64,000 nt of DNA, from contig CAVSMN010000009.1 of NCBI GenBank assembly GCA_963729045.1, positions 128,001 through 192,000 on the forward strand, written 5' to 3'. Shown here piece after piece: positions 1 through 64,000 of the stretch. A program made the translations under genes and the position numbers. Within the stretch, counting starts at the first letter, position 1; each line of letters opens with the position of its first letter. Under the pieces are notes generated by a model. The model saw only the letters and a list, made by a program, of their open reading frames with translations, was not told where the DNA came from and searched no databases. This DNA is from an uncultured Nitrososphaeraceae archaeon (lineage in GTDB: Archaea > Thermoproteota > Nitrososphaeria > Nitrososphaerales > Nitrososphaeraceae).

Positions 1-911
1 TAGTTAATGCAATCATAACCAGTACCCTGATTAAACCCGTGCAAACCAATCCTAGTCTCATGAGTAGGCAACTTCATCAATATAGATAAAGCAGCACCAA
101 TTGCTGATCCTATTAAGGCCATAACTCCAGCAAGATATAACGGCGAATATTCATTCCATCCTGATGTATACGCATTTGTAAACCAAGCTCTATCTTGAAC
201 ACCAGCTATTGCAGGTGCCAATTCAAATGCCAAAGTCAGACCTACGACCCAGAAAACACCAGTCTTCCAATTCTCCACAAAGGTAACCTGAGATACACCT
301 TTGAGAGTGGCAACGATGAATTCTTTGGCGGTCCATTTGAATTTTTCAGGTGGGAGAGGATTATCACTTCCGGGAATTTTGTCCTCTTTAACAGCAGGAG
401 GTACTTCAGGCCAAACATCATATCCATATCGTTTACTCGCATACATCATAGCCCAAGTAGTGAAGATAAACGAGGATGTAAATCCAGGGATTGCCACAGC
501 ATTAGTAACGCCGGGTGCCTGTGGACTAAATATATCGCCCATAAAATGTGAAAACGCCATCCAAGCTACTGCAGTTATGACTGCTCCAAATATCGAGAGT
601 GTCAATGTCACCCTGTTGGCTTTTACAAATGGTCCAGACCAGAATGCCATTCCGGTTAATATCGAATTATACCCAAACAACCCAAAAGTAACTAGTGTAT
701 AATCGGCACCCAGTAGTAACGCAGTTCCTGCACCAATTAATCCTGCAGCTACCATCATGATACCTGCTTTGCGCGAAGCTAGTAGGACACCTGCAAGAAT
801 AAAAATACCAGTTACCGGCGAACTAATCAAAGGAACTTCAGAGATGCCATTAAACAGTATATAGAAGAAATCTACAAAAGGGTCTCCTGACGAATATGTT
901 GGTACTCCCAT
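1..911 (-). CDS. UT-family (Yut/UreT-type) urea channel, runs off the left edge; probable 1-nt frameshift near 25-27
   Basis: Manual translation from ATG at 911 (MGVPTYSSGDPF...). Two internal homologous halves with UT motifs NGISEVPLISS/KGVSQVTFVENWKTG and GLFGYN/GLHGFN; hydrophobic. Absent from the ORF track because it has no complete stop in the window. Confidence 0.85.
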   Translation of the reverse strand, partial: MGVPTYSSGDPFVDFFYILFNGISEVPLISSPVTGIFILAGVLLASRKAGIMMVAAGLIGAGTALLLGADYTLVTFGLFGYNSILTGMAFWSGPFVKANRVTLTLSIFGAVITAVAWMAFSHFMGDIFSPQAPGVTNAVAIPGFTSSFIFTTWAMMYASKRYGYDVWPEVPPAVKEDKIPGSDNPLPPEKFKWTAKEFIVATLKGVSQVTFVENWKTGVFWVVGLTLAFELAPAIAGVQDRAWFTNAYTSGWNEYSPLYLAGVMALIGSAIGAALSILMKLPTHETRIGLHGFNQGTGYDCIN

Positions 912-994
912 ACAAGGATTTTGTACAGGTATAGTTTAACGATTTGTATTAAATATCAGTTTATTAATCAAGTAAAACCCATTAATCTCATAAT

Positions 995-1810
995 TTAGTT
1001 TAGCAATAATACGGGTTTGTTTGATTCAGAAAGAATTTTCCTTGTTACATGCCCAAGATCATCAGAATTTCCTAACCCTATTGTTCCAAGAACTATGAAG
1101 TCTACATTTAAGTCATTGGCAGTTTTAATAATTTTGTTAGCAGGATCCCCTATTTTCACAACTCTTTCACATCTTTTAGAATTCTTTATAAGGATACTAG
1201 ATAACATTTGTCGTCCTTCTTTCTCGACTCTTTTAATTAGCTCAGTATCGTACTCAGTATTTTGTTCGTAGTCATCAGGCCATTCAATTATATGTACCAC
1301 ATAAATTATAGAGTCAGCTTGGAAAGCATGACTAGCATAATCTAATGCTCTTATTGAAGACATGGAACCATCAACAGCGACTAGAATTCGCTTAAAACTT
1401 GTATTGATAGGGTTTTCAGAGGGATTGTTTTTGGGTATAGAAAACCTATGGTCATAATTTCTAATTTGAAACTTTGATCTGATAATAAATAGAAGATTTG
1501 ATAAAACAATTGAAATTTCTCGTTTTGATTCAATAATCGGTTTTACTATAAGAAAACAAGCTGCAGATATCGTCCAGACAATACTTAGTAATATCCAAAA
1601 CAAGAAAAACTCGTAGGAAAATATATACCCAGAGAAAAACAATGGTAATGGCCAGATCACAACCAAAATGAGTGTAAAAAAGATTCCGTATTTGTACCCA
1701 AATATAGTTCTCTTCTTTAATAACGATTCATCATTATCTTCTTTTATCAAAGATCTGATTCTTTCCTCTACAACTACGATCCGCTGTTTCGTAATGTTGA
1801 AATTAAAGTT
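995..1810 (-). pseudogene. C-terminal remnant of a DUR3/SSS urea active transporter fused to a universal stress protein (USP) domain
   Basis: TLILVVIWPLPLFFSGYIFSYEFF...W...PIIES resembles the last two TM helices of DUR3; KRILVAVDGS...GDPANKI...IVLGTIG...PVLL is USP. The frame is open only back to a TAG at ~1811-1813. Confidence 0.7.
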
Positions 1811-1855
1811 CTAAACTATAAATAATTAGATCAATTATTTCGTAATATTAAATCA

Positions 1856-2395
1856 ATGATAGATTCCATAGACGAGTTAATTCTTTCTGCTTTGAGTAGG
1901 GATGCCAAACAGGATTTGAATGAAATTTGGGATTTTTTAAGGAATTATGGACATAATTTAAGTTTGGAGGAGATAGATTCTCGCATAAAAACACTTGAAG
2001 ATGAAAAAATAATTTCAAGATATACAATTTCTATTGACACCAAAAAAGTACGACATAGAATAATTAGAGTAGTTTTGGTAACTTTTAGGCCCTCACAGCA
2101 CCTGGCAAGTCGAATAGAAGGATTAAAGAAGTACCTTCAGGACGCCCCGTTTGTCTTATTTTCAGGAAAAACAAGAGGTGGATATGACTGGATCACAATT
2201 CAAGTATTTTCATCGCCCGAAGTTGCTGACGAGGAGAGCGATATTTATAGAAACTTGTTTGGAGATATAATCCAAACTTACGAAGTATATGATTTTTCTC
2301 CAATAAAGGAACCTACATTTAACGCTTTTACCTATACAGATAAAGAATATAAAAAATTCTTGAATGAATGGATGCCTCCATTTCTTGGAAGATAA
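1856..2395 (+). CDS. Lrp/AsnC family transcriptional regulator
   Basis: IDSIDELILSALSRDAK...RIKTLEDEKIISRYTISID HTH; RAM-like C-terminus with TRGGYDW. Confidence 0.85.
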   Translation: MIDSIDELILSALSRDAKQDLNEIWDFLRNYGHNLSLEEIDSRIKTLEDEKIISRYTISIDTKKVRHRIIRVVLVTFRPSQHLASRIEGLKKYLQDAPFVLFSGKTRGGYDWITIQVFSSPEVADEESDIYRNLFGDIIQTYEVYDFSPIKEPTFNAFTYTDKEYKKFLNEWMPPFLGR

Positions 2396-2418
2396 TAGAA
2401 GATAGAAGATTCAAATAA

Positions 2419-3324
2419 TTATTTCGGATTATTTAGATATCTTGCAGGTTTAGCTATTTTCAAGTTTTTAAATCTAATTGTATCATCGATTAACGAGTGA
2501 ATTTTAAGACGCAAGTCCATCAAAAAGCTTAAGATATCTGTACTTTGATTTGGTTCAAAATTTAGCTGAACTTCCTCTATTATACTATCTAGTCTAGCAA
2601 GAGTAATTTTTAATGCAAGGGAAGTTTTCTTTGTTATTTTGAGTGTTTTTATATTCTTAAAATTAATATTTTCGTTTGCAATTAATTCCAAGTCGTCACC
2701 TGAAATACCTTGTTTGGAAAATACAGCTTTTACTTCTCTAATTTGTCGAATAGTTAATTCATTTTCTATAATATGATCTGTAAAATGAATAATATCATTT
2801 GGTGAAAAAGTAGTTAATTCCAAGGCTTGGCTTACACTCAATTTGTTTAGCATTATTTTTTCTTTGACATCCTGTGGAAGTTTTAAAAGTTGAATCCTGT
2901 GTGAAACATACTCCTCACTTTTACCTATTTTTTTAGCCAGTTCTGTAACACCTCCCCAGCCCAGGTCTTGGACATATTTCCTAAAAGCCTCTGCTTCCTC
3001 AAGTGCACTCATCGATTTTCTCTGAATGTTTTCCGTTAATTGAATTTCAAATGCTTGTTTGTCATTCATTTCCCTTATTTTGCATGGAATATGACGCCAC
3101 CTAAGGGATTTGCATGCATAAAAGCGTCTATGACCAGCAACTATTTCAAAGTTATTTTGATATGGACGTATCAAAATGGGTTGTAGTAACCCATGCTCTT
3201 TGATACTCGAAACGAGTGATTCTACTTCTTGATAATCATTAAATTTATCTCTAATTGAAAACTGTGATGGGCGAATCATTTTTATCTCTATATGTTCCAC
3301 TATACTGGTATCGAATGCATGCAT
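2419..3324 (-). CDS. ParB/Spo0J-family protein
   Basis: SIKEHGLLQPILIR...IVAGHRRFYA...ENIQRKSMSALEEA, then HTH (ELAKKIGKSEEYVSHRIQLLKLP). Confidence 0.9.
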   Translation of the reverse strand: MHAFDTSIVEHIEIKMIRPSQFSIRDKFNDYQEVESLVSSIKEHGLLQPILIRPYQNNFEIVAGHRRFYACKSLRWRHIPCKIREMNDKQAFEIQLTENIQRKSMSALEEAEAFRKYVQDLGWGGVTELAKKIGKSEEYVSHRIQLLKLPQDVKEKIMLNKLSVSQALELTTFSPNDIIHFTDHIIENELTIRQIREVKAVFSKQGISGDDLELIANENINFKNIKTLKITKKTSLALKITLARLDSIIEEVQLNFEPNQSTDILSFLMDLRLKIHSLIDDTIRFKNLKIAKPARYLNNPK

Positions 3325-3842
3325 AAATTAAATAAAATAGTCTAATACTTATACGTTTTCATCTCATCTCTTGAAATCTTATACAAAATTTAAATAAAAT
3401 TGTAAATATCATAATTTAATAATTCATGCTATAAATTATCTTTATATCACATTTATGTTAGTATATTAATTAAACCTTCGATAAATAGTGTTTTGATTAT
3501 TTTAGAAATGTCTTTGCAAAGTCCAATTCGATATGAAAAAGATGAATGTTTCCTTTATAACTAAAACAATCAAACATTTAGTTTGATTCTCGATATCTTG
3601 TATTTCCTCTTTTTTAAAAGAATTCAAAAAGGACATTACAATTTCGCATATTCCCATGGGAACATGTATTCTGTTTCTTTTAATAAAAGACAAAGACCAT
3701 AAAATCTACATGCAATGATGCAGAAAAGGTCTCCTTGTGTGACGGATGAATAAATTAGATAAATAAAACTCAAGATGCATCAATCCACCTTTTTGCACAA
3801 TATTCCTAACATCATCATGTACTGTAGGATAGTCAGTTCCAA

Positions 3843-4945
3843 CTAGGCAGGCAGGAAGAAGAAACCTACAGCAATGATAACATATACAACTGTCACCGTA
3901 ACTCCTTCTAACCAATTAATGATTCCATCACGAGATATGTAGCCTATTATCATTATTCCTAATAATATGCTGATGAGCTCAAATAAAGTAAAATCTAGAG
4001 TAAAGTGATGACCCGATATAATCCCAATTATAACTAAAAGTGGCACTACAAACAAGGCAAGTTGAGTTCCCGAACCGATTCCTATATTTAGAGCTAGATT
4101 CATTTTTCCCTTTAGTGCGAAAGCGATAGCACTTGAATGTTCGGCGGCGTTTCCCACTATACCTACTGTTACCGCACCTATGAATAATTCAGTTAATCCT
4201 AATTTTTGCCCCACTGCTTCCACAGAATCAACCATTATTCCACTTACAATTGCTATTCCTGCTACAGCAAGCAAAAGATACAATAAGGATCTTTTTTTAC
4301 TCCATCTTTGCTTTTTACTATTTTCTTACTCACTATCTTTTTCTTCTTTACTAGTAGAAGATAGAACTGGTTTTTGTAATTTCAAAGTAAATATAATGCT
4401 AGCAATATAAATTCCAAGTAAAAAAGCCACTACGTCGCTAGCCAGCTACAAGTTCAATGGGTTTTCATTATTTGTTTGTAACAAGTAAGAAACCGAGATA
4501 ACAGTTGGTATAGTTAGTCCTACCACGGACAACAATAGCAAAGTCGATTGTAAACCTACCCCTTCCTTATCAAATCGCTGTTCTCTAAACCTAAAAGCAC
4601 TTATCGCACTGCTTAAACCAGGAATGAGCAGGATGTTAGCAAGTATACCACCTATCATTGTACCTTTGAAGAGATCAAAAAGGCCCTCGTTGATAGACAC
4701 TATTCCAACAATAATCTCAGTCGAATTTCCAAGAGTTACCATTAATAAGGAACCAATTGTTATCCCGTAATACAAAGGCTTTCAGTAGAATCACCAATCA
4801 TCTTTGAGAGTGGAATTAATGCTATCGCAGAAACAATAAATTGGATCATAATATCCGCATTAATTAATCGCAAAACAATAGCAATTGGAATAAATACAAG
4901 AAATATGTATAATAATGAAGACTTTTTCCCTTTTTTGAATTTCAA
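3843..4945 (-). pseudogene. Ca2+/H+ antiporter (CAX/ChaA), disrupted
   Basis: Alpha-repeat motifs TLGNSTE and IVGNAAEH; one frameshift (~4770) and two in-frame stops (TAG 4446-4448, TAA 4326-4328). Confidence 0.85.
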
Positions 4946-5138
4946 ACCCCATCTCCTGAATTTGAGTATTTAGCTCTAATACTTAGAGATCAAGGATTAA
5001 GGTTCATCTGAGATCTTAAATCCATCACTTGTTATTATATTTTCAATGTGATAAGATCTTACTGCTACTAAAAACAGAAATCTAAAAATTGTTTTAGACT
5101 ATTCAAATATAATTTGATCGATCAAATTATATTGAAAT

Positions 5139-5576
5139 TCATTGCCCAAACGGCGGGGTTAGTGGATAGATACCAACCTGGTCTGAATATGCTGGCTTTG
5201 GATCCTTATCATCTTTTGGTTCCATAGTAACAAACAGATCAGTATATGTGTATGGATAAACTTGTGTAGATTCTAAACCAAAAGTTCCATCCTCCTTCAC
5301 CATGCCAACAGTCAACGGATATTGAGATGCACCGTAGTTTCCATCATAAAGCCATACTTCAAAAACTTTACCTTCTGGGGGATCGTAGTTCACCACTCCT
5401 TCTATATCTAGTGAGTGACCATCGGATTTGATATCTACCAACCCGAATACATCAGCTTGACGCCCAACTATTATTCCGGATTGATCAGTGGTTAGAGCGT
5501 AGCCGTTTGTTACATAGACTACGCCAATTAACAATGCTATAGACATATATAATATGGTTATTCTTAGCGAAAACAT
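5139..5576 (-). CDS. Exported protein with an anti-sigma (RskA C-terminal)-like domain
   Basis: Signal peptide; VFEVWL...VG...DLFVTMEP pattern. Confidence 0.55.
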   Translation of the reverse strand: MFSLRITILYMSIALLIGVVYVTNGYALTTDQSGIIVGRQADVFGLVDIKSDGHSLDIEGVVNYDPPEGKVFEVWLYDGNYGASQYPLTVGMVKEDGTFGLESTQVYPYTYTDLFVTMEPKDDKDPKPAYSDQVGIYPLTPPFGQ

Positions 5577-5833
5577 CTACCGACTAATAAATGGTTCTTG
5601 TATATAAAGATTGAAGGGTGTTTCAAACTTATCTATTTTTCTAATTTAGAAGACCAAAAAGAGTATTAATCGTATTAATAGTAACTATCATTTTACATTC
5701 ATATTATACAACAACAAACTATACTCAACATGATATCAAAATAATAAAAGGTATTTGCATAATTTGATAGGGTTTTTTCTTGTGAATATATACTAGAATT
5801 AAGACATTTATACTTGTTCTTGTAAGAGGAGTT

Positions 5834-6265
5834 ATGAAATCATACAGTCGTAATACAAAAAAAGCAGGGATCGCTTTTAGTATTGCCATTTTAACAGTAT
5901 CCATAATGCTAGGCAATGGTGATATGTTATATCAAAATAAAGCAGTAGCACAAGTTGATAATTCCACTGTTATTCAAGAATTTAATGGAAAGCTTGACCA
6001 AATACAGACAAAATTTAGAGAGTTTGTCGAACAGAATAAGATCAATACAACGTCACTAACTTTACCCAATAGCAGTAGTATATCCGAAGCTTTACAAAAA
6101 TTAAATTCAACTAAAATACTTGAAGAAGTATCTAATGCATTTAACAAAGCTTTAAGCGAAGCAGGGATTACAAATACAACTGAAGGGATGAAGGATAAAT
6201 ATGGTGGAGATTTATCCAAGCTCGTTCAAAAGTTTGAAGAGATAAAAGGTAACTCAACAAATTAG
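5834..6265 (+). CDS. Secreted hypothetical protein
   Basis: Signal peptide ending AVAQ; helical body with several N-x-S/T sequons. Confidence 0.65.
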   Translation: MKSYSRNTKKAGIAFSIAILTVSIMLGNGDMLYQNKAVAQVDNSTVIQEFNGKLDQIQTKFREFVEQNKINTTSLTLPNSSSISEALQKLNSTKILEEVSNAFNKALSEAGITNTTEGMKDKYGGDLSKLVQKFEEIKGNSTN

Positions 6266-6808
6266 TCTTCAAAACTCTTTTTAAAAAATATTTGAGTATA
6301 TTATATTTTATTATAATAAAGTACTCGTTTGTTTAATTAAGTAAATAGTAGTTCTAGAATATAGTGTTAATATTAAGTAGATGATAATAAACTATTTACT
6401 TTTTAAAACTTGCCAATATTTTTATAAACATGTCATGGATTTTTTGGACTCAATATTTGAGAATAGATCAATGAAAAATGCTTGAATTCTTTCATATAAC
6501 TAGGAAAACAGAAAATCTTCACAGAATATGTCGTTACTAGTAGTATTACTACCATCGTTATAAATCAATTTTTTTAGACATTCCAGGTATTGACCATTAG
6601 TCAAAAAAATAAAGGTTCTTAGCTATTTATAATCGGATAAATTGACGCTTTTCTTATTGATCGTGTCATTGTCTATCATGTAGACATATGGTTTTTTATT
6701 TTATTTTATTTTAAACTTGAGGAAAGACTTGATTAATCAATTGTCCTAAATGATCGGATTTGGGCTTATTCATTACTCTAATATTATCAATTGATGGAAA
6801 GAATTTGA

Positions 6809-7394
6809 TTATGCATTCTTAAGACGCTTTTGGTAGCTTATTCTCAATATTAGAAATACTGGTGAAATAGAAATTGGAATTATAACAGCAATATCATAAG
6901 ATAGAAAAGATACGATCAGAGTTATAGTGTATACGATAGGGATCACACTAACCTGAATCAAGAAATATCGGGCTTTATGACCTAAAGTCTTGTGTGTTTT
7001 AATAATACTCACCAATGTAATTAAAAGTAGTCCAGCCAAGATTTGAACAATACAAGAAAAAATCAAGGCATTTTCATTTCCTAATTGCAAGAGCCCTATT
7101 AGAGAAACAGGAGTAAGAGTTACCGTTACCAAAAATATTAGAGAAATGAAAATGGTGACATCTTCCAAGTTCTCTGTATAGTCTAAAAGTAGAGTAAATC
7201 TTGACCAGTAAAAAAATACAACTATAAAGCTGCATATGTATGCTACAAGAGCATGGAAAAATACATCTGAATCAAAAAAACCCCGGTTCGGAAGTTGCTA
7301 TAGTGGCAAGATTATAAACAAGCAGTACAACACCTACAATCAGCACTGAATCACTGAATGACCTTAGCCTGTCAGTTGTAAGGAATCCTTTCAT
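6809..7394 (-). CDS. TMEM175 (DUF1211) family K+ channel-like protein, frameshifted in a T7 run
   Basis: ATG 7394 gives MKGFLTTDRLRSFSDSVLIV (RxxxFSD motif); removing one base from the run at 7274-7280 joins it to ORF 6809..7168. Confidence 0.75.
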
Positions 7395-7714
7395 TGCCCT
7401 GTCAATATCATGTTATGAACTTATTATAATCATAATTGTAAGTTGTATCATTAGGTTTTCAAAAATTTGAAATTGAATTAGTAGATCTTTTTGCTCAATA
7501 GCTGAAGTTAAGTGAAATATTGTTACTAGTTCCTGTTGAATCTTAAGGAAAAGTTTTCATTATTTCATACTTTTGCCTTGCTAATAAAATATTTCTTGAC
7601 ATATTTAGAATAAAAGGATATAATTTGTTGTATCAAAATCCACTAACAAATAGAATTTTATGAATTTCTTTTTACATATTGTTATCGACAAGCCTAAGAC
7701 AAGTCACATTGTTT

Positions 7715-8683
7715 TCATACTTGTCTTAGACGAGATGCTATATTTGGTATCAAAATACCAAACAAGTAAGCCAAACTTACACCTAACAATGTTCCTAACA
7801 CTCTTTCATCAAAGTGATATTCAATATTAGTAGATGTCGGATCACCGTACAGCACTGACCAAAAAACCAAAAAGGTTGTAAATGCAGGTGAGATATACCA
7901 ACGACTTGAAATTGTAGCTGATGCTGTAATTAATGAAACTGCACAAAGGGATGCGATAGCAATTGGTGGTAGACTTTGACTCAAGAGCCAAGAGGCTATC
8001 AGAGCGCCCACAAACACTGAAATTGCACGCCCTACGCTCCGCAATTTCTGGATATCTTTGCGTGGTCGCATCACAAACAATGCGGCTCCAACAAGCCAAC
8101 CAATATGATCAAATCCTAATGCAAAGCCTATAGTAGTTGCTGTAGCAGCCATCAAGCCCAGTCGTAAGCCATAATTTCTCGACTGTACGCGACTCATTAA
8201 TGGTATCTCAGAAGGTTGTTGTGGTTTATGCTCTTTAAAACATAAGGACCATCCATAAGCAACAACAGAGCCTATGATATAGAGCAACGCTAGTGGGATT
8301 GAATTAGCAAGTCCTTGATAACTGAGTCCAACGCCTGCAAGTGGCAAACAGATTGTTAATGCTACGGTACCGAATGATCTTCTAGATAAAAGTAGTGCTG
8401 CACCAAATGCTAGCAAGAACATACCCGGGATTGCAACTATGGCCCATTGTGCCATAAATGAACCCAACATTAAGAATACGCCTATAAGTATTCCAACAAC
8501 AATTATCTTTCGACGCTGTTTACGTGTTGGAGGTAGACCCATAATTGAAGCAGGTAATGCCCCAAGAAGCAATGACAATCCCGCTTCGACATGACCGGTG
8601 GCGATAATTATTACAGGAATAGCCGCGATCACAGCGGTAAAACGAGCATTACGCCAACTCCATACGAGATTGTTACTTTTCAT
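7715..8683 (-). CDS. FUSC-family membrane protein
   Basis: Hydrophobic; HIGW...VMRP...R...GALIA and ERVLGTLLG motifs. Confidence 0.75.
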   Translation of the reverse strand: MKSNNLVWSWRNARFTAVIAAIPVIIIATGHVEAGLSLLLGALPASIMGLPPTRKQRRKIIVVGILIGVFLMLGSFMAQWAIVAIPGMFLLAFGAALLLSRRSFGTVALTICLPLAGVGLSYQGLANSIPLALLYIIGSVVAYGWSLCFKEHKPQQPSEIPLMSRVQSRNYGLRLGLMAATATTIGFALGFDHIGWLVGAALFVMRPRKDIQKLRSVGRAISVFVGALIASWLLSQSLPPIAIASLCAVSLITASATISSRWYISPAFTTFLVFWSVLYGDPTSTNIEYHFDERVLGTLLGVSLAYLFGILIPNIASRLRQV

Positions 8684-9026
8684 TGCCGCTGCTTCTTTCT
8701 AAAAATTATATTTATTATAGATTGCTTGCTATAACTTATGTTTAATGCGATTTATAATAGACGTCTTGGTTTATCATCTCAACGATTAATCCCAAACATG
8801 AAATCAATATTTAACAAGGTCTTTAGATCATGTTTTTGTAGGATTTTCCAATCATAAACTATCAATGACGACTTTTTAATTATCATACTATCCAACTTTA
8901 ATCACATAATTTAATCATCATAAAGCATTTTTGTTTAATTTCATTTCTGTTTGTTAGGAAAAAAATATAGATCTATAACAATTTACTACGTTAAAGTTAA
9001 TATACAATACTGATTTTAATACTTCA

Positions 9027-9748
9027 ATGAAAATTAATACCATCTTTTTGTTGACTGTTGTTGGAGTGTTTGCAACTTTTTCATTATTTACAATGTCGAC
9101 CACCACCAACTTCAATGCAGCATTGCTCAATCTAATGAAACGGCAGTTGCTCCATCTAATGAAACGGCAGTTGCTCCATCTAATGAAACGGCAGTTGCTC
9201 CATCTAATGAAACGGCAGTTGCTCCATCTAATGAAACGGCAGTTGCTCCATCTAATGAAACGGCAGTTGCTCCATCTAATGAAACGGCAGTTGCTCCATC
9301 TAATGAAACGGCAGTTGCTCCATCTAATGAAACGGATAGCAACCCAGATTTCTATGCAAATTTCACAAATCCAGTTATGGTTTCGAATTCTGCTGCAACA
9401 GGTAATGCAACCTTTACTCTTGGAGACGGCTCAACTACGATGTACTTTGTAATTACCGGGAACGGACTCGGGAACATTACTCAAGCTGTTATATTACAGA
9501 GTACAGGTGGCCGTACTACAGATTTGGTTCCGCTTTATTATGCACCAACTTCGGGATTAATTACCACAGGTTCTGGAACTGCTGATGGGAATTTCACATC
9601 TGCTAATTTCGTGGACGGACTTAAAGGAAAACCAATGTCAGATTTGGTCAAAAAAATTCTTGATGGAGAGATATATCTTGCAATAAAGACAGTTGATTTT
9701 CCACTTGGTGAAATTGCAGGAAAACTAGTAACCAGTAAAGTGAGATAA
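9027..9748 (+). CDS. Secreted CHRD-domain protein with (APSNETAV)n linker; 1-nt frameshift at ~9123
   Basis: Adding one T gives ...AAFAQSNETAVAPSNETAV..., in frame with ORF 9377..9748, which ends in CHRD-like ATGNATF...GEIYLAIKTVDFPLGEIAGKL. Confidence 0.75.
9123..9335 (+). repeat. 24-bp tandem repeat, ~9 copies (gctccatctaatgaaacggcagtt)
   Basis: Read directly; tctaatgaaacgg recurs every 24 nt from 9131 to 9323. Confidence 0.97.
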
Positions 9749-10353
9749 ACTCCAAACATTTTTTTTAATTATTTGCAATTTGAGAATATCAGGTACATAA
9801 TGCAGCTCTTTTGCAAATGATATCGATATAAATTTCTATGATTATTTTTTTATTATGATCTTGATTTAATATCGATTTTATTCTTTCATGATTCAGACTA
9901 AATCCCCATATTTATGAGGACATGACTCAACAAACGGTTATACTCACTAAAGAAAAAGAGTTGCTGGTTTTCATTCTTTAGAACCAGATTTGAAAGAATG
10001 TATTAATGTTGCAAAGTTTAATATTAGTTTATCTTGATAAAAAAAGATTTGAAACATTCAAGAATCATTTGAAGCTAGTCTTAGGAAATGTTTTTGTTTT
10101 TTTTGGAATAATTAATGGTCAGAATCTCATCATTTAATGGAAAATAAATACACATGATATAATAGTAAAACAAACTAATTCTAAATATTATTTCAAATTT
10201 GGTTGGGCTTAAAGTAAGTGAATGTATGAATAAATAAAATGAGATAGGTTATTTGTTCATTAATTTCGAAGAAAAGAAATTAAATTGAAATTAAAGGTGA
10301 TTAAGTGAGTTTACACCCACTAAATCACTTCTAATTTTGTCTTTTTGGCAATA

Positions 10354-10923
10354 CTAGCCTTTTGTTGGTTTTGGTAATGACAGCCTCGAACCAGTGACAC
10401 CAGCGACAATGATTTGGATACCGACTATCAGTAGTGCTATAGATATCAATATACCTGCTATAACAGCACCCCATATTGGAGACACCATTATTAGTATGGC
10501 TATTATGATGCTGAATATACCTGCTATGATACCGAATACTCTTGATCCTCCATGCATGGATCTGCCAGCCAAGCTATGAACTATTCTAGCTATACCGTCA
10601 CAGAACAGTGCAATAGCAAGTACAAACAGCAAGAATACAGTAGAGCCTAGAGGATATGCCACAACAATACCTGCAACTATAAGGACAATAATCCCAAGAC
10701 CGATTGTACCCCACCTAGATGATCCCGGAGCTGGACTGAAAATTCCGATTAAAATTCTTTCAATTCCTACAAATATCAAAACTATGCCAAGTATATAAAC
10801 AACAGTGAAAGTTGTGATTGCAGGGAAAAATAGAGCTATCATTGATCCGACAACAGCTATTATTCCTAAAACAATCTGTACTGCACGCATCCATCCTGGA
10901 GACTTTGTTTCAGATAACGTCAT
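10354..10923 (-). CDS. HdeD/DUF308 family membrane protein
   Basis: Repeated GIIA...P...G..LI..GI..I TM hairpins. Confidence 0.85.
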   Translation of the reverse strand: MTLSETKSPGWMRAVQIVLGIIAVVGSMIALFFPAITTFTVVYILGIVLIFVGIERILIGIFSPAPGSSRWGTIGLGIIVLIVAGIVVAYPLGSTVFLLFVLAIALFCDGIARIVHSLAGRSMHGGSRVFGIIAGIFSIIIAILIMVSPIWGAVIAGILISIALLIVGIQIIVAGVTGSRLSLPKPTKG

Positions 10924-12531
10924 ACACTATTGAATAATGTCTGCTTATATAAGGGTTAAATAACAAGTAACAATGTTAATGTTCTTTTATATTGTTTATC
11001 TGCAATATATGGTGCCGATCTATTCAGTTAGATAGTAAATTAATAATCATTGTACGACTGCTATTTAATTTTATTCATAATATGGATCAATTGTCAATGA
11101 TAAAATTCTTTTTTCGTGGTCCTTTATGGATCTCGATATTTAGGATTAGAAATGGGGAATAAAAAATAGAGATAGATCCTTATGGATTTAAATTCACCTA
11201 TTTTCTGGATAGGTTGTTTCTATAGTCCGTTTTGTCTATAATAGTCTATAATAGTCTATGAAAGTCAAGAAGAATCATAACCAAGATTACAGAAAACGGA
11301 CCAAAATCCTAGTCATACCTTTTAAAAAAATTAACAGATTGTAATGGCATAATAAAATATACAGTATTGATAGTATTAGCATTCTAAACAAAGATACAGA
11401 ACAGGTATCAAAATAACGAAAGTGATCGATTAATGTACGACAAATGGAGTTATTTAAAGAGCAAAAGGAATGTGATTTCTATTATCCATTTCAGTTTAGT
11501 GATAAAAACAACAAGATAATCACATCAAAAGTAATCAAATAGAAGGTATGCAACAGCAAATTGTTCATAACACCAGTCAATCAGGTTGGGCGAATTATTC
11601 CAGTAGTAAATCTATAGGTCTAATTAGTTTGGTTCATAGAAATAAACAACACAATTTCAAATTTTCAATGTCATAATCTAGATTTCAAATAAGTAAAAAT
11701 GATACTTAGAATATGATTGCTTAGCCTGTTTATGCGATTGATACTATTATAAAGTACCATTTAAGAATAATTGATGATGTATATTATATTCATCAACAAT
11801 TCATCGCTTTCTGCTTTGTAAAATAAATAAAGTTTAATACAAGAGATAAGGATCGAATACCTAGAAGGTAAATCAGATTAATGAGATAGCGGATGCGATA
11901 GAGCATAGAGGATACTTTTCAGATTTTATCCACAAGGAAGCAAGTTAAATAAGTCGGCAGTATAATAACACGATCTTTTAAGATTTGGTATTTTAAGTCA
12001 AGGAAACATCAAGACATGAATTGTCAGCTAGAATCATTTGATAAGAAAAGACACAAAGTTTTTCTAAAATGTATAGTTAAAAAGAAGAAATTACCTGGAT
12101 AATATTATTGATTAGATACACATACTGGCTTTCTATTACTAATATTTATGTATCTCGACCATGGGACCAAATAAATATCAAATGAAAGAACGTGTTTGAT
12201 TCGGTTTAGTGTTTATGATTAATCGAATTAAACTATAATAATTACGGAATACTAAATCTCTTGTCTGAGGGTTTTAGGACCATCTATTGTCTATTTCTAT
12301 TATATTTAGTGATATCAGGACCTCAATGGAACGCTTTTTGGATGTAATGAAACAATTAGACTATGTCAATCACTCTGTAAAAAGAATAATTAACTAAAAC
12401 AAATACGCGAAATAAGGCCGACTTATTGTGTTTTATTAAAACAGTAATATCAATACTTTACTTACTCAACAGAACCAATTTCGAGACATAATGCTTTTTA
12501 TAATAAGAAGCATACTAATTAGCAGAATAAC

Positions 12532-12987
12532 ATGTTTTCTAAAATTTTAGTTGGTATAGATGGATCGGAATATTCTAGAAACGCTGTTAATTATGCTTTA
12601 GATCTTGCTGTAAAAGATGGATCGGAATTATTTCTTTTAGCGATTGTTCCTTCCAAAGTTCATCATGGTGACTCATCAGGAGTATTTGGTATGGTATCTC
12701 CATCATATTTTGATGAATATAAGAAGGAAGCTGAAAAGTGGTTTGAAGAAATAATAAATCACATAAACAAAGAAACCACCATAGATACCAGTACTAAAGT
12801 CAAATCAGAAGTAATTACCACCCCATTTTCAACTCCAGCTTCAATTCTAAATTATGCAGAAGAGAGAGACGTCGACTTGATAGTAATTGGTACTAGGGGA
12901 AACTCGGGTCTTAAAAAAATGTTACTTGGTAGTGTAGCTTCTGATGTTGTTACTTATTCTTATTGTCCTGTTTTAGTGGTTAAATAA
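12532..12987 (+). CDS. Universal stress protein
   Basis: KILVGIDGS...DLIVIGTRG...LLGSVA...CPVLVVK. Confidence 0.95.
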   Translation: MFSKILVGIDGSEYSRNAVNYALDLAVKDGSELFLLAIVPSKVHHGDSSGVFGMVSPSYFDEYKKEAEKWFEEIINHINKETTIDTSTKVKSEVITTPFSTPASILNYAEERDVDLIVIGTRGNSGLKKMLLGSVASDVVTYSYCPVLVVK

Positions 12988-13111
12988 AATCTATTTTACC
13001 TTTTATAGGAATTATACAGGCAATAGTATAAACAAGATTAATAGTATCTATAGATATTAAGATCAAAATATTTTATTGAGAACGATACATATGAAGGATT
13101 TACTTATCAAA

Positions 13112-13636
13112 TCAAATCAATTCATCTTGATGTAATTTATCTAATAATGGTCTCAAATTAATGCCAATCTCTTTTTCCCCTAAAATTATGTTGGAACCGA
13201 GACCCAAAACTATAGACAACATATTCCTATCTTCCCTAGCAGTGTAAATTGAACTTCCAAATATTTTGAATTCAATATGATTGTCATGTATCCATTGCTT
13301 CCATTTTCTTGTTCTTTGAGCATTTTGTTCTAATGAGTTTATCACATAATCCAAATCAATTCCCTCTTCATTATCAAGTAATTGAAGCTTAACCATAGGG
13401 AGCATGACATTGCCACCTTTCACTGATTGTTTTTCTTTATTCATTTGTTCTATGATTTTATCTTCAACTTCATGAGCGTCTTGTGACTCATCCTTATCCT
13501 TATAATTGTCTACATCAATGTCATAATTTGGAAAAAAATAGCCTGTCAAATTTTTATCCCAATCGTATATTTTGTACACTGTATCAATGTATTCTAATTT
13601 CCACAGTGGATTGTCTCTATTTCCCCTTCCAAACAT
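13112..13636 (-). CDS. Hypothetical protein
   Basis: 174-aa ORF with ATG start and protein-like composition. Confidence 0.65.
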   Translation of the reverse strand: MFGRGNRDNPLWKLEYIDTVYKIYDWDKNLTGYFFPNYDIDVDNYKDKDESQDAHEVEDKIIEQMNKEKQSVKGGNVMLPMVKLQLLDNEEGIDLDYVINSLEQNAQRTRKWKQWIHDNHIEFKIFGSSIYTAREDRNMLSIVLGLGSNIILGEKEIGINLRPLLDKLHQDELI

Positions 13637-13886
13637 AATAAGACAAAGTGTGAGTTGATATTTTTATGTTGATAAAATAGTATAATCATTATTTCTAAAG
13701 ATTTTTTGATATGAAAATGAGGCAAACCCTTTATTGATTTCTAATACTTCTTGTATTGGATGATATTAAAAATGTGAAAATCCAGAGATCTGGTTCAAGC
13801 AGAATAACATTTGATTTTACTTTTAGGTAAACTGCAGTTGTCTGGTTCTTGTATAAATTCTAAATCATAAAAAAATTGGTTTTGTT

Positions 13887-14114
13887 TTAGACTTTGTATG
13901 ACTGTAGTTCGCTTAAACTGATTTTTAAAAATACTTCAGCGCCATTGTATCCCTCGACTTTATCTTTTGGTAAACTATACTCCTTGCGATCTCCCTGAGA
14001 CGTAATTATTACTGAATCGTCATTTACAGCATCTACATTCCCTGCATCTTCAAAGTCTTTTGATCTCACATTTTTATGTATAATACTTTCCCAATCTTGT
14101 ATCGAATCTGCCAT
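13887..14114 (-). CDS. Small hypothetical protein, PRC-barrel-like
   Basis: IHKNVRSKD...GNVDAV...YSLPK..VEGYNG.EV pattern. Confidence 0.65.
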   Translation of the reverse strand: MADSIQDWESIIHKNVRSKDFEDAGNVDAVNDDSVIITSQGDRKEYSLPKDKVEGYNGAEVFLKISLSELQSYKV

Positions 14115-14265
14115 ATTAATTCAACGTATAGTCATTGACGAATTATTTAAGCATTTATTTAATAGTTGTATGAAAAAAGTATTTTGTAATATTTGTGTAA
14201 TAGAACATTTCTTAAGCAAGAGTATAATCCATTAAGGTTAAATTCTTAATACTTGGATAAATTTT

Positions 14266-15726
14266 ATGGTCAGAAGTATCCCTGAGTCGGAGCGCATCTT
14301 GGTCTTTTAAGGTGGTGGGTCGCTTGGAGCTTACGAAGCAGGAGCGTACAAAGGGATTTATGAGCTGTTGAAAAAAAAAGATAACAGTAAGTCAATTTAC
14401 AACAAATCTACATTTGACATAATCGCTGGTTCCTCGATAGGTGCGATTAATGCAACCATACTAACAAGTCATGTAATTGAGACTGGTTCATATGATGGTT
14501 CAGCGGAAAAATTAATTGATTTTTGGCACTATCTTTCTAAGGAATCGATGGTCGAAAAAAATCCTTTTTTCGAAGAATGGTGGGATTTTTGGCATTCAAT
14601 TTATAGCCATGTTGCGTCAGGAGAAGCTGCCAGAAGGTACTACTCGTCCAAGGAATTTTCGCTATTTGGCGTACCCAACGTGTTCACTCCCATGACACCA
14701 CAATCTGACACAAAGTTTTTTGATATCCAGAATACATGGTATAGATTTGACATCAAGCCTTTAAAGCGAAGCTTGGAGCGATTTGCAAAGTTTCCAATAG
14801 CGACGGAATGGGAAGACGGACAACCAAGGCTCTTGTTAATATCGGTTGATGTCGCTACCTCTTATCAGGCTGTTTTTGATAGTTATAAACGAAAAGACGG
14901 CACCAGATGTTCTGAATATGGTAGGCATATAAGAAAGCATGATGGCACAACGGGATTTGAATATGTTATCCATTATGACGAGGGCATCACGTCCGATCAT
15001 GTCATTGCTAGTGCAGCATTCCCAGTTAACTTTGATTATGTGAATTTGAATGTTCAAAAATATGATGTTTCTCAAGGCAATCAGATAATCTCTAATGAAA
15101 CAAAGATTGACAAATTAGAATCTAATGAGTATAAAATTCAGCAGAGAAAATTCTGGGATGGCGGCTTGATGAATAATACTCCTTTGATGAGCGCCATCCA
15201 GAAACACAGAGACTATTGGTATTATACAAGAGGTATAGTAAATAATATTCCCTCCTTAGGGATAGCTATAGTAAATCTGCATCCGTCTGCACAAGAGGAG
15301 ATCCCCATTGATCATGACGGGGTACTAAATAGAAACAACGATATAACTTTCTCAGACAGATCGATTACAGAGGAGGGGTATCTATTACTTATTTCAGACT
15401 ATGTAGATTTAGTTAAACAGTTTATAGATTTGTTGATTGAAACAGGGATAAAAAAAGAAAAAATAGATTCTATTTTGGATAGCAAAGTAAGACCTCACGG
15501 TATGTTTTCTAAGATAAGAACATACAGAAATATTGTGGAAGGCCGATTCAATATAACAGATGTAATCAGAATAGAAAGAAAGAATGATGAGGATACAATT
15601 TCAAATAAAACATACGATTTCTCTTCTAAGACAATAAACGAATTATTGAAACAAGGTTATTTGGATTCGATTGAATATGCTAAGAAAAATCAACAGGACA
15701 AGAATAAAGACGATATAAGCAAGTAA
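14266..15726 (+). pseudogene. Patatin-like phospholipase with an in-frame TAA at codon 15
   Basis: ATG 14266 ...LVF*GGGSLGAYEAG; nucleophile GSSIG; DGG motif; TAA at 14308-14310. Confidence 0.85.
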
Positions 15727-16163
15727 GAGGTACAATTTGGAAATATTGCTTCTAATTTTCAGTCATTCAAGTCGAAGGTTTTGATTTTGTAAAAAGAACA
15801 TTCAGCTTATCTCCTTCTTTAGGAAAGTAACCTATATAGTTACTACAAATAATCCCTGGTCTTCCTTCTAAGGTGGCTGTAAGATTTACTACCACAGTCA
15901 AGCTATTCACCAAATTCCATCTTCAATCATTTATGTATTCATGACGACCTCTCAAGATGTTGACCTGCCGGATGGAGTTTCGAAGGATAATTCAATTATG
16001 TCAAACATCATCAAACTAAGTGCAGTCAGCCAGAAAACATGTACAAGCCGTAATCAATATACCTCGAAGATACCATCTTATTATCGGACAGACTAGAAAC
16101 AGAACAGCATCTGGCTTGTTACTCCATAGTTAAGATCATCTTTTTAAATTACTAAAGATAAAT

Positions 16164-16907
16164 ATGTGGATGTTTCAAGTCTCTGCTGGAAATCAAACTT
16201 TCAACCTAGGACTCATAGTTGTTGATATGCAAAACGGGTTTGTAAGCAAAGGAGGATCTTATGATCTTTTAGGAATGAATACACAGGAATATCAAAAGAT
16301 TATCCCCAAAACCAAGGAGCTGATTGCCTTTTGTAGAAGTAAGGACATACCAATATTTTATACAGAAGCTGTTAGAGAATCAAGTGGTATCGATCTGTTA
16401 ACTCGAGTTCATAGGTTGTTACCTTTAGCAAGAGAGGAACGACTCAAAGTTCCTATAACTGTAAGAGGCACATGGGATGCTCAAACAATAGACGAAATCA
16501 AGCCCACAGAAAATGATCATATTGTCATCAAGAGAAGAGATGGCGCATTTCAAGATACAGAATTAAGGGTTTGGCTTCAAAGTGAAGGGATCAATACATT
16601 GATCTTTTGTGGAGTAGATACTTCTATATGTGTTGAAACTTCATTACGAGAAGCATTCAATAGTGGATATGACGTAATTATCGTATCTGACGCAACTGCT
16701 TCTGGAATTCATAAGCACTATGAAACAACACTAGAAAGGGTACGAGATTATTACGGTTTGGTAGTCGATGTAGAGCGTTTCTATAAAATGATATCCTCTC
16801 TGGAAAATATTAAATCTGGCCAAATTAGCGCTAGCCAATTATCAGATGCATATGGTAAATTTCTTAAAGAATTCAGTTTACTTGATATCAGAAAAGAAGA
16901 AAATTAA
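16164..16907 (+). CDS. Isochorismatase-superfamily cysteine hydrolase (RutB-like amidohydrolase)
   Basis: D-K-C triad: VVDMQNGF, IKRR, GVDTSICVETSLREA. Confidence 0.9.
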   Translation: MWMFQVSAGNQTFNLGLIVVDMQNGFVSKGGSYDLLGMNTQEYQKIIPKTKELIAFCRSKDIPIFYTEAVRESSGIDLLTRVHRLLPLAREERLKVPITVRGTWDAQTIDEIKPTENDHIVIKRRDGAFQDTELRVWLQSEGINTLIFCGVDTSICVETSLREAFNSGYDVIIVSDATASGIHKHYETTLERVRDYYGLVVDVERFYKMISSLENIKSGQISASQLSDAYGKFLKEFSLLDIRKEEN

Positions 16908-17771
16908 TGCACAAAGTAATTTTAATAGGATTTAGATTTCCATGAGTGAGTAAATGAGATTAGGGAAGGACGAAATTAATAGTAAAATGGTATTTTCTTC
17001 TATCATGAGCGGGTTCACTTTGATGGATAAATAACTATAACTATTTCAAAACATCGCCAAATAATTTTACTGTCTTTGGAAGATTTTTAAGAGCGCTCCC
17101 TAGTTATTTCCCCTTACTGTACACAGTCCTTCTGATATTACTAGAATCTTCTCAGGTTAAAGACCAATCTTGATACTTCTTTTCCCTTTTCTGCGAAATA
17201 ATTACATTCCTGGTCAATGCTTTTTTCTGGTAGAAATTAATATAGTTAAAGAAAAATTTTAGACATTCTTTCTAATATTCTTTCTAAAGTCAGTTACTGG
17301 CTTACCATTTATCGTTACATTCATCTTTTTATTACTCAACCTATTCCGCATCATATATTCAAGAAATCTTGGAACTAACAATTTCACTACCATGTAAAAG
17401 ACGATAATTTAGAATTCAAAATGAATAAAAAAATGGAGTTTTAGGCGATTGTCTTTCTAAAGAGGTGTAGGGCCTAAAAGCGAGGTGTAGGGCCTGATGA
17501 ATTGGTTTCATCAGTGTTACATCTACTTAGCGCATCCTGTTGTGCTTGACTAACCCGGGTTGGGTGTTTTACAATAGATTATCAACCTCAGCCAATACCA
17601 CCTTTCCGTCATGAGCAGTCATATTTTCATCTGTCAGCACGTTCCATATCCCAGTCATATTAGTTACTGGACCGTTAACTCCACCTATGTATTCAATGTC
17701 AGTAATCCTTTTTCATCATGGTCGGCAAATATCTTATCGATATTCTTATATACTTTTTAAAGAATCGTGCA

Positions 17772-18469
17772 ATGATGAAAATCTTTTTAGTTTTTGCTTC
17801 AATCCTTACTGCCATGTTATTAGTAACGATATATAGCGGTGACAACTGGATTGATCAACTACAACTTTGGCCCAAACAAATGACATGGAAGTTAACAACA
17901 CCAATTCGCCTGCTTCTTCTGAAAAAATGTCTATTGTTTCTGCTGCTAGTCCGGGCCAGACTATCTTTTATAGAGGGATAGAGGCATCCAAAGAGCCGGT
18001 TCATTTAAATTTTCCACAACAAGATAGACAACAACAGACTTTAAACATATTGCCACATCGAGATGATGGCGCTTCATTTAAAGGGGTTCTGACATTTACA
18101 GCAACTGAGCCAGTGGATATAGGAATTGGACATAGAGTGCCTTTGGATAATTCTACTTTTTCACAAATTGAATCAGAGGAACTTGATGAATTGTTTACTG
18201 TAAGACACAATGACAAAGGAGAATTAGGAGTACCTGGCATCGTAAGTGCTCCCTCTAGGATTACACCTGACTATGGAATTAATCCTCCCTATTTCTCCGC
18301 CTCAATTCCTTTTGTTGGTAGTTCTCTATTCCTTAGCACAATGCCTGGCGAGTACGAGCCGTTCGTTGCTGTTTATGAAGTGTCTGCGGAGATCATACAG
18401 CTTCAGGATATTGTTGACTTGGATGGCCTTAATGTTGGTACAAACACAACTGTCACAGCCTTACCATAA
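17772..18469 (+). CDS. Secreted hypothetical protein, frameshifted just after the signal peptide (~17860)
   Basis: Signal peptide MMKIFLVFASILTAMLL in one frame, mature LAQTNDME... in another. Confidence 0.6.
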
Positions 18470-19125
18470 TTTTTTTTACTTTCTAATCATTGTTAGACAT
18501 AATTTATCTTCAATTACAAATTCTTTAAAATATCACCTTATTTGTAGTTCTTCTCTTAGTTAATAATTGGTAAAAATTAGTTGGATGAGTCCAAATGTTT
18601 AATTTATTTTTTAGATTTATTAAGTAATGTATTTGAGTAGAATTATTGGTATGGCAAGTTTTGTATGATTTCAGAATTTTACCTAAATTATGATGAAACT
18701 ATATAAAGTAATATTCAAAAAGTTTGGATTGTTATTGAAAAACTATTCGAATGATATGGATCATTATTATTTACAATTGGGAATTAAAGATCCAGAAAAA
18801 CCTTTCTCCTTTGAATAGTGAAACCTATATTGCATTCAACTGTTCCTATTTAATAGATCCTAAAATCAAAAGATATTCTCCGTCTGACTGGTCTGGCGAA
18901 GTTTTGTTCTATAAATAATTGTTTACGGATTTATACAGGCTTTCCATGCTTGATCTGCTGCCTGATGTATTTTCCAAGATATGGAATTTCACAAGTTTTG
19001 AGCCTATCGAAATATGCTCAATATTAGTACAAACGGCTTTCAGAATTGATAAAATCTTTTTTTAGTTATAGCCATCCCTCAACGTCATTGATCAATTATA
19101 CGAGTTACTAAGATCAAAAAGAACA

Positions 19126-21291
19126 TCAATCAGTATTTTCAAATACCATTACGTAAAATGGTGAACTACTCGAATTTGAAGTAACTAGAGAGAGGTATTC
19201 ATCACATGTATTGATCCGATTGAGTTGAGTATCGTGGACGAGTTGTATCAAAGTTTCTACCTTTAAGGGCCTCATATTTATGGAATGGGTTTTTTGTTGT
19301 TTTTTAAATGAAATGTCGAGTATGGCGTTATTTTTCTTTGTAGTAATTTTTTCAATTTTCATAGTATTAGATCCAAAAAAGGACTCGTTAAAGCTTGGAG
19401 CAGTACGTTTCCTATTGTTTTTTGGTGATGTAGCAAAGAGATTGAGCAAATCGAGAATTAACCATCCACCAGGCTTGAGAATCAATTTCAGATTTTCTAT
19501 ATATTGTTGTATTTGCTCATCGCTTTCAGCGCAGGATATTCTACTTCCCAATCCAATTATAATATCGAATTTTTTAGCCAATGGTTCAAACTTGTTAGCC
19601 AATTGTAGCCAACTTAGATTAAGTAAATCAAATGGGTTGTTTGATCTCTTTCTTGTAATTTCGTAAATATGTGGTTCTGGCTCATTATATAAAATGTTAG
19701 TAATCCCTTTTTCATATAAGAGCCAACATAGTGATCCAAACCTACCAGCTGAATCAAGAATACAAATGTCTGAAGTATTATGAATCCCTTTTTCATGTAT
19801 ATATTTATCACAGATATTTGATACTACTTCATCTATTTTCGAGTGATAGGATATATCTAAAAGTTCGGGCACCCATGCATCTACAAAATCACTCTTAAAA
19901 ATGGATTTTGGTCGTCGGTTGATCATTTCATCATAATAATTCATATCAATTTTGGTTGCTTTTCCTTCATTGGCTAGTCCTTTTAGTGCATTCATATATT
20001 GAACACAATTATTGTAATATTTTTGATTGTTCTTAGTATCGGTAAAATATATACTTCGCTTACATATCTCTTCAGTCGGTGTAGCATGCAATTTTCCAAA
20101 CTCTAGAATAAACTTATCATACCATATTCCAGTATCATATAAATCCCCATCCCTAACTAAATCATTTTCCTTTCGTTTGTCTAATGCGAGTTTTGGATCA
20201 ACTAGTATTAAGTTAACATTATTATTTTGGTGCCATTTGATAATATCTTTCGTTTTTAATGGTTCACTCCAGATATCACTTTCCAATCTATACTTCTTCT
20301 GAATTAAAAACCTGAAATTGTCTTTCTTCTCCTCATCATTTAACTTTTCTCGTCCTCTCTTTTGCTCTGCTAGATAAGACTTGTCTATTTCTTCGAAGAA
20401 GGACAATGGCCATACAGTTGAACCGTCATATTTTCTACCCTTTTCAAAGAAATACTTGTATAGAATTTTTACCCTTTCCTCTGACATAACACCACCTTTT
20501 TTTGAAATTTCATAGAGGCTTTTTCCCTCATCTAGCAATATTTCCTTTAGATATTCTTTAAGAGGTTCCTGAATTGCACTATGCGTAGAACTCAAATCAT
20601 TATCCAATACAAAGGGATCAAATGCCTTGTCAATCAAAGACCGTTTGTCCAAAGGCTCTAATTCAGTTCCGAATTGATAATTTCCAAAGTTTCCATGAAA
20701 GGAATAAACAGGAATAGGTCCTTTCCATTTGATTTCTCGCAAATAGGGTGTAAATAGGTTTTTGCCATCGGATTCTTCATAGTTTGTCAATACATCTTTT
20801 CCCTCTGCTGATGGAATTTGATTTCTCGCTGCTGGGGTAAATATTATGTGTCCTCGATCTCCCAAATCCATCATTCTAGCCGACAGAATCAGTTCGTGAG
20901 ACCAAAGATCCACTTTATTAGTAAATGGATTAGAGAATGAAATGGCTTTTCCATACCCAATGCCGGCGCGTACAAATATTTTCATTTTATCATCTGTGAT
21001 TCCACTATTGTCTAGATCCAAATTATTAGAAATTCTTATGGCTAGATCTATTGCACACTCAAGTTTAGTAAAAGCTATTACAACTCCATCTCCAGTAAAA
21101 TTCTTATATGTTATAATATCTGACTTGTATTTTGTTTTCAATGCATTTGATTCTTCATTTAGTATTTCCATTAACTTTTTAATTTTTACTAATTGACTGC
21201 TTGGAGGTAGTGAAGGGTCTGACGATTTATACATATCAATATAGAGAAAACTATAAACATTATTTTGATCAACATTGGATTCAACTGACAC
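19126..21291 (-). CDS. Class III nucleotidyl cyclase-like domain + middle domain + class I SAM methyltransferase-like domain
   Basis: FLYIDMYKSS, FTGDGVVIAF, VRAGIGYG, DLW...SARMMDLGDRGHI (cyclase); ILDSAGRFG, FDIIIGLG, LKPGGWLILD (MTase); intact 721-aa ORF. Confidence 0.8.
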   Translation of the reverse strand: MSVESNVDQNNVYSFLYIDMYKSSDPSLPPSSQLVKIKKLMEILNEESNALKTKYKSDIITYKNFTGDGVVIAFTKLECAIDLAIRISNNLDLDNSGITDDKMKIFVRAGIGYGKAISFSNPFTNKVDLWSHELILSARMMDLGDRGHIIFTPAARNQIPSAEGKDVLTNYEESDGKNLFTPYLREIKWKGPIPVYSFHGNFGNYQFGTELEPLDKRSLIDKAFDPFVLDNDLSSTHSAIQEPLKEYLKEILLDEGKSLYEISKKGGVMSEERVKILYKYFFEKGRKYDGSTVWPLSFFEEIDKSYLAEQKRGREKLNDEEKKDNFRFLIQKKYRLESDIWSEPLKTKDIIKWHQNNNVNLILVDPKLALDKRKENDLVRDGDLYDTGIWYDKFILEFGKLHATPTEEICKRSIYFTDTKNNQKYYNNCVQYMNALKGLANEGKATKIDMNYYDEMINRRPKSIFKSDFVDAWVPELLDISYHSKIDEVVSNICDKYIHEKGIHNTSDICILDSAGRFGSLCWLLYEKGITNILYNEPEPHIYEITRKRSNNPFDLLNLSWLQLANKFEPLAKKFDIIIGLGSRISCAESDEQIQQYIENLKLILKPGGWLILDLLNLFATSPKNNRKRTAPSFNESFFGSNTMKIEKITTKKNNAILDISFKKQQKTHSINMRPLKVETLIQLVHDTQLNRINTCDEYLSLVTSNSSSSPFYVMVFENTD

Positions 21292-21329
21292 AATATCCGA
21301 AGAATTATCGTATTATAAAAATAATTTGA

Positions 21330-21590
21330 TGTTAACCAAAAGGTAGTATTCAGAGTTTTTCCATCACTAACGTAATTTACTGCTAATATGCTTGCATAAT
21401 CAGACCCCAAATGAGTAATTGCATTGCCATAAGTTTGAACCAAATCACTCCTCTGATTACTAATTTCCTTGTCAGAGATTAAAGATTCATCAAATGCAGG
21501 AGACACAGCAAAAGTTTGGGAAAATAATGTGGAAGAAATATCGCGAATAACAATACTAATACTATTGATAATAATACGGCTGTAAATACA
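21330..21590 (-). pseudogene. N-terminal fragment of an exported protein
   Basis: Hydrophobic leader, then (after a frame change) FAVSPAFDE...ILAVNYVSDGKTLNTTFWL; plausible coding sense ends just upstream of the cyclase gene. Confidence 0.45.
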
Positions 21591-22363
21591 ATATCAAAGG
21601 AGAAGAATACCGGAAAGTGTTTTTTCATAATTTGCAAATCCTGCAAGTAAATTGCTACACATTGAAAATTGAATCACATGTAAATAAGGCTTTATCACAC
21701 TGCAAATGAAACTAACTAAAGGCAGACATATTTCAAGAAAATTAGATTTGAAACACTTACTGTCATCTTTATCCTTTTCCACCCATTTCATCGATTCGCT
21801 AGTTTTTGGTAATTCTTTACTGTTAAAGAGATTTAGAACTTAGAAGTATATGTATAAAAAAAGTTTGAATGAATAACAAATACTAATCTACTATTGACAA
21901 CATCCTGAATCTCGTGCTATTTGATTTGACCTGTTGCCTTGCATAGACAATATTTGATGTACATGAAATAATACGAATAGTAAATATTAGAGTTTATGAA
22001 GACAATTCTGCAATATTTCGTAGTATCTTCTTTCCTTAAAAGAACACGAACTTGATAGGCTAAAAATACAAGAATAAATCAAACGAAGGCTTGGGATTAG
22101 ACAATCTTTGTTGTTACATAATTTAGAATATTGGAAATAATTAATCCTAAAGAATATATCTTGAATTTCTAAATCATGCGATTTTGGTAATAAGGGATTT
22201 TACTTCTTAAGTTAACAGTTGTGTAGATGATAAGATATATCCATCTGTAAAATGATTATGCTTGTTTAGGTATGACACCGCAACACATTTCAGCTAATCA
22301 TCCCGGATTATCATTACTATGAGGGATACATTCTATCAGAACTATTCCCAAATGAATTAGCCT

Positions 22364-22875
22364 TTATTGTAACCCATGATACTCAATCTTTTTCTTTAGG
22401 ATTAATGATTTCATTTTGTCTAGTTCAATTTGCAAAGTTCGTAATTCTTTTTTCTTATGTTCAACATAATCATAGACTTGGTGAATAGAAATTCCAAGTC
22501 CCAATGCGAATCTATGAATTTCATGTATTTCTTTAACAAAATCCGAAAAAGTTTGGTTTGTTTTGAAGGAATGAATATCTATTTCCGTGAGTAATCTTTC
22601 CATCTCTCTCTCTCTGAAGATCCCATTTGTTCTAAAAAATTTTTTATCCTGATACCTGATGCCACGTCATTTAGACTCAAGCCTTCTTGTTTTATCCTTA
22701 CAGCAACTGCTCTTAACACATCCAAGTCTGGAATATCGGATTTAAATGACTCGATGATTCTAAATACACTACCATAACCTATTCCATTGCAGGTAGCGAT
22801 CATATTAGTCGGTATGCCAAAAAGCCACTGGTCAAGAACCTTGTTTTTAATTTCATTAGGAATTCTTTTTCCCAA
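22364..22875 (-). CDS. HTH + coiled-coil protein split by a 2-nt shift in an (AG)n run
   Basis: N-terminal HTH (NMIATCNGIGYGSVFRII); removing one AG at 22603-22615 fuses ORFs 22579..22875 and 22364..22603. Confidence 0.65.
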
Positions 22876-23015
22876 ATTTATTACGTACTTTTATATAAAC
22901 TTACCTATATAAATAAAATAAACACTTTTCCAAAGTTTGTCAGACAAACACGCATAAACTCTAAAGGGATGAGATTTTGACAGGTTTGGACGAGAGATAA
23001 ATTGTAGTTTGAGGA

Positions 23016-23113
23016 GATTCTGATAGGATTTGGATTAGTAGAATAGAGATGGACAAGATTCTGATAGGGTTTGGATTAGTAGAATAGAGATGGACAAGAT
23101 TCTGATAGGGTTT
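23016..23113. repeat. 41-bp tandem repeat, ~2.4 copies
   Basis: gattctgatagg(g/a)tttggattagtagaatagagatggacaa starts at 23016 and 23057, partial at 23098. Confidence 0.9.
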
Positions 23114-23327
23114 AGTGTTAACAAGATCTGGCTTTATTTGACTCCATTCGAGATAGATCATTTTGTATTAGAATTATTGGTAAGGCTATCTTTTTGATAA
23201 TTAATGTTGAAAGTCGGTAAGGAATCTAGTTAATACATAAATTAATATAAAATATTACAAGTACCGTTTTTAAACTCATTTATTCTATATTTGGTTTCTA
23301 TAGGAAATATTTGAACCAAATATTCAA

Positions 23328-23419
23328 TGGGGCCAGAGGGATTCGAACCCTCGACCGCCAGCGCCCCGGGCTTATACCCAAAAATTGGATGGTATCCTGC
23401 CAAGCTAGACGATAGCCCC
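23328..23419 (-). tRNA. tRNA-Pro(GGG) with an 18-nt intron at non-canonical position 29/30 (23372-23389)
   Basis: Acceptor GGGGCTA/TGGCCCC-A; T arm GAGGG-TTCGAAT-CCCTC; spliced anticodon arm CCAGC-CCGGGGC-GCTGG; BHB motif. Confidence 0.9.
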
Positions 23420-23532
23420 CTTGTTTATTAAAAATAAACCTCTCATTTTTAAACCTAAGTATACAACTAATTGCAGAGAAATTCTAAAGATACATTTTAA
23501 TAATTAGTTAAATGCTTTATAGCATATCATTT

Positions 23533-24525
23533 ATGCTGGTTAATGAACTAGATGCCATAGACAAAGAAATACTTAATGATATTCAATGGTCTTTTCCTTT
23601 GGTTGAAAGACCGTTCTTAGAAATGGCAAATAAATACCAATTAAAAGAAGAAGAAGTTCTCGATAGAACTCAAAGATTAAAAGATATTGGAATTATTAGA
23701 CAGATAAGTGCAATTTTTGATACTCGTAAGTTAGGATACAAGAGTGCGTTAGTGGCTTTTTCAGTGGATAAGAATAAGATAGATTATGTCGCTAATGAAA
23801 TAAACAAACACCCAGGTGTAAGTCACAACTACGAAAGAAATCATGAATACAATGTTTGGTTTACGTTAGCTGTATCTCCGGATGCAGATATGAAAACCGA
23901 TTTAGATAGAATGGCCTCCCTAGATGGAGTTTTAAAATATAGAGTATTACCAACGCTAAAAATGTATAAAATAGGCGTGAAATTGGACATGGTAAATGAT
24001 GATCCTGAAAAACCTAGTCCCACCGACGATGTAAAAAAAATGGATGCAAAAGCAGAGAAAATATCAGAAGTGGATAAAGAATACATTAGACAATTGCAAA
24101 AAGATATCAAGATAATTAGAGAACCATTCAAAACAATCACGGATAATTTGGGAATAAATCTGGAAGAGCTCTTTAACAAAGTTAAGGAATATCAAAATAT
24201 AGGCATCATGAGAAGATTTGCAGCAATTCTTAGGCATAGGCAAGCAGGCTTTACGGCAAATGGAATGATAGTATGGAATGTGCCGGAAGAAAACATAGAT
24301 CAAATAGGATTAAAAATCGCTTCTTTTCCGCAAGTAAGTCATTGTTATAGACGTCCTATATACCCAGACTGGGAATTTAATCTTTTTAGCATGATTCATG
24401 CTAGAACAATTGATGCAGCTGAAAAAATAGCAAAGGAAATATCTGCAATAATTAAAATTGATAGATACAGAATATTGTTTAGTTCCAGAGAATTTAAAAA
24501 AGAAAGAGTAAAATATTTCGAGTAA
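23533..24525 (+). CDS. ahbAB: Siroheme decarboxylase, fused AhbA/AhbB (NirDL/GH-like)
   Basis: Two Lrp-like halves; HPGVSHNYERNHEYNVWFT and VSHCYRRP...WEFNLFSMIH. Start is 23512 or 23533. Confidence 0.88.
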   Translation: MLVNELDAIDKEILNDIQWSFPLVERPFLEMANKYQLKEEEVLDRTQRLKDIGIIRQISAIFDTRKLGYKSALVAFSVDKNKIDYVANEINKHPGVSHNYERNHEYNVWFTLAVSPDADMKTDLDRMASLDGVLKYRVLPTLKMYKIGVKLDMVNDDPEKPSPTDDVKKMDAKAEKISEVDKEYIRQLQKDIKIIREPFKTITDNLGINLEELFNKVKEYQNIGIMRRFAAILRHRQAGFTANGMIVWNVPEENIDQIGLKIASFPQVSHCYRRPIYPDWEFNLFSMIHARTIDAAEKIAKEISAIIKIDRYRILFSSREFKKERVKYFE

Positions 24526-24555
24526 ATTACGGTTTTGTTAATTAAAAATTTTTAA

Positions 24556-25548
24556 TTATGCCAATAATTTAGGCATATCAAAGTTTTTTTCATACATTTG
24601 TTCGATTTGCAGTCTCTCATCTTCATTCAAATAATTACCATCAGAAATTTGAGCAAACAAATCTATTTCTTCAATGCTTGTGACAGTTGGTAATAGAACG
24701 GAGATTTGTTTTTGCGATAAAATATACTTCATAGAAATTTCAGTAATATCCCATCCATGAGAATTAGCAATGGGTTTGAGTTTTTCTATTTTTTGCATCG
24801 CTTGTATAATCCATTCTTTTTTTCTATTATTTCTATGGTCATTCTTATCAAATACTGTATGTTCATTTACTTTGCCAGTTAAAACTCCCGATGCATCGGG
24901 TACTCTAACCATTATGCCTACTGAATTATTTCTTTTATCTACAGCATCAAAAAATACCCTTCCAGGATCCTGTTCTAATATATTATACACAGTTTGTAAA
25001 CAAACTATATTCCTGTTTTTTATAGCATGAATTCCTTCTTTTTCCCATCCTATTGCAGGCCCTAAAGCAACGCCGTGACTCTTAATTTTTCCAGAGCTTA
25101 CTAATTCATCTAATTTGTGAAATAATTTATCGTTTTCTATCGCATCCATCTTGGGATTATGCAAACTATATACATCAATAAAATTGGTTTCTAATCTTTT
25201 CATGCTTTCTGACAAAGCATAATCTAAGAATTCTGGAGTGTGCTTTTGGGGAATCTCGCCATGTCCTACTTGCTTTGCATTATACATATCATAACCCCAT
25301 TTAGTGGAATAAATTACCTCATTGCGCATATCCTTAAAGGCTTTTGCTAATAATTTTTCACTCTTGCCCCTTCCATACATATCAGCAGTTTCATAAAAAT
25401 TAATTCCTAAATCAAAAGCATGTTTTAGCATCTTTATAGACTCGTCTTCTTCAAGTTTTTTTCCCCACCAGTCTAAACCTAAAGTCCATGTCCCAAATCC
25501 AATTTCACTAACTTTAATTCCGGTATTTCCTAAGTTACGATATTTCAT
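24556..25548 (-). CDS. Aldo/keto reductase
   Basis: LGNTGIKVSEIGFGTW, GINFYETADMYGRGKSE, IDVYSLHNP. Confidence 0.93.
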   Translation of the reverse strand: MKYRNLGNTGIKVSEIGFGTWTLGLDWWGKKLEEDESIKMLKHAFDLGINFYETADMYGRGKSEKLLAKAFKDMRNEVIYSTKWGYDMYNAKQVGHGEIPQKHTPEFLDYALSESMKRLETNFIDVYSLHNPKMDAIENDKLFHKLDELVSSGKIKSHGVALGPAIGWEKEGIHAIKNRNIVCLQTVYNILEQDPGRVFFDAVDKRNNSVGIMVRVPDASGVLTGKVNEHTVFDKNDHRNNRKKEWIIQAMQKIEKLKPIANSHGWDITEISMKYILSQKQISVLLPTVTSIEEIDLFAQISDGNYLNEDERLQIEQMYEKNFDMPKLLA

Positions 25549-26309
25549 TAAATTATACTCCTCACTTTTTCAGATAGTTTATTGAAATTATCGTCGTCTA
25601 TACAAGGCTTACTGATTGACTTTAGATATTCAAATGGCTTTTCGGGCAGGTGATTTTCAAAATATGCTATCAAGTCTGGATCATGTGAGTCAATTTGAAT
25701 CCAGGACTTGCAACCTACCCATTCAGGTTTGTTCATTAATTTTATTGGGTTGTTTAATTTGTATACTCGTAACAACAATAAATAAAGCGGCTTTTTTGGA
25801 TTATAATCAAATCGAGATTTGAGATAATCATCAGTCCATATATGGAAATTCTCTAATTTTTTTAACGTAGTTAAATCGGGCACTTTACTAAAATGAGTTA
25901 TCTCAACAAATGATGTAATCTCAGTTGTTTTATTTGAATCAGGCAGAGTTTCGGCACTGTCTAATCCATTTTTTCTGTTTAATTCATCCAGGGTTGTATG
26001 ATAGTCCATACGGATTGATTCTTTAGCTTGATGTTCAAAAGTTGGGGATAAGAAAAAATTCTTGAACTTTAGTTCAAAGCCGTTGCGAAATTCCATAATA
26101 CCTCCTTTTCTGAACGATAAAATTTGATTTCCGGATTCTAGGGCTTTGCAAACTATAGCCCACTCTTTTAATGCCCCAAGAGTATCTGCGCTGGATTTTG
26201 ATTCATCATTAAGACTTTGAGTATTATTGACTTGGGCTGAGGTTGCTGCTGCAGCATCTGAAGAAATCGTTGAATATGTTCTTTCAGAATCAAGACCGAA
26301 TCTTTTCAA
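25548..26309 (-). CDS. DUF1802 family protein
   Basis: ALKEWAIVCKALESGNQ...RKGGI.E, PTFEHQ, GCKSW. Confidence 0.85.
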   Translation of the reverse strand: MKRFGLDSERTYSTISSDAAAATSAQVNNTQSLNDESKSSADTLGALKEWAIVCKALESGNQILSFRKGGIMEFRNGFELKFKNFFLSPTFEHQAKESIRMDYHTTLDELNRKNGLDSAETLPDSNKTTEITSFVEITHFSKVPDLTTLKKLENFHIWTDDYLKSRFDYNPKKPLYLLLLRVYKLNNPIKLMNKPEWVGCKSWIQIDSHDPDLIAYFENHLPEKPFEYLKSISKPCIDDDNFNKLSEKVRSII

Positions 26310-26456
26310 TTGGATAGTTCTAGAACCAGAAACCTATAATATCATTAAAACCATTATCTAAAAAAGAATTAGAAATCATATAAACACCAGTTTACAATTG
26401 TATTGTTATTATAAATAAATATTATTAACCACTGATTTTCGAATAATAGAATGCTT

Positions 26457-27293
26457 TTAACCCAGGCTCTTAATTATCTCCTCTATATTTTTTAGGACAC
26501 ATGGGATCATCGGTGTATCTTTAATGATATATTTACTAACTTGAGTTTCACGTAGGTCTATGATCAAGTTCTGGAATCTTGAAAGATTGTCAGTTTCAAA
26601 AGCCAACATGAAATCCTGATCATCAATTCCAAATGAATATGTGGTATTAAGTCGAATTTCAGGATATTTTCTTCCAACTCTTATATGTTCTTCCATCATC
26701 TCTTTTCTTTTCTCAAAGGGCAAAAGATACCATTCCCGAGATTTAATAAATGGATACACTACCGCATATTGCAATGGCTCCTCTTCAGTTTCAAATCCAA
26801 GTTTAACCTGATTTGAATAAAATGATTTTCTAGTTAAAGAAAGATATGTGGATGTAGGTTCTATATATTTTCCCAGTATAGTAGTATAAATTTTTGTAGC
26901 CAGCACCTGAATATTTTCTAGTGATGACGACATGGTCCAAATCATAAATTCACTATCGTGTCTTAAACCGATGGTAGAATAAGTTCTAATTTTCATTCTC
27001 TTGCGTGCAGCATTTAATAATTCAAGAAACTCGCGCGAAGCCTCATCTTTGCCCATCTCATTTAGCCAACGCCACTTGGGATCTACTTTATAAAATGTAA
27101 AAGTAAAGAATTTTTCAGAGTTATTCTTGTTGTCGGATTCATCAGTCTTGGCATCCGATAGTTCAGGATCTTTGGTAGTTGTTAAAGTGTTCACACCATC
27201 ATCATCTCTTGCATTATTTAAATTATCAATTTTATTTTTATTAATACTAGATAAATTATCAACTTCTAAAGGCCTTTTATTCTTGTTTCGCAT
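26457..27293 (-). CDS. Chlorite dismutase / coproheme decarboxylase (Cld/ChdC) family heme-binding protein
   Basis: YPFIKSREWYLLPFEKRKEMMEEHIRVG, TTYSFGIDDQDF. Confidence 0.88.
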   Translation of the reverse strand: MRNKNKRPLEVDNLSSINKNKIDNLNNARDDDGVNTLTTTKDPELSDAKTDESDNKNNSEKFFTFTFYKVDPKWRWLNEMGKDEASREFLELLNAARKRMKIRTYSTIGLRHDSEFMIWTMSSSLENIQVLATKIYTTILGKYIEPTSTYLSLTRKSFYSNQVKLGFETEEEPLQYAVVYPFIKSREWYLLPFEKRKEMMEEHIRVGRKYPEIRLNTTYSFGIDDQDFMLAFETDNLSRFQNLIIDLRETQVSKYIIKDTPMIPCVLKNIEEIIKSLG

Positions 27294-27527
27294 GACTTGT
27301 ATGCTATTTTAAATTAATAAATAGTTTAATACAGTCAATTGACATTAATTTTTCAGAAATAACAGTGACCTGCTGAGGCTTAATTGGCTAGATTAGCTTT
27401 AGTTTATCCTATCCTAACGACTGTAGGATATTAGTCATTCTCTGAGACAAAATAATAGATTTGAATAATTCTGTTTAATAATATCACTACTAGTACCAGG
27501 ATTAATACTACCATTCTCATATACGAA

Positions 27528-27792
27528 TTATTCGTAAATCGAAGAGTGATTTCTCTGGGAAGGATTTATATATTTCAGGCCACGGTTAGCAGTATCTTTT
27601 TTATTCGCAACCTTTTTCTTTTTATCCTTATCCGTTATTTTTTCTCTAACTTGATCGTCTCTTTTACTTTCCATGTATGTATTTGTAGGCTCAAAAGCAG
27701 CAGAATGTGGCTCAAAGAATGTCCCATGATCCATCAGATCATTGTTTTTTATTATTCTTACCTTCTTTTTCATATGGATCACCTTTTTTCAT
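27528..27792 (-). CDS. Small hydrophilic hypothetical protein, possibly frameshifted in an A run
   Basis: ATG 27792 (MKKGDPYEKEGKNN) shifts into ORF 27528..27782. Confidence 0.4.
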
Positions 27793-28021
27793 ATCTCGAA
27801 TTACAGATTATCTCGTTTTTACTCTTTTGCTTGCAAGCGGACCTAAGACGTCGTGGTTGCAACTTGGTATAACCAAGCAAGAGAGGATAATAAACTTACT
27901 TTAAGGTAAATGGAAAAAATGAATGAGATTATGATGATCTCCTATTGTCTATTCCTCGTCGACCCAGCTCGGTTAAGAGTGGTTCAATGCCGGTTTTAGT
28001 TACCTCTGTAATAGTTGTCTT

Positions 28022-28813
28022 TTATACAGCATCTACTGATTCATCAGATAGTCCAAGCCAAGCATATCCTTTGGACTCTAATTCTTCCGATAGCTCCTTT
28101 CCTGCTGTTTTTATTATTTTTCCTTTTGACATCACATGTACTTTATCTAGTTTTTTCAAATAACGCAAAATCCTTGCATAGTGAGTAATAACTATTACTC
28201 CTGCACCCGTTTCAATTAATTTATTGATAGCCTCAGCAACAGACTTTACAGCGTCTATATCCAATCCAGAATCAGGCTCGTCAAGAATTGCAAGATTGGG
28301 TCTTAAGACCAGCATTTGCATTACTTCAGATCTCTTTTTTTCTCCTCCAGAAAAACCTTCATTAAGGTATCTACTTAAAAAGCTTGGATCTAGACCTACA
28401 TTATCAAGATTTCTCTTTAGATATTCATGGAATTCTTTTACGGTTATGAAAACTTCTCGATCCTTTTGTTCGGCTGTCAAAGATTTACTTAATAAATTAT
28501 AGGCATTGCGTAAGAAATGACTATATCCTACTCCAGATACTTCAGTTGGATATTGAAATCCTAAAAATAATCCCTTCCTTGCTCTTTCATCTGTTCTTAA
28601 ATTAATAATACTTTCATTATTGACTAAAATATCACCTGAAGTTATAGAATAACGCGGATGACCCAACAAAACGTTGGCTAATGTACTTTTTCCAGAGCCA
28701 TTTAATCCCATAATGGCATGAACTTCACCTTTATTGACATCCAAATTAACACCGTTAAGTATTTTTTTATCTTCAATATTGACATTTAGATCTTTGATGG
28801 TTAAGAATGACAT
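28022..28813 (-). CDS. sufC: Fe-S cluster assembly ATPase SufC
   Basis: GLNGSGKST, FQYPTEVSGV, NEGFSGGEKKR, LDEPDSGLDID, ITHY. Confidence 0.95.
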   Translation of the reverse strand: MSFLTIKDLNVNIEDKKILNGVNLDVNKGEVHAIMGLNGSGKSTLANVLLGHPRYSITSGDILVNNESIINLRTDERARKGLFLGFQYPTEVSGVGYSHFLRNAYNLLSKSLTAEQKDREVFITVKEFHEYLKRNLDNVGLDPSFLSRYLNEGFSGGEKKRSEVMQMLVLRPNLAILDEPDSGLDIDAVKSVAEAINKLIETGAGVIVITHYARILRYLKKLDKVHVMSKGKIIKTAGKELSEELESKGYAWLGLSDESVDAV

Positions 28814-28984
28814 AAAATTTTATATATCAATACATAATATAAATATTCGGCAAAATAACACTGTTATAATTATAAAATTTATATATTTTGTGTAAATTTG
28901 GGTTAATTAATTGATTAAAGTATAATAATTTATAATAATTATTTAAAAAAAGAATACAAAGAAAATAAATTTTTGTAAAAAAAA

Positions 28985-29500
28985 TTAAGTTATTGTTATT
29001 GTTCCTTTCATGAATGGATGAACAGTACAATGGTAATTATGTTCGCCTGGACCCATTTTTTCTGCAGGTACGCTAGCTTTAGCAGCTGGCATTATAATAC
29101 TGGTATCAAAAAGTTTTCCGGTTTCTGGGTCTTCAGGTCCGGTTCCGCTTGTAGCCGTGTGTGGAACAGTATCTTCGTTAACCCAAGTCACTAATGCATC
29201 ACTAGTTGCACTAGCAGGATCAGGTCCATAGGAAGGATTTCCTTGTGTGGATGAACCCTGTAATATTTTCACTTCAACTTTATTGGCAAATGCAGATTCA
29301 TCTACAGCCGCCGATGATGACTCTCCAGCTGCATCCGTAGCACTAGCTGCAGGAGCTGGTGGAAGTTCTTGTCTGTAAATAGAATCGACTATCCCCGCTT
29401 TTGGAGTAGCTGCAGTAAACAAATAATAAGCAATTATTCCGACTATAACCGCCATCCCCATAAGCGTATAAAAAGCTCTTTTGTCAGTCTTATCAGCCAT
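28985..29500 (-). CDS. Membrane-anchored blue copper (cupredoxin) protein
   Basis: N-terminal TM; WVNEDTVPHTATSG and YHCTVHPFMKG type-1 Cu ligands. Confidence 0.92.
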   Translation of the reverse strand: MADKTDKRAFYTLMGMAVIVGIIAYYLFTAATPKAGIVDSIYRQELPPAPAASATDAAGESSSAAVDESAFANKVEVKILQGSSTQGNPSYGPDPASATSDALVTWVNEDTVPHTATSGTGPEDPETGKLFDTSIIMPAAKASVPAEKMGPGEHNYHCTVHPFMKGTITIT

Positions 29501-29673
29501 ATTGACAACAAATTGTATAAAACGCCCTTATTAATTTCTTTTACGATTTTATTTGACCAAAAAGACTGTAATTTCAAATTTATCATCATAATTGGAAAAA
29601 GAAATATCAATGGACGAATCCAAATGATATAACTTTTATTTCTGATTTCTGATATTTTTATTGCAACGAGAGA

Positions 29674-29850
29674 ATGCTGAAGGGGAGAGAAAGAATTAAC
29701 TGTAGTATATGTAATGACAGAATTGGCGATTTTAAATATGAGGCAATGCCACAATGGAATATTTCAGGATTCTTATGTAGCAAATGTTATTCAAAAAAGA
29801 TATCAGAACACTATATAAAACAAAACCCAGAAGAAAAAAAATTAAAGTAA
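29674..29850 (+). CDS. 58-aa zinc-finger protein (below the ORF-track cutoff)
   Basis: MLKGRERINCSICNDRIGDFKYEAMPQWNISGFLCSKCYSKKISEHY...; two CxxC pairs. Confidence 0.75.
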   Translation: MLKGRERINCSICNDRIGDFKYEAMPQWNISGFLCSKCYSKKISEHYIKQNPEEKKLK

Positions 29851-29933
29851 AAGCACACTATGCTGGACTAACCTGGGCATGGCTGGATTGGACAAAGCTG
29901 AAATCAAAACTAGAGAATTCATGAAATTATTAA

Positions 29934-30536
29934 TTAATCGACTTTACGGATCTCAACGGCCCTATTGTTTTCGATTATAGATCTAGCATTCTCAAAAGGT
30001 AAAATTGCCACATCATCTCTCTGATACGGACCATATTTATTCATATTAACGCCTACAAATTGCTCCATGGAATCCAAAAACCTTATAATTACAAAATTCT
30101 GATTTATTGAAGATACGATCTTTTCCAAAGTTTTCGATTTTCCTTCAAGTAGCATTTTTAGTACTATGTTAATTCTTTGCTCTCTTTCTCTATTTCCGAA
30201 AAACACGTATTTTTCTTCATCTGTAAGGTTAGAGTATTCAAACATATTTTGTGATTTTGAACTATTAAAAATTTTTTTGCATCTTAATACGAATATCAAA
30301 GTCGTTAATTTGACAACCAAGTTTATTAAATTGGAATTAATTTCTTTAGAAATTTTCTCCGTAGTCTCATTATTCTCTTTTTCATTTTGTTCTTTTAATA
30401 AAGAAACAAGATTTGAAATATTTTGATAAAAATTGTGAGGGACAGGCTGAGGTCCATTATCAAGATGGATTTCTCCTTTTAAAATATTAAAAATTTCATC
30501 TATTTTTATTAAATTAGTTGGCTTTCTATGATCCAT
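29934..30536 (-). CDS. GINS complex subunit (Gins51-type, C-terminal B domain)
   Basis: IIRFLDSMEQFVGVNMNKYGPY..DDVAILPFENARSII. Confidence 0.8.
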   Translation of the reverse strand: MDHRKPTNLIKIDEIFNILKGEIHLDNGPQPVPHNFYQNISNLVSLLKEQNEKENNETTEKISKEINSNLINLVVKLTTLIFVLRCKKIFNSSKSQNMFEYSNLTDEEKYVFFGNREREQRINIVLKMLLEGKSKTLEKIVSSINQNFVIIRFLDSMEQFVGVNMNKYGPYQRDDVAILPFENARSIIENNRAVEIRKVD

Positions 30537-30608
30537 CAGCTATCACACAATTTGTATACATGATAAGCTTAATTAGAGGTTTTTATTTTACTATATCGAA
30601 TATTTCAT

Positions 30609-32076
30609 TTGCCTTATAAAGTTATAGATGGAAAAATTGAATCTTTGAATTTTACCGCAGAACAAATAATGATGAGACTAAAGGATGAAGAAATTAAATT
30701 TCTAGATTTACAGTTTACTGGTTTAACTGGTAGATTCCATCATACTACAATGGCCTCTAATATGTTCAAAAAAGAAGATTTTGAATATGGATTACCAAAA
30801 TTGGATGGTTCTTCAATTAGAGGTTTTACTGAGATCCACGAATCCGATTTGATAATAAGACCAGACCCTTCTACATACGCAATAATACCATGGATAAAAG
30901 AAGACAGAACAGCTAGACTAATTTGTGACATATTATCAGGAGGAGAAAATAGAAAGCAATTCAAAAAAGATCCTCGAGGTATTGCAAGAAAGGCCGAAGA
31001 GTATGTTAGACATCAAGGATATTATAATTCATTTTGGGGACCTGAAGTAGAATTCTTTGTTTTTGATAAACTAGAAGTAAATACAATGACGCCATATAGA
31101 TCTCAAAGTTATAATATTATATCAAAAGAAGCGCCGTGGTCAACAGAGGGTGTAGGGTATGCACTCAGATTAAAAGAAGGATACCTCCCAAGCGCCCCAG
31201 GTGACACATTAATGCAGTATCGTAATGAATGCGTAGATGTTTTGAGTAATAATTTTGGTATTATTTGCGATGCCCATCATCATGAAGTAGCAACAGCGGG
31301 ACAATGCGAAATCGATATAAGATTTGATACGTTAGTTAATGCTGCAGATTCTGTTCAAAGCTACAAGTATATTGTTAAAAATATAGCCAAGAAACAGGGC
31401 ATGATTGCAACTATGATGCCTAAACCAATCGCACTTGATAACGGTTCAGGAATGCATGTTAATGTGAGTTTATGGGATAAAGAAAAAAATCTATTTTATG
31501 ATATCAATGATTCATATGCAGAAATGTCTCAATTAGCCAGATATTTTGCGGCCGGAGTATTAGACCACGCTCCTGCATTGGCTGCAATAGTTGCTCCTAC
31601 AACTAATTCTTATAGAAGACTAGTGCCTGGATACGAAGCACCCGTGTACATTGCATGGAGTACTGGCAACAGATCTGCAATAATTAGAAATCCAGCTCAT
31701 TATAAAGGTGAAAGGTTTGCACACATGAAAAGGATAGAATTCCGAGCTCCTGATCCGTCATGCAATCCATATTTAGCATTTTCAGCAATAATATCAGCTG
31801 GTCTAGACGGGATAAAGAAAAAAACATCGATACCTGACCCGATAGATGAAGATATTTTTAAAATGGCACCACAGCGCAGACGCGAATTAGGAATTAGACA
31901 ATTACCACCTTCACTTAGAGAAGCATACGAGGAATTAAATATTGACAGAGAATTTTTAAAGCCGATATTTGACGATGAAATTATAGATTCAATAATCTTG
32001 CAGGAAGCTAAAGGATCATCAAGACGTTACCATAAGACCCCATCCACATGAGTTCTCGCTATATGCAGATGTGTGA
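30609..32076 (+). CDS. glnA: Glutamine synthetase type I; 1-nt frameshift at ~32003-32012
   Basis: DGSSI, HHHEVATAGQCEI, MPKP...GSGMH, NSYRRLVPGYEAP, IEFRAPDPSCNPYLA; conserved tail RPHPHEFSLYADV* lies in the shifted frame ending 32076. Confidence 0.95.
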
Positions 32077-32164
32077 AATGTAGGTTGAAATGGCAACCAA
32101 GACCAACAGTATGATAAAACAAAGGTTAATAACACTGGATTAACACAGTTCTAAATAATTTTTT

Positions 32165-32239
32165 GGAGGGGTTGTCTAGACTGGTTAGGATACCTGCCTT
32201 ACACGCAGGTGGTCATGGGTTCAAATCCCATTCCCTCCA
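32165..32239 (+). tRNA. tRNA-Val(TAC)
   Basis: Cloverleaf; anticodon arm CCTGC-CTTACAC-GCAGG; T loop GGTTCAAATCC. Confidence 0.95.
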
Positions 32240-32451
32240 TTGTATTCACGGAATTACACAGAATGCTTTTATCTAAAAAATGAGATAAGTATCAAGGAAT
32301 CAACTAAAGAGACAAAAATAAAGAGAATTGCCCATCTATCAAAAAGCATTTTCATCATCAACAATCATTTATGGCATAAATTTGTAGTAAATGAAATGAA
32401 TTGTTCAAATATAAAGATAATATATAAAAAGTCTCATTGTAAACATATTTC

Positions 32452-32751
32452 ATGATACTTAACTTAAAAGTCAACCTGGGTAATGGTTATGTTCATGGAA
32501 TAGCATCAAATAATCAAAAATCTTATAAAATAAATATACAGGAAGGTTCAGAAATTCACATGGTTCTTCCAGAAGAGTTGCAAGTAAGTTCTAAAGAAGG
32601 ATCGATTTTTTTTACAACTGAAACAGGATATGATATTTCTCTACAGTTAAGTTTTAAGAGAATGGAAACAGATATGATTTTAATTTATACAGATATAGAT
32701 ACGTTAATGAAGTTAGCTAAAAATCTCCCTATTCAGATGGAGATAAAATAA
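32452..32751 (+). CDS. Hypothetical protein
   Basis: 99-aa ORF; TATA-like element ~30 bp upstream. Confidence 0.6.
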   Translation: MILNLKVNLGNGYVHGIASNNQKSYKINIQEGSEIHMVLPEELQVSSKEGSIFFTTETGYDISLQLSFKRMETDMILIYTDIDTLMKLAKNLPIQMEIK

Positions 32752-32886
32752 TACAAAATAAATATCTTTTTTAGTAATGCAAATACGCTCATATATGATA
32801 AATTATATCATACACTAGATTCTATAATTATTAAGTTATGTATCATAAATTTAAAGAGTGTATTGGGCAAAGTAAACTACAATAAA

Positions 32887-33168
32887 TCATTCTACCTCTT
32901 TTCCTGTAATTTCGAATAAATATCGGTGACCATTCCTTGTTCCGAGATATTTATAATCCTCTAGATTCTCTATTATATCGCCATCCATGATCCATTGAAA
33001 AGTTCTTTTTTCTTTTTCACTTATAGAATCATCTTCAATGCAGACTAACGTATCATGTTGATCTATGCTGAAATTGTAACCAATTACCTTGGTTCCCTTG
33101 GTTAAGAGAAGGGTAAAGGGACTTTGCTCATTAGGTCCAGGATCAAATCTATGTACTTTTAATTTCAT
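32887..33168 (-). CDS. Hypothetical protein
   Basis: 93-aa ORF ending YKYLGT...RYLFEI. Confidence 0.6.
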   Translation of the reverse strand: MKLKVHRFDPGPNEQSPFTLLLTKGTKVIGYNFSIDQHDTLVCIEDDSISEKEKRTFQWIMDGDIIENLEDYKYLGTRNGHRYLFEITGKEVE

Positions 33169-33337
33169 AAGATAAAATAACGACCTCTCTTAATTATTGT
33201 ATTGTCCTAAACTTAAGATGGTAAGTTTGATAATGATATATGATAAAGATAATTGTCTGATTAAATTAAACAGATTTTGTCATTATTAATAAGCTAACAT
33301 GACTAATCCAATGTTACAGTATTGTTAATTCATATAG

Positions 33338-33508
33338 ATGAAAAATGTTGAAAAATTAAATCTGACAATATTATTCAACAATCATACAACATCAATCAAC
33401 TTGCCTGTCAATGCGATCAAAATTGATTATAAGGCAGTACTGCATCACATACGTGTATTAAAGAACAATCTAGTCATTGAATCTGGAGAAAAATATGGAA
33501 TTCTTTAA
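33338..33508 (+). pseudogene. Degenerate ArsR-type winged-helix regulator remnant
   Basis: YNINQLA in one frame and IDYKAVLHHIRVLKNNLVIESGEKYG in another. Confidence 0.55.
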
Positions 33509-33713
33509 TTTATATCGAACCCTAGAGGCAAACATGGATGTACTCATAGAAGTCAAAAACCAAATCTATAAGAAAAAGGGAAAGAAATAAAGAATATGAA
33601 GATATGTGGAAATAACCATTTCTATCTTTTGATCTTACTAATTCATTTTAGTTCCAAACAAAAGAACATAATAGTCCTCAGATGGTAAACCATATTCTGT
33701 TGTTTCCATTCAC

Positions 33714-34304
33714 TTATTTAGTCGAGTCAACTTGTTGAGACTTTTCATGACTTTTTTGGTTCCATTTTCCGATTACAATTGACATTGAACTAATCAGTGC
33801 AGTAATAGCGTCTAAAAAGAACTGCTTGCTCAAACCATCATAAAATATAACCTTGTATAAGTTAATTAACGGGTGAGACTTGATCATAGAAATATTCTTT
33901 GGTAATATGAGACTGTCTAACTCGATATATGTTAAATCTAGTTCTTTCCCAGTAATTTGGCTTTCAATATTTTTGTCCAGTTCAAAGGTTGTTCGGATTA
34001 TAAAGCCATCATCTAAATCCTTTTGAAATTCCAAAAACAATGGAGTAGATAACCCCGACGAATAAGGCAATTGTGGTGATATTTGTGCCTGAAATTCGAT
34101 ACCTTCTGTTTTATTTTCCTTTGTGGTATCCTTTGCTTCATAGCCCCATTTTTTTAACCAATCAATTAATTCATAAAATTTTGATTCTTTTAATTTCATC
34201 AATTCAGTTCCATTTTTGCCTGCGTCTTTTTCAACCGTTATCTCCTTACTTACATTACTAGAGGTAGATTCAGCCGAAGTATCGGTATTGTTCGATGTAG
34301 ACAT
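33714..34304 (-). CDS. Hypothetical protein
   Basis: 196-aa ORF with ATG start. Confidence 0.65.
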   Translation of the reverse strand: MSTSNNTDTSAESTSSNVSKEITVEKDAGKNGTELMKLKESKFYELIDWLKKWGYEAKDTTKENKTEGIEFQAQISPQLPYSSGLSTPLFLEFQKDLDDGFIIRTTFELDKNIESQITGKELDLTYIELDSLILPKNISMIKSHPLINLYKVIFYDGLSKQFFLDAITALISSMSIVIGKWNQKSHEKSQQVDSTK

Positions 34305-34955
34305 CTTCTTAATTAAAATTAAAATATTATTTAAATAATGATTTCAATCTCAATTATGAGACTAACGATTAGTTCAATATCATAAAAGAAACTTATTTGT
34401 TCTTATCAAAGTAATCACTCTTACTAATTGAATTGAGGGAGAAAAAATATTAAGATCTCCTGTATGATAAACATACAGAATTAATTAAGAATTATAAGAG
34501 TTGATCATGTTCTTAATTCGATTCGGATCCGAAATCTCTTCATTCCAAATAGTCTATTATGAGACTAATAACATAGATGGAGCCTCTATTACTCAGGTAA
34601 TATACTGCAATCAAGGATTAACTGTAAGTTGCCATGACTATTTAATAATGATCTTTATTATCGGTTTCGATTCTACATACTGAAAATTACTGAATGTCAA
34701 CTAATAGTATTTTTAGATATTCGGAATTAGATATTATGGTAGTTAATTGGTAAGAGATGCTAACAGGAATTTCTGTTAAATGAACCGTGGTTTCAAAAAA
34801 TTGCAACCTCGTAAATTATTCCTGCAAAGATTTGAAGACATATTGTAAGCCTCATTGCATCTAGGCAATAACTAATCAATGAATACTTGGTTAGCAGATT
34901 TGAATTGAATATGGAATAAGTTTGAAGGAATTAAGCATGGAAAGTAATGAAATGT

Positions 34956-35018
34956 ATTAATTTGTACTTAATATTTCATTAATTTGTACTAATATTTCAT
35001 TAATCTGTACTAATTTTT
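34956..35018. repeat. Three imperfect 21-22 bp direct repeats upstream of the ferritin-like gene
   Basis: attaatttgtacttaatatttc / attaatttgtactaatatttc / attaatctgtactaattttt. Confidence 0.8.
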
Positions 35019-35081
35019 TATAAAATTTCATATAATATTGAAATATTTATATAAAAGAACTGTGTAACATATTTGATCAAT

Positions 35082-35567
35082 ATGGGTAAAATGTCTAAAG
35101 AAATAGCTGGACCTGGTGTTGAAGGTACAGTACAAATGCTAAAAAAAGCATATGGCGCTGAATTATCTGCATTTCATTACTTTTGGTTCGTATCACAGAA
35201 TATAGAAGGATTAGGAGTATTGCATCAGGGTTTCTTTGAAGATAGAGCAAAGGAAGAATTAGGACATGCAAAAAAAGTTGCATTTAGGTTAATGCAGTTA
35301 GAAACACAACCAACCGATGAACCATCACAATGGGAACAAGACAGTGGCCTCGGAAAGCTACAACCTTCAAGATATTTAACACTTAGAAGTGCATTGGAAA
35401 AAGCATTAGAATTTGAAAGGGCTGTAATTAAACATTATAATGATTTGGCAAATAATGTAAAAGATAAAGACCATGCAACATACCATCTTGCATTAGAATT
35501 ATTAGATGCAGAGTTGGAAGATGAACAAAACATAGAAGATATTTTAGCAAAGCTAGAAATCAAATAA
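35082..35567 (+). CDS. Ferritin-like diiron protein (DPS-like/bacterioferritin-like)
   Basis: LKKAYGAELSA, EELGHA...RLMQL, ALEFERAVIKHY, KDHATY. Confidence 0.85.
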   Translation: MGKMSKEIAGPGVEGTVQMLKKAYGAELSAFHYFWFVSQNIEGLGVLHQGFFEDRAKEELGHAKKVAFRLMQLETQPTDEPSQWEQDSGLGKLQPSRYLTLRSALEKALEFERAVIKHYNDLANNVKDKDHATYHLALELLDAELEDEQNIEDILAKLEIK

Positions 35568-35638
35568 AATATTTTTCTTTTAATTTTTGATTTAAAACAA
35601 TGATATAAATATATTGTAAAAGTACTTAGTCAGGTTGA

Positions 35639-35887
35639 CTGACACCATTTCTAAATATTCTACTTTTTTGTACAGCGTGTAAGATTAGCGTAAATTTATC
35701 GGATATTAAATTTGTTAAACTAGCAAATAATATGGCGACAATTGAAGGCAATTGTACTATTTGCGGTCTCAGGTTGATGAAGGGAAAGATTATGCCAAAA
35801 GCAGGAAAAAATCCACTCCAAAAGAGCAAAAGAAAAAATAGTAGAAGAAAATTAAGTCCTTATAATTTGTTAAAGTCGAAGAAATGA
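35639..35887 (+). CDS. 82-aa basic zinc-ribbon protein (DUF5679-like), apparent CTG start
   Basis: FCTACK...KLANNMATIEGNCTICG followed by a Lys/Arg-rich tail; not in the ORF track. Confidence 0.6.
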   Translation: MTPFLNILLFCTACKISVNLSDIKFVKLANNMATIEGNCTICGLRLMKGKIMPKAGKNPLQKSKRKNSRRKLSPYNLLKSKK

Positions 35888-35961
35888 TTTTAAATTATAG
35901 TAAATAAATGGTAAGAAAAGCAATATTATGTTTTGTGATTGATTTTCAACAAATACGTTAA

Positions 35962-36240
35962 TTAGCCATTATTTTCTCTTTTTCTATTGGATGGAAGCTC
36001 CAAACCGATAATGCCCATCATTGATTCGCCTATGGGTTCAAATATAGTTCTGAGAGATTCATCATCATAATACTTTGCTATATCAGACAACTTTGATTCG
36101 ATTTTCTTTTGTTCAATTTTTAATAAAACATATCTAGCTATAAGGGCCTTAACCTCGTCTGCTTTATCTTCCTGAATAGGATGCTTCCCTGATGAAGTAG
36201 AATTTGATGTATTAGAGGTGGTTTTAGTAGGCAATACCAA
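35962..36240 (-). CDS. Hypothetical protein
   Basis: 92-aa ORF, helical. Confidence 0.5.
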   Translation of the reverse strand: MVLPTKTTSNTSNSTSSGKHPIQEDKADEVKALIARYVLLKIEQKKIESKLSDIAKYYDDESLRTIFEPIGESMMGIIGLELPSNRKRENNG

Positions 36241-36262
36241 TTTTATTAGTTACTTCCTAATA

Positions 36263-36466
36263 CTATGGGGCATCTTTGAGGACTACGATAGGACCATATC
36301 TTATTGCCGTCTCATTTAAAGCAAAAGTCATTTGGTCGATTGAGTCAAGTATTCCATCTGTGTTTTCGCAAATATAGGTTATAAAATTGTCTTCAGATTC
36401 TTTTTCTTCATTTTCATTTATGAGTGACGATGATAATAAAGATTGTTGGTGGTCGGTAGTAGACAT
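36263..36466 (-). CDS. Hypothetical protein
   Basis: 67-aa ORF with ATG and upstream TTTAAA box. Confidence 0.45.
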   Translation of the reverse strand: MSTTDHQQSLLSSSLINENEEKESEDNFITYICENTDGILDSIDQMTFALNETAIRYGPIVVLKDAP

Positions 36467-37688
36467 TAGTATGGCCTAATTAATCCAGCCTAATATTTAA
36501 ATTGTTTCATAATATAGAATATCAAATCATGTTCTATTACCATTGCCATTACCACGGGTACAACATTATGTTAGAAAATGATAGAATTGTGGATATATTC
36601 ACATATCATCATCATTTTTGTACAGGTTAATTAATTCGCTCTTTATTAACACATTTAATAACCAGTTCATAATTGCATACAACGCTAAAAAGAAAATGAA
36701 ACTGACTTTTCATTGATAAGTTAATAATTTTTTGAATTTTTAATTAGTTCGATAATAGTTGAAATCTCAATTATCGCATTGAATTTTTTTAAGTTTCTGG
36801 TATCATAAGGGTTGTAATATGGAACGATTTAGAACTCGATATAATTATGTCTAAATTCAATTCAGGAGGTTAGATTCGTTGAATCATAAAAAACCCGTAA
36901 AATTCCATACAAGATTTGAGCATTAATTCTTTCTGCTGATAATATCTGGCTTGCACTCGGATCCATGGAATAATTCATAAATATTTATTCATTTTTGTAA
37001 TTTTGTTTTGCACCGCAGACCGAGACCAAATCTCATTTTTGAAAATCTAGATCAATATTAAATAAAACATAATCTAAAGTTAGAGCAAAGTTCCAATGAA
37101 ACCATTGGTTGACTTTGAATCGGTAAGAAAGGCTACAATCATGACATAAGTTCACATAACACTTTTTGTAGCAATATGTAACAAAATCATGAGTAGGTCA
37201 TCCGTACCTAAAATGATGCCTTGATTACTGTTTTAGTGACAAACATATCTATTGCATGTATATGTTCAATCAAACAATCAGGTATATTACTCAGAATTTT
37301 AGATTTATAGAATCAAAAACGAAAATCTAGATCAATATTAAATAAGTATTTGAGCAATTCAATGATACTACTCGGAAGTCAATAGTGCAAAGAATTTCAT
37401 CCAGTCAAACCTAATGTGATATTTGGGGAGTAATAAGGCTACAATCATGTGATAAGTATCTTCTATTGAGGAGTGTTTATGACTGAATGAAAGCAATTTC
37501 ATCCAAACGGATTTATTGATGTTTTTGAGGATACAAAAACATGGGAGGCAACTTGAGACCTTATTGACGCCTTCATTACTCTTCCACGTATCAAAATTTA
37601 AGGAAAAAGGGAGGAAAAAATTAATTACTACATAAAAATATCAACATGTCTGAATAAAAAACCAAATAGTCTAGAAATCCAGACTATT

Positions 37689-37967
37689 CTATTGTTGACC
37701 TAATGCGTTGTTACCATCATTCAAGTTGAATGACAAAGCAACGTTGTTACCAGATGCCGCAGAATCCCCATTTTCAGAGAATACTTCACTAGATTGTCCA
37801 GTAAACTGATCCTGTAAAACTCCTTGGGTCGAGTTGTTTGATTTAATCTTTTTTGCAAAAACACTTTGGTTATCGGTGTTCACATTCAATGCACCTACAA
37901 CTAGCAGTGTAGTTGTAGAAGCAATTACCACTACAAGAATCATCGATTTATTTTTTATTCTAGACAT
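37689..37967 (-). CDS. Small secreted Asn/Gln/Ser-rich protein
   Basis: Signal peptide ending VFA; C-terminus GNNALGQQ. Confidence 0.7.
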   Translation of the reverse strand: MSRIKNKSMILVVVIASTTTLLVVGALNVNTDNQSVFAKKIKSNNSTQGVLQDQFTGQSSEVFSENGDSAASGNNVALSFNLNDGNNALGQQ

Positions 37968-38583
37968 CTTAATTATATTTCACATCAAATAATCAGAGTA
38001 TTTAGATTATCGAGCAAAAAACTGTAAAATAATTCTATAACCTACCTGATTTTATATCCTAAATTTGCATGTCAAATATTGCATCAATTATTTCCTTGAT
38101 TTGCATTTTGCAGTCATAAGCTAAAATACTTAAATCCCATTTTCTATAAAAAGATACTAAACAAGGAAACAGATCATTAATAGTGAGATCATTTTTGGGA
38201 AAATAGGAAAGTGGAATGGAATGTGATATAACATAACTAGAACATCTAGATCCTCAATTCATTTTCTTTATTTTGGTAAAAGAAAATCAAGTTTGTGTGT
38301 ATAAATTTGTCATATCGTATTAGTAAAACTTTGTCTGATATTGTTATCTACATCAATCTTTGCAAAAGGGTAAAAGAAATAATCAACGATCCTCTAGTCA
38401 ATTAGCGTTACTTTCACAAATATCCCAGTAACTAAAAAACCAGCAAATTAACTTACAATATATTACTAATCATTATACTTTGGTTTATTTATATTACATA
38501 ATTACCTAGTTATTTATTTTCATGATACAAAATTAAGATAGGATCCGCTTATTGAGTAAGTAGGTAGTCTCCTACTACAAGTT

Positions 38584-39510
38584 TTAATGAGTAATAACAC
38601 CTAATTTACCATTCCTATAGTCTTCCATTGCCTGATATATCTCCTGTTTTGTATTCATTACAAAAGGACCATATCGTGCTATAGGTTCGTTTAGTGGAAC
38701 ACCTGCAATGAAAAGAAATTGTAATGATTCATTAGCATCTTTGGATGACTTTATCTTTATGTTCTCCCCGTCATTATTAAAAATAATTACGTTTCCTCTT
38801 TTTGCATACTTTTCATCATTTCCAAAAGTACCTTCACCTGATATCACATATACAAACGCATTATAGTTACTTTGAAGATGATGTATAATTTCAGACCCCG
38901 GGTTTAAGGTAAAGTGCAAATACTGAATGGGAATTTTTGTCCTAATTGCTGATTCAACGTTAAAAGCCTCTCCCGCAATTACCTTTACATGTCCACTATC
39001 CTCTAATAATTTGACAACTGGAATTTCTGAAGAAGGAATATCTTGATAATGTGGATTAGTCATTTTATCTTTCTGAGGCAAATTTACCCACAATTGAAAT
39101 CCGTGTAATCTCCCCCCTTTCTTACTGAACTCCATTTCGGGCATCTCTGAATGGATTACTCCTGATCCGGCGGTCATCCATTGAATATCTCCGGCATTGA
39201 GCTTTCCTGAATTCCCTGACGAATCCTTATGTTCAAAAATACCCTCTATCAAATATGTTACTGTTTCAAATCCTCTGTGTGGATGATCTGGTGCTCCCTT
39301 GGCTTCCCCAGGTTTGAAGTCCATTGGGCCCATTTCATCGAGAAGTAAAAAGGGATCTATATGAGATAAAGAATTGGTAGGAAATGATCTATTGACTATA
39401 AACCCATCACCTTCAGTAGTCTTTAGACTGTTTATTATTTTATTAATAGAACGATTTTTGTTGATAACTTCGTTTTGATCTGGGTGTTGCTGTTGTATTT
39501 TTTCCACCAT
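38584..39510 (-). CDS. Pirin family protein
   Basis: DPFLLLDE, DHPHRGFETVTY, QWMTAGSGVIHSE, QLWVNLP, YGPFVMN. Confidence 0.96.
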   Translation of the reverse strand: MVEKIQQQHPDQNEVINKNRSINKIINSLKTTEGDGFIVNRSFPTNSLSHIDPFLLLDEMGPMDFKPGEAKGAPDHPHRGFETVTYLIEGIFEHKDSSGNSGKLNAGDIQWMTAGSGVIHSEMPEMEFSKKGGRLHGFQLWVNLPQKDKMTNPHYQDIPSSEIPVVKLLEDSGHVKVIAGEAFNVESAIRTKIPIQYLHFTLNPGSEIIHHLQSNYNAFVYVISGEGTFGNDEKYAKRGNVIIFNNDGENIKIKSSKDANESLQFLFIAGVPLNEPIARYGPFVMNTKQEIYQAMEDYRNGKLGVITH

Positions 39511-39729
39511 TTTATTTCGTTAATCTTGTATATAACTATAGTAGTAATTTATTACTTAGTTAGTTATTAGTATTTAACCATGATTTGGCGATTTTTTGGT
39601 TGTTACCTAAAACCAAGATACACGATAACTAAATCGGATGGAATGTATTTGATACCGTAGTAATAATAACAATAAGATTATAAAATTTTAATACCTGATA
39701 AGCTATTATAATTTGGACAGGAAGTTCTG

Positions 39730-40101
39730 ATGAAAGAAGAAAAATGCGATGTAGTAGATATATGGGAGGTATTAGGAAAAAGATGGTCACTACACATTCT
39801 AAAGAATTTGAGCACTAATGGAATAATCAGATTCAACGAACTTAAAAGATTGATACCAGACATTAGTAGTACTGTTTTATCTCAAAGATTACTGGAGCTA
39901 GAAAGGGAAGGTCTAATATCAAAAAAAATTTATTCAGAAATTCCCGTTCGGGTAGAATATAGTTTAACACCTAGGACGAAAGAATTAGAGACCATTTTGC
40001 AACAACTAAATGATTGGATAAATAAATGGAAAGCATATGAGAAAAGAAAAGAAATCAAGAGTGTGACAGCGACCATATCAAAATCTGCTCCTACATCATA
40101 A
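39730..40101 (+). CDS. HxlR family transcriptional regulator, divergent from pirin
   Basis: LGKRWSLHIL...RFNELKR...LSQRLLELE...PVRVEYSLT. Confidence 0.92.
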   Translation: MKEEKCDVVDIWEVLGKRWSLHILKNLSTNGIIRFNELKRLIPDISSTVLSQRLLELEREGLISKKIYSEIPVRVEYSLTPRTKELETILQQLNDWINKWKAYEKRKEIKSVTATISKSAPTS

Positions 40102-40356
40102 AGATTATCAGCAAGTTAATCGCTGCGGGACGAGCAATCCTTTGATATGGTATATTTTTTGTAATTTTTTATTCAAGTAATTTAACATCTTTTCATTATT
40201 CCTTTATGAAATAGATCTTTGTACTAAACTTTATACTCATTATGACAGTCATATCGTTGTTAAGATTCATTCAAAAACTTAATTAGTTTACAAAAACGAT
40301 GGTATTTACTGACAAAATCATGCATGAACGCAAAGTCTTGACTTTTTTGTACTTTA

Positions 40357-41979
40357 ATGTTAATCATCTTTTCTTCAACATTTTCATCTTATATTCAGTT
40401 TTCTTATGGGGCCTATGCTAAAGCCCCTCTGTCTCCTTATGGCCCCACCGTAAATGACGATAATCTTACAGTCGAAAAGATAACGGAAGGTCTTGATTTT
40501 CCTACGAGTATGTCCTTCATTGGAAACAACGATATATTAGTAACGGAAAAAGAAACCGGTATTGTAAAGAGGGTGCTAAATGGTCAAGTACAGGAAACAC
40601 CGGCACTCGACGTGTCCGTAGCCAATAGCATAGAGCGTGGGCTTTTAGGAATCGCAGTATCTAAACAACCGGACGGAAAAACATATGTTTTCTTGTCCTA
40701 CACTGAATCCGGTAATGATGCAGACGGTAGTGATGTTGAAGACAACGTCGACCCGTCAGGCAACAGACTATATCGCTATGATTATGTCGATGGCAAATTG
40801 ATAAACCCTGTCCTTTTATTTGATTTAACTGCTATTCCCGAAAATGAAAGAGGAGAACATAATGGCGGTAAAATTCGAATTGGACCCGATAATAATGTGT
40901 ACTTCATAGTTGGAGAGGTAGGAGGTCATAGAACTCAAGCTCAAAATATCGCTGATGGTCCCGCCCCGAATGGTCTGGGAGGTGTTTTGAGGATTTCTCA
41001 GGATGGTGGAATAGTCGACCCAGGCAATCCTATTTTTGGAGAGGGATTGCCGTTGAATGTATACTATGCTATGGGTATTCGAAATAGTTTCGGTTTTGAT
41101 TTTGATCCTTTAACAGGTAATTTATGGGACACAGAAAACGGGCCTACAGTGGCAGATGAAATCAATCTTATTTTGCCAGGCTTTAATGGTGGTTGGTCTC
41201 AGGTTCAAGGCTATTTGAACCAGGATCTACTAGGGCGAGGAATAACATCTGAAGATGAACTTGTAACATTTGGTAACGGCAAATATACTGATCCGAAATT
41301 TGTATGGGTTACCACAATTGGAGCTACAGCATTAAAATTCTTGAATTCTGAGAAATTGGGTAAAGAGTATGCAAACGATATGTTTACAGGAGACATCAAC
41401 AATGGCTTGTTATATCGATTTACTCTGAATGAGGCACGTGACAATATACTTATAAATGATACTTCTCTAGGTAATGTTGCAGCACTTGCTGACAATCAGG
41501 TTGATGAGACCACCGAAAATCGACCTTTAATATTTGGACAAGGTTTCGGGGGAATAACCGATATTCAGGTTGGCCCAGACGGTTATCTTTATGTATTAAG
41601 TTATACCGGTGCGTTATATAGAATAGTACCCTTATCTGAAAGTAATATTCCCAAAAATCAACCTGATTTAGCCGCTCAAAATGAAACACAAAGTGCAGAC
41701 TCTATCCCCGTGGTCATTGCTGGATTAAAAGGTGATCAGTCATATTCACCTAACCCAATTAACATAGAAGCTGGCCAAACCATAACGTGGTACAATGGTG
41801 ATTCCATATCGCATACTGTAACTTCAGGACAGGATAATGACGGGGATGAGGGTACTGAATTTGATTCTGATGCAATCATACCTAATCAACATTATAGTCT
41901 GACATTTGATAGGTCTGGAGAATACCCATATTATTGTATATACCATCCTACAATGGTAGGCGAGGTAATAGTAGAATAG
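40357..41979 (+). CDS. PQQ-dependent glucose/sorbosone dehydrogenase with a C-terminal cupredoxin domain
   Basis: ERGLLGIA, HNGGKIRIGPD, GIRNSFG.DFDP, GPDGYLYV; then SHTVTSG...YYCIYHPTMVG. Confidence 0.92.
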   Translation: MLIIFSSTFSSYIQFSYGAYAKAPLSPYGPTVNDDNLTVEKITEGLDFPTSMSFIGNNDILVTEKETGIVKRVLNGQVQETPALDVSVANSIERGLLGIAVSKQPDGKTYVFLSYTESGNDADGSDVEDNVDPSGNRLYRYDYVDGKLINPVLLFDLTAIPENERGEHNGGKIRIGPDNNVYFIVGEVGGHRTQAQNIADGPAPNGLGGVLRISQDGGIVDPGNPIFGEGLPLNVYYAMGIRNSFGFDFDPLTGNLWDTENGPTVADEINLILPGFNGGWSQVQGYLNQDLLGRGITSEDELVTFGNGKYTDPKFVWVTTIGATALKFLNSEKLGKEYANDMFTGDINNGLLYRFTLNEARDNILINDTSLGNVAALADNQVDETTENRPLIFGQGFGGITDIQVGPDGYLYVLSYTGALYRIVPLSESNIPKNQPDLAAQNETQSADSIPVVIAGLKGDQSYSPNPINIEAGQTITWYNGDSISHTVTSGQDNDGDEGTEFDSDAIIPNQHYSLTFDRSGEYPYYCIYHPTMVGEVIVE

Positions 41980-42187
41980 AATAATCATTTTTAGAAAAAT
42001 AGTATTTGCTTTCATCAGACATATTTAACCCTATATGAACATTTATTAAAACTCCAATTCACATGATATCTAATCTGAGCGCAAAAATCGTAAAGAAATT
42101 CATGTTTGTAATTAATAATTGTTTAGGATATCAAAATTAATCGACTATAATTTATCATATATATATAATATTTAACTAAAGAGAAAT

Positions 42188-43381
42188 GTGAAAATCTCTG
42201 TATCGTTGATTTCGAAATCAGTTGTGCTAGTTTTCACTATTTATACTTTTTTGTCCTTAGTTATAGAATACGAAGTACAAGATGTTTCTAGCACAATTAT
42301 CAACGAATCTTCATTTACGTCGATAAATCCATCTATTTTGATAAATACGACAAAGGTGTCTAATTGCATACCGCAAGACATTATCGATAACAATGGTAAC
42401 AATAGTTCAACCGCATTATCCAAGACCGAAACCAACAAGACAAATGAAGCAAATATCAATAATGAGACTACAGGTATTTGTAAAATTCTTAGAGTATCAG
42501 ATTCGATCTCCTGCACTGAATATAATGGTAATCAATCTGAAATACCCTGTGAATCAAACGATTCTGATGAAGATAGTCTTAAGATAGATAATTTTGGAGA
42601 CAACGGTCATCTATTAGCCGACACAAAATTTGATCAACAATATTCATTTGAATTAAATGATCCCGTGGGTCAAGACAAAAAATTCAGAGTAACTATGGAC
42701 TTTGATAAACATACACAAAGCGAGAATAATGATATAAACTCACCTCGATTAGAGATAGTAAGAGAAGATTCAGAAGGAGTACCAGATATGTCTGCCGCAA
42801 AGAATCAGGAAATAATTTGGCATGGAAACATACATGAGTATTTTAAGGAACCTAAAGATAAATTTGAAAATGAAACATACATATCTCTTCAATTTAATAC
42901 CGGACGTCACGGAAGCAATGACCCAGATGAAGAGCGTGGCTTTGGAATATTGTTTGATGTTTCTGGCAGTAGTAACCCAAACCTATTAGAATATCGGGAT
43001 GATGGCAAGTATGTAAAATATGATTTTAATACTACAAAGGAATTAGCACAGGACAGTTTTATTTTCCATCAATTAGATAAGAATGGTAATCCCATATTTA
43101 ATAACAATCTGACAAACAAAGAAAATGTAGAACTTAAAGTAAGAACGTTGTTGACAGACAAAGATACTAGAATGATCGAAACATTTATTGATAATGGCTC
43201 GGGTAAGGAAATTCCCTATTGGACCTTAAATAATCTCTCCAAGTTAAAGGAACAAGATGATGTTGATGACCAAAACGGATTCATGGAGACTATAAATCAA
43301 GGATCTGGATATGTTATTGCACGCACTGATAACATTGATACCAGGCCCTCGTCCTTTAAGTCATTTTCTTTTGATTTGTAG
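42188..43381 (+). CDS. Exported hypothetical protein
   Basis: 397-aa ORF; N-terminal TM and many sequons. Confidence 0.7.
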   Translation: MKISVSLISKSVVLVFTIYTFLSLVIEYEVQDVSSTIINESSFTSINPSILINTTKVSNCIPQDIIDNNGNNSSTALSKTETNKTNEANINNETTGICKILRVSDSISCTEYNGNQSEIPCESNDSDEDSLKIDNFGDNGHLLADTKFDQQYSFELNDPVGQDKKFRVTMDFDKHTQSENNDINSPRLEIVREDSEGVPDMSAAKNQEIIWHGNIHEYFKEPKDKFENETYISLQFNTGRHGSNDPDEERGFGILFDVSGSSNPNLLEYRDDGKYVKYDFNTTKELAQDSFIFHQLDKNGNPIFNNNLTNKENVELKVRTLLTDKDTRMIETFIDNGSGKEIPYWTLNNLSKLKEQDDVDDQNGFMETINQGSGYVIARTDNIDTRPSSFKSFSFDL

Positions 43382-43547
43382 TATTCTATCCATCTTAATT
43401 TTACGGGCTTTGGTTTTTCAGCTGATAGGATAAAAATCAAATAAGGTCATAAACAATAATTTTTTTTGCTATAGGATGTATTAATCGATCAAGTAACCGG
43501 ATTGGTATAATATTCACATTAATAAAAAATACCATATTTAGTCCTGA

Positions 43548-43814
43548 TTATTCAAAATCAAACATCTCGTCAGGGGAGGCATCTTTACGATATTCACCCT
43601 TGTAAAAATAATAACCCTTATCTTGTCCATCACAAACATTGTTTTTTTCCGATTGATTTCTTTCATGAAGTTCAATCCCAATGTTGTTATTAGCAGCTAT
43701 TTTTTCGATTTCACCGCAATCTAACCATATACCTTTACATTCAGGGCATTTATCCAATTCCACGCAGAATCCATAGGTCAAAGCCATTTCAGAAAAACAA
43801 TTTGGACATTTCAA
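43548..43814 (-). CDS. zf-TFIIB domain protein
   Basis: CPNC...VELDKCPECKGIWLD.GEIEKI; ends FDFE. Confidence 0.85.
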   Translation of the reverse strand: MKCPNCFSEMALTYGFCVELDKCPECKGIWLDCGEIEKIAANNNIGIELHERNQSEKNNVCDGQDKGYYFYKGEYRKDASPDEMFDFE

Positions 43815-44055
43815 AATATCAAATGAATTTCTGTTGATGATATATATAAAATGATCCTATCAATTAAATTCTTAGAATAATTATTGTGATTTTATAATAT
43901 AATATAATTTCTACAAGTTCATTTCTATAATACTGGAATAATTGAATTGATAATCCATATCTATTGCTACAATTAGCTTCTGTAATTATTTTCGGCCCCA
44001 TATCATAATAAATGTCAATCAATAATCTTATTTACTATAGAGACAAATTTAATTA

Positions 44056-44343
44056 ATGAGCGAATCTACGAAATTTAATTATTCGATAGTTAGAGAGAAT
44101 TCAATTAATAATTTCATCAAGGATCTGCTAGAGGACAGGATTGAATTTGATTATTCAAAGGGTATTAAGGAAGATAAAAATGAAGTTTTTAATGCTGCTA
44201 TGGATTTAAAGGCAAAAATAATTCCATATCTAGCTGTTGAAAAGGACTACGCCAATAAAGAATATCACAAGCTTCAAGAAAATATATTTTCTTGTTATCT
44301 GACCCTAAAAATTTTTGGAGTAATACGTCCAAAATTAAGTTAG
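44056..44343 (+). CDS. Hypothetical protein
   Basis: 95-aa ORF with ATG start. Confidence 0.6.
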   Translation: MSESTKFNYSIVRENSINNFIKDLLEDRIEFDYSKGIKEDKNEVFNAAMDLKAKIIPYLAVEKDYANKEYHKLQENIFSCYLTLKIFGVIRPKLS

Positions 44344-44662
44344 GTTACTTACCTTTCATGTGTTTTATGAAAGAGAATAATATCATCACATGATTCAACT
44401 GACATAGACAGTTTGTTTTTATAATGACCATCCGTACATTTTTTGTTCGACATTAAGTAATCAAAACTTATTTTCAACTCTGATTAAATATTCCTCTAAA
44501 AGACATACAGTTCAATTAATTGGTACGTAAAAACCGAAACTAACTGGATGAATTTTTTGTGTAGTAGTATAATCAATAAATAAATTTCTAATTGGTAATA
44601 TTTATGGACCATATTTCCTGTATTTAACATTAAAGTATAAGATTTATTTACAGAATGTTATT

Positions 44663-45634
44663 ATGACTAATAATTTCATTGGTGTTGAAAAAACTACAAA
44701 AAGTTTTTTAGATAAACTACAAAACAATCCCGGTCCCCCTATTTACAAATTATCGCCTAGCGATGCTCGAAATGTATTATCAGGTCTTCAATCGGTACCA
44801 GTTGCAAAGCCTGCAGCTGATGTACAGGATCTCTCCATCTCTGGCAAATCAAATGAAAAAATAGATATTCAAATTATAAGACCGTTCAATAGCGGCGATA
44901 AAACCCTTCCGGTTGTGGTCTATTTTCATGGTGGCGGATGGGTTTTAGGAGGAATAGATACTCATGACAGACTGGTAAGAGAATTGACCAACTCCATTAA
45001 TGCTGCAATTGTATTTGTTAAATATAGTAGATCTCCTGAAGCTAAATATCCAAAAGCTCTAGAAGAAGCCTATGATTCAATAAAATGGATTTCAGAAAAT
45101 GGTAACTCATTGAATTTAGACTCTTCTAGAATGGCTGTCGTAGGAGACAGTGTTGGCGGCAACATGGCAACCGCTGTTGCGATGCTTGCCAAGGAGCGTC
45201 AGGGACCAAAAATTCTTTATCAGGTCCTTTTCTATCCGGTTACCGAAGCAAATTTTGATACCGAGTCATATCGATCTTTTCAAGAGGGTTACTTTTTGAC
45301 TAGAGAAGCCATGAAATGGTTTTGGGAAAGCTATGTTTCAGATAAAGCCGATTTGAAAAAACCCACAGTTTCTCCATTGTTATCTTCAATAGAACAGCTC
45401 AATGGTTTACCACCAGCACTTGTAATAACAGGCGAGTTTGATGTATTAAGGGATGAAGGGGAAGCTTACGCACATAAGTTGATGGAAGCTGGCGTAAACG
45501 TAACTGCATGTAGATATCAAGGCACTATTCACGATTTCGTAATGTTAAACGAAATTGCAGGTACGCCAGCAACAAGAGGTGCAATTGAACAGGCATCTGA
45601 TAAATTAAGAAAGGTATTATGGGAAAGAGAATAG
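44663..45634 (+). CDS. HSL-family alpha/beta hydrolase (esterase)
   Basis: HGGGW, GDSVGG, DVLRDEG, HDF. Confidence 0.95.
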   Translation: MTNNFIGVEKTTKSFLDKLQNNPGPPIYKLSPSDARNVLSGLQSVPVAKPAADVQDLSISGKSNEKIDIQIIRPFNSGDKTLPVVVYFHGGGWVLGGIDTHDRLVRELTNSINAAIVFVKYSRSPEAKYPKALEEAYDSIKWISENGNSLNLDSSRMAVVGDSVGGNMATAVAMLAKERQGPKILYQVLFYPVTEANFDTESYRSFQEGYFLTREAMKWFWESYVSDKADLKKPTVSPLLSSIEQLNGLPPALVITGEFDVLRDEGEAYAHKLMEAGVNVTACRYQGTIHDFVMLNEIAGTPATRGAIEQASDKLRKVLWERE

Positions 45635-46054
45635 ACATTTTAGATACTGTTTGGTCAATTTTTTTGACCATACCATTTCTCATTATTTACTGAAGAAAGA
45701 AATACGATTGTTTTCAATAGAGTTTTGTGAAATCCATAAAGTACGTATATCTATTTAAAAGACTAGATAGAACATGTTACTAACATTATTGTTATTATTT
45801 TCAATATTTTTGAAGTGGTCCAATGATAATTGTATCAAGGATATAATGTGATTGGATCGGATTTGATTGAAATAGTGTAATACCCGTAAAGCTGAGTAAA
45901 TTGATCCATATGTTCATATTCAGAATTCCATTTGTTGATGTCTGTCTGTCTGTTTATATGTCTATGAATGTCATTTTTCAAGTTTTTCAAACAGGATTGA
46001 AATCGACTTGATGAATTTATTAAATATCAATACAATAATTAGGTAGAAAACATA

Positions 46055-46792
46055 TTGGATAAAGTACAAAGTTATCACGTTGAACCTCACATAAAAGAAA
46101 GTAACTACATTAGAGATATTGTTTTTGGTTTTGGTGATGGAGTTAATACTTCTTTAGGAATAGTAGCTGGCATAGGTGGTGCCTCTGTGGGTGTGGATAT
46201 AGTCATTTTAGCTGCGGTAATAGGAATGTTTACGGGTGCTAAAGCCATGGCAGTACAAAATTATCTTGCTGTTAAATCCCAAATAGAGATTTTACAATCC
46301 GAAATCAAAAGAGAAGAATATGAAATTGAAAATACTCCCGAGGAGGAAAGAAAAGAGATAGAAGAAATCTACAAGTCCAAAGGGTTTGTCGGTGAAGAAT
46401 TGAATATGGTTGTAAATAAGATTACATCCAATAAGGGAGTTTGGTTGAAAACGATGTTAACAGAGGAGTTGGGTCTGAATCTAGAAATCCTAGGCAATCC
46501 TATAAAAGGAGCTATTGTTATGTTCATATCATTTTTGGTAGGAGGTATCTTACCAATACTACCATATTTCATAGTCAAAACTGGCTTAATCAACAATTTT
46601 ACGGCATTACTAATAGCCATTTCTATGAGTTTATCGTCATCTTTTATGATTGGTGCAATCAAAGGTAGATTAGCTAAAAAAAGCTGGGTAAAAGGAGGAT
46701 TGGAAATGTCTCTATTAGGAACAGGAATTGCGTTACTTGGTTATGGAATTGGATCTGAAATGAATAACCTAGGAGTGGTTGACTTTGAATAA
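46055..46792 (+). CDS. VIT1/CCC1 iron/manganese transporter family
   Basis: RDIVFGFGDG, AMAVQNYLAVKSQ, EELG. Confidence 0.92.
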   Translation: MDKVQSYHVEPHIKESNYIRDIVFGFGDGVNTSLGIVAGIGGASVGVDIVILAAVIGMFTGAKAMAVQNYLAVKSQIEILQSEIKREEYEIENTPEEERKEIEEIYKSKGFVGEELNMVVNKITSNKGVWLKTMLTEELGLNLEILGNPIKGAIVMFISFLVGGILPILPYFIVKTGLINNFTALLIAISMSLSSSFMIGAIKGRLAKKSWVKGGLEMSLLGTGIALLGYGIGSEMNNLGVVDFE

Positions 46793-46847
46793 CAGATATT
46801 GGTGTTAAGGCATTTGGTTTAGATATATGCAACAGATGAGAAAGAAT

Positions 46848-48989
46848 TTAAGAAGAATATTTTTTTTTCAATTTCTTGGCTAGTTTTGGACCTATTTTTG
46901 GGATCATAGATAGTTTTGATTCTGAAATTAGTAGGAGATCGTTAGGTACGTTGATTCCAGCCCCATGAAGAGATCGCGCTCTGGCCCTGCCTATATCTTT
47001 CATCTGTACCAATGGAACAAGCTCTGCCTTTACTCCATGCTTAATTCGACTTTCGAGTGAAAAAAGAACGGGTAAAAGATCGTTTCTGTTTAACAATTTA
47101 CATATTTCGAATATTGAAGAGATTAACCAATTAGACACTTCGACAATTCTATGTATATCGCCTGGCTCTACACCAATTCTCTCATTCATCCTTTTTTCTG
47201 TAGACTCATTGATCCATTCGTATAGAGTCCATAGACTTCTAGAACAATCCATTATTTCTACGTCTGAAAAAAATTCATCATAATTGTTATAAAACAAATA
47301 ACTGAACTCTTCGATGTCTTGTTTTCTAAACGAAAGTTTAGGATAAAAGTCTGGGCAAGTGGTAATCATATGAAGGAAACCAAATACGTTGTTGATTTTT
47401 ACAGACCTTGGTTTTATATCATCGATGGTCTTCCTAAACGCAACAGCAGTCTCAGGATTAAGATATAAATTTGAAACTAATTTTCCAAATCCGGTCACAT
47501 TATACATATTGTTTTGCAATCGAATTAGATCTTCTTCTAGAAAATAATCTAAAGATGAATCTATTTTATCAAATAGGGAAGTATTGTTCCTATCTTGAAA
47601 TGAATAAAATGTCTTTGAGAACAAGTCATAGATATCATCTAGACTAATTCCGTTAAATGAAGCAATTACACCCAGTAGATGGATTTTGATCGCTATTATA
47701 TTCCCAAGGTTTGAATTTAGAGGTTCAGGAATCCCCAATATATAATGATCATACAAGTCTTCATAAGATGTTCTTGAATCTGAAATAATTATAGATTCTC
47801 CATAAGCATCATATTGAGGTCGTCCAGCTCTTCCACAAAGTTGTTTATATTCAAGCACACTAATAGGAACTGAAGCACCGTATACAAAATCATACCGGGT
47901 AACATTTGTTATTATGACTCTACGTGCAGGGAGGTTGACGCCAGCAGCTAGTGTGGGTGTTGCAAACAGGGATTTTATGATTCCACTTTTAAAAGCCTCT
48001 TCAACAACCCCTCTACTTGAAAGACTTAATCCTGCATGATGAAACCCTATGCCAGTAGATATCAAATTTGACAAATTTTTAGTTAAATCCGTGTCATCAC
48101 CCTCCTCCAAAATTTGTTTAGAAACCTTTAAGGTATTTTTCCTTTCTTCTGGTGATAGGGTTTTGGATACAACCTCTGAAACCTTCTTAGCTAAGGATAC
48201 GGCTCGTTTTCTTGTTTCAACAAAAATAAGATTTTGTCCATTACTATTTAGAGAATCCATGACTAAATCGATAGCCATCGAAGTGGTGTCCTTCCCTGAC
48301 TCAGAAACTTTAATTCTGGAATCGTCATTAGAATATATTATCCCATCAGAATATACCCCTTCTATCAATTTTGTTGGTCTCCAAGTGCTTTCTATTAATC
48401 TTGATCCTAACCATCCTGCGATTTCGGAGGCATTAGTGATTGTAGCACTTAAGCCAAGAATCTGAGATGATGAATAGTATTTTTTTATTTTGGTTAGGAC
48501 CATTTCTAAAACCGGTCCCCTATCTTGATCTCCGATTAAATGAATTTCGTCTGAAATAAATAGTCCAACATTTGATAACCATGAAGCATTATGTCTAAGA
48601 ATCGAGTCAATTTTTTCGTTTGTCATAATAATTATGTCGGCTGAACTTAAATCGGCGTTTGAAGTATTAAAATCGCCAGTGCTAATCTTTATTCTTATTT
48701 TTCTGGAAAATATACCAGATTTATCTATAGAAGTAAATTCCAAATATTTTTCATAAGCTAATGCTCTTAATGGTGTAAGATATACTACTTTCTTATTTTT
48801 TTCTAAGGATTTAATTGCAGCTAGGATGGCAATTAATGTTTTCCCGCTTGCGGTAGGAGTAGTAATTAAAATATTAGAATCTTCTAACAAGCCTTTTTCT
48901 ATAGCCAATTGTTGTGGAGGATATAGAGAGGTATAACCTAAAAATGAAAGATAAGAAGAAATCCTATCATCACTTAACTTCAATTGCAT
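46848..48989 (-). CDS. hel308: Ski2-like DNA helicase Hel308/Hjm
   Basis: PTASGKT, DEIH, LSAT, FHHAGL, TPTLAAGVNLPARRV, GRAGRPQYD; C-terminal HhH. Confidence 0.93.
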   Translation of the reverse strand: MQLKLSDDRISSYLSFLGYTSLYPPQQLAIEKGLLEDSNILITTPTASGKTLIAILAAIKSLEKNKKVVYLTPLRALAYEKYLEFTSIDKSGIFSRKIRIKISTGDFNTSNADLSSADIIIMTNEKIDSILRHNASWLSNVGLFISDEIHLIGDQDRGPVLEMVLTKIKKYYSSSQILGLSATITNASEIAGWLGSRLIESTWRPTKLIEGVYSDGIIYSNDDSRIKVSESGKDTTSMAIDLVMDSLNSNGQNLIFVETRKRAVSLAKKVSEVVSKTLSPEERKNTLKVSKQILEEGDDTDLTKNLSNLISTGIGFHHAGLSLSSRGVVEEAFKSGIIKSLFATPTLAAGVNLPARRVIITNVTRYDFVYGASVPISVLEYKQLCGRAGRPQYDAYGESIIISDSRTSYEDLYDHYILGIPEPLNSNLGNIIAIKIHLLGVIASFNGISLDDIYDLFSKTFYSFQDRNNTSLFDKIDSSLDYFLEEDLIRLQNNMYNVTGFGKLVSNLYLNPETAVAFRKTIDDIKPRSVKINNVFGFLHMITTCPDFYPKLSFRKQDIEEFSYLFYNNYDEFFSDVEIMDCSRSLWTLYEWINESTEKRMNERIGVEPGDIHRIVEVSNWLISSIFEICKLLNRNDLLPVLFSLESRIKHGVKAELVPLVQMKDIGRARARSLHGAGINVPNDLLLISESKLSMIPKIGPKLAKKLKKKYSS

Positions 48990-49277
48990 GTATAAATTAC
49001 TATTATTAAGAAATCGTATTACATATTAAATTTCTTTCATTGATAAACAAGTTATTGTTATTAAGGATAGGTAAGGATTTCATCGATAAAATTCTTGCTT
49101 GCTCCGGGTTGTGCGTTTGAAATCAATTGGCCTTTGATTAACTAAAATGAATTGAAAAATGCTTATGATCACGATAATTGACATTTTTTCCGTCTGGTGG
49201 TTATTATTATAATATTACTAACAAATTAATAATAATTAATAAGTAAACTTTATATTATTAATAACCAAATTATTTTC

Positions 49278-50243
49278 ATGCGAGAGAATTATAAGACTTG
49301 GATCTCTTTTTGCTTTATTGTTTTAACCATAACTTTATTTTCTTCAATTATTCCAAAGTCTATTGCTACCAGTAATTTATCACAAAATAACAATAATAAT
49401 AATAGTATCAAAGAATCAGAGGGTCAGAGCTTAATTTCATCAAATAATACAAATCTAAAAATTTTCGCATCCTTTTATCCGATTTATGATTTTGTCAAGA
49501 AAATAGGCAAAGACAGAGTGGATGTTTCAACTATAGTACCTGCCAGTATAGAACCCCATGATTTTGAACCTACAGCCAAACAAGTAATTGAACTACAAAA
49601 AGCTGATGTGATTTTTATTAATGGAGCAGGATTTGAATCCTGGATTAATAAGATAGGAAATGCAAACGTAGTTGACTTGAGCAAGGATCTCCCAATTGAA
49701 AATATAGGATCTACTCCAGATCCCCATATTTGGCTTGATCCCAATTTGGTTAAAGCATATTCAAAAACTATATTTGAAAAATTAATATCTTTAGATCCTC
49801 AAAATACAGATTATTATACGAGCAATTTTAATGAATTTAATAGCAAACTAGAACTACTAAATTCAGATATTAATATGAACTTGACTAATTGTGATCTGAA
49901 TGATTTTATCGCATTTCATGATGCTTTTGGCTATTTTGCAAAAAGATACGGGTTAACTCAGCATTCAATTAGTGGTTTATCACCTGAAGGAGACATTAAT
50001 CCTCAAAAAATTACAGAGGCAATAAAATTAGCTGAGCAATTAGGTGTAAACATTATTTTTTCAGAAGATAATATTGAGCCTAGACTTTCAGACACAATAG
50101 CAAATGAAATAGGAGGGAAGGTAATGAGATTGAGTCCGATTGAAATGATTACACAGGAAGAACAAACTTTAGATAAAGATTATTTCTCAAAAATGTACGA
50201 TAATTTAGATAATTTGAAAATAGCGCTCAAATGTGAAAATTAA
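49278..50243 (+). CDS. znuA: Zn/Mn ABC transporter substrate-binding protein
   Basis: EPHDFEP, DPHIWLDP, FHDAFGYF. Confidence 0.9.
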   Translation: MRENYKTWISFCFIVLTITLFSSIIPKSIATSNLSQNNNNNNSIKESEGQSLISSNNTNLKIFASFYPIYDFVKKIGKDRVDVSTIVPASIEPHDFEPTAKQVIELQKADVIFINGAGFESWINKIGNANVVDLSKDLPIENIGSTPDPHIWLDPNLVKAYSKTIFEKLISLDPQNTDYYTSNFNEFNSKLELLNSDINMNLTNCDLNDFIAFHDAFGYFAKRYGLTQHSISGLSPEGDINPQKITEAIKLAEQLGVNIIFSEDNIEPRLSDTIANEIGGKVMRLSPIEMITQEEQTLDKDYFSKMYDNLDNLKIALKCEN

Positions 50244-50285
50244 TTATTTGAATTATATGGAATATGAAAAAAGAATTGAATAGAA

Positions 50286-51125
50286 ATGATTGAAATTCTC
50301 CAGTATGAGTTCATGCAACGTGCCCTTATTTCTGGAATAGCAATTTCTATAAGTTGTTCGCTAATTGGACTGTTTCTTATATTAAAAAGATTTTCTTTGT
50401 TTGGGGATGCAATGTCGCATGTAGCTTTTGGAGGGATCGCATTAGGATTGTTTCTAAAGTCTAATCCTATTTGGGTATCATTAATTGTTTCGATAATTGG
50501 AGCATTAGCAATCATAAAATTGAATTCAAGCAAAAGAATCTATTCAGATTCGTCTATCTCAGTTCTATTATCTCTAGGGCTAGCGATGGGATTGGTATTA
50601 ATCAGCTTATCTGGAGGATTTTCTATAGATATAACAAGTTATCTTTTTGGAAGCATATTATTAGTCAATATCGAAGAAACATTGAGTACCATACTTCTAA
50701 GCGTTATAGTTATTACATTTGTTATCTTTTATTATAAAAAATTAATATATCTTGTATTTAATGAGGAACAAGCATTAGTAAATGGCATCAATACAGTTGT
50801 ATTAAATATTTTATTCATTACTTTGGCAACCATTGCAATTGTAATGTCCATTAGATTGATAGGAGTACTAATGGTTTCGTCTCTCTTAATAATTCCTAAT
50901 GTTTCTTCGTTGCTACTAGGATATGGATTCAAGAAAACCATACTATTCTCAATTTGTTTTTCTTTGATATCTGTTATTTTGGGAATAATATTAGCATATG
51001 AATGGAATATTACACCTAGTGGAATGATAGTAATAACATCCGCTGGAATATTCTTTGGAGTAAATGTATTAAAGTTATTTTCTTCAAAAATAAAAAACAA
51101 GACTGAAACAAAAATAAGATCTTGA
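50286..51125 (+). CDS. znuB: Zn/Mn ABC transporter permease
   Basis: EFMQRAL, GDAMSHVAFGG, YLFGSIL. Confidence 0.92.
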   Translation: MIEILQYEFMQRALISGIAISISCSLIGLFLILKRFSLFGDAMSHVAFGGIALGLFLKSNPIWVSLIVSIIGALAIIKLNSSKRIYSDSSISVLLSLGLAMGLVLISLSGGFSIDITSYLFGSILLVNIEETLSTILLSVIVITFVIFYYKKLIYLVFNEEQALVNGINTVVLNILFITLATIAIVMSIRLIGVLMVSSLLIIPNVSSLLLGYGFKKTILFSICFSLISVILGIILAYEWNITPSGMIVITSAGIFFGVNVLKLFSSKIKNKTETKIRS

Positions 51126-51196
51126 CAATTAATAGTTTTTATCAGCTATTACCCGATATTATTATGTACTTGTATAACCAGTATGTTTTTAAAGAA

Positions 51197-52069
51197 ATGA
51201 ATTTTGGTATGAAATTTACGTTTGTCTTTCTTTTTGCTTCATCACTTTTATTTTTTACTTGCTTACTTATTTTTGACGGTATCACAGTCTTTGCTCAACA
51301 AGAAAATAATACCACCACCATAAATACAAATGATCAATTCGGTATTGAAAAAATATATCCTACCAAATCCGATGGCAGGGAATGGTATGTTAACATGTCT
51401 AACCCCAAAAATGATCCAAATGTAACTTTTACTTTTAATCCTAGATTAGCCAAACAGGATGATGGATCTTGGAAAATAAGGGATGACAAAATTCGAATTA
51501 ATGTAGACACATTAAATGGGACAGAAGAATGGAAAAATGTTGAAATTACGGGATATGTGAAAATAGACTCGATAATCAATCCGCGTAAAAGTGTTATAAC
51601 AGACATTGACTGGGTAGCAAGAACTGATCAACATAATGAAGACTTTCCATGTCATGGCCTATCCCTTCACGGGGGCATTTATCCGGATGGTTCTGTAGCA
51701 TGGAAAAAAGAAATATGGTTTACCGGAGGATATACTAAAGAAAAATCAGTCCCTAAAATAACCGACTCATTGATGAATAGATGGATTGGCTGGAAAACTG
51801 TGATCTATAATACAAATAATGATTCCGCGGTTAAAATGGAATCATATTTAGATAACTCAAATTCTAATCATTGGGTCAAAGTTTTTGAAATTACGGATAA
51901 CGGAGGCTGGTATGCAAGTAGTTCGGATAAAGTATTCTACAGTGCAAATTGTGGTAGATCCAAAGATCATATGGTTTTGAATTCAGGACCTATTGTTACG
52001 TTTCGCGCAGATAACGTAGTTTTGAACTTCAAGGATTTGAGCATAAGAGAAATAGAGCCACCAAAGTAG
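51197..52069 (+). CDS. Secreted beta-rich hypothetical protein (possibly carbohydrate-active); start uncertain
   Basis: Signal peptide ending VFAQ; DQFGIEKIYPT, WKNVEITGY, WIGWK, SIREI. Confidence 0.7.
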   Translation: MNFGMKFTFVFLFASSLLFFTCLLIFDGITVFAQQENNTTTINTNDQFGIEKIYPTKSDGREWYVNMSNPKNDPNVTFTFNPRLAKQDDGSWKIRDDKIRINVDTLNGTEEWKNVEITGYVKIDSIINPRKSVITDIDWVARTDQHNEDFPCHGLSLHGGIYPDGSVAWKKEIWFTGGYTKEKSVPKITDSLMNRWIGWKTVIYNTNNDSAVKMESYLDNSNSNHWVKVFEITDNGGWYASSSDKVFYSANCGRSKDHMVLNSGPIVTFRADNVVLNFKDLSIREIEPPK

Positions 52070-52119
52070 GATAATACTGATTTATCCATTGGAAATTACT
52101 CGTAAATGGAAAAAACAAA

Positions 52120-52140
52120 TATTATGAAATGATCATAATA
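52120..52140. promoter_or_regulatory. Palindrome TATTATGA-N5-TCATAATA, candidate autoregulatory operator
   Basis: Perfect 8-bp inverted repeat 7 bp before the NikR-like start. Confidence 0.45.
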
Positions 52141-52147
52141 AAAAACA

Positions 52148-52531
52148 TTGCCAATCATAAGCATTTCACTGAATGAAAACATAATCCAAGAACTAGATAA
52201 ATTGCAAAAGTTTTTGGGTTTTTCAGGCAGATCAGAAATCGTAAGAGCTAGTGTTAGAAACCTACTTTTAGAAGAGAAAAGAATAGATGAATTGTCAGGA
52301 GTTCTACATTCAGTTCTTCTAGTAATACATGATGAAAAATCCGATCAAGAAATCAGTGAAATTCGACATGGATTTGATAAAATAATTAATACCCACATTC
52401 ACAATAAGATAGACGAAGATAGATGCCTTGAAATTTTTGTACTTTATGGTGATGCAAGAGAGATTAAAAATATTACCAAGAAATTTCAAGGGAACAGAAA
52501 AATGGATCAAGTTAGGTTAGTGGTAACATAG
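52148..52531 (+). CDS. NikR/CopG-family ribbon-helix-helix metalloregulator
   Basis: IISISL...GFSGRSEIVR RHH; THIH...CLEIFVL metal site. Confidence 0.88.
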   Translation: MPIISISLNENIIQELDKLQKFLGFSGRSEIVRASVRNLLLEEKRIDELSGVLHSVLLVIHDEKSDQEISEIRHGFDKIINTHIHNKIDEDRCLEIFVLYGDAREIKNITKKFQGNRKMDQVRLVVT

Positions 52532-52553
52532 TAATTCAACATATTAATTTGAA

Positions 52554-52627
52554 AGCCATAAGTGGGATTTGAACCCACGGCCTAAGGTTTACGAAACCTT
52601 CGCTCTGCCAGGCTGAGCTACTATGGC
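52554..52627 (-). tRNA. tRNA-Thr(CGT)
   Basis: GCCATAG acceptor; anticodon arm AAGGT-TTCGTAA-ACCTT; GGTTCAAATCC. Confidence 0.95.
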
Positions 52628-52711
52628 GGCAGCGTTAGAACCAATCTGCGAACAATTTCCAAGTATTAGAAGTATGAAAAAGTTAAATAATAATGTATTT
52701 TTTTTCTATGA

Positions 52712-53033
52712 TGTGACAAAATGCAACTTACATGAATTTTTTTTTGACTGGAATTGTAATGATTGCAAAGAAGAATATAAGAATTTGAAGGGAACTAACA
52801 AAATTGAAGAAGAGTCACATGAGGAAGTAGAACCGATAAAGGCAAAGAAAATAAAGAAGAAGAATGATTACAAAGAATTCACAGAAGAGAGAGCTAAAAA
52901 ACTCTATGAAGAAATTTTTTTGCAGTATTTAAAAAAGGGTAACATAAGTGAAGCAGAATCCATTGAACGCTCAAAGAAGATAATAAGAAAACAGTGTTTA
53001 ATGCGCAACATTGAGCCTTGGTCATGGGTCTAA
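52712..53033 (+). CDS. Hypothetical protein with CxxH...CxxC; start probably GTG 52712
   Basis: The ORF-track start overlaps the tRNA; TKCNLHE...CNDC. Confidence 0.6.
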
Positions 53034-53096
53034 TCCAGATTCAGAATTAAATAGTTAAGTTAAACCTAAATAACAAAAAAAAGTTATTTAACTTTA

Positions 53097-53324
53097 TTGT
53101 CATCACCGAATAATCAATCTAATATCTTACAAGGAAGTGTAAATAAAGACATCCTTCTAAAACTAAAAGGAAAGAGAACTATCAAGGGAAAGCTGAAAAG
53201 TTTTGATCAATACATGAATTTAACACTGGAAAATGCAACTGAAGTTTTAGAGGGAGATAAAGTTCAACAAATGGGAGAAATATTCATCAAAGGCGAAAAC
53301 ATTGTTATTATAGCAACAGATTGA
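53097..53324 (+). CDS. Sm-like archaeal protein (Lsm/SmAP)
   Basis: GKLKSFDQYMNLTLENA (Sm1), IFIKGENIV (Sm2). Confidence 0.92.
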   Translation: MSSPNNQSNILQGSVNKDILLKLKGKRTIKGKLKSFDQYMNLTLENATEVLEGDKVQQMGEIFIKGENIVIIATD

Positions 53325-53389
53325 TTATATGAATAAACAGTGATTCTTGTTAATAATTATAATCAAGTTTTTCAAAAGATTAAGTTAAA

Positions 53390-54695
53390 TTATTTAAAAC
53401 TACCTCGATCTTTGGCACATTCAATAATTTCCGAGTCAGATAGATAGTTATCAATGCTAAATGCTCTATCAAAACATGCAGAGATTTCCTTTGAATGTTT
53501 GTTATCAGTCTTACCGTCATTGTCATTATTATTCTTAATGTTGTCGCTTAAAGCATAATTGTGAAGGCTATTTTGAGAATAACTACCTCGATCTTTGGCA
53601 CATTCAATAATTTCCGAGTCAGATAGATAGTTATCAATGCTAAATGCTCTATCAAAACATGCAGAGATTTCCTTTGAATGTTTGTTTTTGCCATCTAGAG
53701 ACTCACCTAATTCGCTATTAGTTGGATTAGTATAGATATTTTTGTTGATTGATTTATGGAATGACTGGAATGAATAAGGGTTGGATACTGGTTGATTCAT
53801 ATTTTGCTGTTGTAACCCCGAGAAGGTTGAAGGGTTGGATACTGGTTGATTCATATTTTGCTGTTGGAGCCCCGAGAAGGTTGAAGGGTTGGATACTGGT
53901 TGATTCATATTTTGCTGTTGTAACCCCGAGAAGGTTGAAGGGTTGTCTTTGGGTGGAGACTTGATAAAGGTTGAAGGGTTGTCTTTGGGTGGAGACTTGA
54001 AGGTATCCATATAATTGCCATTAGCTGTATTTGATGAATCAGAAGTAAAAGTGGGAGTACGAACGTCACCGTCAGCAGTATTTTTGCTCTGAAATTCATG
54101 ATAGAATGGATTATTCTTACTTAAATTGTAAGGATTGCTACTAGAGGAGGAGGATACAGAAGTAGTACTATCAGGGGCTTTGTCTGGAGTGAAGAAGATA
54201 CAGAAGTAGGACCATCAGGGGCTTTGTCTGGAGATGAAGAAGATACAGAAGTAGTACTATCAGGGGCTTTGTCTGGAGATGAAGAAGATACAGAAGTAGT
54301 ACTATCAGGGGCTTTGTCTGGGATGAAGAAGATACAGAAGTAGTACTATCAGGGGCTTTGTCTGGAGATGAAGAAGATACAGAAGTAGTACTATCAGGGG
54401 CTTTGTCTGGAGATGAAGAAGATACAGAAGTAGGACTATCAGGGGCTTTGTCTGGAGATGAAGAATTTATTTTATTGAAGTTGTCAGTACAATCAGAATT
54501 TATACCAATAAGCGCACTAGTCATCATGCTCGTAATACAATCAGTAGTTTGGGCGATCAATGAATTATCAGGAACCAAACTTATTTGACCGTACGAAGGA
54601 GTAAATGTTGCATATATAGTTGAAAACGATATCAATAAAAACACCATTAGAATGGGACTGATTTTATTTGCTATGTGCACGAAAAAATAAAACAA
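53390..54695 (-). CDS. Secreted multi-repeat protein; two 1-nt deletions inside the 45-bp array split it
   Basis: Restoring one base at ~54321 and one at ~54189 joins ORF 54171..54695 in frame to 53390..54010. Confidence 0.7.
53399..53685. repeat. Two ~104-bp identical segments 183 bp apart (KHSKEISACFDRAFSIDNYLSDSEIIECAKDRGS)
   Basis: Read directly. Confidence 0.92.
53776..54000. repeat. 54-bp tandem repeat x3 followed by 36-bp tandem repeat x2
   Basis: NPSTFSGLQQQNMNQPVS x3; KSPPKDNPSTF x2. Confidence 0.92.
54152..54464. repeat. 45-bp tandem repeat x7 (SSSSPDKAPDSTTSV)
   Basis: gctttgtctgg at 54177, 54221, 54266, 54311, 54355, 54400, 54445. Confidence 0.95.
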
Positions 54696-54963
54696 TCATA
54701 CTTTATAATGAGCACTTTAGAATGCTAGTATTAACTTAACAATATATCTATTATACATAAATAAGATAGATTTTTTTTATAAATTAAAAGGATGATTTGG
54801 TATGTTTATGATGTGATCTTAGTCTGTTATAGACTTGTTTTATGTGTAAAGTGTTAGGTGATACCTCGATAGAATCAATTTTGTACTATCATTAAAAACA
54901 AAATTGTAGTTTTTTGGTTAAATTGACCCATATTATATATATAGATAATCTATAATAAAATAG

Positions 54964-55974
54964 TTGTTTTTGCCTAATTTTGAAGAGTTAGTAATAGGCA
55001 CTGTTATCGCATCTATTATCGCTTTTCTAATAAATCTAATTTTAATGCCAAGTTTTATTAAATTTCTAAAACTCAAAGGAAAGGTTGTAAATGATAATCA
55101 CAAACCAAATAAACCCAAGGTTCCTAGACCTGGGGGGCCGATATTATTATTAAGCATTGTCATTGGGGAACTAATTTTATATTTCATTACCGGGAATCTC
55201 GAGATAGTAAGTATTTTACTTACTACGACTATTGCCTTCATAATAGGAATTATTGACGATTTTAGAATAATGCCGGGATGGTTTAAACCAGGAGCATTGA
55301 TTTTAGCCTCAATACCTCTAATTATTTTTCACATATATGATAACGAATTAAACGTGATTTTTGGGAGTGTGTTTATCCCCATCCTATACATCCCATTAAT
55401 ATTAATATCAATACCACTAGCGGGGAATACAGTAAACTCGATAGACGTATTCAACGGGGTAGCGACAGGATTCATGATTATAACGATGTTTCCAATAATA
55501 ATTAGTACCTTTTTGTTTGGAAATCTGGAAATTCTTATGATCGAGATACCATTTTTAGCGGCTTTGTTAGGATTTTATATATTTCACAAATACCCCAGTA
55601 AGATATTTCCAGGAGATTCAGGTACGCTATTGATGGGAGCTATGTATGGAGCATTAGCAATTGCGTCTAAATCAGAAATAATTGCAATCATAGCATTATT
55701 ACCAGCAATAATGAACTCATTTTTGTTCTTGAGTAGTGTAAGGAAGATTGTTGAACACAGAGAATTGAAATCTAGACCAACTATACTAAATGAAGATTAT
55801 ACACTACAGGCTTCAAAGGATAAGAACGCGCCCATAACCCTAGTTAGATTAATTTTGTTGGATGGAAAACTTTCTGAAAGAGAAATAGTCATGAAAATTT
55901 ATAAATTGGCTACCTTTTCGTCATCGCTTGCACTAATAACAATATTATTACAATTTATTATATCCAGTGGATAG
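54964..55974 (+). CDS. MraY/GPT family polyprenyl-phosphate GlcNAc-1-P transferase (AglH-like)
   Basis: D.HK...VPRPGG, GIIDD, NTVNSIDVFNG, PSKIFPGDSG. Confidence 0.88.
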   Translation: MFLPNFEELVIGTVIASIIAFLINLILMPSFIKFLKLKGKVVNDNHKPNKPKVPRPGGPILLLSIVIGELILYFITGNLEIVSILLTTTIAFIIGIIDDFRIMPGWFKPGALILASIPLIIFHIYDNELNVIFGSVFIPILYIPLILISIPLAGNTVNSIDVFNGVATGFMIITMFPIIISTFLFGNLEILMIEIPFLAALLGFYIFHKYPSKIFPGDSGTLLMGAMYGALAIASKSEIIAIIALLPAIMNSFLFLSSVRKIVEHRELKSRPTILNEDYTLQASKDKNAPITLVRLILLDGKLSEREIVMKIYKLATFSSSLALITILLQFIISSG

Positions 55975-55996
55975 AGTAGGAGGAGTAGGAGGAGAA

Positions 55997-56251
55997 ATGA
56001 ATTTTTTAGATCTCAAATTCTTTATCTTGTTTATGTGGGTGCTGGTCATGACAGCATGTATTTTTATTATTTTTGTTATAGCCCCAATCAGTAAATTTCA
56101 AATAGATCAAAATGATTCGCTATCTTTTCTAAAGACTTCATTTATTCAGGCAATATTAGCAGTTATTATAGTTGGAATTTTAATAATTGTACTGAATAAA
56201 TTTAAGAAAGTATATTTGTTAAAAAAACTTTCGGGTAAAAATAAAAGTTAA
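55997..56251 (+). CDS. Small two-TM membrane protein
   Basis: Two hydrophobic helices; AGGAG upstream of ATG. Confidence 0.6.
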   Translation: MNFLDLKFFILFMWVLVMTACIFIIFVIAPISKFQIDQNDSLSFLKTSFIQAILAVIIVGILIIVLNKFKKVYLLKKLSGKNKS

Positions 56252-56457
56252 TCTATTTCTGCAGTATAAACCTGGATTAAGTTAGAAAATCCCTTTTTCT
56301 CTACAAAATTCCAAATCTTTCCACAAATTGAACATGTTATTATATTGTCTTTAGATGAATACTCTAAGCTATAATGGCTACAACGAATTTGATACTCATA
56401 TTTGAGCGACTCTAATTCTTTAATCGTATCTATATGCCTGACAGAATTTTCTGTCAA
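56248..56457 (-). CDS. Small hypothetical protein (CxH...CxxC)
   Basis: RCSH...TCSICGKIW. Confidence 0.55.
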   Translation of the reverse strand: MTENSVRHIDTIKELESLKYEYQIRCSHYSLEYSSKDNIITCSICGKIWNFVEKKGFSNLIQVYTAEID

Positions 56458-56640
56458 TATTATTACTTAGAATCAACATAATATAATCTATTAATCATGA
56501 AAATTAATATAGTTTCAAAAAAAATAAGTGACCTATAGTCGAATTCATATAGATATAGTAATAATATTGAATAACAATGTAATAACCATTATTATTAAGA
56601 ATCTATATATATAAAATCAATAGTATAGATAGGTATAATA

Positions 56641-57717
56641 TTGAATAAATTGAATTCGGACATTAGAAAAATTCAATTTACAGGTAGATCCACATACATT
56701 TTATCATTACCCAAAAAATGGATTGAAGAAATGAATCTTAAAGCAGGTGACCATGTTTCTATCTCCCGAGGTTCAAACAATTCGCTATGTATTACTCCAG
56801 AGCAGGAGAAGAGATTACAAGACTCGACAAACGAAGTTAGCACTCAGGTATTGATTGATGAAGGTCCCAACACCCTAAAGAGAAAGATTGTTTCAATGTA
56901 TTTATCAGGATATAACCTGATAAATCTAAAAGCGAAATCTGCAAGGATTCAACCCATACAAAGAGAGGCAGTTAGAGAAGTGGTAAGAAGAAGTTTGATA
57001 GGAACAGAAATTATTGCAGATTCCTCCGATATAATTACCATCCAAGTTTTATTAACACTACCGGAACTATCAGTTAACACGGCTGTACGGAGGATGTTTC
57101 TGATTGCTTCCTCAATGCATAGAGATGCCTTAGTGGCGTTAAAAGAAAAAAATTATGATATAGCGATGGGAGTAATCAGATCGGATGATGAAGTGGATAG
57201 ATTTAGTCTCTACATATTAAGAAATCTAGTCATGGGTACTAATAATGAAAGAGTATTACAGGAAATAGGGTTAAAAAATGCCTCCGATTGTCTTAGCTAT
57301 CGAGTTACTGTAAAAAGTATCGAAAGAGTTGCTGACCATGCATCGAGAATTGCTTCAAAATCAATGGAAATTCAAAGTTTGATCCCTCCTTTGATAACCG
57401 AGAAATTGGAGAAATTGAGTAATTCTGCTTTGGAGGTTTTGACATCTGCAGTTGAGGCTTTCTTAAGAAGAGACTACAATTTGGCTGATAAAATTGCAGA
57501 TAAATCAGATAACGTTCTTGGTATTGAAAGAGAGATAATGTTGTTCTTGGATTCATTAGAAAATAAGGATATCGACAGTCACAATATCAATGCGGGAGTA
57601 AAATTAATACTTGAAGATATACGCAGAACTGTAGAACATGCAAGTGATATTGCAGAATCAGCCATGAATCAAACTGTAGGAGAGATAATTAAAGTAGAGA
57701 AAAAGGGAGAGAATTGA
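56641..57717 (+). CDS. phoU: AbrB-PhoU phosphate uptake regulator
   Basis: RKIQFTGRSTYILSLPKKW (AbrB); DDEVDRF, IERVADHA, RRTVEHASDIAE. Confidence 0.9.
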   Translation: MNKLNSDIRKIQFTGRSTYILSLPKKWIEEMNLKAGDHVSISRGSNNSLCITPEQEKRLQDSTNEVSTQVLIDEGPNTLKRKIVSMYLSGYNLINLKAKSARIQPIQREAVREVVRRSLIGTEIIADSSDIITIQVLLTLPELSVNTAVRRMFLIASSMHRDALVALKEKNYDIAMGVIRSDDEVDRFSLYILRNLVMGTNNERVLQEIGLKNASDCLSYRVTVKSIERVADHASRIASKSMEIQSLIPPLITEKLEKLSNSALEVLTSAVEAFLRRDYNLADKIADKSDNVLGIEREIMLFLDSLENKDIDSHNINAGVKLILEDIRRTVEHASDIAESAMNQTVGEIIKVEKKGEN

Positions 57718-57944
57718 AATTAGATATTGGTTTGTAGTAAAATTTGATTTATTTTAGAACAAAGACTACAGTGCATATTGCAATTATCATGAATACAAAT
57801 GGATCTAAGCGAATTACATACAAAACACCAAACTTGTTTATCCATGGAGTTAAGAAAATAACAATTATTATAAATATTATGAATAAATAATAACATTAAT
57901 TAGATAATAGATCGGAATAATATGCTATTTTAATATTAAAAATA

Positions 57945-58283
57945 TTAAATGGCAGATTCGCCTCTAGCCTTTGTTCTTATGTCTATTGCCTCCTGCACTT
58001 CCGATATGAAAATTTTGCCACCTATTTTATTACTAAGTGTATCCAATAAATTATTGACTAGTTTATCTACCACATCGTCCCTCACAACTATTTCAATTTT
58101 TGTTCTAGGAACAAATTCCGGAGTGTATTGCATAGTACCTCTCCCAATTGAAACAGGTTCGGCTTTAGATATTCCTTTTCCTTGAACTCGATAGTGACTC
58201 ATTCCTCCGATGTTATTATCCTTTAAAACGGCACCAACAGTTTGTAGTTCTCTGTCTGGAATTATTATTTCAATCTTTTTCAC
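57945..58283 (-). CDS. Nitrogen regulatory protein P-II (GlnB/GlnK family)
   Basis: KKIEIII, VQGKG, PRTKIEIVV, GGKIFISEV..AIDIRT..RGESAI. Confidence 0.93.
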   Translation of the reverse strand: MKKIEIIIPDRELQTVGAVLKDNNIGGMSHYRVQGKGISKAEPVSIGRGTMQYTPEFVPRTKIEIVVRDDVVDKLVNNLLDTLSNKIGGKIFISEVQEAIDIRTKARGESAI

Positions 58284-58470
58284 TATTATTGATCAACCAT
58301 CATATTTTTTATATAACATATTTAAAACATCAATGTGTTCACTGCATTGCAGTGAAATAGTATCATAAAATAATTGAAAAAGATAATATTTATAAAATCT
58401 ATTAACTATATTATGGGCATATTACTATATATAAATTTTAAAAGTATATTGTAAAATAGTAAAGAATGTA

Positions 58471-58523
58471 GATCGAATGTTCTGATCGAAAGACATGATC
58501 GAATGGACAGCTTTTAATAAATA
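58471..58523 (+). promoter_or_regulatory. Three GATCGAA boxes at 13-bp spacing followed by a TATA-like element; repeated in all three wHTH cassettes
   Basis: GATCGAA at 58471, 58484, 58497; TTTTAATAAATA at 58512, ~30 bp before ATG 58553. Confidence 0.6.
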
Positions 58524-58552
58524 CTTGATCTACAATGTTCTATTTGATAATA

Positions 58553-58813
58553 ATGAAATATAGAAGTAGAACAGAAATAACTGTCTTAATACTAGAAGCA
58601 GCAAATGGTGGGGCTACAAAGACAAAAATCATGTACAAATCATTCCTTTCATACGCACAGTTAAAAGAATACTTTACAATGCTAATTGAGAATGGTTCGC
58701 TAGAATATGAAAGTGGATTGTTAAATATCTATAGAACAACAGAAAAAGGCTTACGACTATTAAAGATATATAATCAGATAGAAGAAATAATACCACAAGT
58801 TCATTCAAATTAG
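58553..58813 (+). CDS. Small winged-helix regulator (HTH_45/ArnR1-like), copy 1
   Basis: MKYRSRTEI...GATKTKIMYKSFLSYAQLKEY...YRTTEKG. Confidence 0.88.
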   Translation: MKYRSRTEITVLILEAANGGATKTKIMYKSFLSYAQLKEYFTMLIENGSLEYESGLLNIYRTTEKGLRLLKIYNQIEEIIPQVHSN

Positions 58814-58899
58814 TGACGTTCATTTATTATTACATAGGCAAACTAAAACTATAGATTTTGATAAATAATAATCTCTGATTCATTGTAATTATTTTATAT

Positions 58900-59328
58900 C
58901 TATTTAACCACTAGTACCGGAATTTTACTATGATGTAATACTCGATGAGAAACACTGCCCAGTATGGCGTGTTTGAATTTCCCTCTACCTCGACTCCCTA
59001 TAGTAATATAATCAAAATTGTTTTTCTCGATATAATCAATTATTATGGACCCAACATTTTGTCCTTCCAAAAATATGGTTTCTGGTTCTAAACCATAGTT
59101 TTTTGTTCTATTAACAGCATTTTCAAGAACAATTTTGGCTTCTTTTTCTAGCTCTGCCATTATAGAGTTTACTAGTTTTTGAGATTGAATATAAACGAAA
59201 GGAGGGATTTCAAGTACATATAGGACTATCAATTTTGAGTCTAATTTGGAACTCAAGAATGAAGCATGATCTAAGGATCTCATTGAATTTTCAGAACCAT
59301 CCACTGGAGCAAGTATTCTGGAATTCAT
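58900..59328 (-). CDS. Universal stress protein
   Basis: ILAPVDGSENS...IGSRGRG...LGSVS...PVLVVK. Confidence 0.93.
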   Translation of the reverse strand: MNSRILAPVDGSENSMRSLDHASFLSSKLDSKLIVLYVLEIPPFVYIQSQKLVNSIMAELEKEAKIVLENAVNRTKNYGLEPETIFLEGQNVGSIIIDYIEKNNFDYITIGSRGRGKFKHAILGSVSHRVLHHSKIPVLVVK

Positions 59329-59444
59329 TAGATAATATGAGTGAATTCAATGATATAAATCTAATATTTGAAATATGTTCTCATAAAAAGTAAATAATTT
59401 AGGAAAAAATTTTGTATCTTAGATATAAAAATTAAAAGAATATA

Positions 59445-59720
59445 TTAAAAAATGTCTTTATTAGAGGTATTTATTGTGCTTGGGATTAATTCTTCTATCT
59501 GATTATATATCTTTAATAGTCGTAAGCCTTTTTCTGTTGTTCTATACTTTTGAGTTCCATCTTCATATTCTAACAAAGCATTCTCAATTAGCATTGTAAA
59601 GTATTCTTTTAACTGTGCGTATGAAAGGAATGATTTGTACATGATTTTTGTCTTTGTAGCCCCACCATTTGCTGCTTCTAGTATTAAGACAGTTATTTCT
59701 GTTCTACTTCTATATTTCAT
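59445..59720 (-). CDS. Small winged-helix regulator, copy 2
   Basis: As copy 1, with wing ALLEYEDGTQK. Confidence 0.88.
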   Translation of the reverse strand: MKYRSRTEITVLILEAANGGATKTKIMYKSFLSYAQLKEYFTMLIENALLEYEDGTQKYRTTEKGLRLLKIYNQIEELIPSTINTSNKDIF

Positions 59721-60112
59721 TATTATCAAATAGAACATTGTAGATCAAGTATTTATTAAAAGCTGTCCATTCGATCATGTCTTTCGATCAGAACATTCGA
59801 TCACAACAACTGACATAATAATCTATTTCATAAAAAATATGACATTTACTAATTTCGAGTTCCTTAAGTATGTAATAGAAAATCTTAATGAATTAATGTT
59901 ATTAATCTATTTAGCTATTTAGTTACGAATTTGCTGAAACCAAATTTTAGTTTATTTTACTTTGGTATAAACAAATATTCAATTAAGTTGAAATCGTTGA
60001 AATCAATATGATATATTTTAACAAGTTTGTTTTTTTCGAAAACAAGGATAAGATATGGTCTCTAGGGTTTAGATTACGATAATTATTTAAATTACAATCA
60101 GGCAATGATCTC

Positions 60113-60415
60113 ATGTCTTATGGGTCTGCTACTCCATCGGAGCCTTCAACGAAGAAACTAGTATTAATTTTTGGTATTATTGCTATAGGTGCATTTATTG
60201 TTTTGAGTATTTTTGTATTTCCTATTAAAAATTTAATCAGAGACGATGTTACTGCCGAGGTTAAAATATTAAGTAAAAATGAAGGAATTTGTGTTGTTGA
60301 TACTGCTGATCATCCTAGAGGTATTAATCAATGTCCCTACGAGGCTGGAGATATAGTAATAGTAAAATACAAAGAGGGAACTTCAGACATAATAAGTCAC
60401 GAATTAAAACTCTAA
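60113..60415 (+). CDS. Membrane-anchored hypothetical protein
   Basis: One TM plus a small two-Cys beta domain. Confidence 0.7.
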   Translation: MSYGSATPSEPSTKKLVLIFGIIAIGAFIVLSIFVFPIKNLIRDDVTAEVKILSKNEGICVVDTADHPRGINQCPYEAGDIVIVKYKEGTSDIISHELKL

Positions 60416-60463
60416 AAATAAATATATTATTTGGTTTTAGTTATTTGAGTTGAATTAAAGAAA

Positions 60464-60718
60464 TTATTTTATTGTGCTTGGGATTAATTCTTCTATCTGA
60501 TTATATATCTTTAATAGTCGTAAGCCTTTTTCTGTTGTTCTATACTTTTGAGTTCCATCTTCATATTCTAACAAAGCATTCTCAATTAGCATTGTAAAGT
60601 ATTCTTTTAACTGTGCGTATGAAAGGAATGATTTGTACATGATTTTTGTCTTTGTAGCCCCACCATTTGCTGCTTCTAGTATTAAGACAGTTATTTCTGT
60701 TCTACTTCTATATTTCAT
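60464..60718 (-). CDS. Small winged-helix regulator, copy 3 (directly downstream of cdc6)
   Basis: Identical to copy 2 except the final residues. Confidence 0.88.
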   Translation of the reverse strand: MKYRSRTEITVLILEAANGGATKTKIMYKSFLSYAQLKEYFTMLIENALLEYEDGTQKYRTTEKGLRLLKIYNQIEELIPSTIK

Positions 60719-60798
60719 TATTATCAAATAGAACATTGTTGATCAAGTATTTATTAAAAGCTGTCCATTCGATCATGTCTTTCGATCAGAACATTCGA

Positions 60799-62016
60799 TC
60801 ACAACAACATAGATAAGAAATTATCATCCTTTAGTGCTTTGGATACAGTATCAGAAGAAACAGCCATTTTTATTATTTGAGAACGGCCATACCTACCATG
60901 GCTAACGACGTTTGAAGTAATTAATCCAAGTTGATCCAATTCACTAATTATTTGAGTGACTCTTCTTTGGGTCAAAGAATCATGTTCAATCTGTTTACAT
61001 AATGAAGTATAGATATCATAAACATCTCCAGTCATACCAGTTTGAGATTTCATGATAGATAGAACAATCAATTTTGTATGTGTAGTGGAATTTTTAATGA
61101 CCTCATAATTAGTGTCTTTTTCAATCTTTTCTTGTGCTTCTCGAATATGATTTTCAGTAACCATATCAGCCCTTTCTCTTTCCGCTATTTCAGCCGCTAC
61201 TCTTAATAGATCAATTGCCTTTCTAGCGTCCCCATTTTCCTTCCCGGCCACTGCTGCACATAAATTAATCGCTGCCTGACCAATAGATCCCTCATTAAAT
61301 GCAAGTTTTGATCGATCATTTAGGATTTCTTTTAATTGAATTATTGTATATGGATTGAATATTATTTCCTCCTCACTTAGACTGCTTCTAACTCTTGGGT
61401 CTAGTTTGTCTTTAAATGTAAGACTATTAGATATTCCTATCAAAGATACAAACCCGTCTCCCAACATACGTTCATTTGCTCTAGTAAAGTTATATAAAAC
61501 ATCATCTCCATTCCTATCAACCAAGGAATCAATCTCATCTATAATTAAAACTACATGAAGATTATTTTTTTTTAAATATTCAAGAATCCTATCAGTGGCT
61601 TCGCCCATAGACAAACCAGTAAAATGAACTTTTAATTTCCTGTCGAAGCGATTAATCCCTATATCCTCCGCAATATCATATAATACCTTGTATGAAGTAT
61701 TTGAAGTCTTTGCGTTAATGATAGTAACGGTAATCTCTATTCCATGTTCTATTGATTTTTTTTTTAATCTAGTAATTACATTTTTTACAACAGCAGTTTT
61801 CCCAGTTCCAGGTTTTCCAAAAACTAAGAGATTAGAAGGTCTACCATTCTTTAATACGACTGATAATACTTGCGCGATTGTTTTAGACTCTTCGTCTCTA
61901 AATGGCAATTTTTCAGGAACATAATCGATTGTTAATGTTTTTCTATTCTTAATTAAATTAGCTCCAATAACAGCCTTATCAAATATATTATCTAAATAAT
62001 CTGAATCCATCATCAT
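60799..62016 (-). CDS. cdc6: Orc1/Cdc6 replication initiator
   Basis: YVPEKLPFRD, GKPGTGKT, IIDEID, LDPRVRSSL, GDARKAIDLLR; C-terminal wHTH with GRYGR. Confidence 0.97.
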   Translation of the reverse strand: MMMDSDYLDNIFDKAVIGANLIKNRKTLTIDYVPEKLPFRDEESKTIAQVLSVVLKNGRPSNLLVFGKPGTGKTAVVKNVITRLKKKSIEHGIEITVTIINAKTSNTSYKVLYDIAEDIGINRFDRKLKVHFTGLSMGEATDRILEYLKKNNLHVVLIIDEIDSLVDRNGDDVLYNFTRANERMLGDGFVSLIGISNSLTFKDKLDPRVRSSLSEEEIIFNPYTIIQLKEILNDRSKLAFNEGSIGQAAINLCAAVAGKENGDARKAIDLLRVAAEIAERERADMVTENHIREAQEKIEKDTNYEVIKNSTTHTKLIVLSIMKSQTGMTGDVYDIYTSLCKQIEHDSLTQRRVTQIISELDQLGLITSNVVSHGRYGRSQIIKMAVSSDTVSKALKDDNFLSMLL

Positions 62017-62049
62017 TTCTTTCCGTTAATAGTATTGATAAATCAACAC

Positions 62050-62380
62050 AGACACACCCCTATTTTTCTATTCGAATGATAAAAAGATAATGTCATGTTA
62101 ATATGCTAACTGTTATTAACATTTAATTTTAAACAGGTTAATCAATTATTTTATACATAATAATTAAATAAATTAATATAATTCTACTATCAAAATCAAT
62201 ATTAATTGCATAAGAAATAGAGGGGCCTGTGGCTTTCAAACCAAATTAACATTAATCTTAACAGTTAAAAATCATTTGATAATAAACGTGAATTAACCCC
62301 TTTATTTCCACTGGAGGAATTCTAAATTCATTCACAACGATAATAAACGTGAATTAACCCCTTTATTTCCACTGGAACTA
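62050..62380. other. Replication origin oriC: ORB boxes and an AT-rich unwinding element
   Basis: Minus-strand TCCAGTGGAAATAAAGGGGT at ~62296-62315 and ~62357-62376; degenerate ORBs at ~62054-62075 (-) and ~62206-62225 (+) flank an AT-rich tract; adjacent to cdc6. Confidence 0.9.
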
Positions 62381-62536
62381 GAAAACCTTTAAGATGGATA
62401 ATCAAATTAACTTTAGAAATATAGACATCAATAATTATGTGCTTATTTTAGTTAACAAAAACTAATCTTTTAGTTATCAATTTTTATTCCATATTGTTAA
62501 GTTAACATATGTTATCAAATTCACAGAGACGATAAA

Positions 62537-63118
62537 TTGTCCACTGGAAAAAAGAGAATAAAAATTGAATTAGAGGATGCTGAAGGTGGAAAATATAATT
62601 TATCTCTAGAAGGCAATTTATCAAAAGACAAAATTCAAAAGGTTCTTCAATTAGTGGAATCATTGAACATCTCAAAGGATGATTTAGATAATAATATCCA
62701 AATTCCTATGGAACAAAATAATAGTTTACAAAAGTATGACTTAGGACTCAATCAATCTAATAACTCGATTGGATCAAAGATATGGGCATTGATCGAAAAC
62801 AACTTTGCATTTAGTTCTTTTACATCTTCAAATGTAGCCGAATCCTATGAAGAATCATACGGTGAACAGTTACAACTTAGTCTCATATCCACTTATTTAT
62901 CAAGATATTTTGAAAAGCAAAAATTGGTAAGGAGTAAAAGAGGGAAAGAATGGATTTATAAGTTAATTAGAATTCAAAAAGATGTTATTTCGTCCGTTGG
63001 GACACCTACTACTTCTCAATCAAGTCGTTTAATGGATTCACATTACTCGGAAGATCAGGGTGAGAATGACTTTTTGAAGCAGAATGCTTTGACAACAGTT
63101 TACGACCTTCGACTGTGA
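62537..63118 (+). CDS. Hypothetical protein with a C-terminal winged-helix-like region
   Basis: FTSSNV...LSLISTYLSRY...LVRSKRGKEWIY. Confidence 0.7.
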   Translation: MSTGKKRIKIELEDAEGGKYNLSLEGNLSKDKIQKVLQLVESLNISKDDLDNNIQIPMEQNNSLQKYDLGLNQSNNSIGSKIWALIENNFAFSSFTSSNVAESYEESYGEQLQLSLISTYLSRYFEKQKLVRSKRGKEWIYKLIRIQKDVISSVGTPTTSQSSRLMDSHYSEDQGENDFLKQNALTTVYDLRL

Positions 63119-63732
63119 TAGTATACCTGAAGGGCTTTGTGCTCATATCTCTATCAACTAATTTCTCTTCAAATAATTTTTTCATTAATCTAGAAGTGTG
63201 TTCTCTAGTCCTACCTACTACTCTTTGAACCTCCCTAGTAGTCAGAGATTTATCCTCTAATTTTTTTAGGATGTATTCTATTGTACTATTCTGACGGTCT
63301 TCTTCCTGATCCACCGACTTGATAGAGTCTTGTGATGTTATGTCGTGATTAGGTAGTGATGTTTCAATTTTTGGATTGCTTACGTAGTTTTGGAATGGTG
63401 ATATTACAGAATTCTGTGACTTGATCTTGTTGTTGAGATATTATATTTTCATCTAATAATTTTATTAAACTTTGGATATCGGTTAATTTTTCGTTGGTCT
63501 TATTAGTTCTGTCATATAAGACTCTAAATTGTTCAGAAATGAGATTAGTCTTATTAATTTGATCCTTTATTTGACTTTCAAGCTGAGAGATTTTTGTTTC
63601 AATATTGTATTTCTTAAATTTTTTGTTTTTTAACTGCTTGTAAATTTCTAAAGCTAGAATTGATAATGCTATAGCTGAAACAAATGGAATTAAGGTATAA
63701 TTTAATATTAGTGATGCAATATCTATGCTCAC
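63009..63732 (-). CDS. TM + coiled-coil + winged-helix protein, probably one gene frameshifted at ~63430
   Basis: Alternative frame KIKSQNSVISPF...SIKSVDQEED is open into ORF 63009..63314 (GRTREHTSRLMKKL...PFRY). Confidence 0.65.
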
Positions 63733-63812
63733 ATATAATTTAGCAATACAGTGTGATATAACTTTATTGTATGTGATAATTTGACATTTAATATTATAAA
63801 CTTAGTGATATA

Positions 63813-63959
63813 TCACATATCGATTATTCTATTAATCAAATCTTCTATTACATTTATCACATTAGTTATCTCTTTATCGTGATATTTAGCGTGATTGTCT
63901 TCAAGCATTCTAAGCTTGATTAACATGGAGTTTAAGGCGGTAATTTGATCATCTTTCAT
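63813..63959 (-). CDS. Small hypothetical protein
   Basis: MKDDQITALNSMLIKL..., amphipathic helices. Confidence 0.4.
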   Translation of the reverse strand: MKDDQITALNSMLIKLRMLEDNHAKYHDKEITNVINVIEDLINRIIDM

Positions 63960-64000
63960 TACATTTATTAGATTTAGTAGTAGGATGGAATAGAACAATT

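Follow-up and report, generated by a model that had tools for sequence, protein, structure and literature searches.

What might a protein do that carries a cyclase-like domain, a middle domain without an assigned family and a methyltransferase-like domain in a single chain, and is the gene that encodes it real? This question is raised by a gene in the genome of a Ca. Nitrosocosmicus, a soil ammonia-oxidizing archaeon, found in a stretch of 64,000 nucleotides (here called the window; Table 1); the encoded protein is referred to as P0001. Our tentative answer is that P0001 acts as a dimer whose cyclase is under the control of a ligand, SAM or another one.

Integrity and surroundings of the gene

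The gene is intact, as a preliminary description had stated: it consists of one uninterrupted frame of 721 codons plus a stop codon, and this is the only ORF of at least 120 aa between positions 18469 and 23512. Comparison with two orthologues yielded dN/dS values of 0.077 to 0.078, indicating strong purifying selection. Separated by domain, dN/dS was 0.03 to 0.04 for the cyclase-homology domain (CHD), 0.08 for the middle domain (M) and 0.12 for the methyltransferase (MTase) domain, making the CHD the most constrained domain in this comparison with two orthologues; the linker between CHD and M presented six synonymous and no non-synonymous differences. An artefact, i.e., an assembly chimera (a possibility raised in the preliminary description) or a pseudogene in decay, might be suspected from the GTG start, where the orthologues use ATG at the same codon, and from the repeat-rich flanks. 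However, an 8571-nt contig from a separate metagenome study covers positions 18600 to 21900 with eight substitutions and two single-base indels, both of which fall outside the ORF; because this independent contig spans the gene whole, the gene is not an assembly chimera. At least half of the sampled words of the gene were present in runs of six studies, and intact orthologues were found in three genomes of the genus (G008, G014 and G041), which, together with the low dN/dS, leaves the artefact a negligible probability.

Four of five RNA-library rows contained less than a tenth of the sampled words of the gene. Two metatranscriptome studies yielded five short contigs that match perfectly within the ORF, and no such contig was found on the immediate flanks (18600–19154 and 21264–21856); the short contigs suggest that the gene may be transcribed.

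The neighbours had been described as decayed, and the low coding density of the flanks agrees with this; instead of recognizable decayed genes, however, the flanks hold dispersed repeats upstream and an insertion downstream, the latter encoding a 200-aa ORF without known family. The upstream repeat segments extend over 21323–21721, 21848–22096 and 22207–23115, several metagenome contigs break at 21848–21896, and a tRNA-Lys gene adjoins the repeat-rich flanks. Homology to the orthologous loci ends just upstream of a TATA-like box, TTTTTATAAT, which is a putative promoter element. Among the window neighbours, no cNMP receptor or effector gene adjoins the gene.

Table 1. Features of the P0001 gene and its flanks (positions in the window).
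Feature	Position	Strand	Basis or remark
Whole ORF	19126..21291	-	721 aa + stop, GTG start; dN/dS 0.077; independent contig
Cyclase-homology domain (CHD), aa 1–210	20662..21291	-	Pfam PF00211; CHD-family profile vs PDB
Linker from CHD to middle domain, aa 211–235	20587..20661	-	Outside phmmer domain matches
Middle domain M, aa 236–460	19912..20586	-	AF2, Foldseek, VIA; no Pfam family
GSMT-type MTase domain, aa 461–721	19129..19911	-	NCBIfam, PDB and family-profile matches
TATA-like box TTTTTATAAT	21312..21321	-	21–30 nt upstream of start codon; putative promoter role
Upstream flank	21323..23115		Three dispersed repeat segments, multi-copy in genomes of the genus
Downstream insertion relative to G008	17254..18804		~1.55 kb, partly repeated elsewhere in genus

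The three domains of P0001

A profile of the CHD family matched 44 PDB sequences at E <= 1, led by class III cyclases with Ma1120 as the best match (5.6e-14). P0001 alone matched PF00211 with an E value of 0.0075 and 16.3 bits, below the cut-off of 21.9 bits, which relatives exceed. On these sequence comparisons the N-terminus is confirmed as a divergent class III cyclase-homology domain, as the preliminary description had called it, and the four motifs read there (YIDM, TGDG, NFTGD and ILSAR) reappear in the translation and in the CHD-family alignment. Both metal-binding Asp residues are kept (D19 in YIDM and D68 in TGDG); across the family alignment D19 is nearly invariant and D68 invariant, and they align to the DI and GDG of Ma1120. 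Also kept are the adenine-type Asp (D128, within D128-L-W130) and R139, which is invariant in the family; Q33, K36 and N95 are invariant residues specific to the subfamily. The Lys position is occupied by N64 (L, S or N in relatives) and the Asn position by I135, which upholds the earlier statement that nucleotide specificity is unclear. In class III cyclases a Lys (or Glu) placed four residues ahead of the second Asp specifies the substrate, and in the mammalian AC literature the Asn and Arg of N-x-x-x-R have a role in the transition state; because Lys and Asn are missing throughout the CHD family, cyclase activity may be weak, altered or absent. The host genome contains at least four CHD genes of this family and one cNMP-binding-domain gene, whose product could possibly receive the P0001 signal. 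Extra class III cyclases are listed as a Nitrosocosmicus trait in PMC13577086.

AF2 modelling of the M domain from a 47-row alignment (pLDDT 91.5, pTM 0.86) yielded one HKD-less PLD-fold repeat behind a long leading helix; a single-sequence AF2 model of full-length P0001 was of low confidence (pLDDT 35). The top 26 VIA rows for the M model were all PLD-fold (Z 11.9 to 5.9, then falling to ~5), starting with SauUSI (Z 11.9, rmsd 3.0, 150 aligned), TrmBL2 (Z 11.3) and Nuc (Z 11.1), and all six Foldseek matches at E <= 1e-3 were PLD-fold as well; the top structural matches include the ligand-binding, non-catalytic TrmB/TrmBL2 domains. Pfam searches at E <= 10 with 47 family members placed no PLD-type family on M, the catalytic motif HxK(x)4D(x)6G(S/T)xN is absent, with no conserved Lys/Asp at the motif spacing, and H354 (96% conserved) is the only His kept. 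M carries the strings RFLI (327–330), WH (353–354), VNLILVD (359–365) and DTGIWYD (386–392), and its conserved residues are Y288, S297, R327, D339, W353-H354, L361, D386, G388, W390 and F398. ESM Atlas leads for M stayed below threshold (best 0.88; DUF6879 on 12% of one cluster, 0.87) and were discarded. The model-based comparisons confirm M as an HKD-less PLD-fold domain, without a Pfam family and previously unnamed, a result anticipated by the earlier guess of a degenerate PLD-like fold.

The M homodimer model scored 0.75, as compared to 0.01 for the best of three controls, with a contact agreement of at least 91% and a partner pLDDT of at least 84 across runs. Among proteins of solved structure, 20 of 30 same-chain pairs and one of 23 single chains attained the mark used, a calibration that is only approximate here since the run used an alignment of our own. 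The predicted interface lies mainly in aa 237–263 and 273–285, suggesting that M homodimerizes via its long leading helix; solved PLD-fold and TrmB dimers exist, and the homodimer pass may therefore reflect likeness to them.

The MTase domain includes the strings DSAGRFG (513–519), SWLQL (559–563), FDIIIGLG (575–582) and LKPGGWLILD (605–614). A profile of the M+MTase family matched GSMT (5h02, 6.6e-51, GSMT residues 50–283) and GNMT (1.2e-28) in the PDB; P0001 itself reached 9.4e-5 and 22 bits against NCBIfam GlySarMtaseBact (NF051855; cut-off 350 bits), and phmmer against the PDB matched only 9ri2_A (9.1e-7). These matches confirm, at the level of sequence, a class I SAM-MTase fold of the glycine/sarcosine N-methyltransferase type, in agreement with the preliminary description. 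P0001 retains D513, G519, E537 and W561 and deviates from the family by G517R, E521L, N583S, S584R, E615L, R616L and Y639F. Motif I, earlier noted as atypical, is indeed so, its second glycine being replaced by Arg (G517R), and SAM binding may consequently be impaired. Methyl acceptors are presumably bound, going by GNMT structures, through the Asn of LGNS and the Arg of D-x-R-N. The wider family retains LGNS and the D-E/Q-R-N motif; at the two conserved positions 583 (N in 80% of the family) and 616 (R in 83%), P0001, P0002 and P0003 have S and L, and P0007 retains both acceptor-binding residues. Judged by these residues, the MTase of the P0001 clade lacks the methyl-acceptor residues and appears degenerate, yet it is constrained (dN/dS 0.12).

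Relatives and distribution

The fusion of CHD, M and MTase, an architecture that the preliminary description could match to no known system, is a rare combination and is not unique to the host genome; a narrow literature search found no description of a class III cyclase-MTase fusion in Thaumarchaeota or of a PLD-like domain joined to GSMT. Occurrence is very sporadic: there were 121 representative matches among 1.84 billion, most clusters were singletons, and the pattern used recovered seven loci from 185,579 species genomes; a word-based search with M alone returned only three close orthologues. The M+MTase core is constant but its N-terminus varies: most members carry two TM helices (among 20 additional M+MTase proteins, crude hydropathy gave at least one TM window in 14), one carries a TIR domain (P0077; TIR_2, E 1.6e-25), and P0001 and P0007 carry a cyclase. 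M is mostly found in proteins that have no cyclase, and some relatives are two-domain proteins without an MTase. A second three-domain clade (P0073, P0155–P0157 and P0159) looked cyclase-like at its N-terminus by motifs, an assignment that was not established: its PDB matches included no cyclase, and hhalign against the CHD-family profile gave a probability of 8.8% (E 0.0038). A metagenome profile scan returned one distant relative of the N-terminal domain, with a different C-terminus (L036), which added no information.

The CHD family, in turn, is fused to a GSMT-like MTase in P0001 and P0007, to an EgtD-like MTase (PF10017) in P0005, P0048, P0080, P0082 and P0100, and to a generic class I MTase in P0081; the property common to these three kinds of partner is SAM binding. 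Within the genus, the two-domain CHD-M unit is present in 16 of 25 genomes and the P0001 gene in four of 34, in differing contexts with flanking repeats; G041 shares only positions 19105–21324 of the window, and the gene behaves as a mobile single-gene cassette. In the M-domain tree P0001 nests within the CHD-M clade, which includes the two-domain paralogue of the genus. This closest paralogue is a core gene in conserved synteny, with TruD/CopD on one side and an ABC transporter on the other.

These data define a branch of the PLD superfamily that is without HKD and without a name (~50 representative sequences), in which M is a fixed partner of a GSMT-like MTase under swappable N-termini (TM, TIR or cyclase), and a divergent class III cyclase subfamily that is common in soil ammonia-oxidizing archaea and repeatedly joined to SAM-binding domains.

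Possible functions and known systems

Class III cyclases need a dimer. In the reading that we tentatively prefer, P0001 would be a functional cytoplasmic homodimer in which the M domains, pairing through their long leading helices, bring the two N-terminal CHDs together; the MTase-like domain, devoid of acceptor residues, would sense a ligand, the most plausible being SAM/SAH, the PLD-like M domain may sense a ligand as well through its conserved polar pocket, and sensing would gate nucleotide cyclization, the output being a nucleotide signal that is cyclic or modified in another way. The three folds, the residues kept and lost, the purifying selection and the prediction of a dimer are results of the analysis, whereas catalysis, ligand and direction of control are inferred. 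A coupling of SAM or metabolite sensing to cyclic-nucleotide output, possibly in a defence gene, had been proposed in the preliminary description; consistent with this proposal would be the repeated CHD fusions to MTases, the lost acceptor residues, the single-gene cassette and the sister modules with TM or TIR N-termini and defence-type neighbours in five of six loci. The gated cyclase is favoured by the cyclase-profile match with D19, D68, D128 and R139 kept in the most constrained domain, by the PLD fold of M with ligand-binding TrmB/TrmBL2 domains among its best matches, by the M homodimer model along with the dimer requirement, by the fusion of the CHD family to three kinds of SAM-binding MTase, by an MTase still constrained after loss of its acceptor residues, and by the cNMP-binding-domain gene and the several CHD genes in the genome and the metatranscriptome contigs inside the ORF. 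Against it count the missing Lys and Asn, the Pfam and NCBIfam scores below their cut-offs, G517R, and the lack of an adjoining cNMP receptor or effector gene; moreover, patchiness, cassette mobility and TM or TIR sisters would equally fit a conflict system.

Such a single-gene conflict or defence cassette, in which M+MTase would sense infection (e.g., by a phage product, or by SAM being lost or changed) and the N-terminal domain would execute, is a somewhat unlikely alternative; two TM helices or TIR would be the executor in relatives, and the cyclase in P0001 would either produce an alarm nucleotide or use up NTPs. The exchange of N-termini on a constant core speaks for it, as do the very sporadic occurrence (121 matches, as above), the presence in four of 34 genus genomes with so little shared by G041, and the repeat-rich flanks by the tRNA-Lys gene. 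PADLOC matches (E <= 1e-5) lie near five of six loci, a count that has no matched control and includes some generic domains; they comprise Old/GajA, PD-T7-4 with a Cas4-like protein, TIR PDC-S73 with a HerA/mad8-like protein, an SduA fragment and a PycC-like cyclase-STAND protein (L020 was the locus without a match, and L018 was left out as too short). P0001 itself, however, has no PADLOC family at E <= 1, P0007 and P0009 have none at 1e-5, none of the five window neighbours matches PADLOC, none of 37 pattern matches in viral contigs encodes a relative, and P0001 nests in a clade that includes a syntenic core gene. We regard as unlikely that the MTase, alone or with M, is a working enzyme on a small amine or phospholipid head group, with the CHD as a nucleotide-binding regulatory pseudo-enzyme. 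The homology of the wider family to GSMT with its LGNS and D-E/Q-R-N motifs kept, the membrane anchoring of most M+MTase members, PLD-fold lipid enzymes (PssA, PLDs) among the structural matches of M, and a CHD without Lys and Asn would agree with this, but P0001 has other residues in place of the acceptor-binding Asn and Arg as well as an atypical motif I, its CHD is better conserved than the other domains and keeps both metal Asp and the Arg, and two-domain relatives have no MTase. Patatin-like phospholipases and alpha/beta hydrolases lie ~5 kb or less from the gene in the host genome (G000) and in G041; the patatin family has 8–11 copies per genome, and proximity is therefore weak evidence.

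PLD superfamily members are phosphodiesterases, and M might accordingly be a divergent one that degrades the nucleotide of the CHD, in a make-and-break pair like GGDEF-EAL. The invariant-like polar residues of M (Y288, S297, R327, D339, H354 and D386) and the stability of the CHD-M unit (16 of 25 genomes) fit this, but HxK(x)4D is absent with only one His kept, most M domains occur without a cyclase, and the conserved polar residues lie outside the predicted dimer interface, in contrast to Nuc-type dimers with their composite HKD sites; we consider it very unlikely. Also very unlikely, in our judgement, is a palm-type CHD that, with its Lys and Asn gone, no longer cyclizes intramolecularly and transfers a nucleotide onto SAM held by the acceptor-less MTase fold, giving a non-CRISPR SAM-nucleotide messenger, the TM and TIR sisters then belonging to the same conflict-system family on a new PLD-like and MTase sensor; the fusion of the CHD to three unrelated kinds of MTase would in that case stem from a co-substrate in common. 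To our knowledge, cyclic-nucleotide signalling in archaea has barely been studied. A gated cyclase would directly link methyl-donor status to a nucleotide second messenger in archaea, and the defence or SAM-conjugate alternatives would imply a new sensor type or new messenger chemistry.

Among known systems, class III cyclases (PF00211; nearest solved structure Ma1120 from Mycobacterium avium) have fold-level homology to the CHD of P0001, which keeps their two metal Asp, their Arg and the Asp that precedes the W-G motif by two residues; unlike them, the P0001 subfamily has replaced two of the six canonical residues, Lys and Asn, and its CHD stands N-terminal to partner domains, a dimer being expected in both. 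In the comparison with GSMT/GNMT (5h02, 5gwx and 1bhj), the wider M+MTase family is alignable to GSMT from end to end and has LGNS and D-x-R-N in common with it. P0001 has their fold, motif I Asp, beta-2 Glu and Trp, but differs in having S instead of the Asn, L instead of the Arg and R at the second Gly of motif I, in the position of its MTase behind two fused domains, and in a gene neighbourhood without a betaine-pathway partner. M has its fold in common with PLD single-repeat domains (Nuc, NucT, Zucchini, SauUSI and BfiI; TrmB/TrmBL2, FAM83 and MITD1; VIA Z 11.9 to 7.0 over ~127–159 residues) and, like them, has a single repeat predicted to pair. Unlike the nucleases among them it has no HKD, being closest in this respect to the non-catalytic members, and it has its own conserved residue set and a long leading helix as predicted interface.

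Membership in MADS was rejected, with no mad2 match for P0001 in PADLOC and no mad operon; the mad2 likeness of bacterial M+MTase relatives (E 6e-16 to 3e-7) is confined to the generic SAM core (model ~280–410 of 492). In 10.1101/2023.03.30.534895, mad2 is described as a DNA methylase in an 8-gene operon. Likeness to SAM-AMP synthesis by Cas10 in type III CRISPR, where a palm-type nucleotidyl-transferase distantly related to cyclases uses SAM and ATP (PMC10600005), is conceptual only, P0001 having neither Cas10 nor a CRISPR context. Pycsar (PycC plus a cNMP-activated TM/TIR effector) has a class III-type cyclase in common with P0001, and the N-terminal TM and TIR modules of the relatives recall Pycsar effectors. 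Unlike in Pycsar, P0001 matches no PycC model and no cNMP-binding effector gene adjoins it; in place of two genes, TM, TIR and cyclase modules occupy the same position in one polypeptide.

The three-domain gene

P0001 is a fusion of a cyclase domain (aa 1-210), a middle domain termed M (aa 236-460), and a methyltransferase domain (aa 461-721), and is the sole ORF of at least 120 aa in window 18469-23512. Its nearest database proteins are a hypothetical protein from Candidatus Nitrosocosmicus sp. (94% identity) and a protein named SAM-dependent methyltransferase (88% identity), pointing to a soil ammonia-oxidising archaeon as the host. The orthologues in two other genomes of the genus (G008 and G014) have ATG at the codon where P0001 has GTG (window 21291). 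A TATA-like element (TTTTTATAAT) is located 21-30 nt 5′ of the start codon in both genomes compared; given this short distance, the transcript may be leaderless, in which case GTG instead of ATG could matter for translation. Two metatranscriptome libraries yielded five short contigs without errors inside the ORF and none on its immediate flanks, a pattern compatible with transcription of the gene.

The fusion is genuine and not an assembly chimera, as a single 8571-nt contig from a separate study spans window 18600-21900 unbroken, with just two indels, both outside the ORF. Runs from six studies contain half or more of the words sampled from the gene. Whole-gene dN/dS was 0.077-0.078 (Nei-Gojobori, against two orthologues), with 45.5 non-synonymous and 121.5 synonymous differences from the G008 orthologue; by domain, dN/dS was 0.03-0.04 for the cyclase, 0.08 for M, and 0.12 for the methyltransferase.

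Features of the window, of P0001 and of related loci
Feature	Sequence	Position	Strand	Remark
P0001 ORF	window	19126-21291	minus	single open frame, 721 codons, GTG start
Metal Asp 1	P0001	D19		kept
Substrate Lys position	P0001	N64		replaced
Metal Asp 2	P0001	D68		kept
Asp two residues before W-G motif	P0001	D128		kept
Transition-state Asn position	P0001	I135		replaced
Canonical Arg	P0001	R139		kept
Patatin-like phospholipase	window	14368-15726
Insertion relative to G008	window	17254-18804		1.55 kb, downstream
200-aa ORF in insertion	window	17867-18469		no family
Repeat segments	window	21323-21721, 21848-22096, 22207-23115		5′ of gene
HTH-like ORFs	window	22364-22603, 22579-22875		small, overlapping
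tRNA-Lys	window	23328-23419		92 nt
Siroheme decarboxylase	window	23512-24525		fused, AhbA/B-type
Chlorite-dismutase-family gene	window	26457-27293
Two-domain paralogue	source genome, contig C10, L002	1522-2864		frameshift
KaiC-cyclase fusion	source genome, contig C21, L003	652-2076		474 aa
Patatin-like phospholipase	G041, L037	1504-3237

Cyclase, middle and methyltransferase domains

P0001 alone matched PF00211 only below threshold (E 0.0075); a cyclase-subfamily profile built from 17 short relatives clearly matched solved class III cyclases in the PDB, with Ma1120 the best (5.6e-14), followed by mammalian AC9, AC8, and AC5, rhodopsin-guanylyl cyclase, CyaB, and others. The preliminary description, which had called this domain a class III cyclase keeping both metal Asp motifs, with the Lys motif reading NFTGD and N-x-x-x-R reading ILSAR, was right in all details; the functional roles of the six canonical positions are those we assume from the adenylyl cyclase literature. 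The substrate Lys and transition-state Asn are absent throughout this subfamily, which has invariant residues of its own (Q33, K36, and N95).

No Pfam family was found for M in P0001 or 46 relatives, even at E ≤ 10; a local jackhmmer search placed M in 50 of the 127 collected sequences, with Y288, S297, R327, D339, W353-H354, L361, D386, G388, W390, and F398 conserved. An AlphaFold2 model from a 47-row alignment (pLDDT 91.5, pTM 0.86) gave six Foldseek matches in the PDB at E ≤ 1e-3 (four TrmBL2 chains, BJ-TSA-9, and SauUSI), with PLD, Nuc, NucT, FAM83, MITD1, and PssA next. Against 48,161 representative chains, the top 26 VIA-align entries were all PLD-fold (among them SauUSI, Z 11.9, rmsd 3.0, 150 aligned; TrmBL2, 11.3; Nuc, 11.1; NucT, 10.8; Zucchini, 10.7; FAM83B, 10.3), after which Z fell to ~5. 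Because the HxK(x)4D (HKD) motif is absent and H354 alone is kept, the earlier guess of a degenerate PLD-like fold is borne out.

The homodimer model of M reached a score of 0.75, the best of three controls 0.01, with at least 91% of contacts in agreement between runs and a partner pLDDT of at least 84. The pass mark was attained by 20 of 30 proteins with solved structures that pair one chain with itself and by 1 of 23 solved as single chains, counts that are only approximate for M since a custom alignment was supplied, and the pass may stem from likeness to solved PLD-fold dimers. In the model the chains meet through the long helix that leads the domain (aa 237-263) and through helix 273-285, with the conserved polar residues outside this interface. 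On these models, M is a new HKD-less PLD-fold domain and likely dimerises.

The C-terminus matched generic class I methyltransferases and a bacterial glycine/sarcosine N-methyltransferase model weakly, while the M+methyltransferase family profile aligned along its full length with the solved structure of glycine sarcosine N-methyltransferase (GSMT; 6.6e-51, residues 50-283) and with glycine N-methyltransferase (GNMT) at 1.2e-28. The family consensus includes ILDAAAGxGxE, NE, W, LGNSL, and DERNF. Residues D513, G519, E537, and W561 are retained in the Nitrosocosmicus clade, which departs at G517R, E521L, N583S, S584R, E615L, R616L, and Y639F. The family Asn and Arg replaced at 583 and 616 hold the acceptor carboxylate in GNMT structures; both are kept in P0007, the sole other clear three-domain relative (30% identity). 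One of our firmest readings is that this domain is a GSMT-type fold stripped of acceptor residues.

Relatives, distribution and genomic context

An exhaustive representative search returned 121 proteins with E ≤ 1e-3, of which 13 scored ≤ 1e-10 and 3 scored ≤ 1e-30. M + methyltransferase proteins form the bulk of the family, their N-terminus being nothing, two hydrophobic helices, or another short stretch (of 20 further members, 14 had one or more crude TM windows); other architectures are cyclase + M (~450 aa), TIR_2 + M + methyltransferase (P0077), M + methyltransferase + KaiC (P0076), and the full three-domain form (P0001 clade and P0007). A second ~685-aa clade (P0073, P0155, P0156, P0157, and P0159) has a different N-terminal domain, at most a candidate cyclase on the look of its motifs. 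In an M-domain tree of 47 rows (excluding truncated P0004, short P0017 and P0102, and a duplicate query row), cyclase-bearing proteins formed one starred clade (97/91) containing a starred P0001+P0007 subclade (98/94), with TM- and TIR-bearing proteins outside.

Independently of M, this cyclase subfamily has further fusion partners: EgtD-like methyltransferases (PF10017; P0048, P0080, P0082, P0100, and, by precomputed annotation, P0005), a generic class I methyltransferase (P0081), KaiC, F5/8 type C, cupredoxin, and an unassigned ~190-aa domain. A KaiC-like ATPase fused to this subfamily in the source genome is conserved across the genus, the Ca. Nitrosocosmicus oleophilus copy being annotated KaiC.

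Of the 34 species genomes of the genus, 4 carry the three-domain gene (the source genome, G008, G014, and G041). An isochorismatase gene and a Ku gene flank it in G008 and G014. G041 shares with the window only 19105-21324 (gene, TATA box, and 20-nt tail), with no further similarity over some 6-8 kb; the mobility of the gene is therefore that of a single-gene cassette. A few genomes of the genus contain parts of the downstream insertion, at 69-76% identity. On the 5′ side, 2 kb of dispersed repeats, which occur in many copies and frequently at the ends of contigs in the genus, extend to a tRNA-Lys that possibly bears an intron, given its length; the two ORFs in the third repeat segment match no family in Pfam or PADLOC, and this segment is probably a small mobile element. 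Beyond the tRNA, an aldo/keto reductase and a DUF1802 gene separate the siroheme decarboxylase from the chlorite-dismutase-family gene, a cluster that may be part of an alternative haem pathway. Patatin-like paralogues (31% identity) are located within ~5 kb of the gene in two otherwise unrelated contexts, the window and G041; this family is expanded, several members of the genus having 8-11 matches each.

A two-domain cyclase+M paralogue (30-34% identity) occurs in 16 of 25 genus genomes. Its surroundings in G012, G007, and the source genome are conserved, in the order TruD-CopD-wHTH-[gene]-ABC transporter. It is intact and syntenic in other species; in the source genome a frameshift splits it into 92-aa and 313-aa ORFs. 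The source genome has one cNMP-binding-domain gene. Seven M+methyltransferase loci from Dehalococcoidia, Solirubrobacterales, Thermotogae, and Thermoplasmatales had no operon partner in common.

Possible functions and known systems

Most firmly, P0001 is a conserved and probably expressed three-domain protein combining a divergent cyclase-homology domain, an HKD-less PLD-fold domain, and a GSMT-type fold. Methyltransferase partners of the cyclase subfamily have SAM binding in common rather than a shared acceptor, and the dimer is the working form of class III cyclases; for these reasons we tentatively favour, at somewhat short of even chances, a nucleotide cyclase that would work as a dimer and be gated by SAM/SAH, or another ligand, through the M+methyltransferase module.

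A conflict system is an unlikely reading, although TM/TIR/cyclase exchange at the N-terminus, patchy occurrence, mobility, and neighbouring genes argue for it; a PADLOC match adjoined five of the six M+methyltransferase loci long enough to read, a raw, uncontrolled count, and P0001 itself matched no PADLOC model. That the methyltransferase, rather than a cyclase gated by it, is the output of P0001 is quite improbable, and a make-and-break protein is very improbable.

Specific literature searches found no paper on the cyclase + M + methyltransferase architecture. Extra class III cyclases are noted, without more, as a trait of Nitrosocosmicus in one paper (PMC13577086). Each fold of P0001 is already known; the M family, the three-domain architecture, and the repeated coupling of cyclase to methyltransferase appear undescribed. 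By analogy with SAM-AMP synthesis by Cas10 (PMC10600005), P0001 might conceivably transfer a nucleotide onto SAM, the boldest of the readings and one that we consider very improbable.
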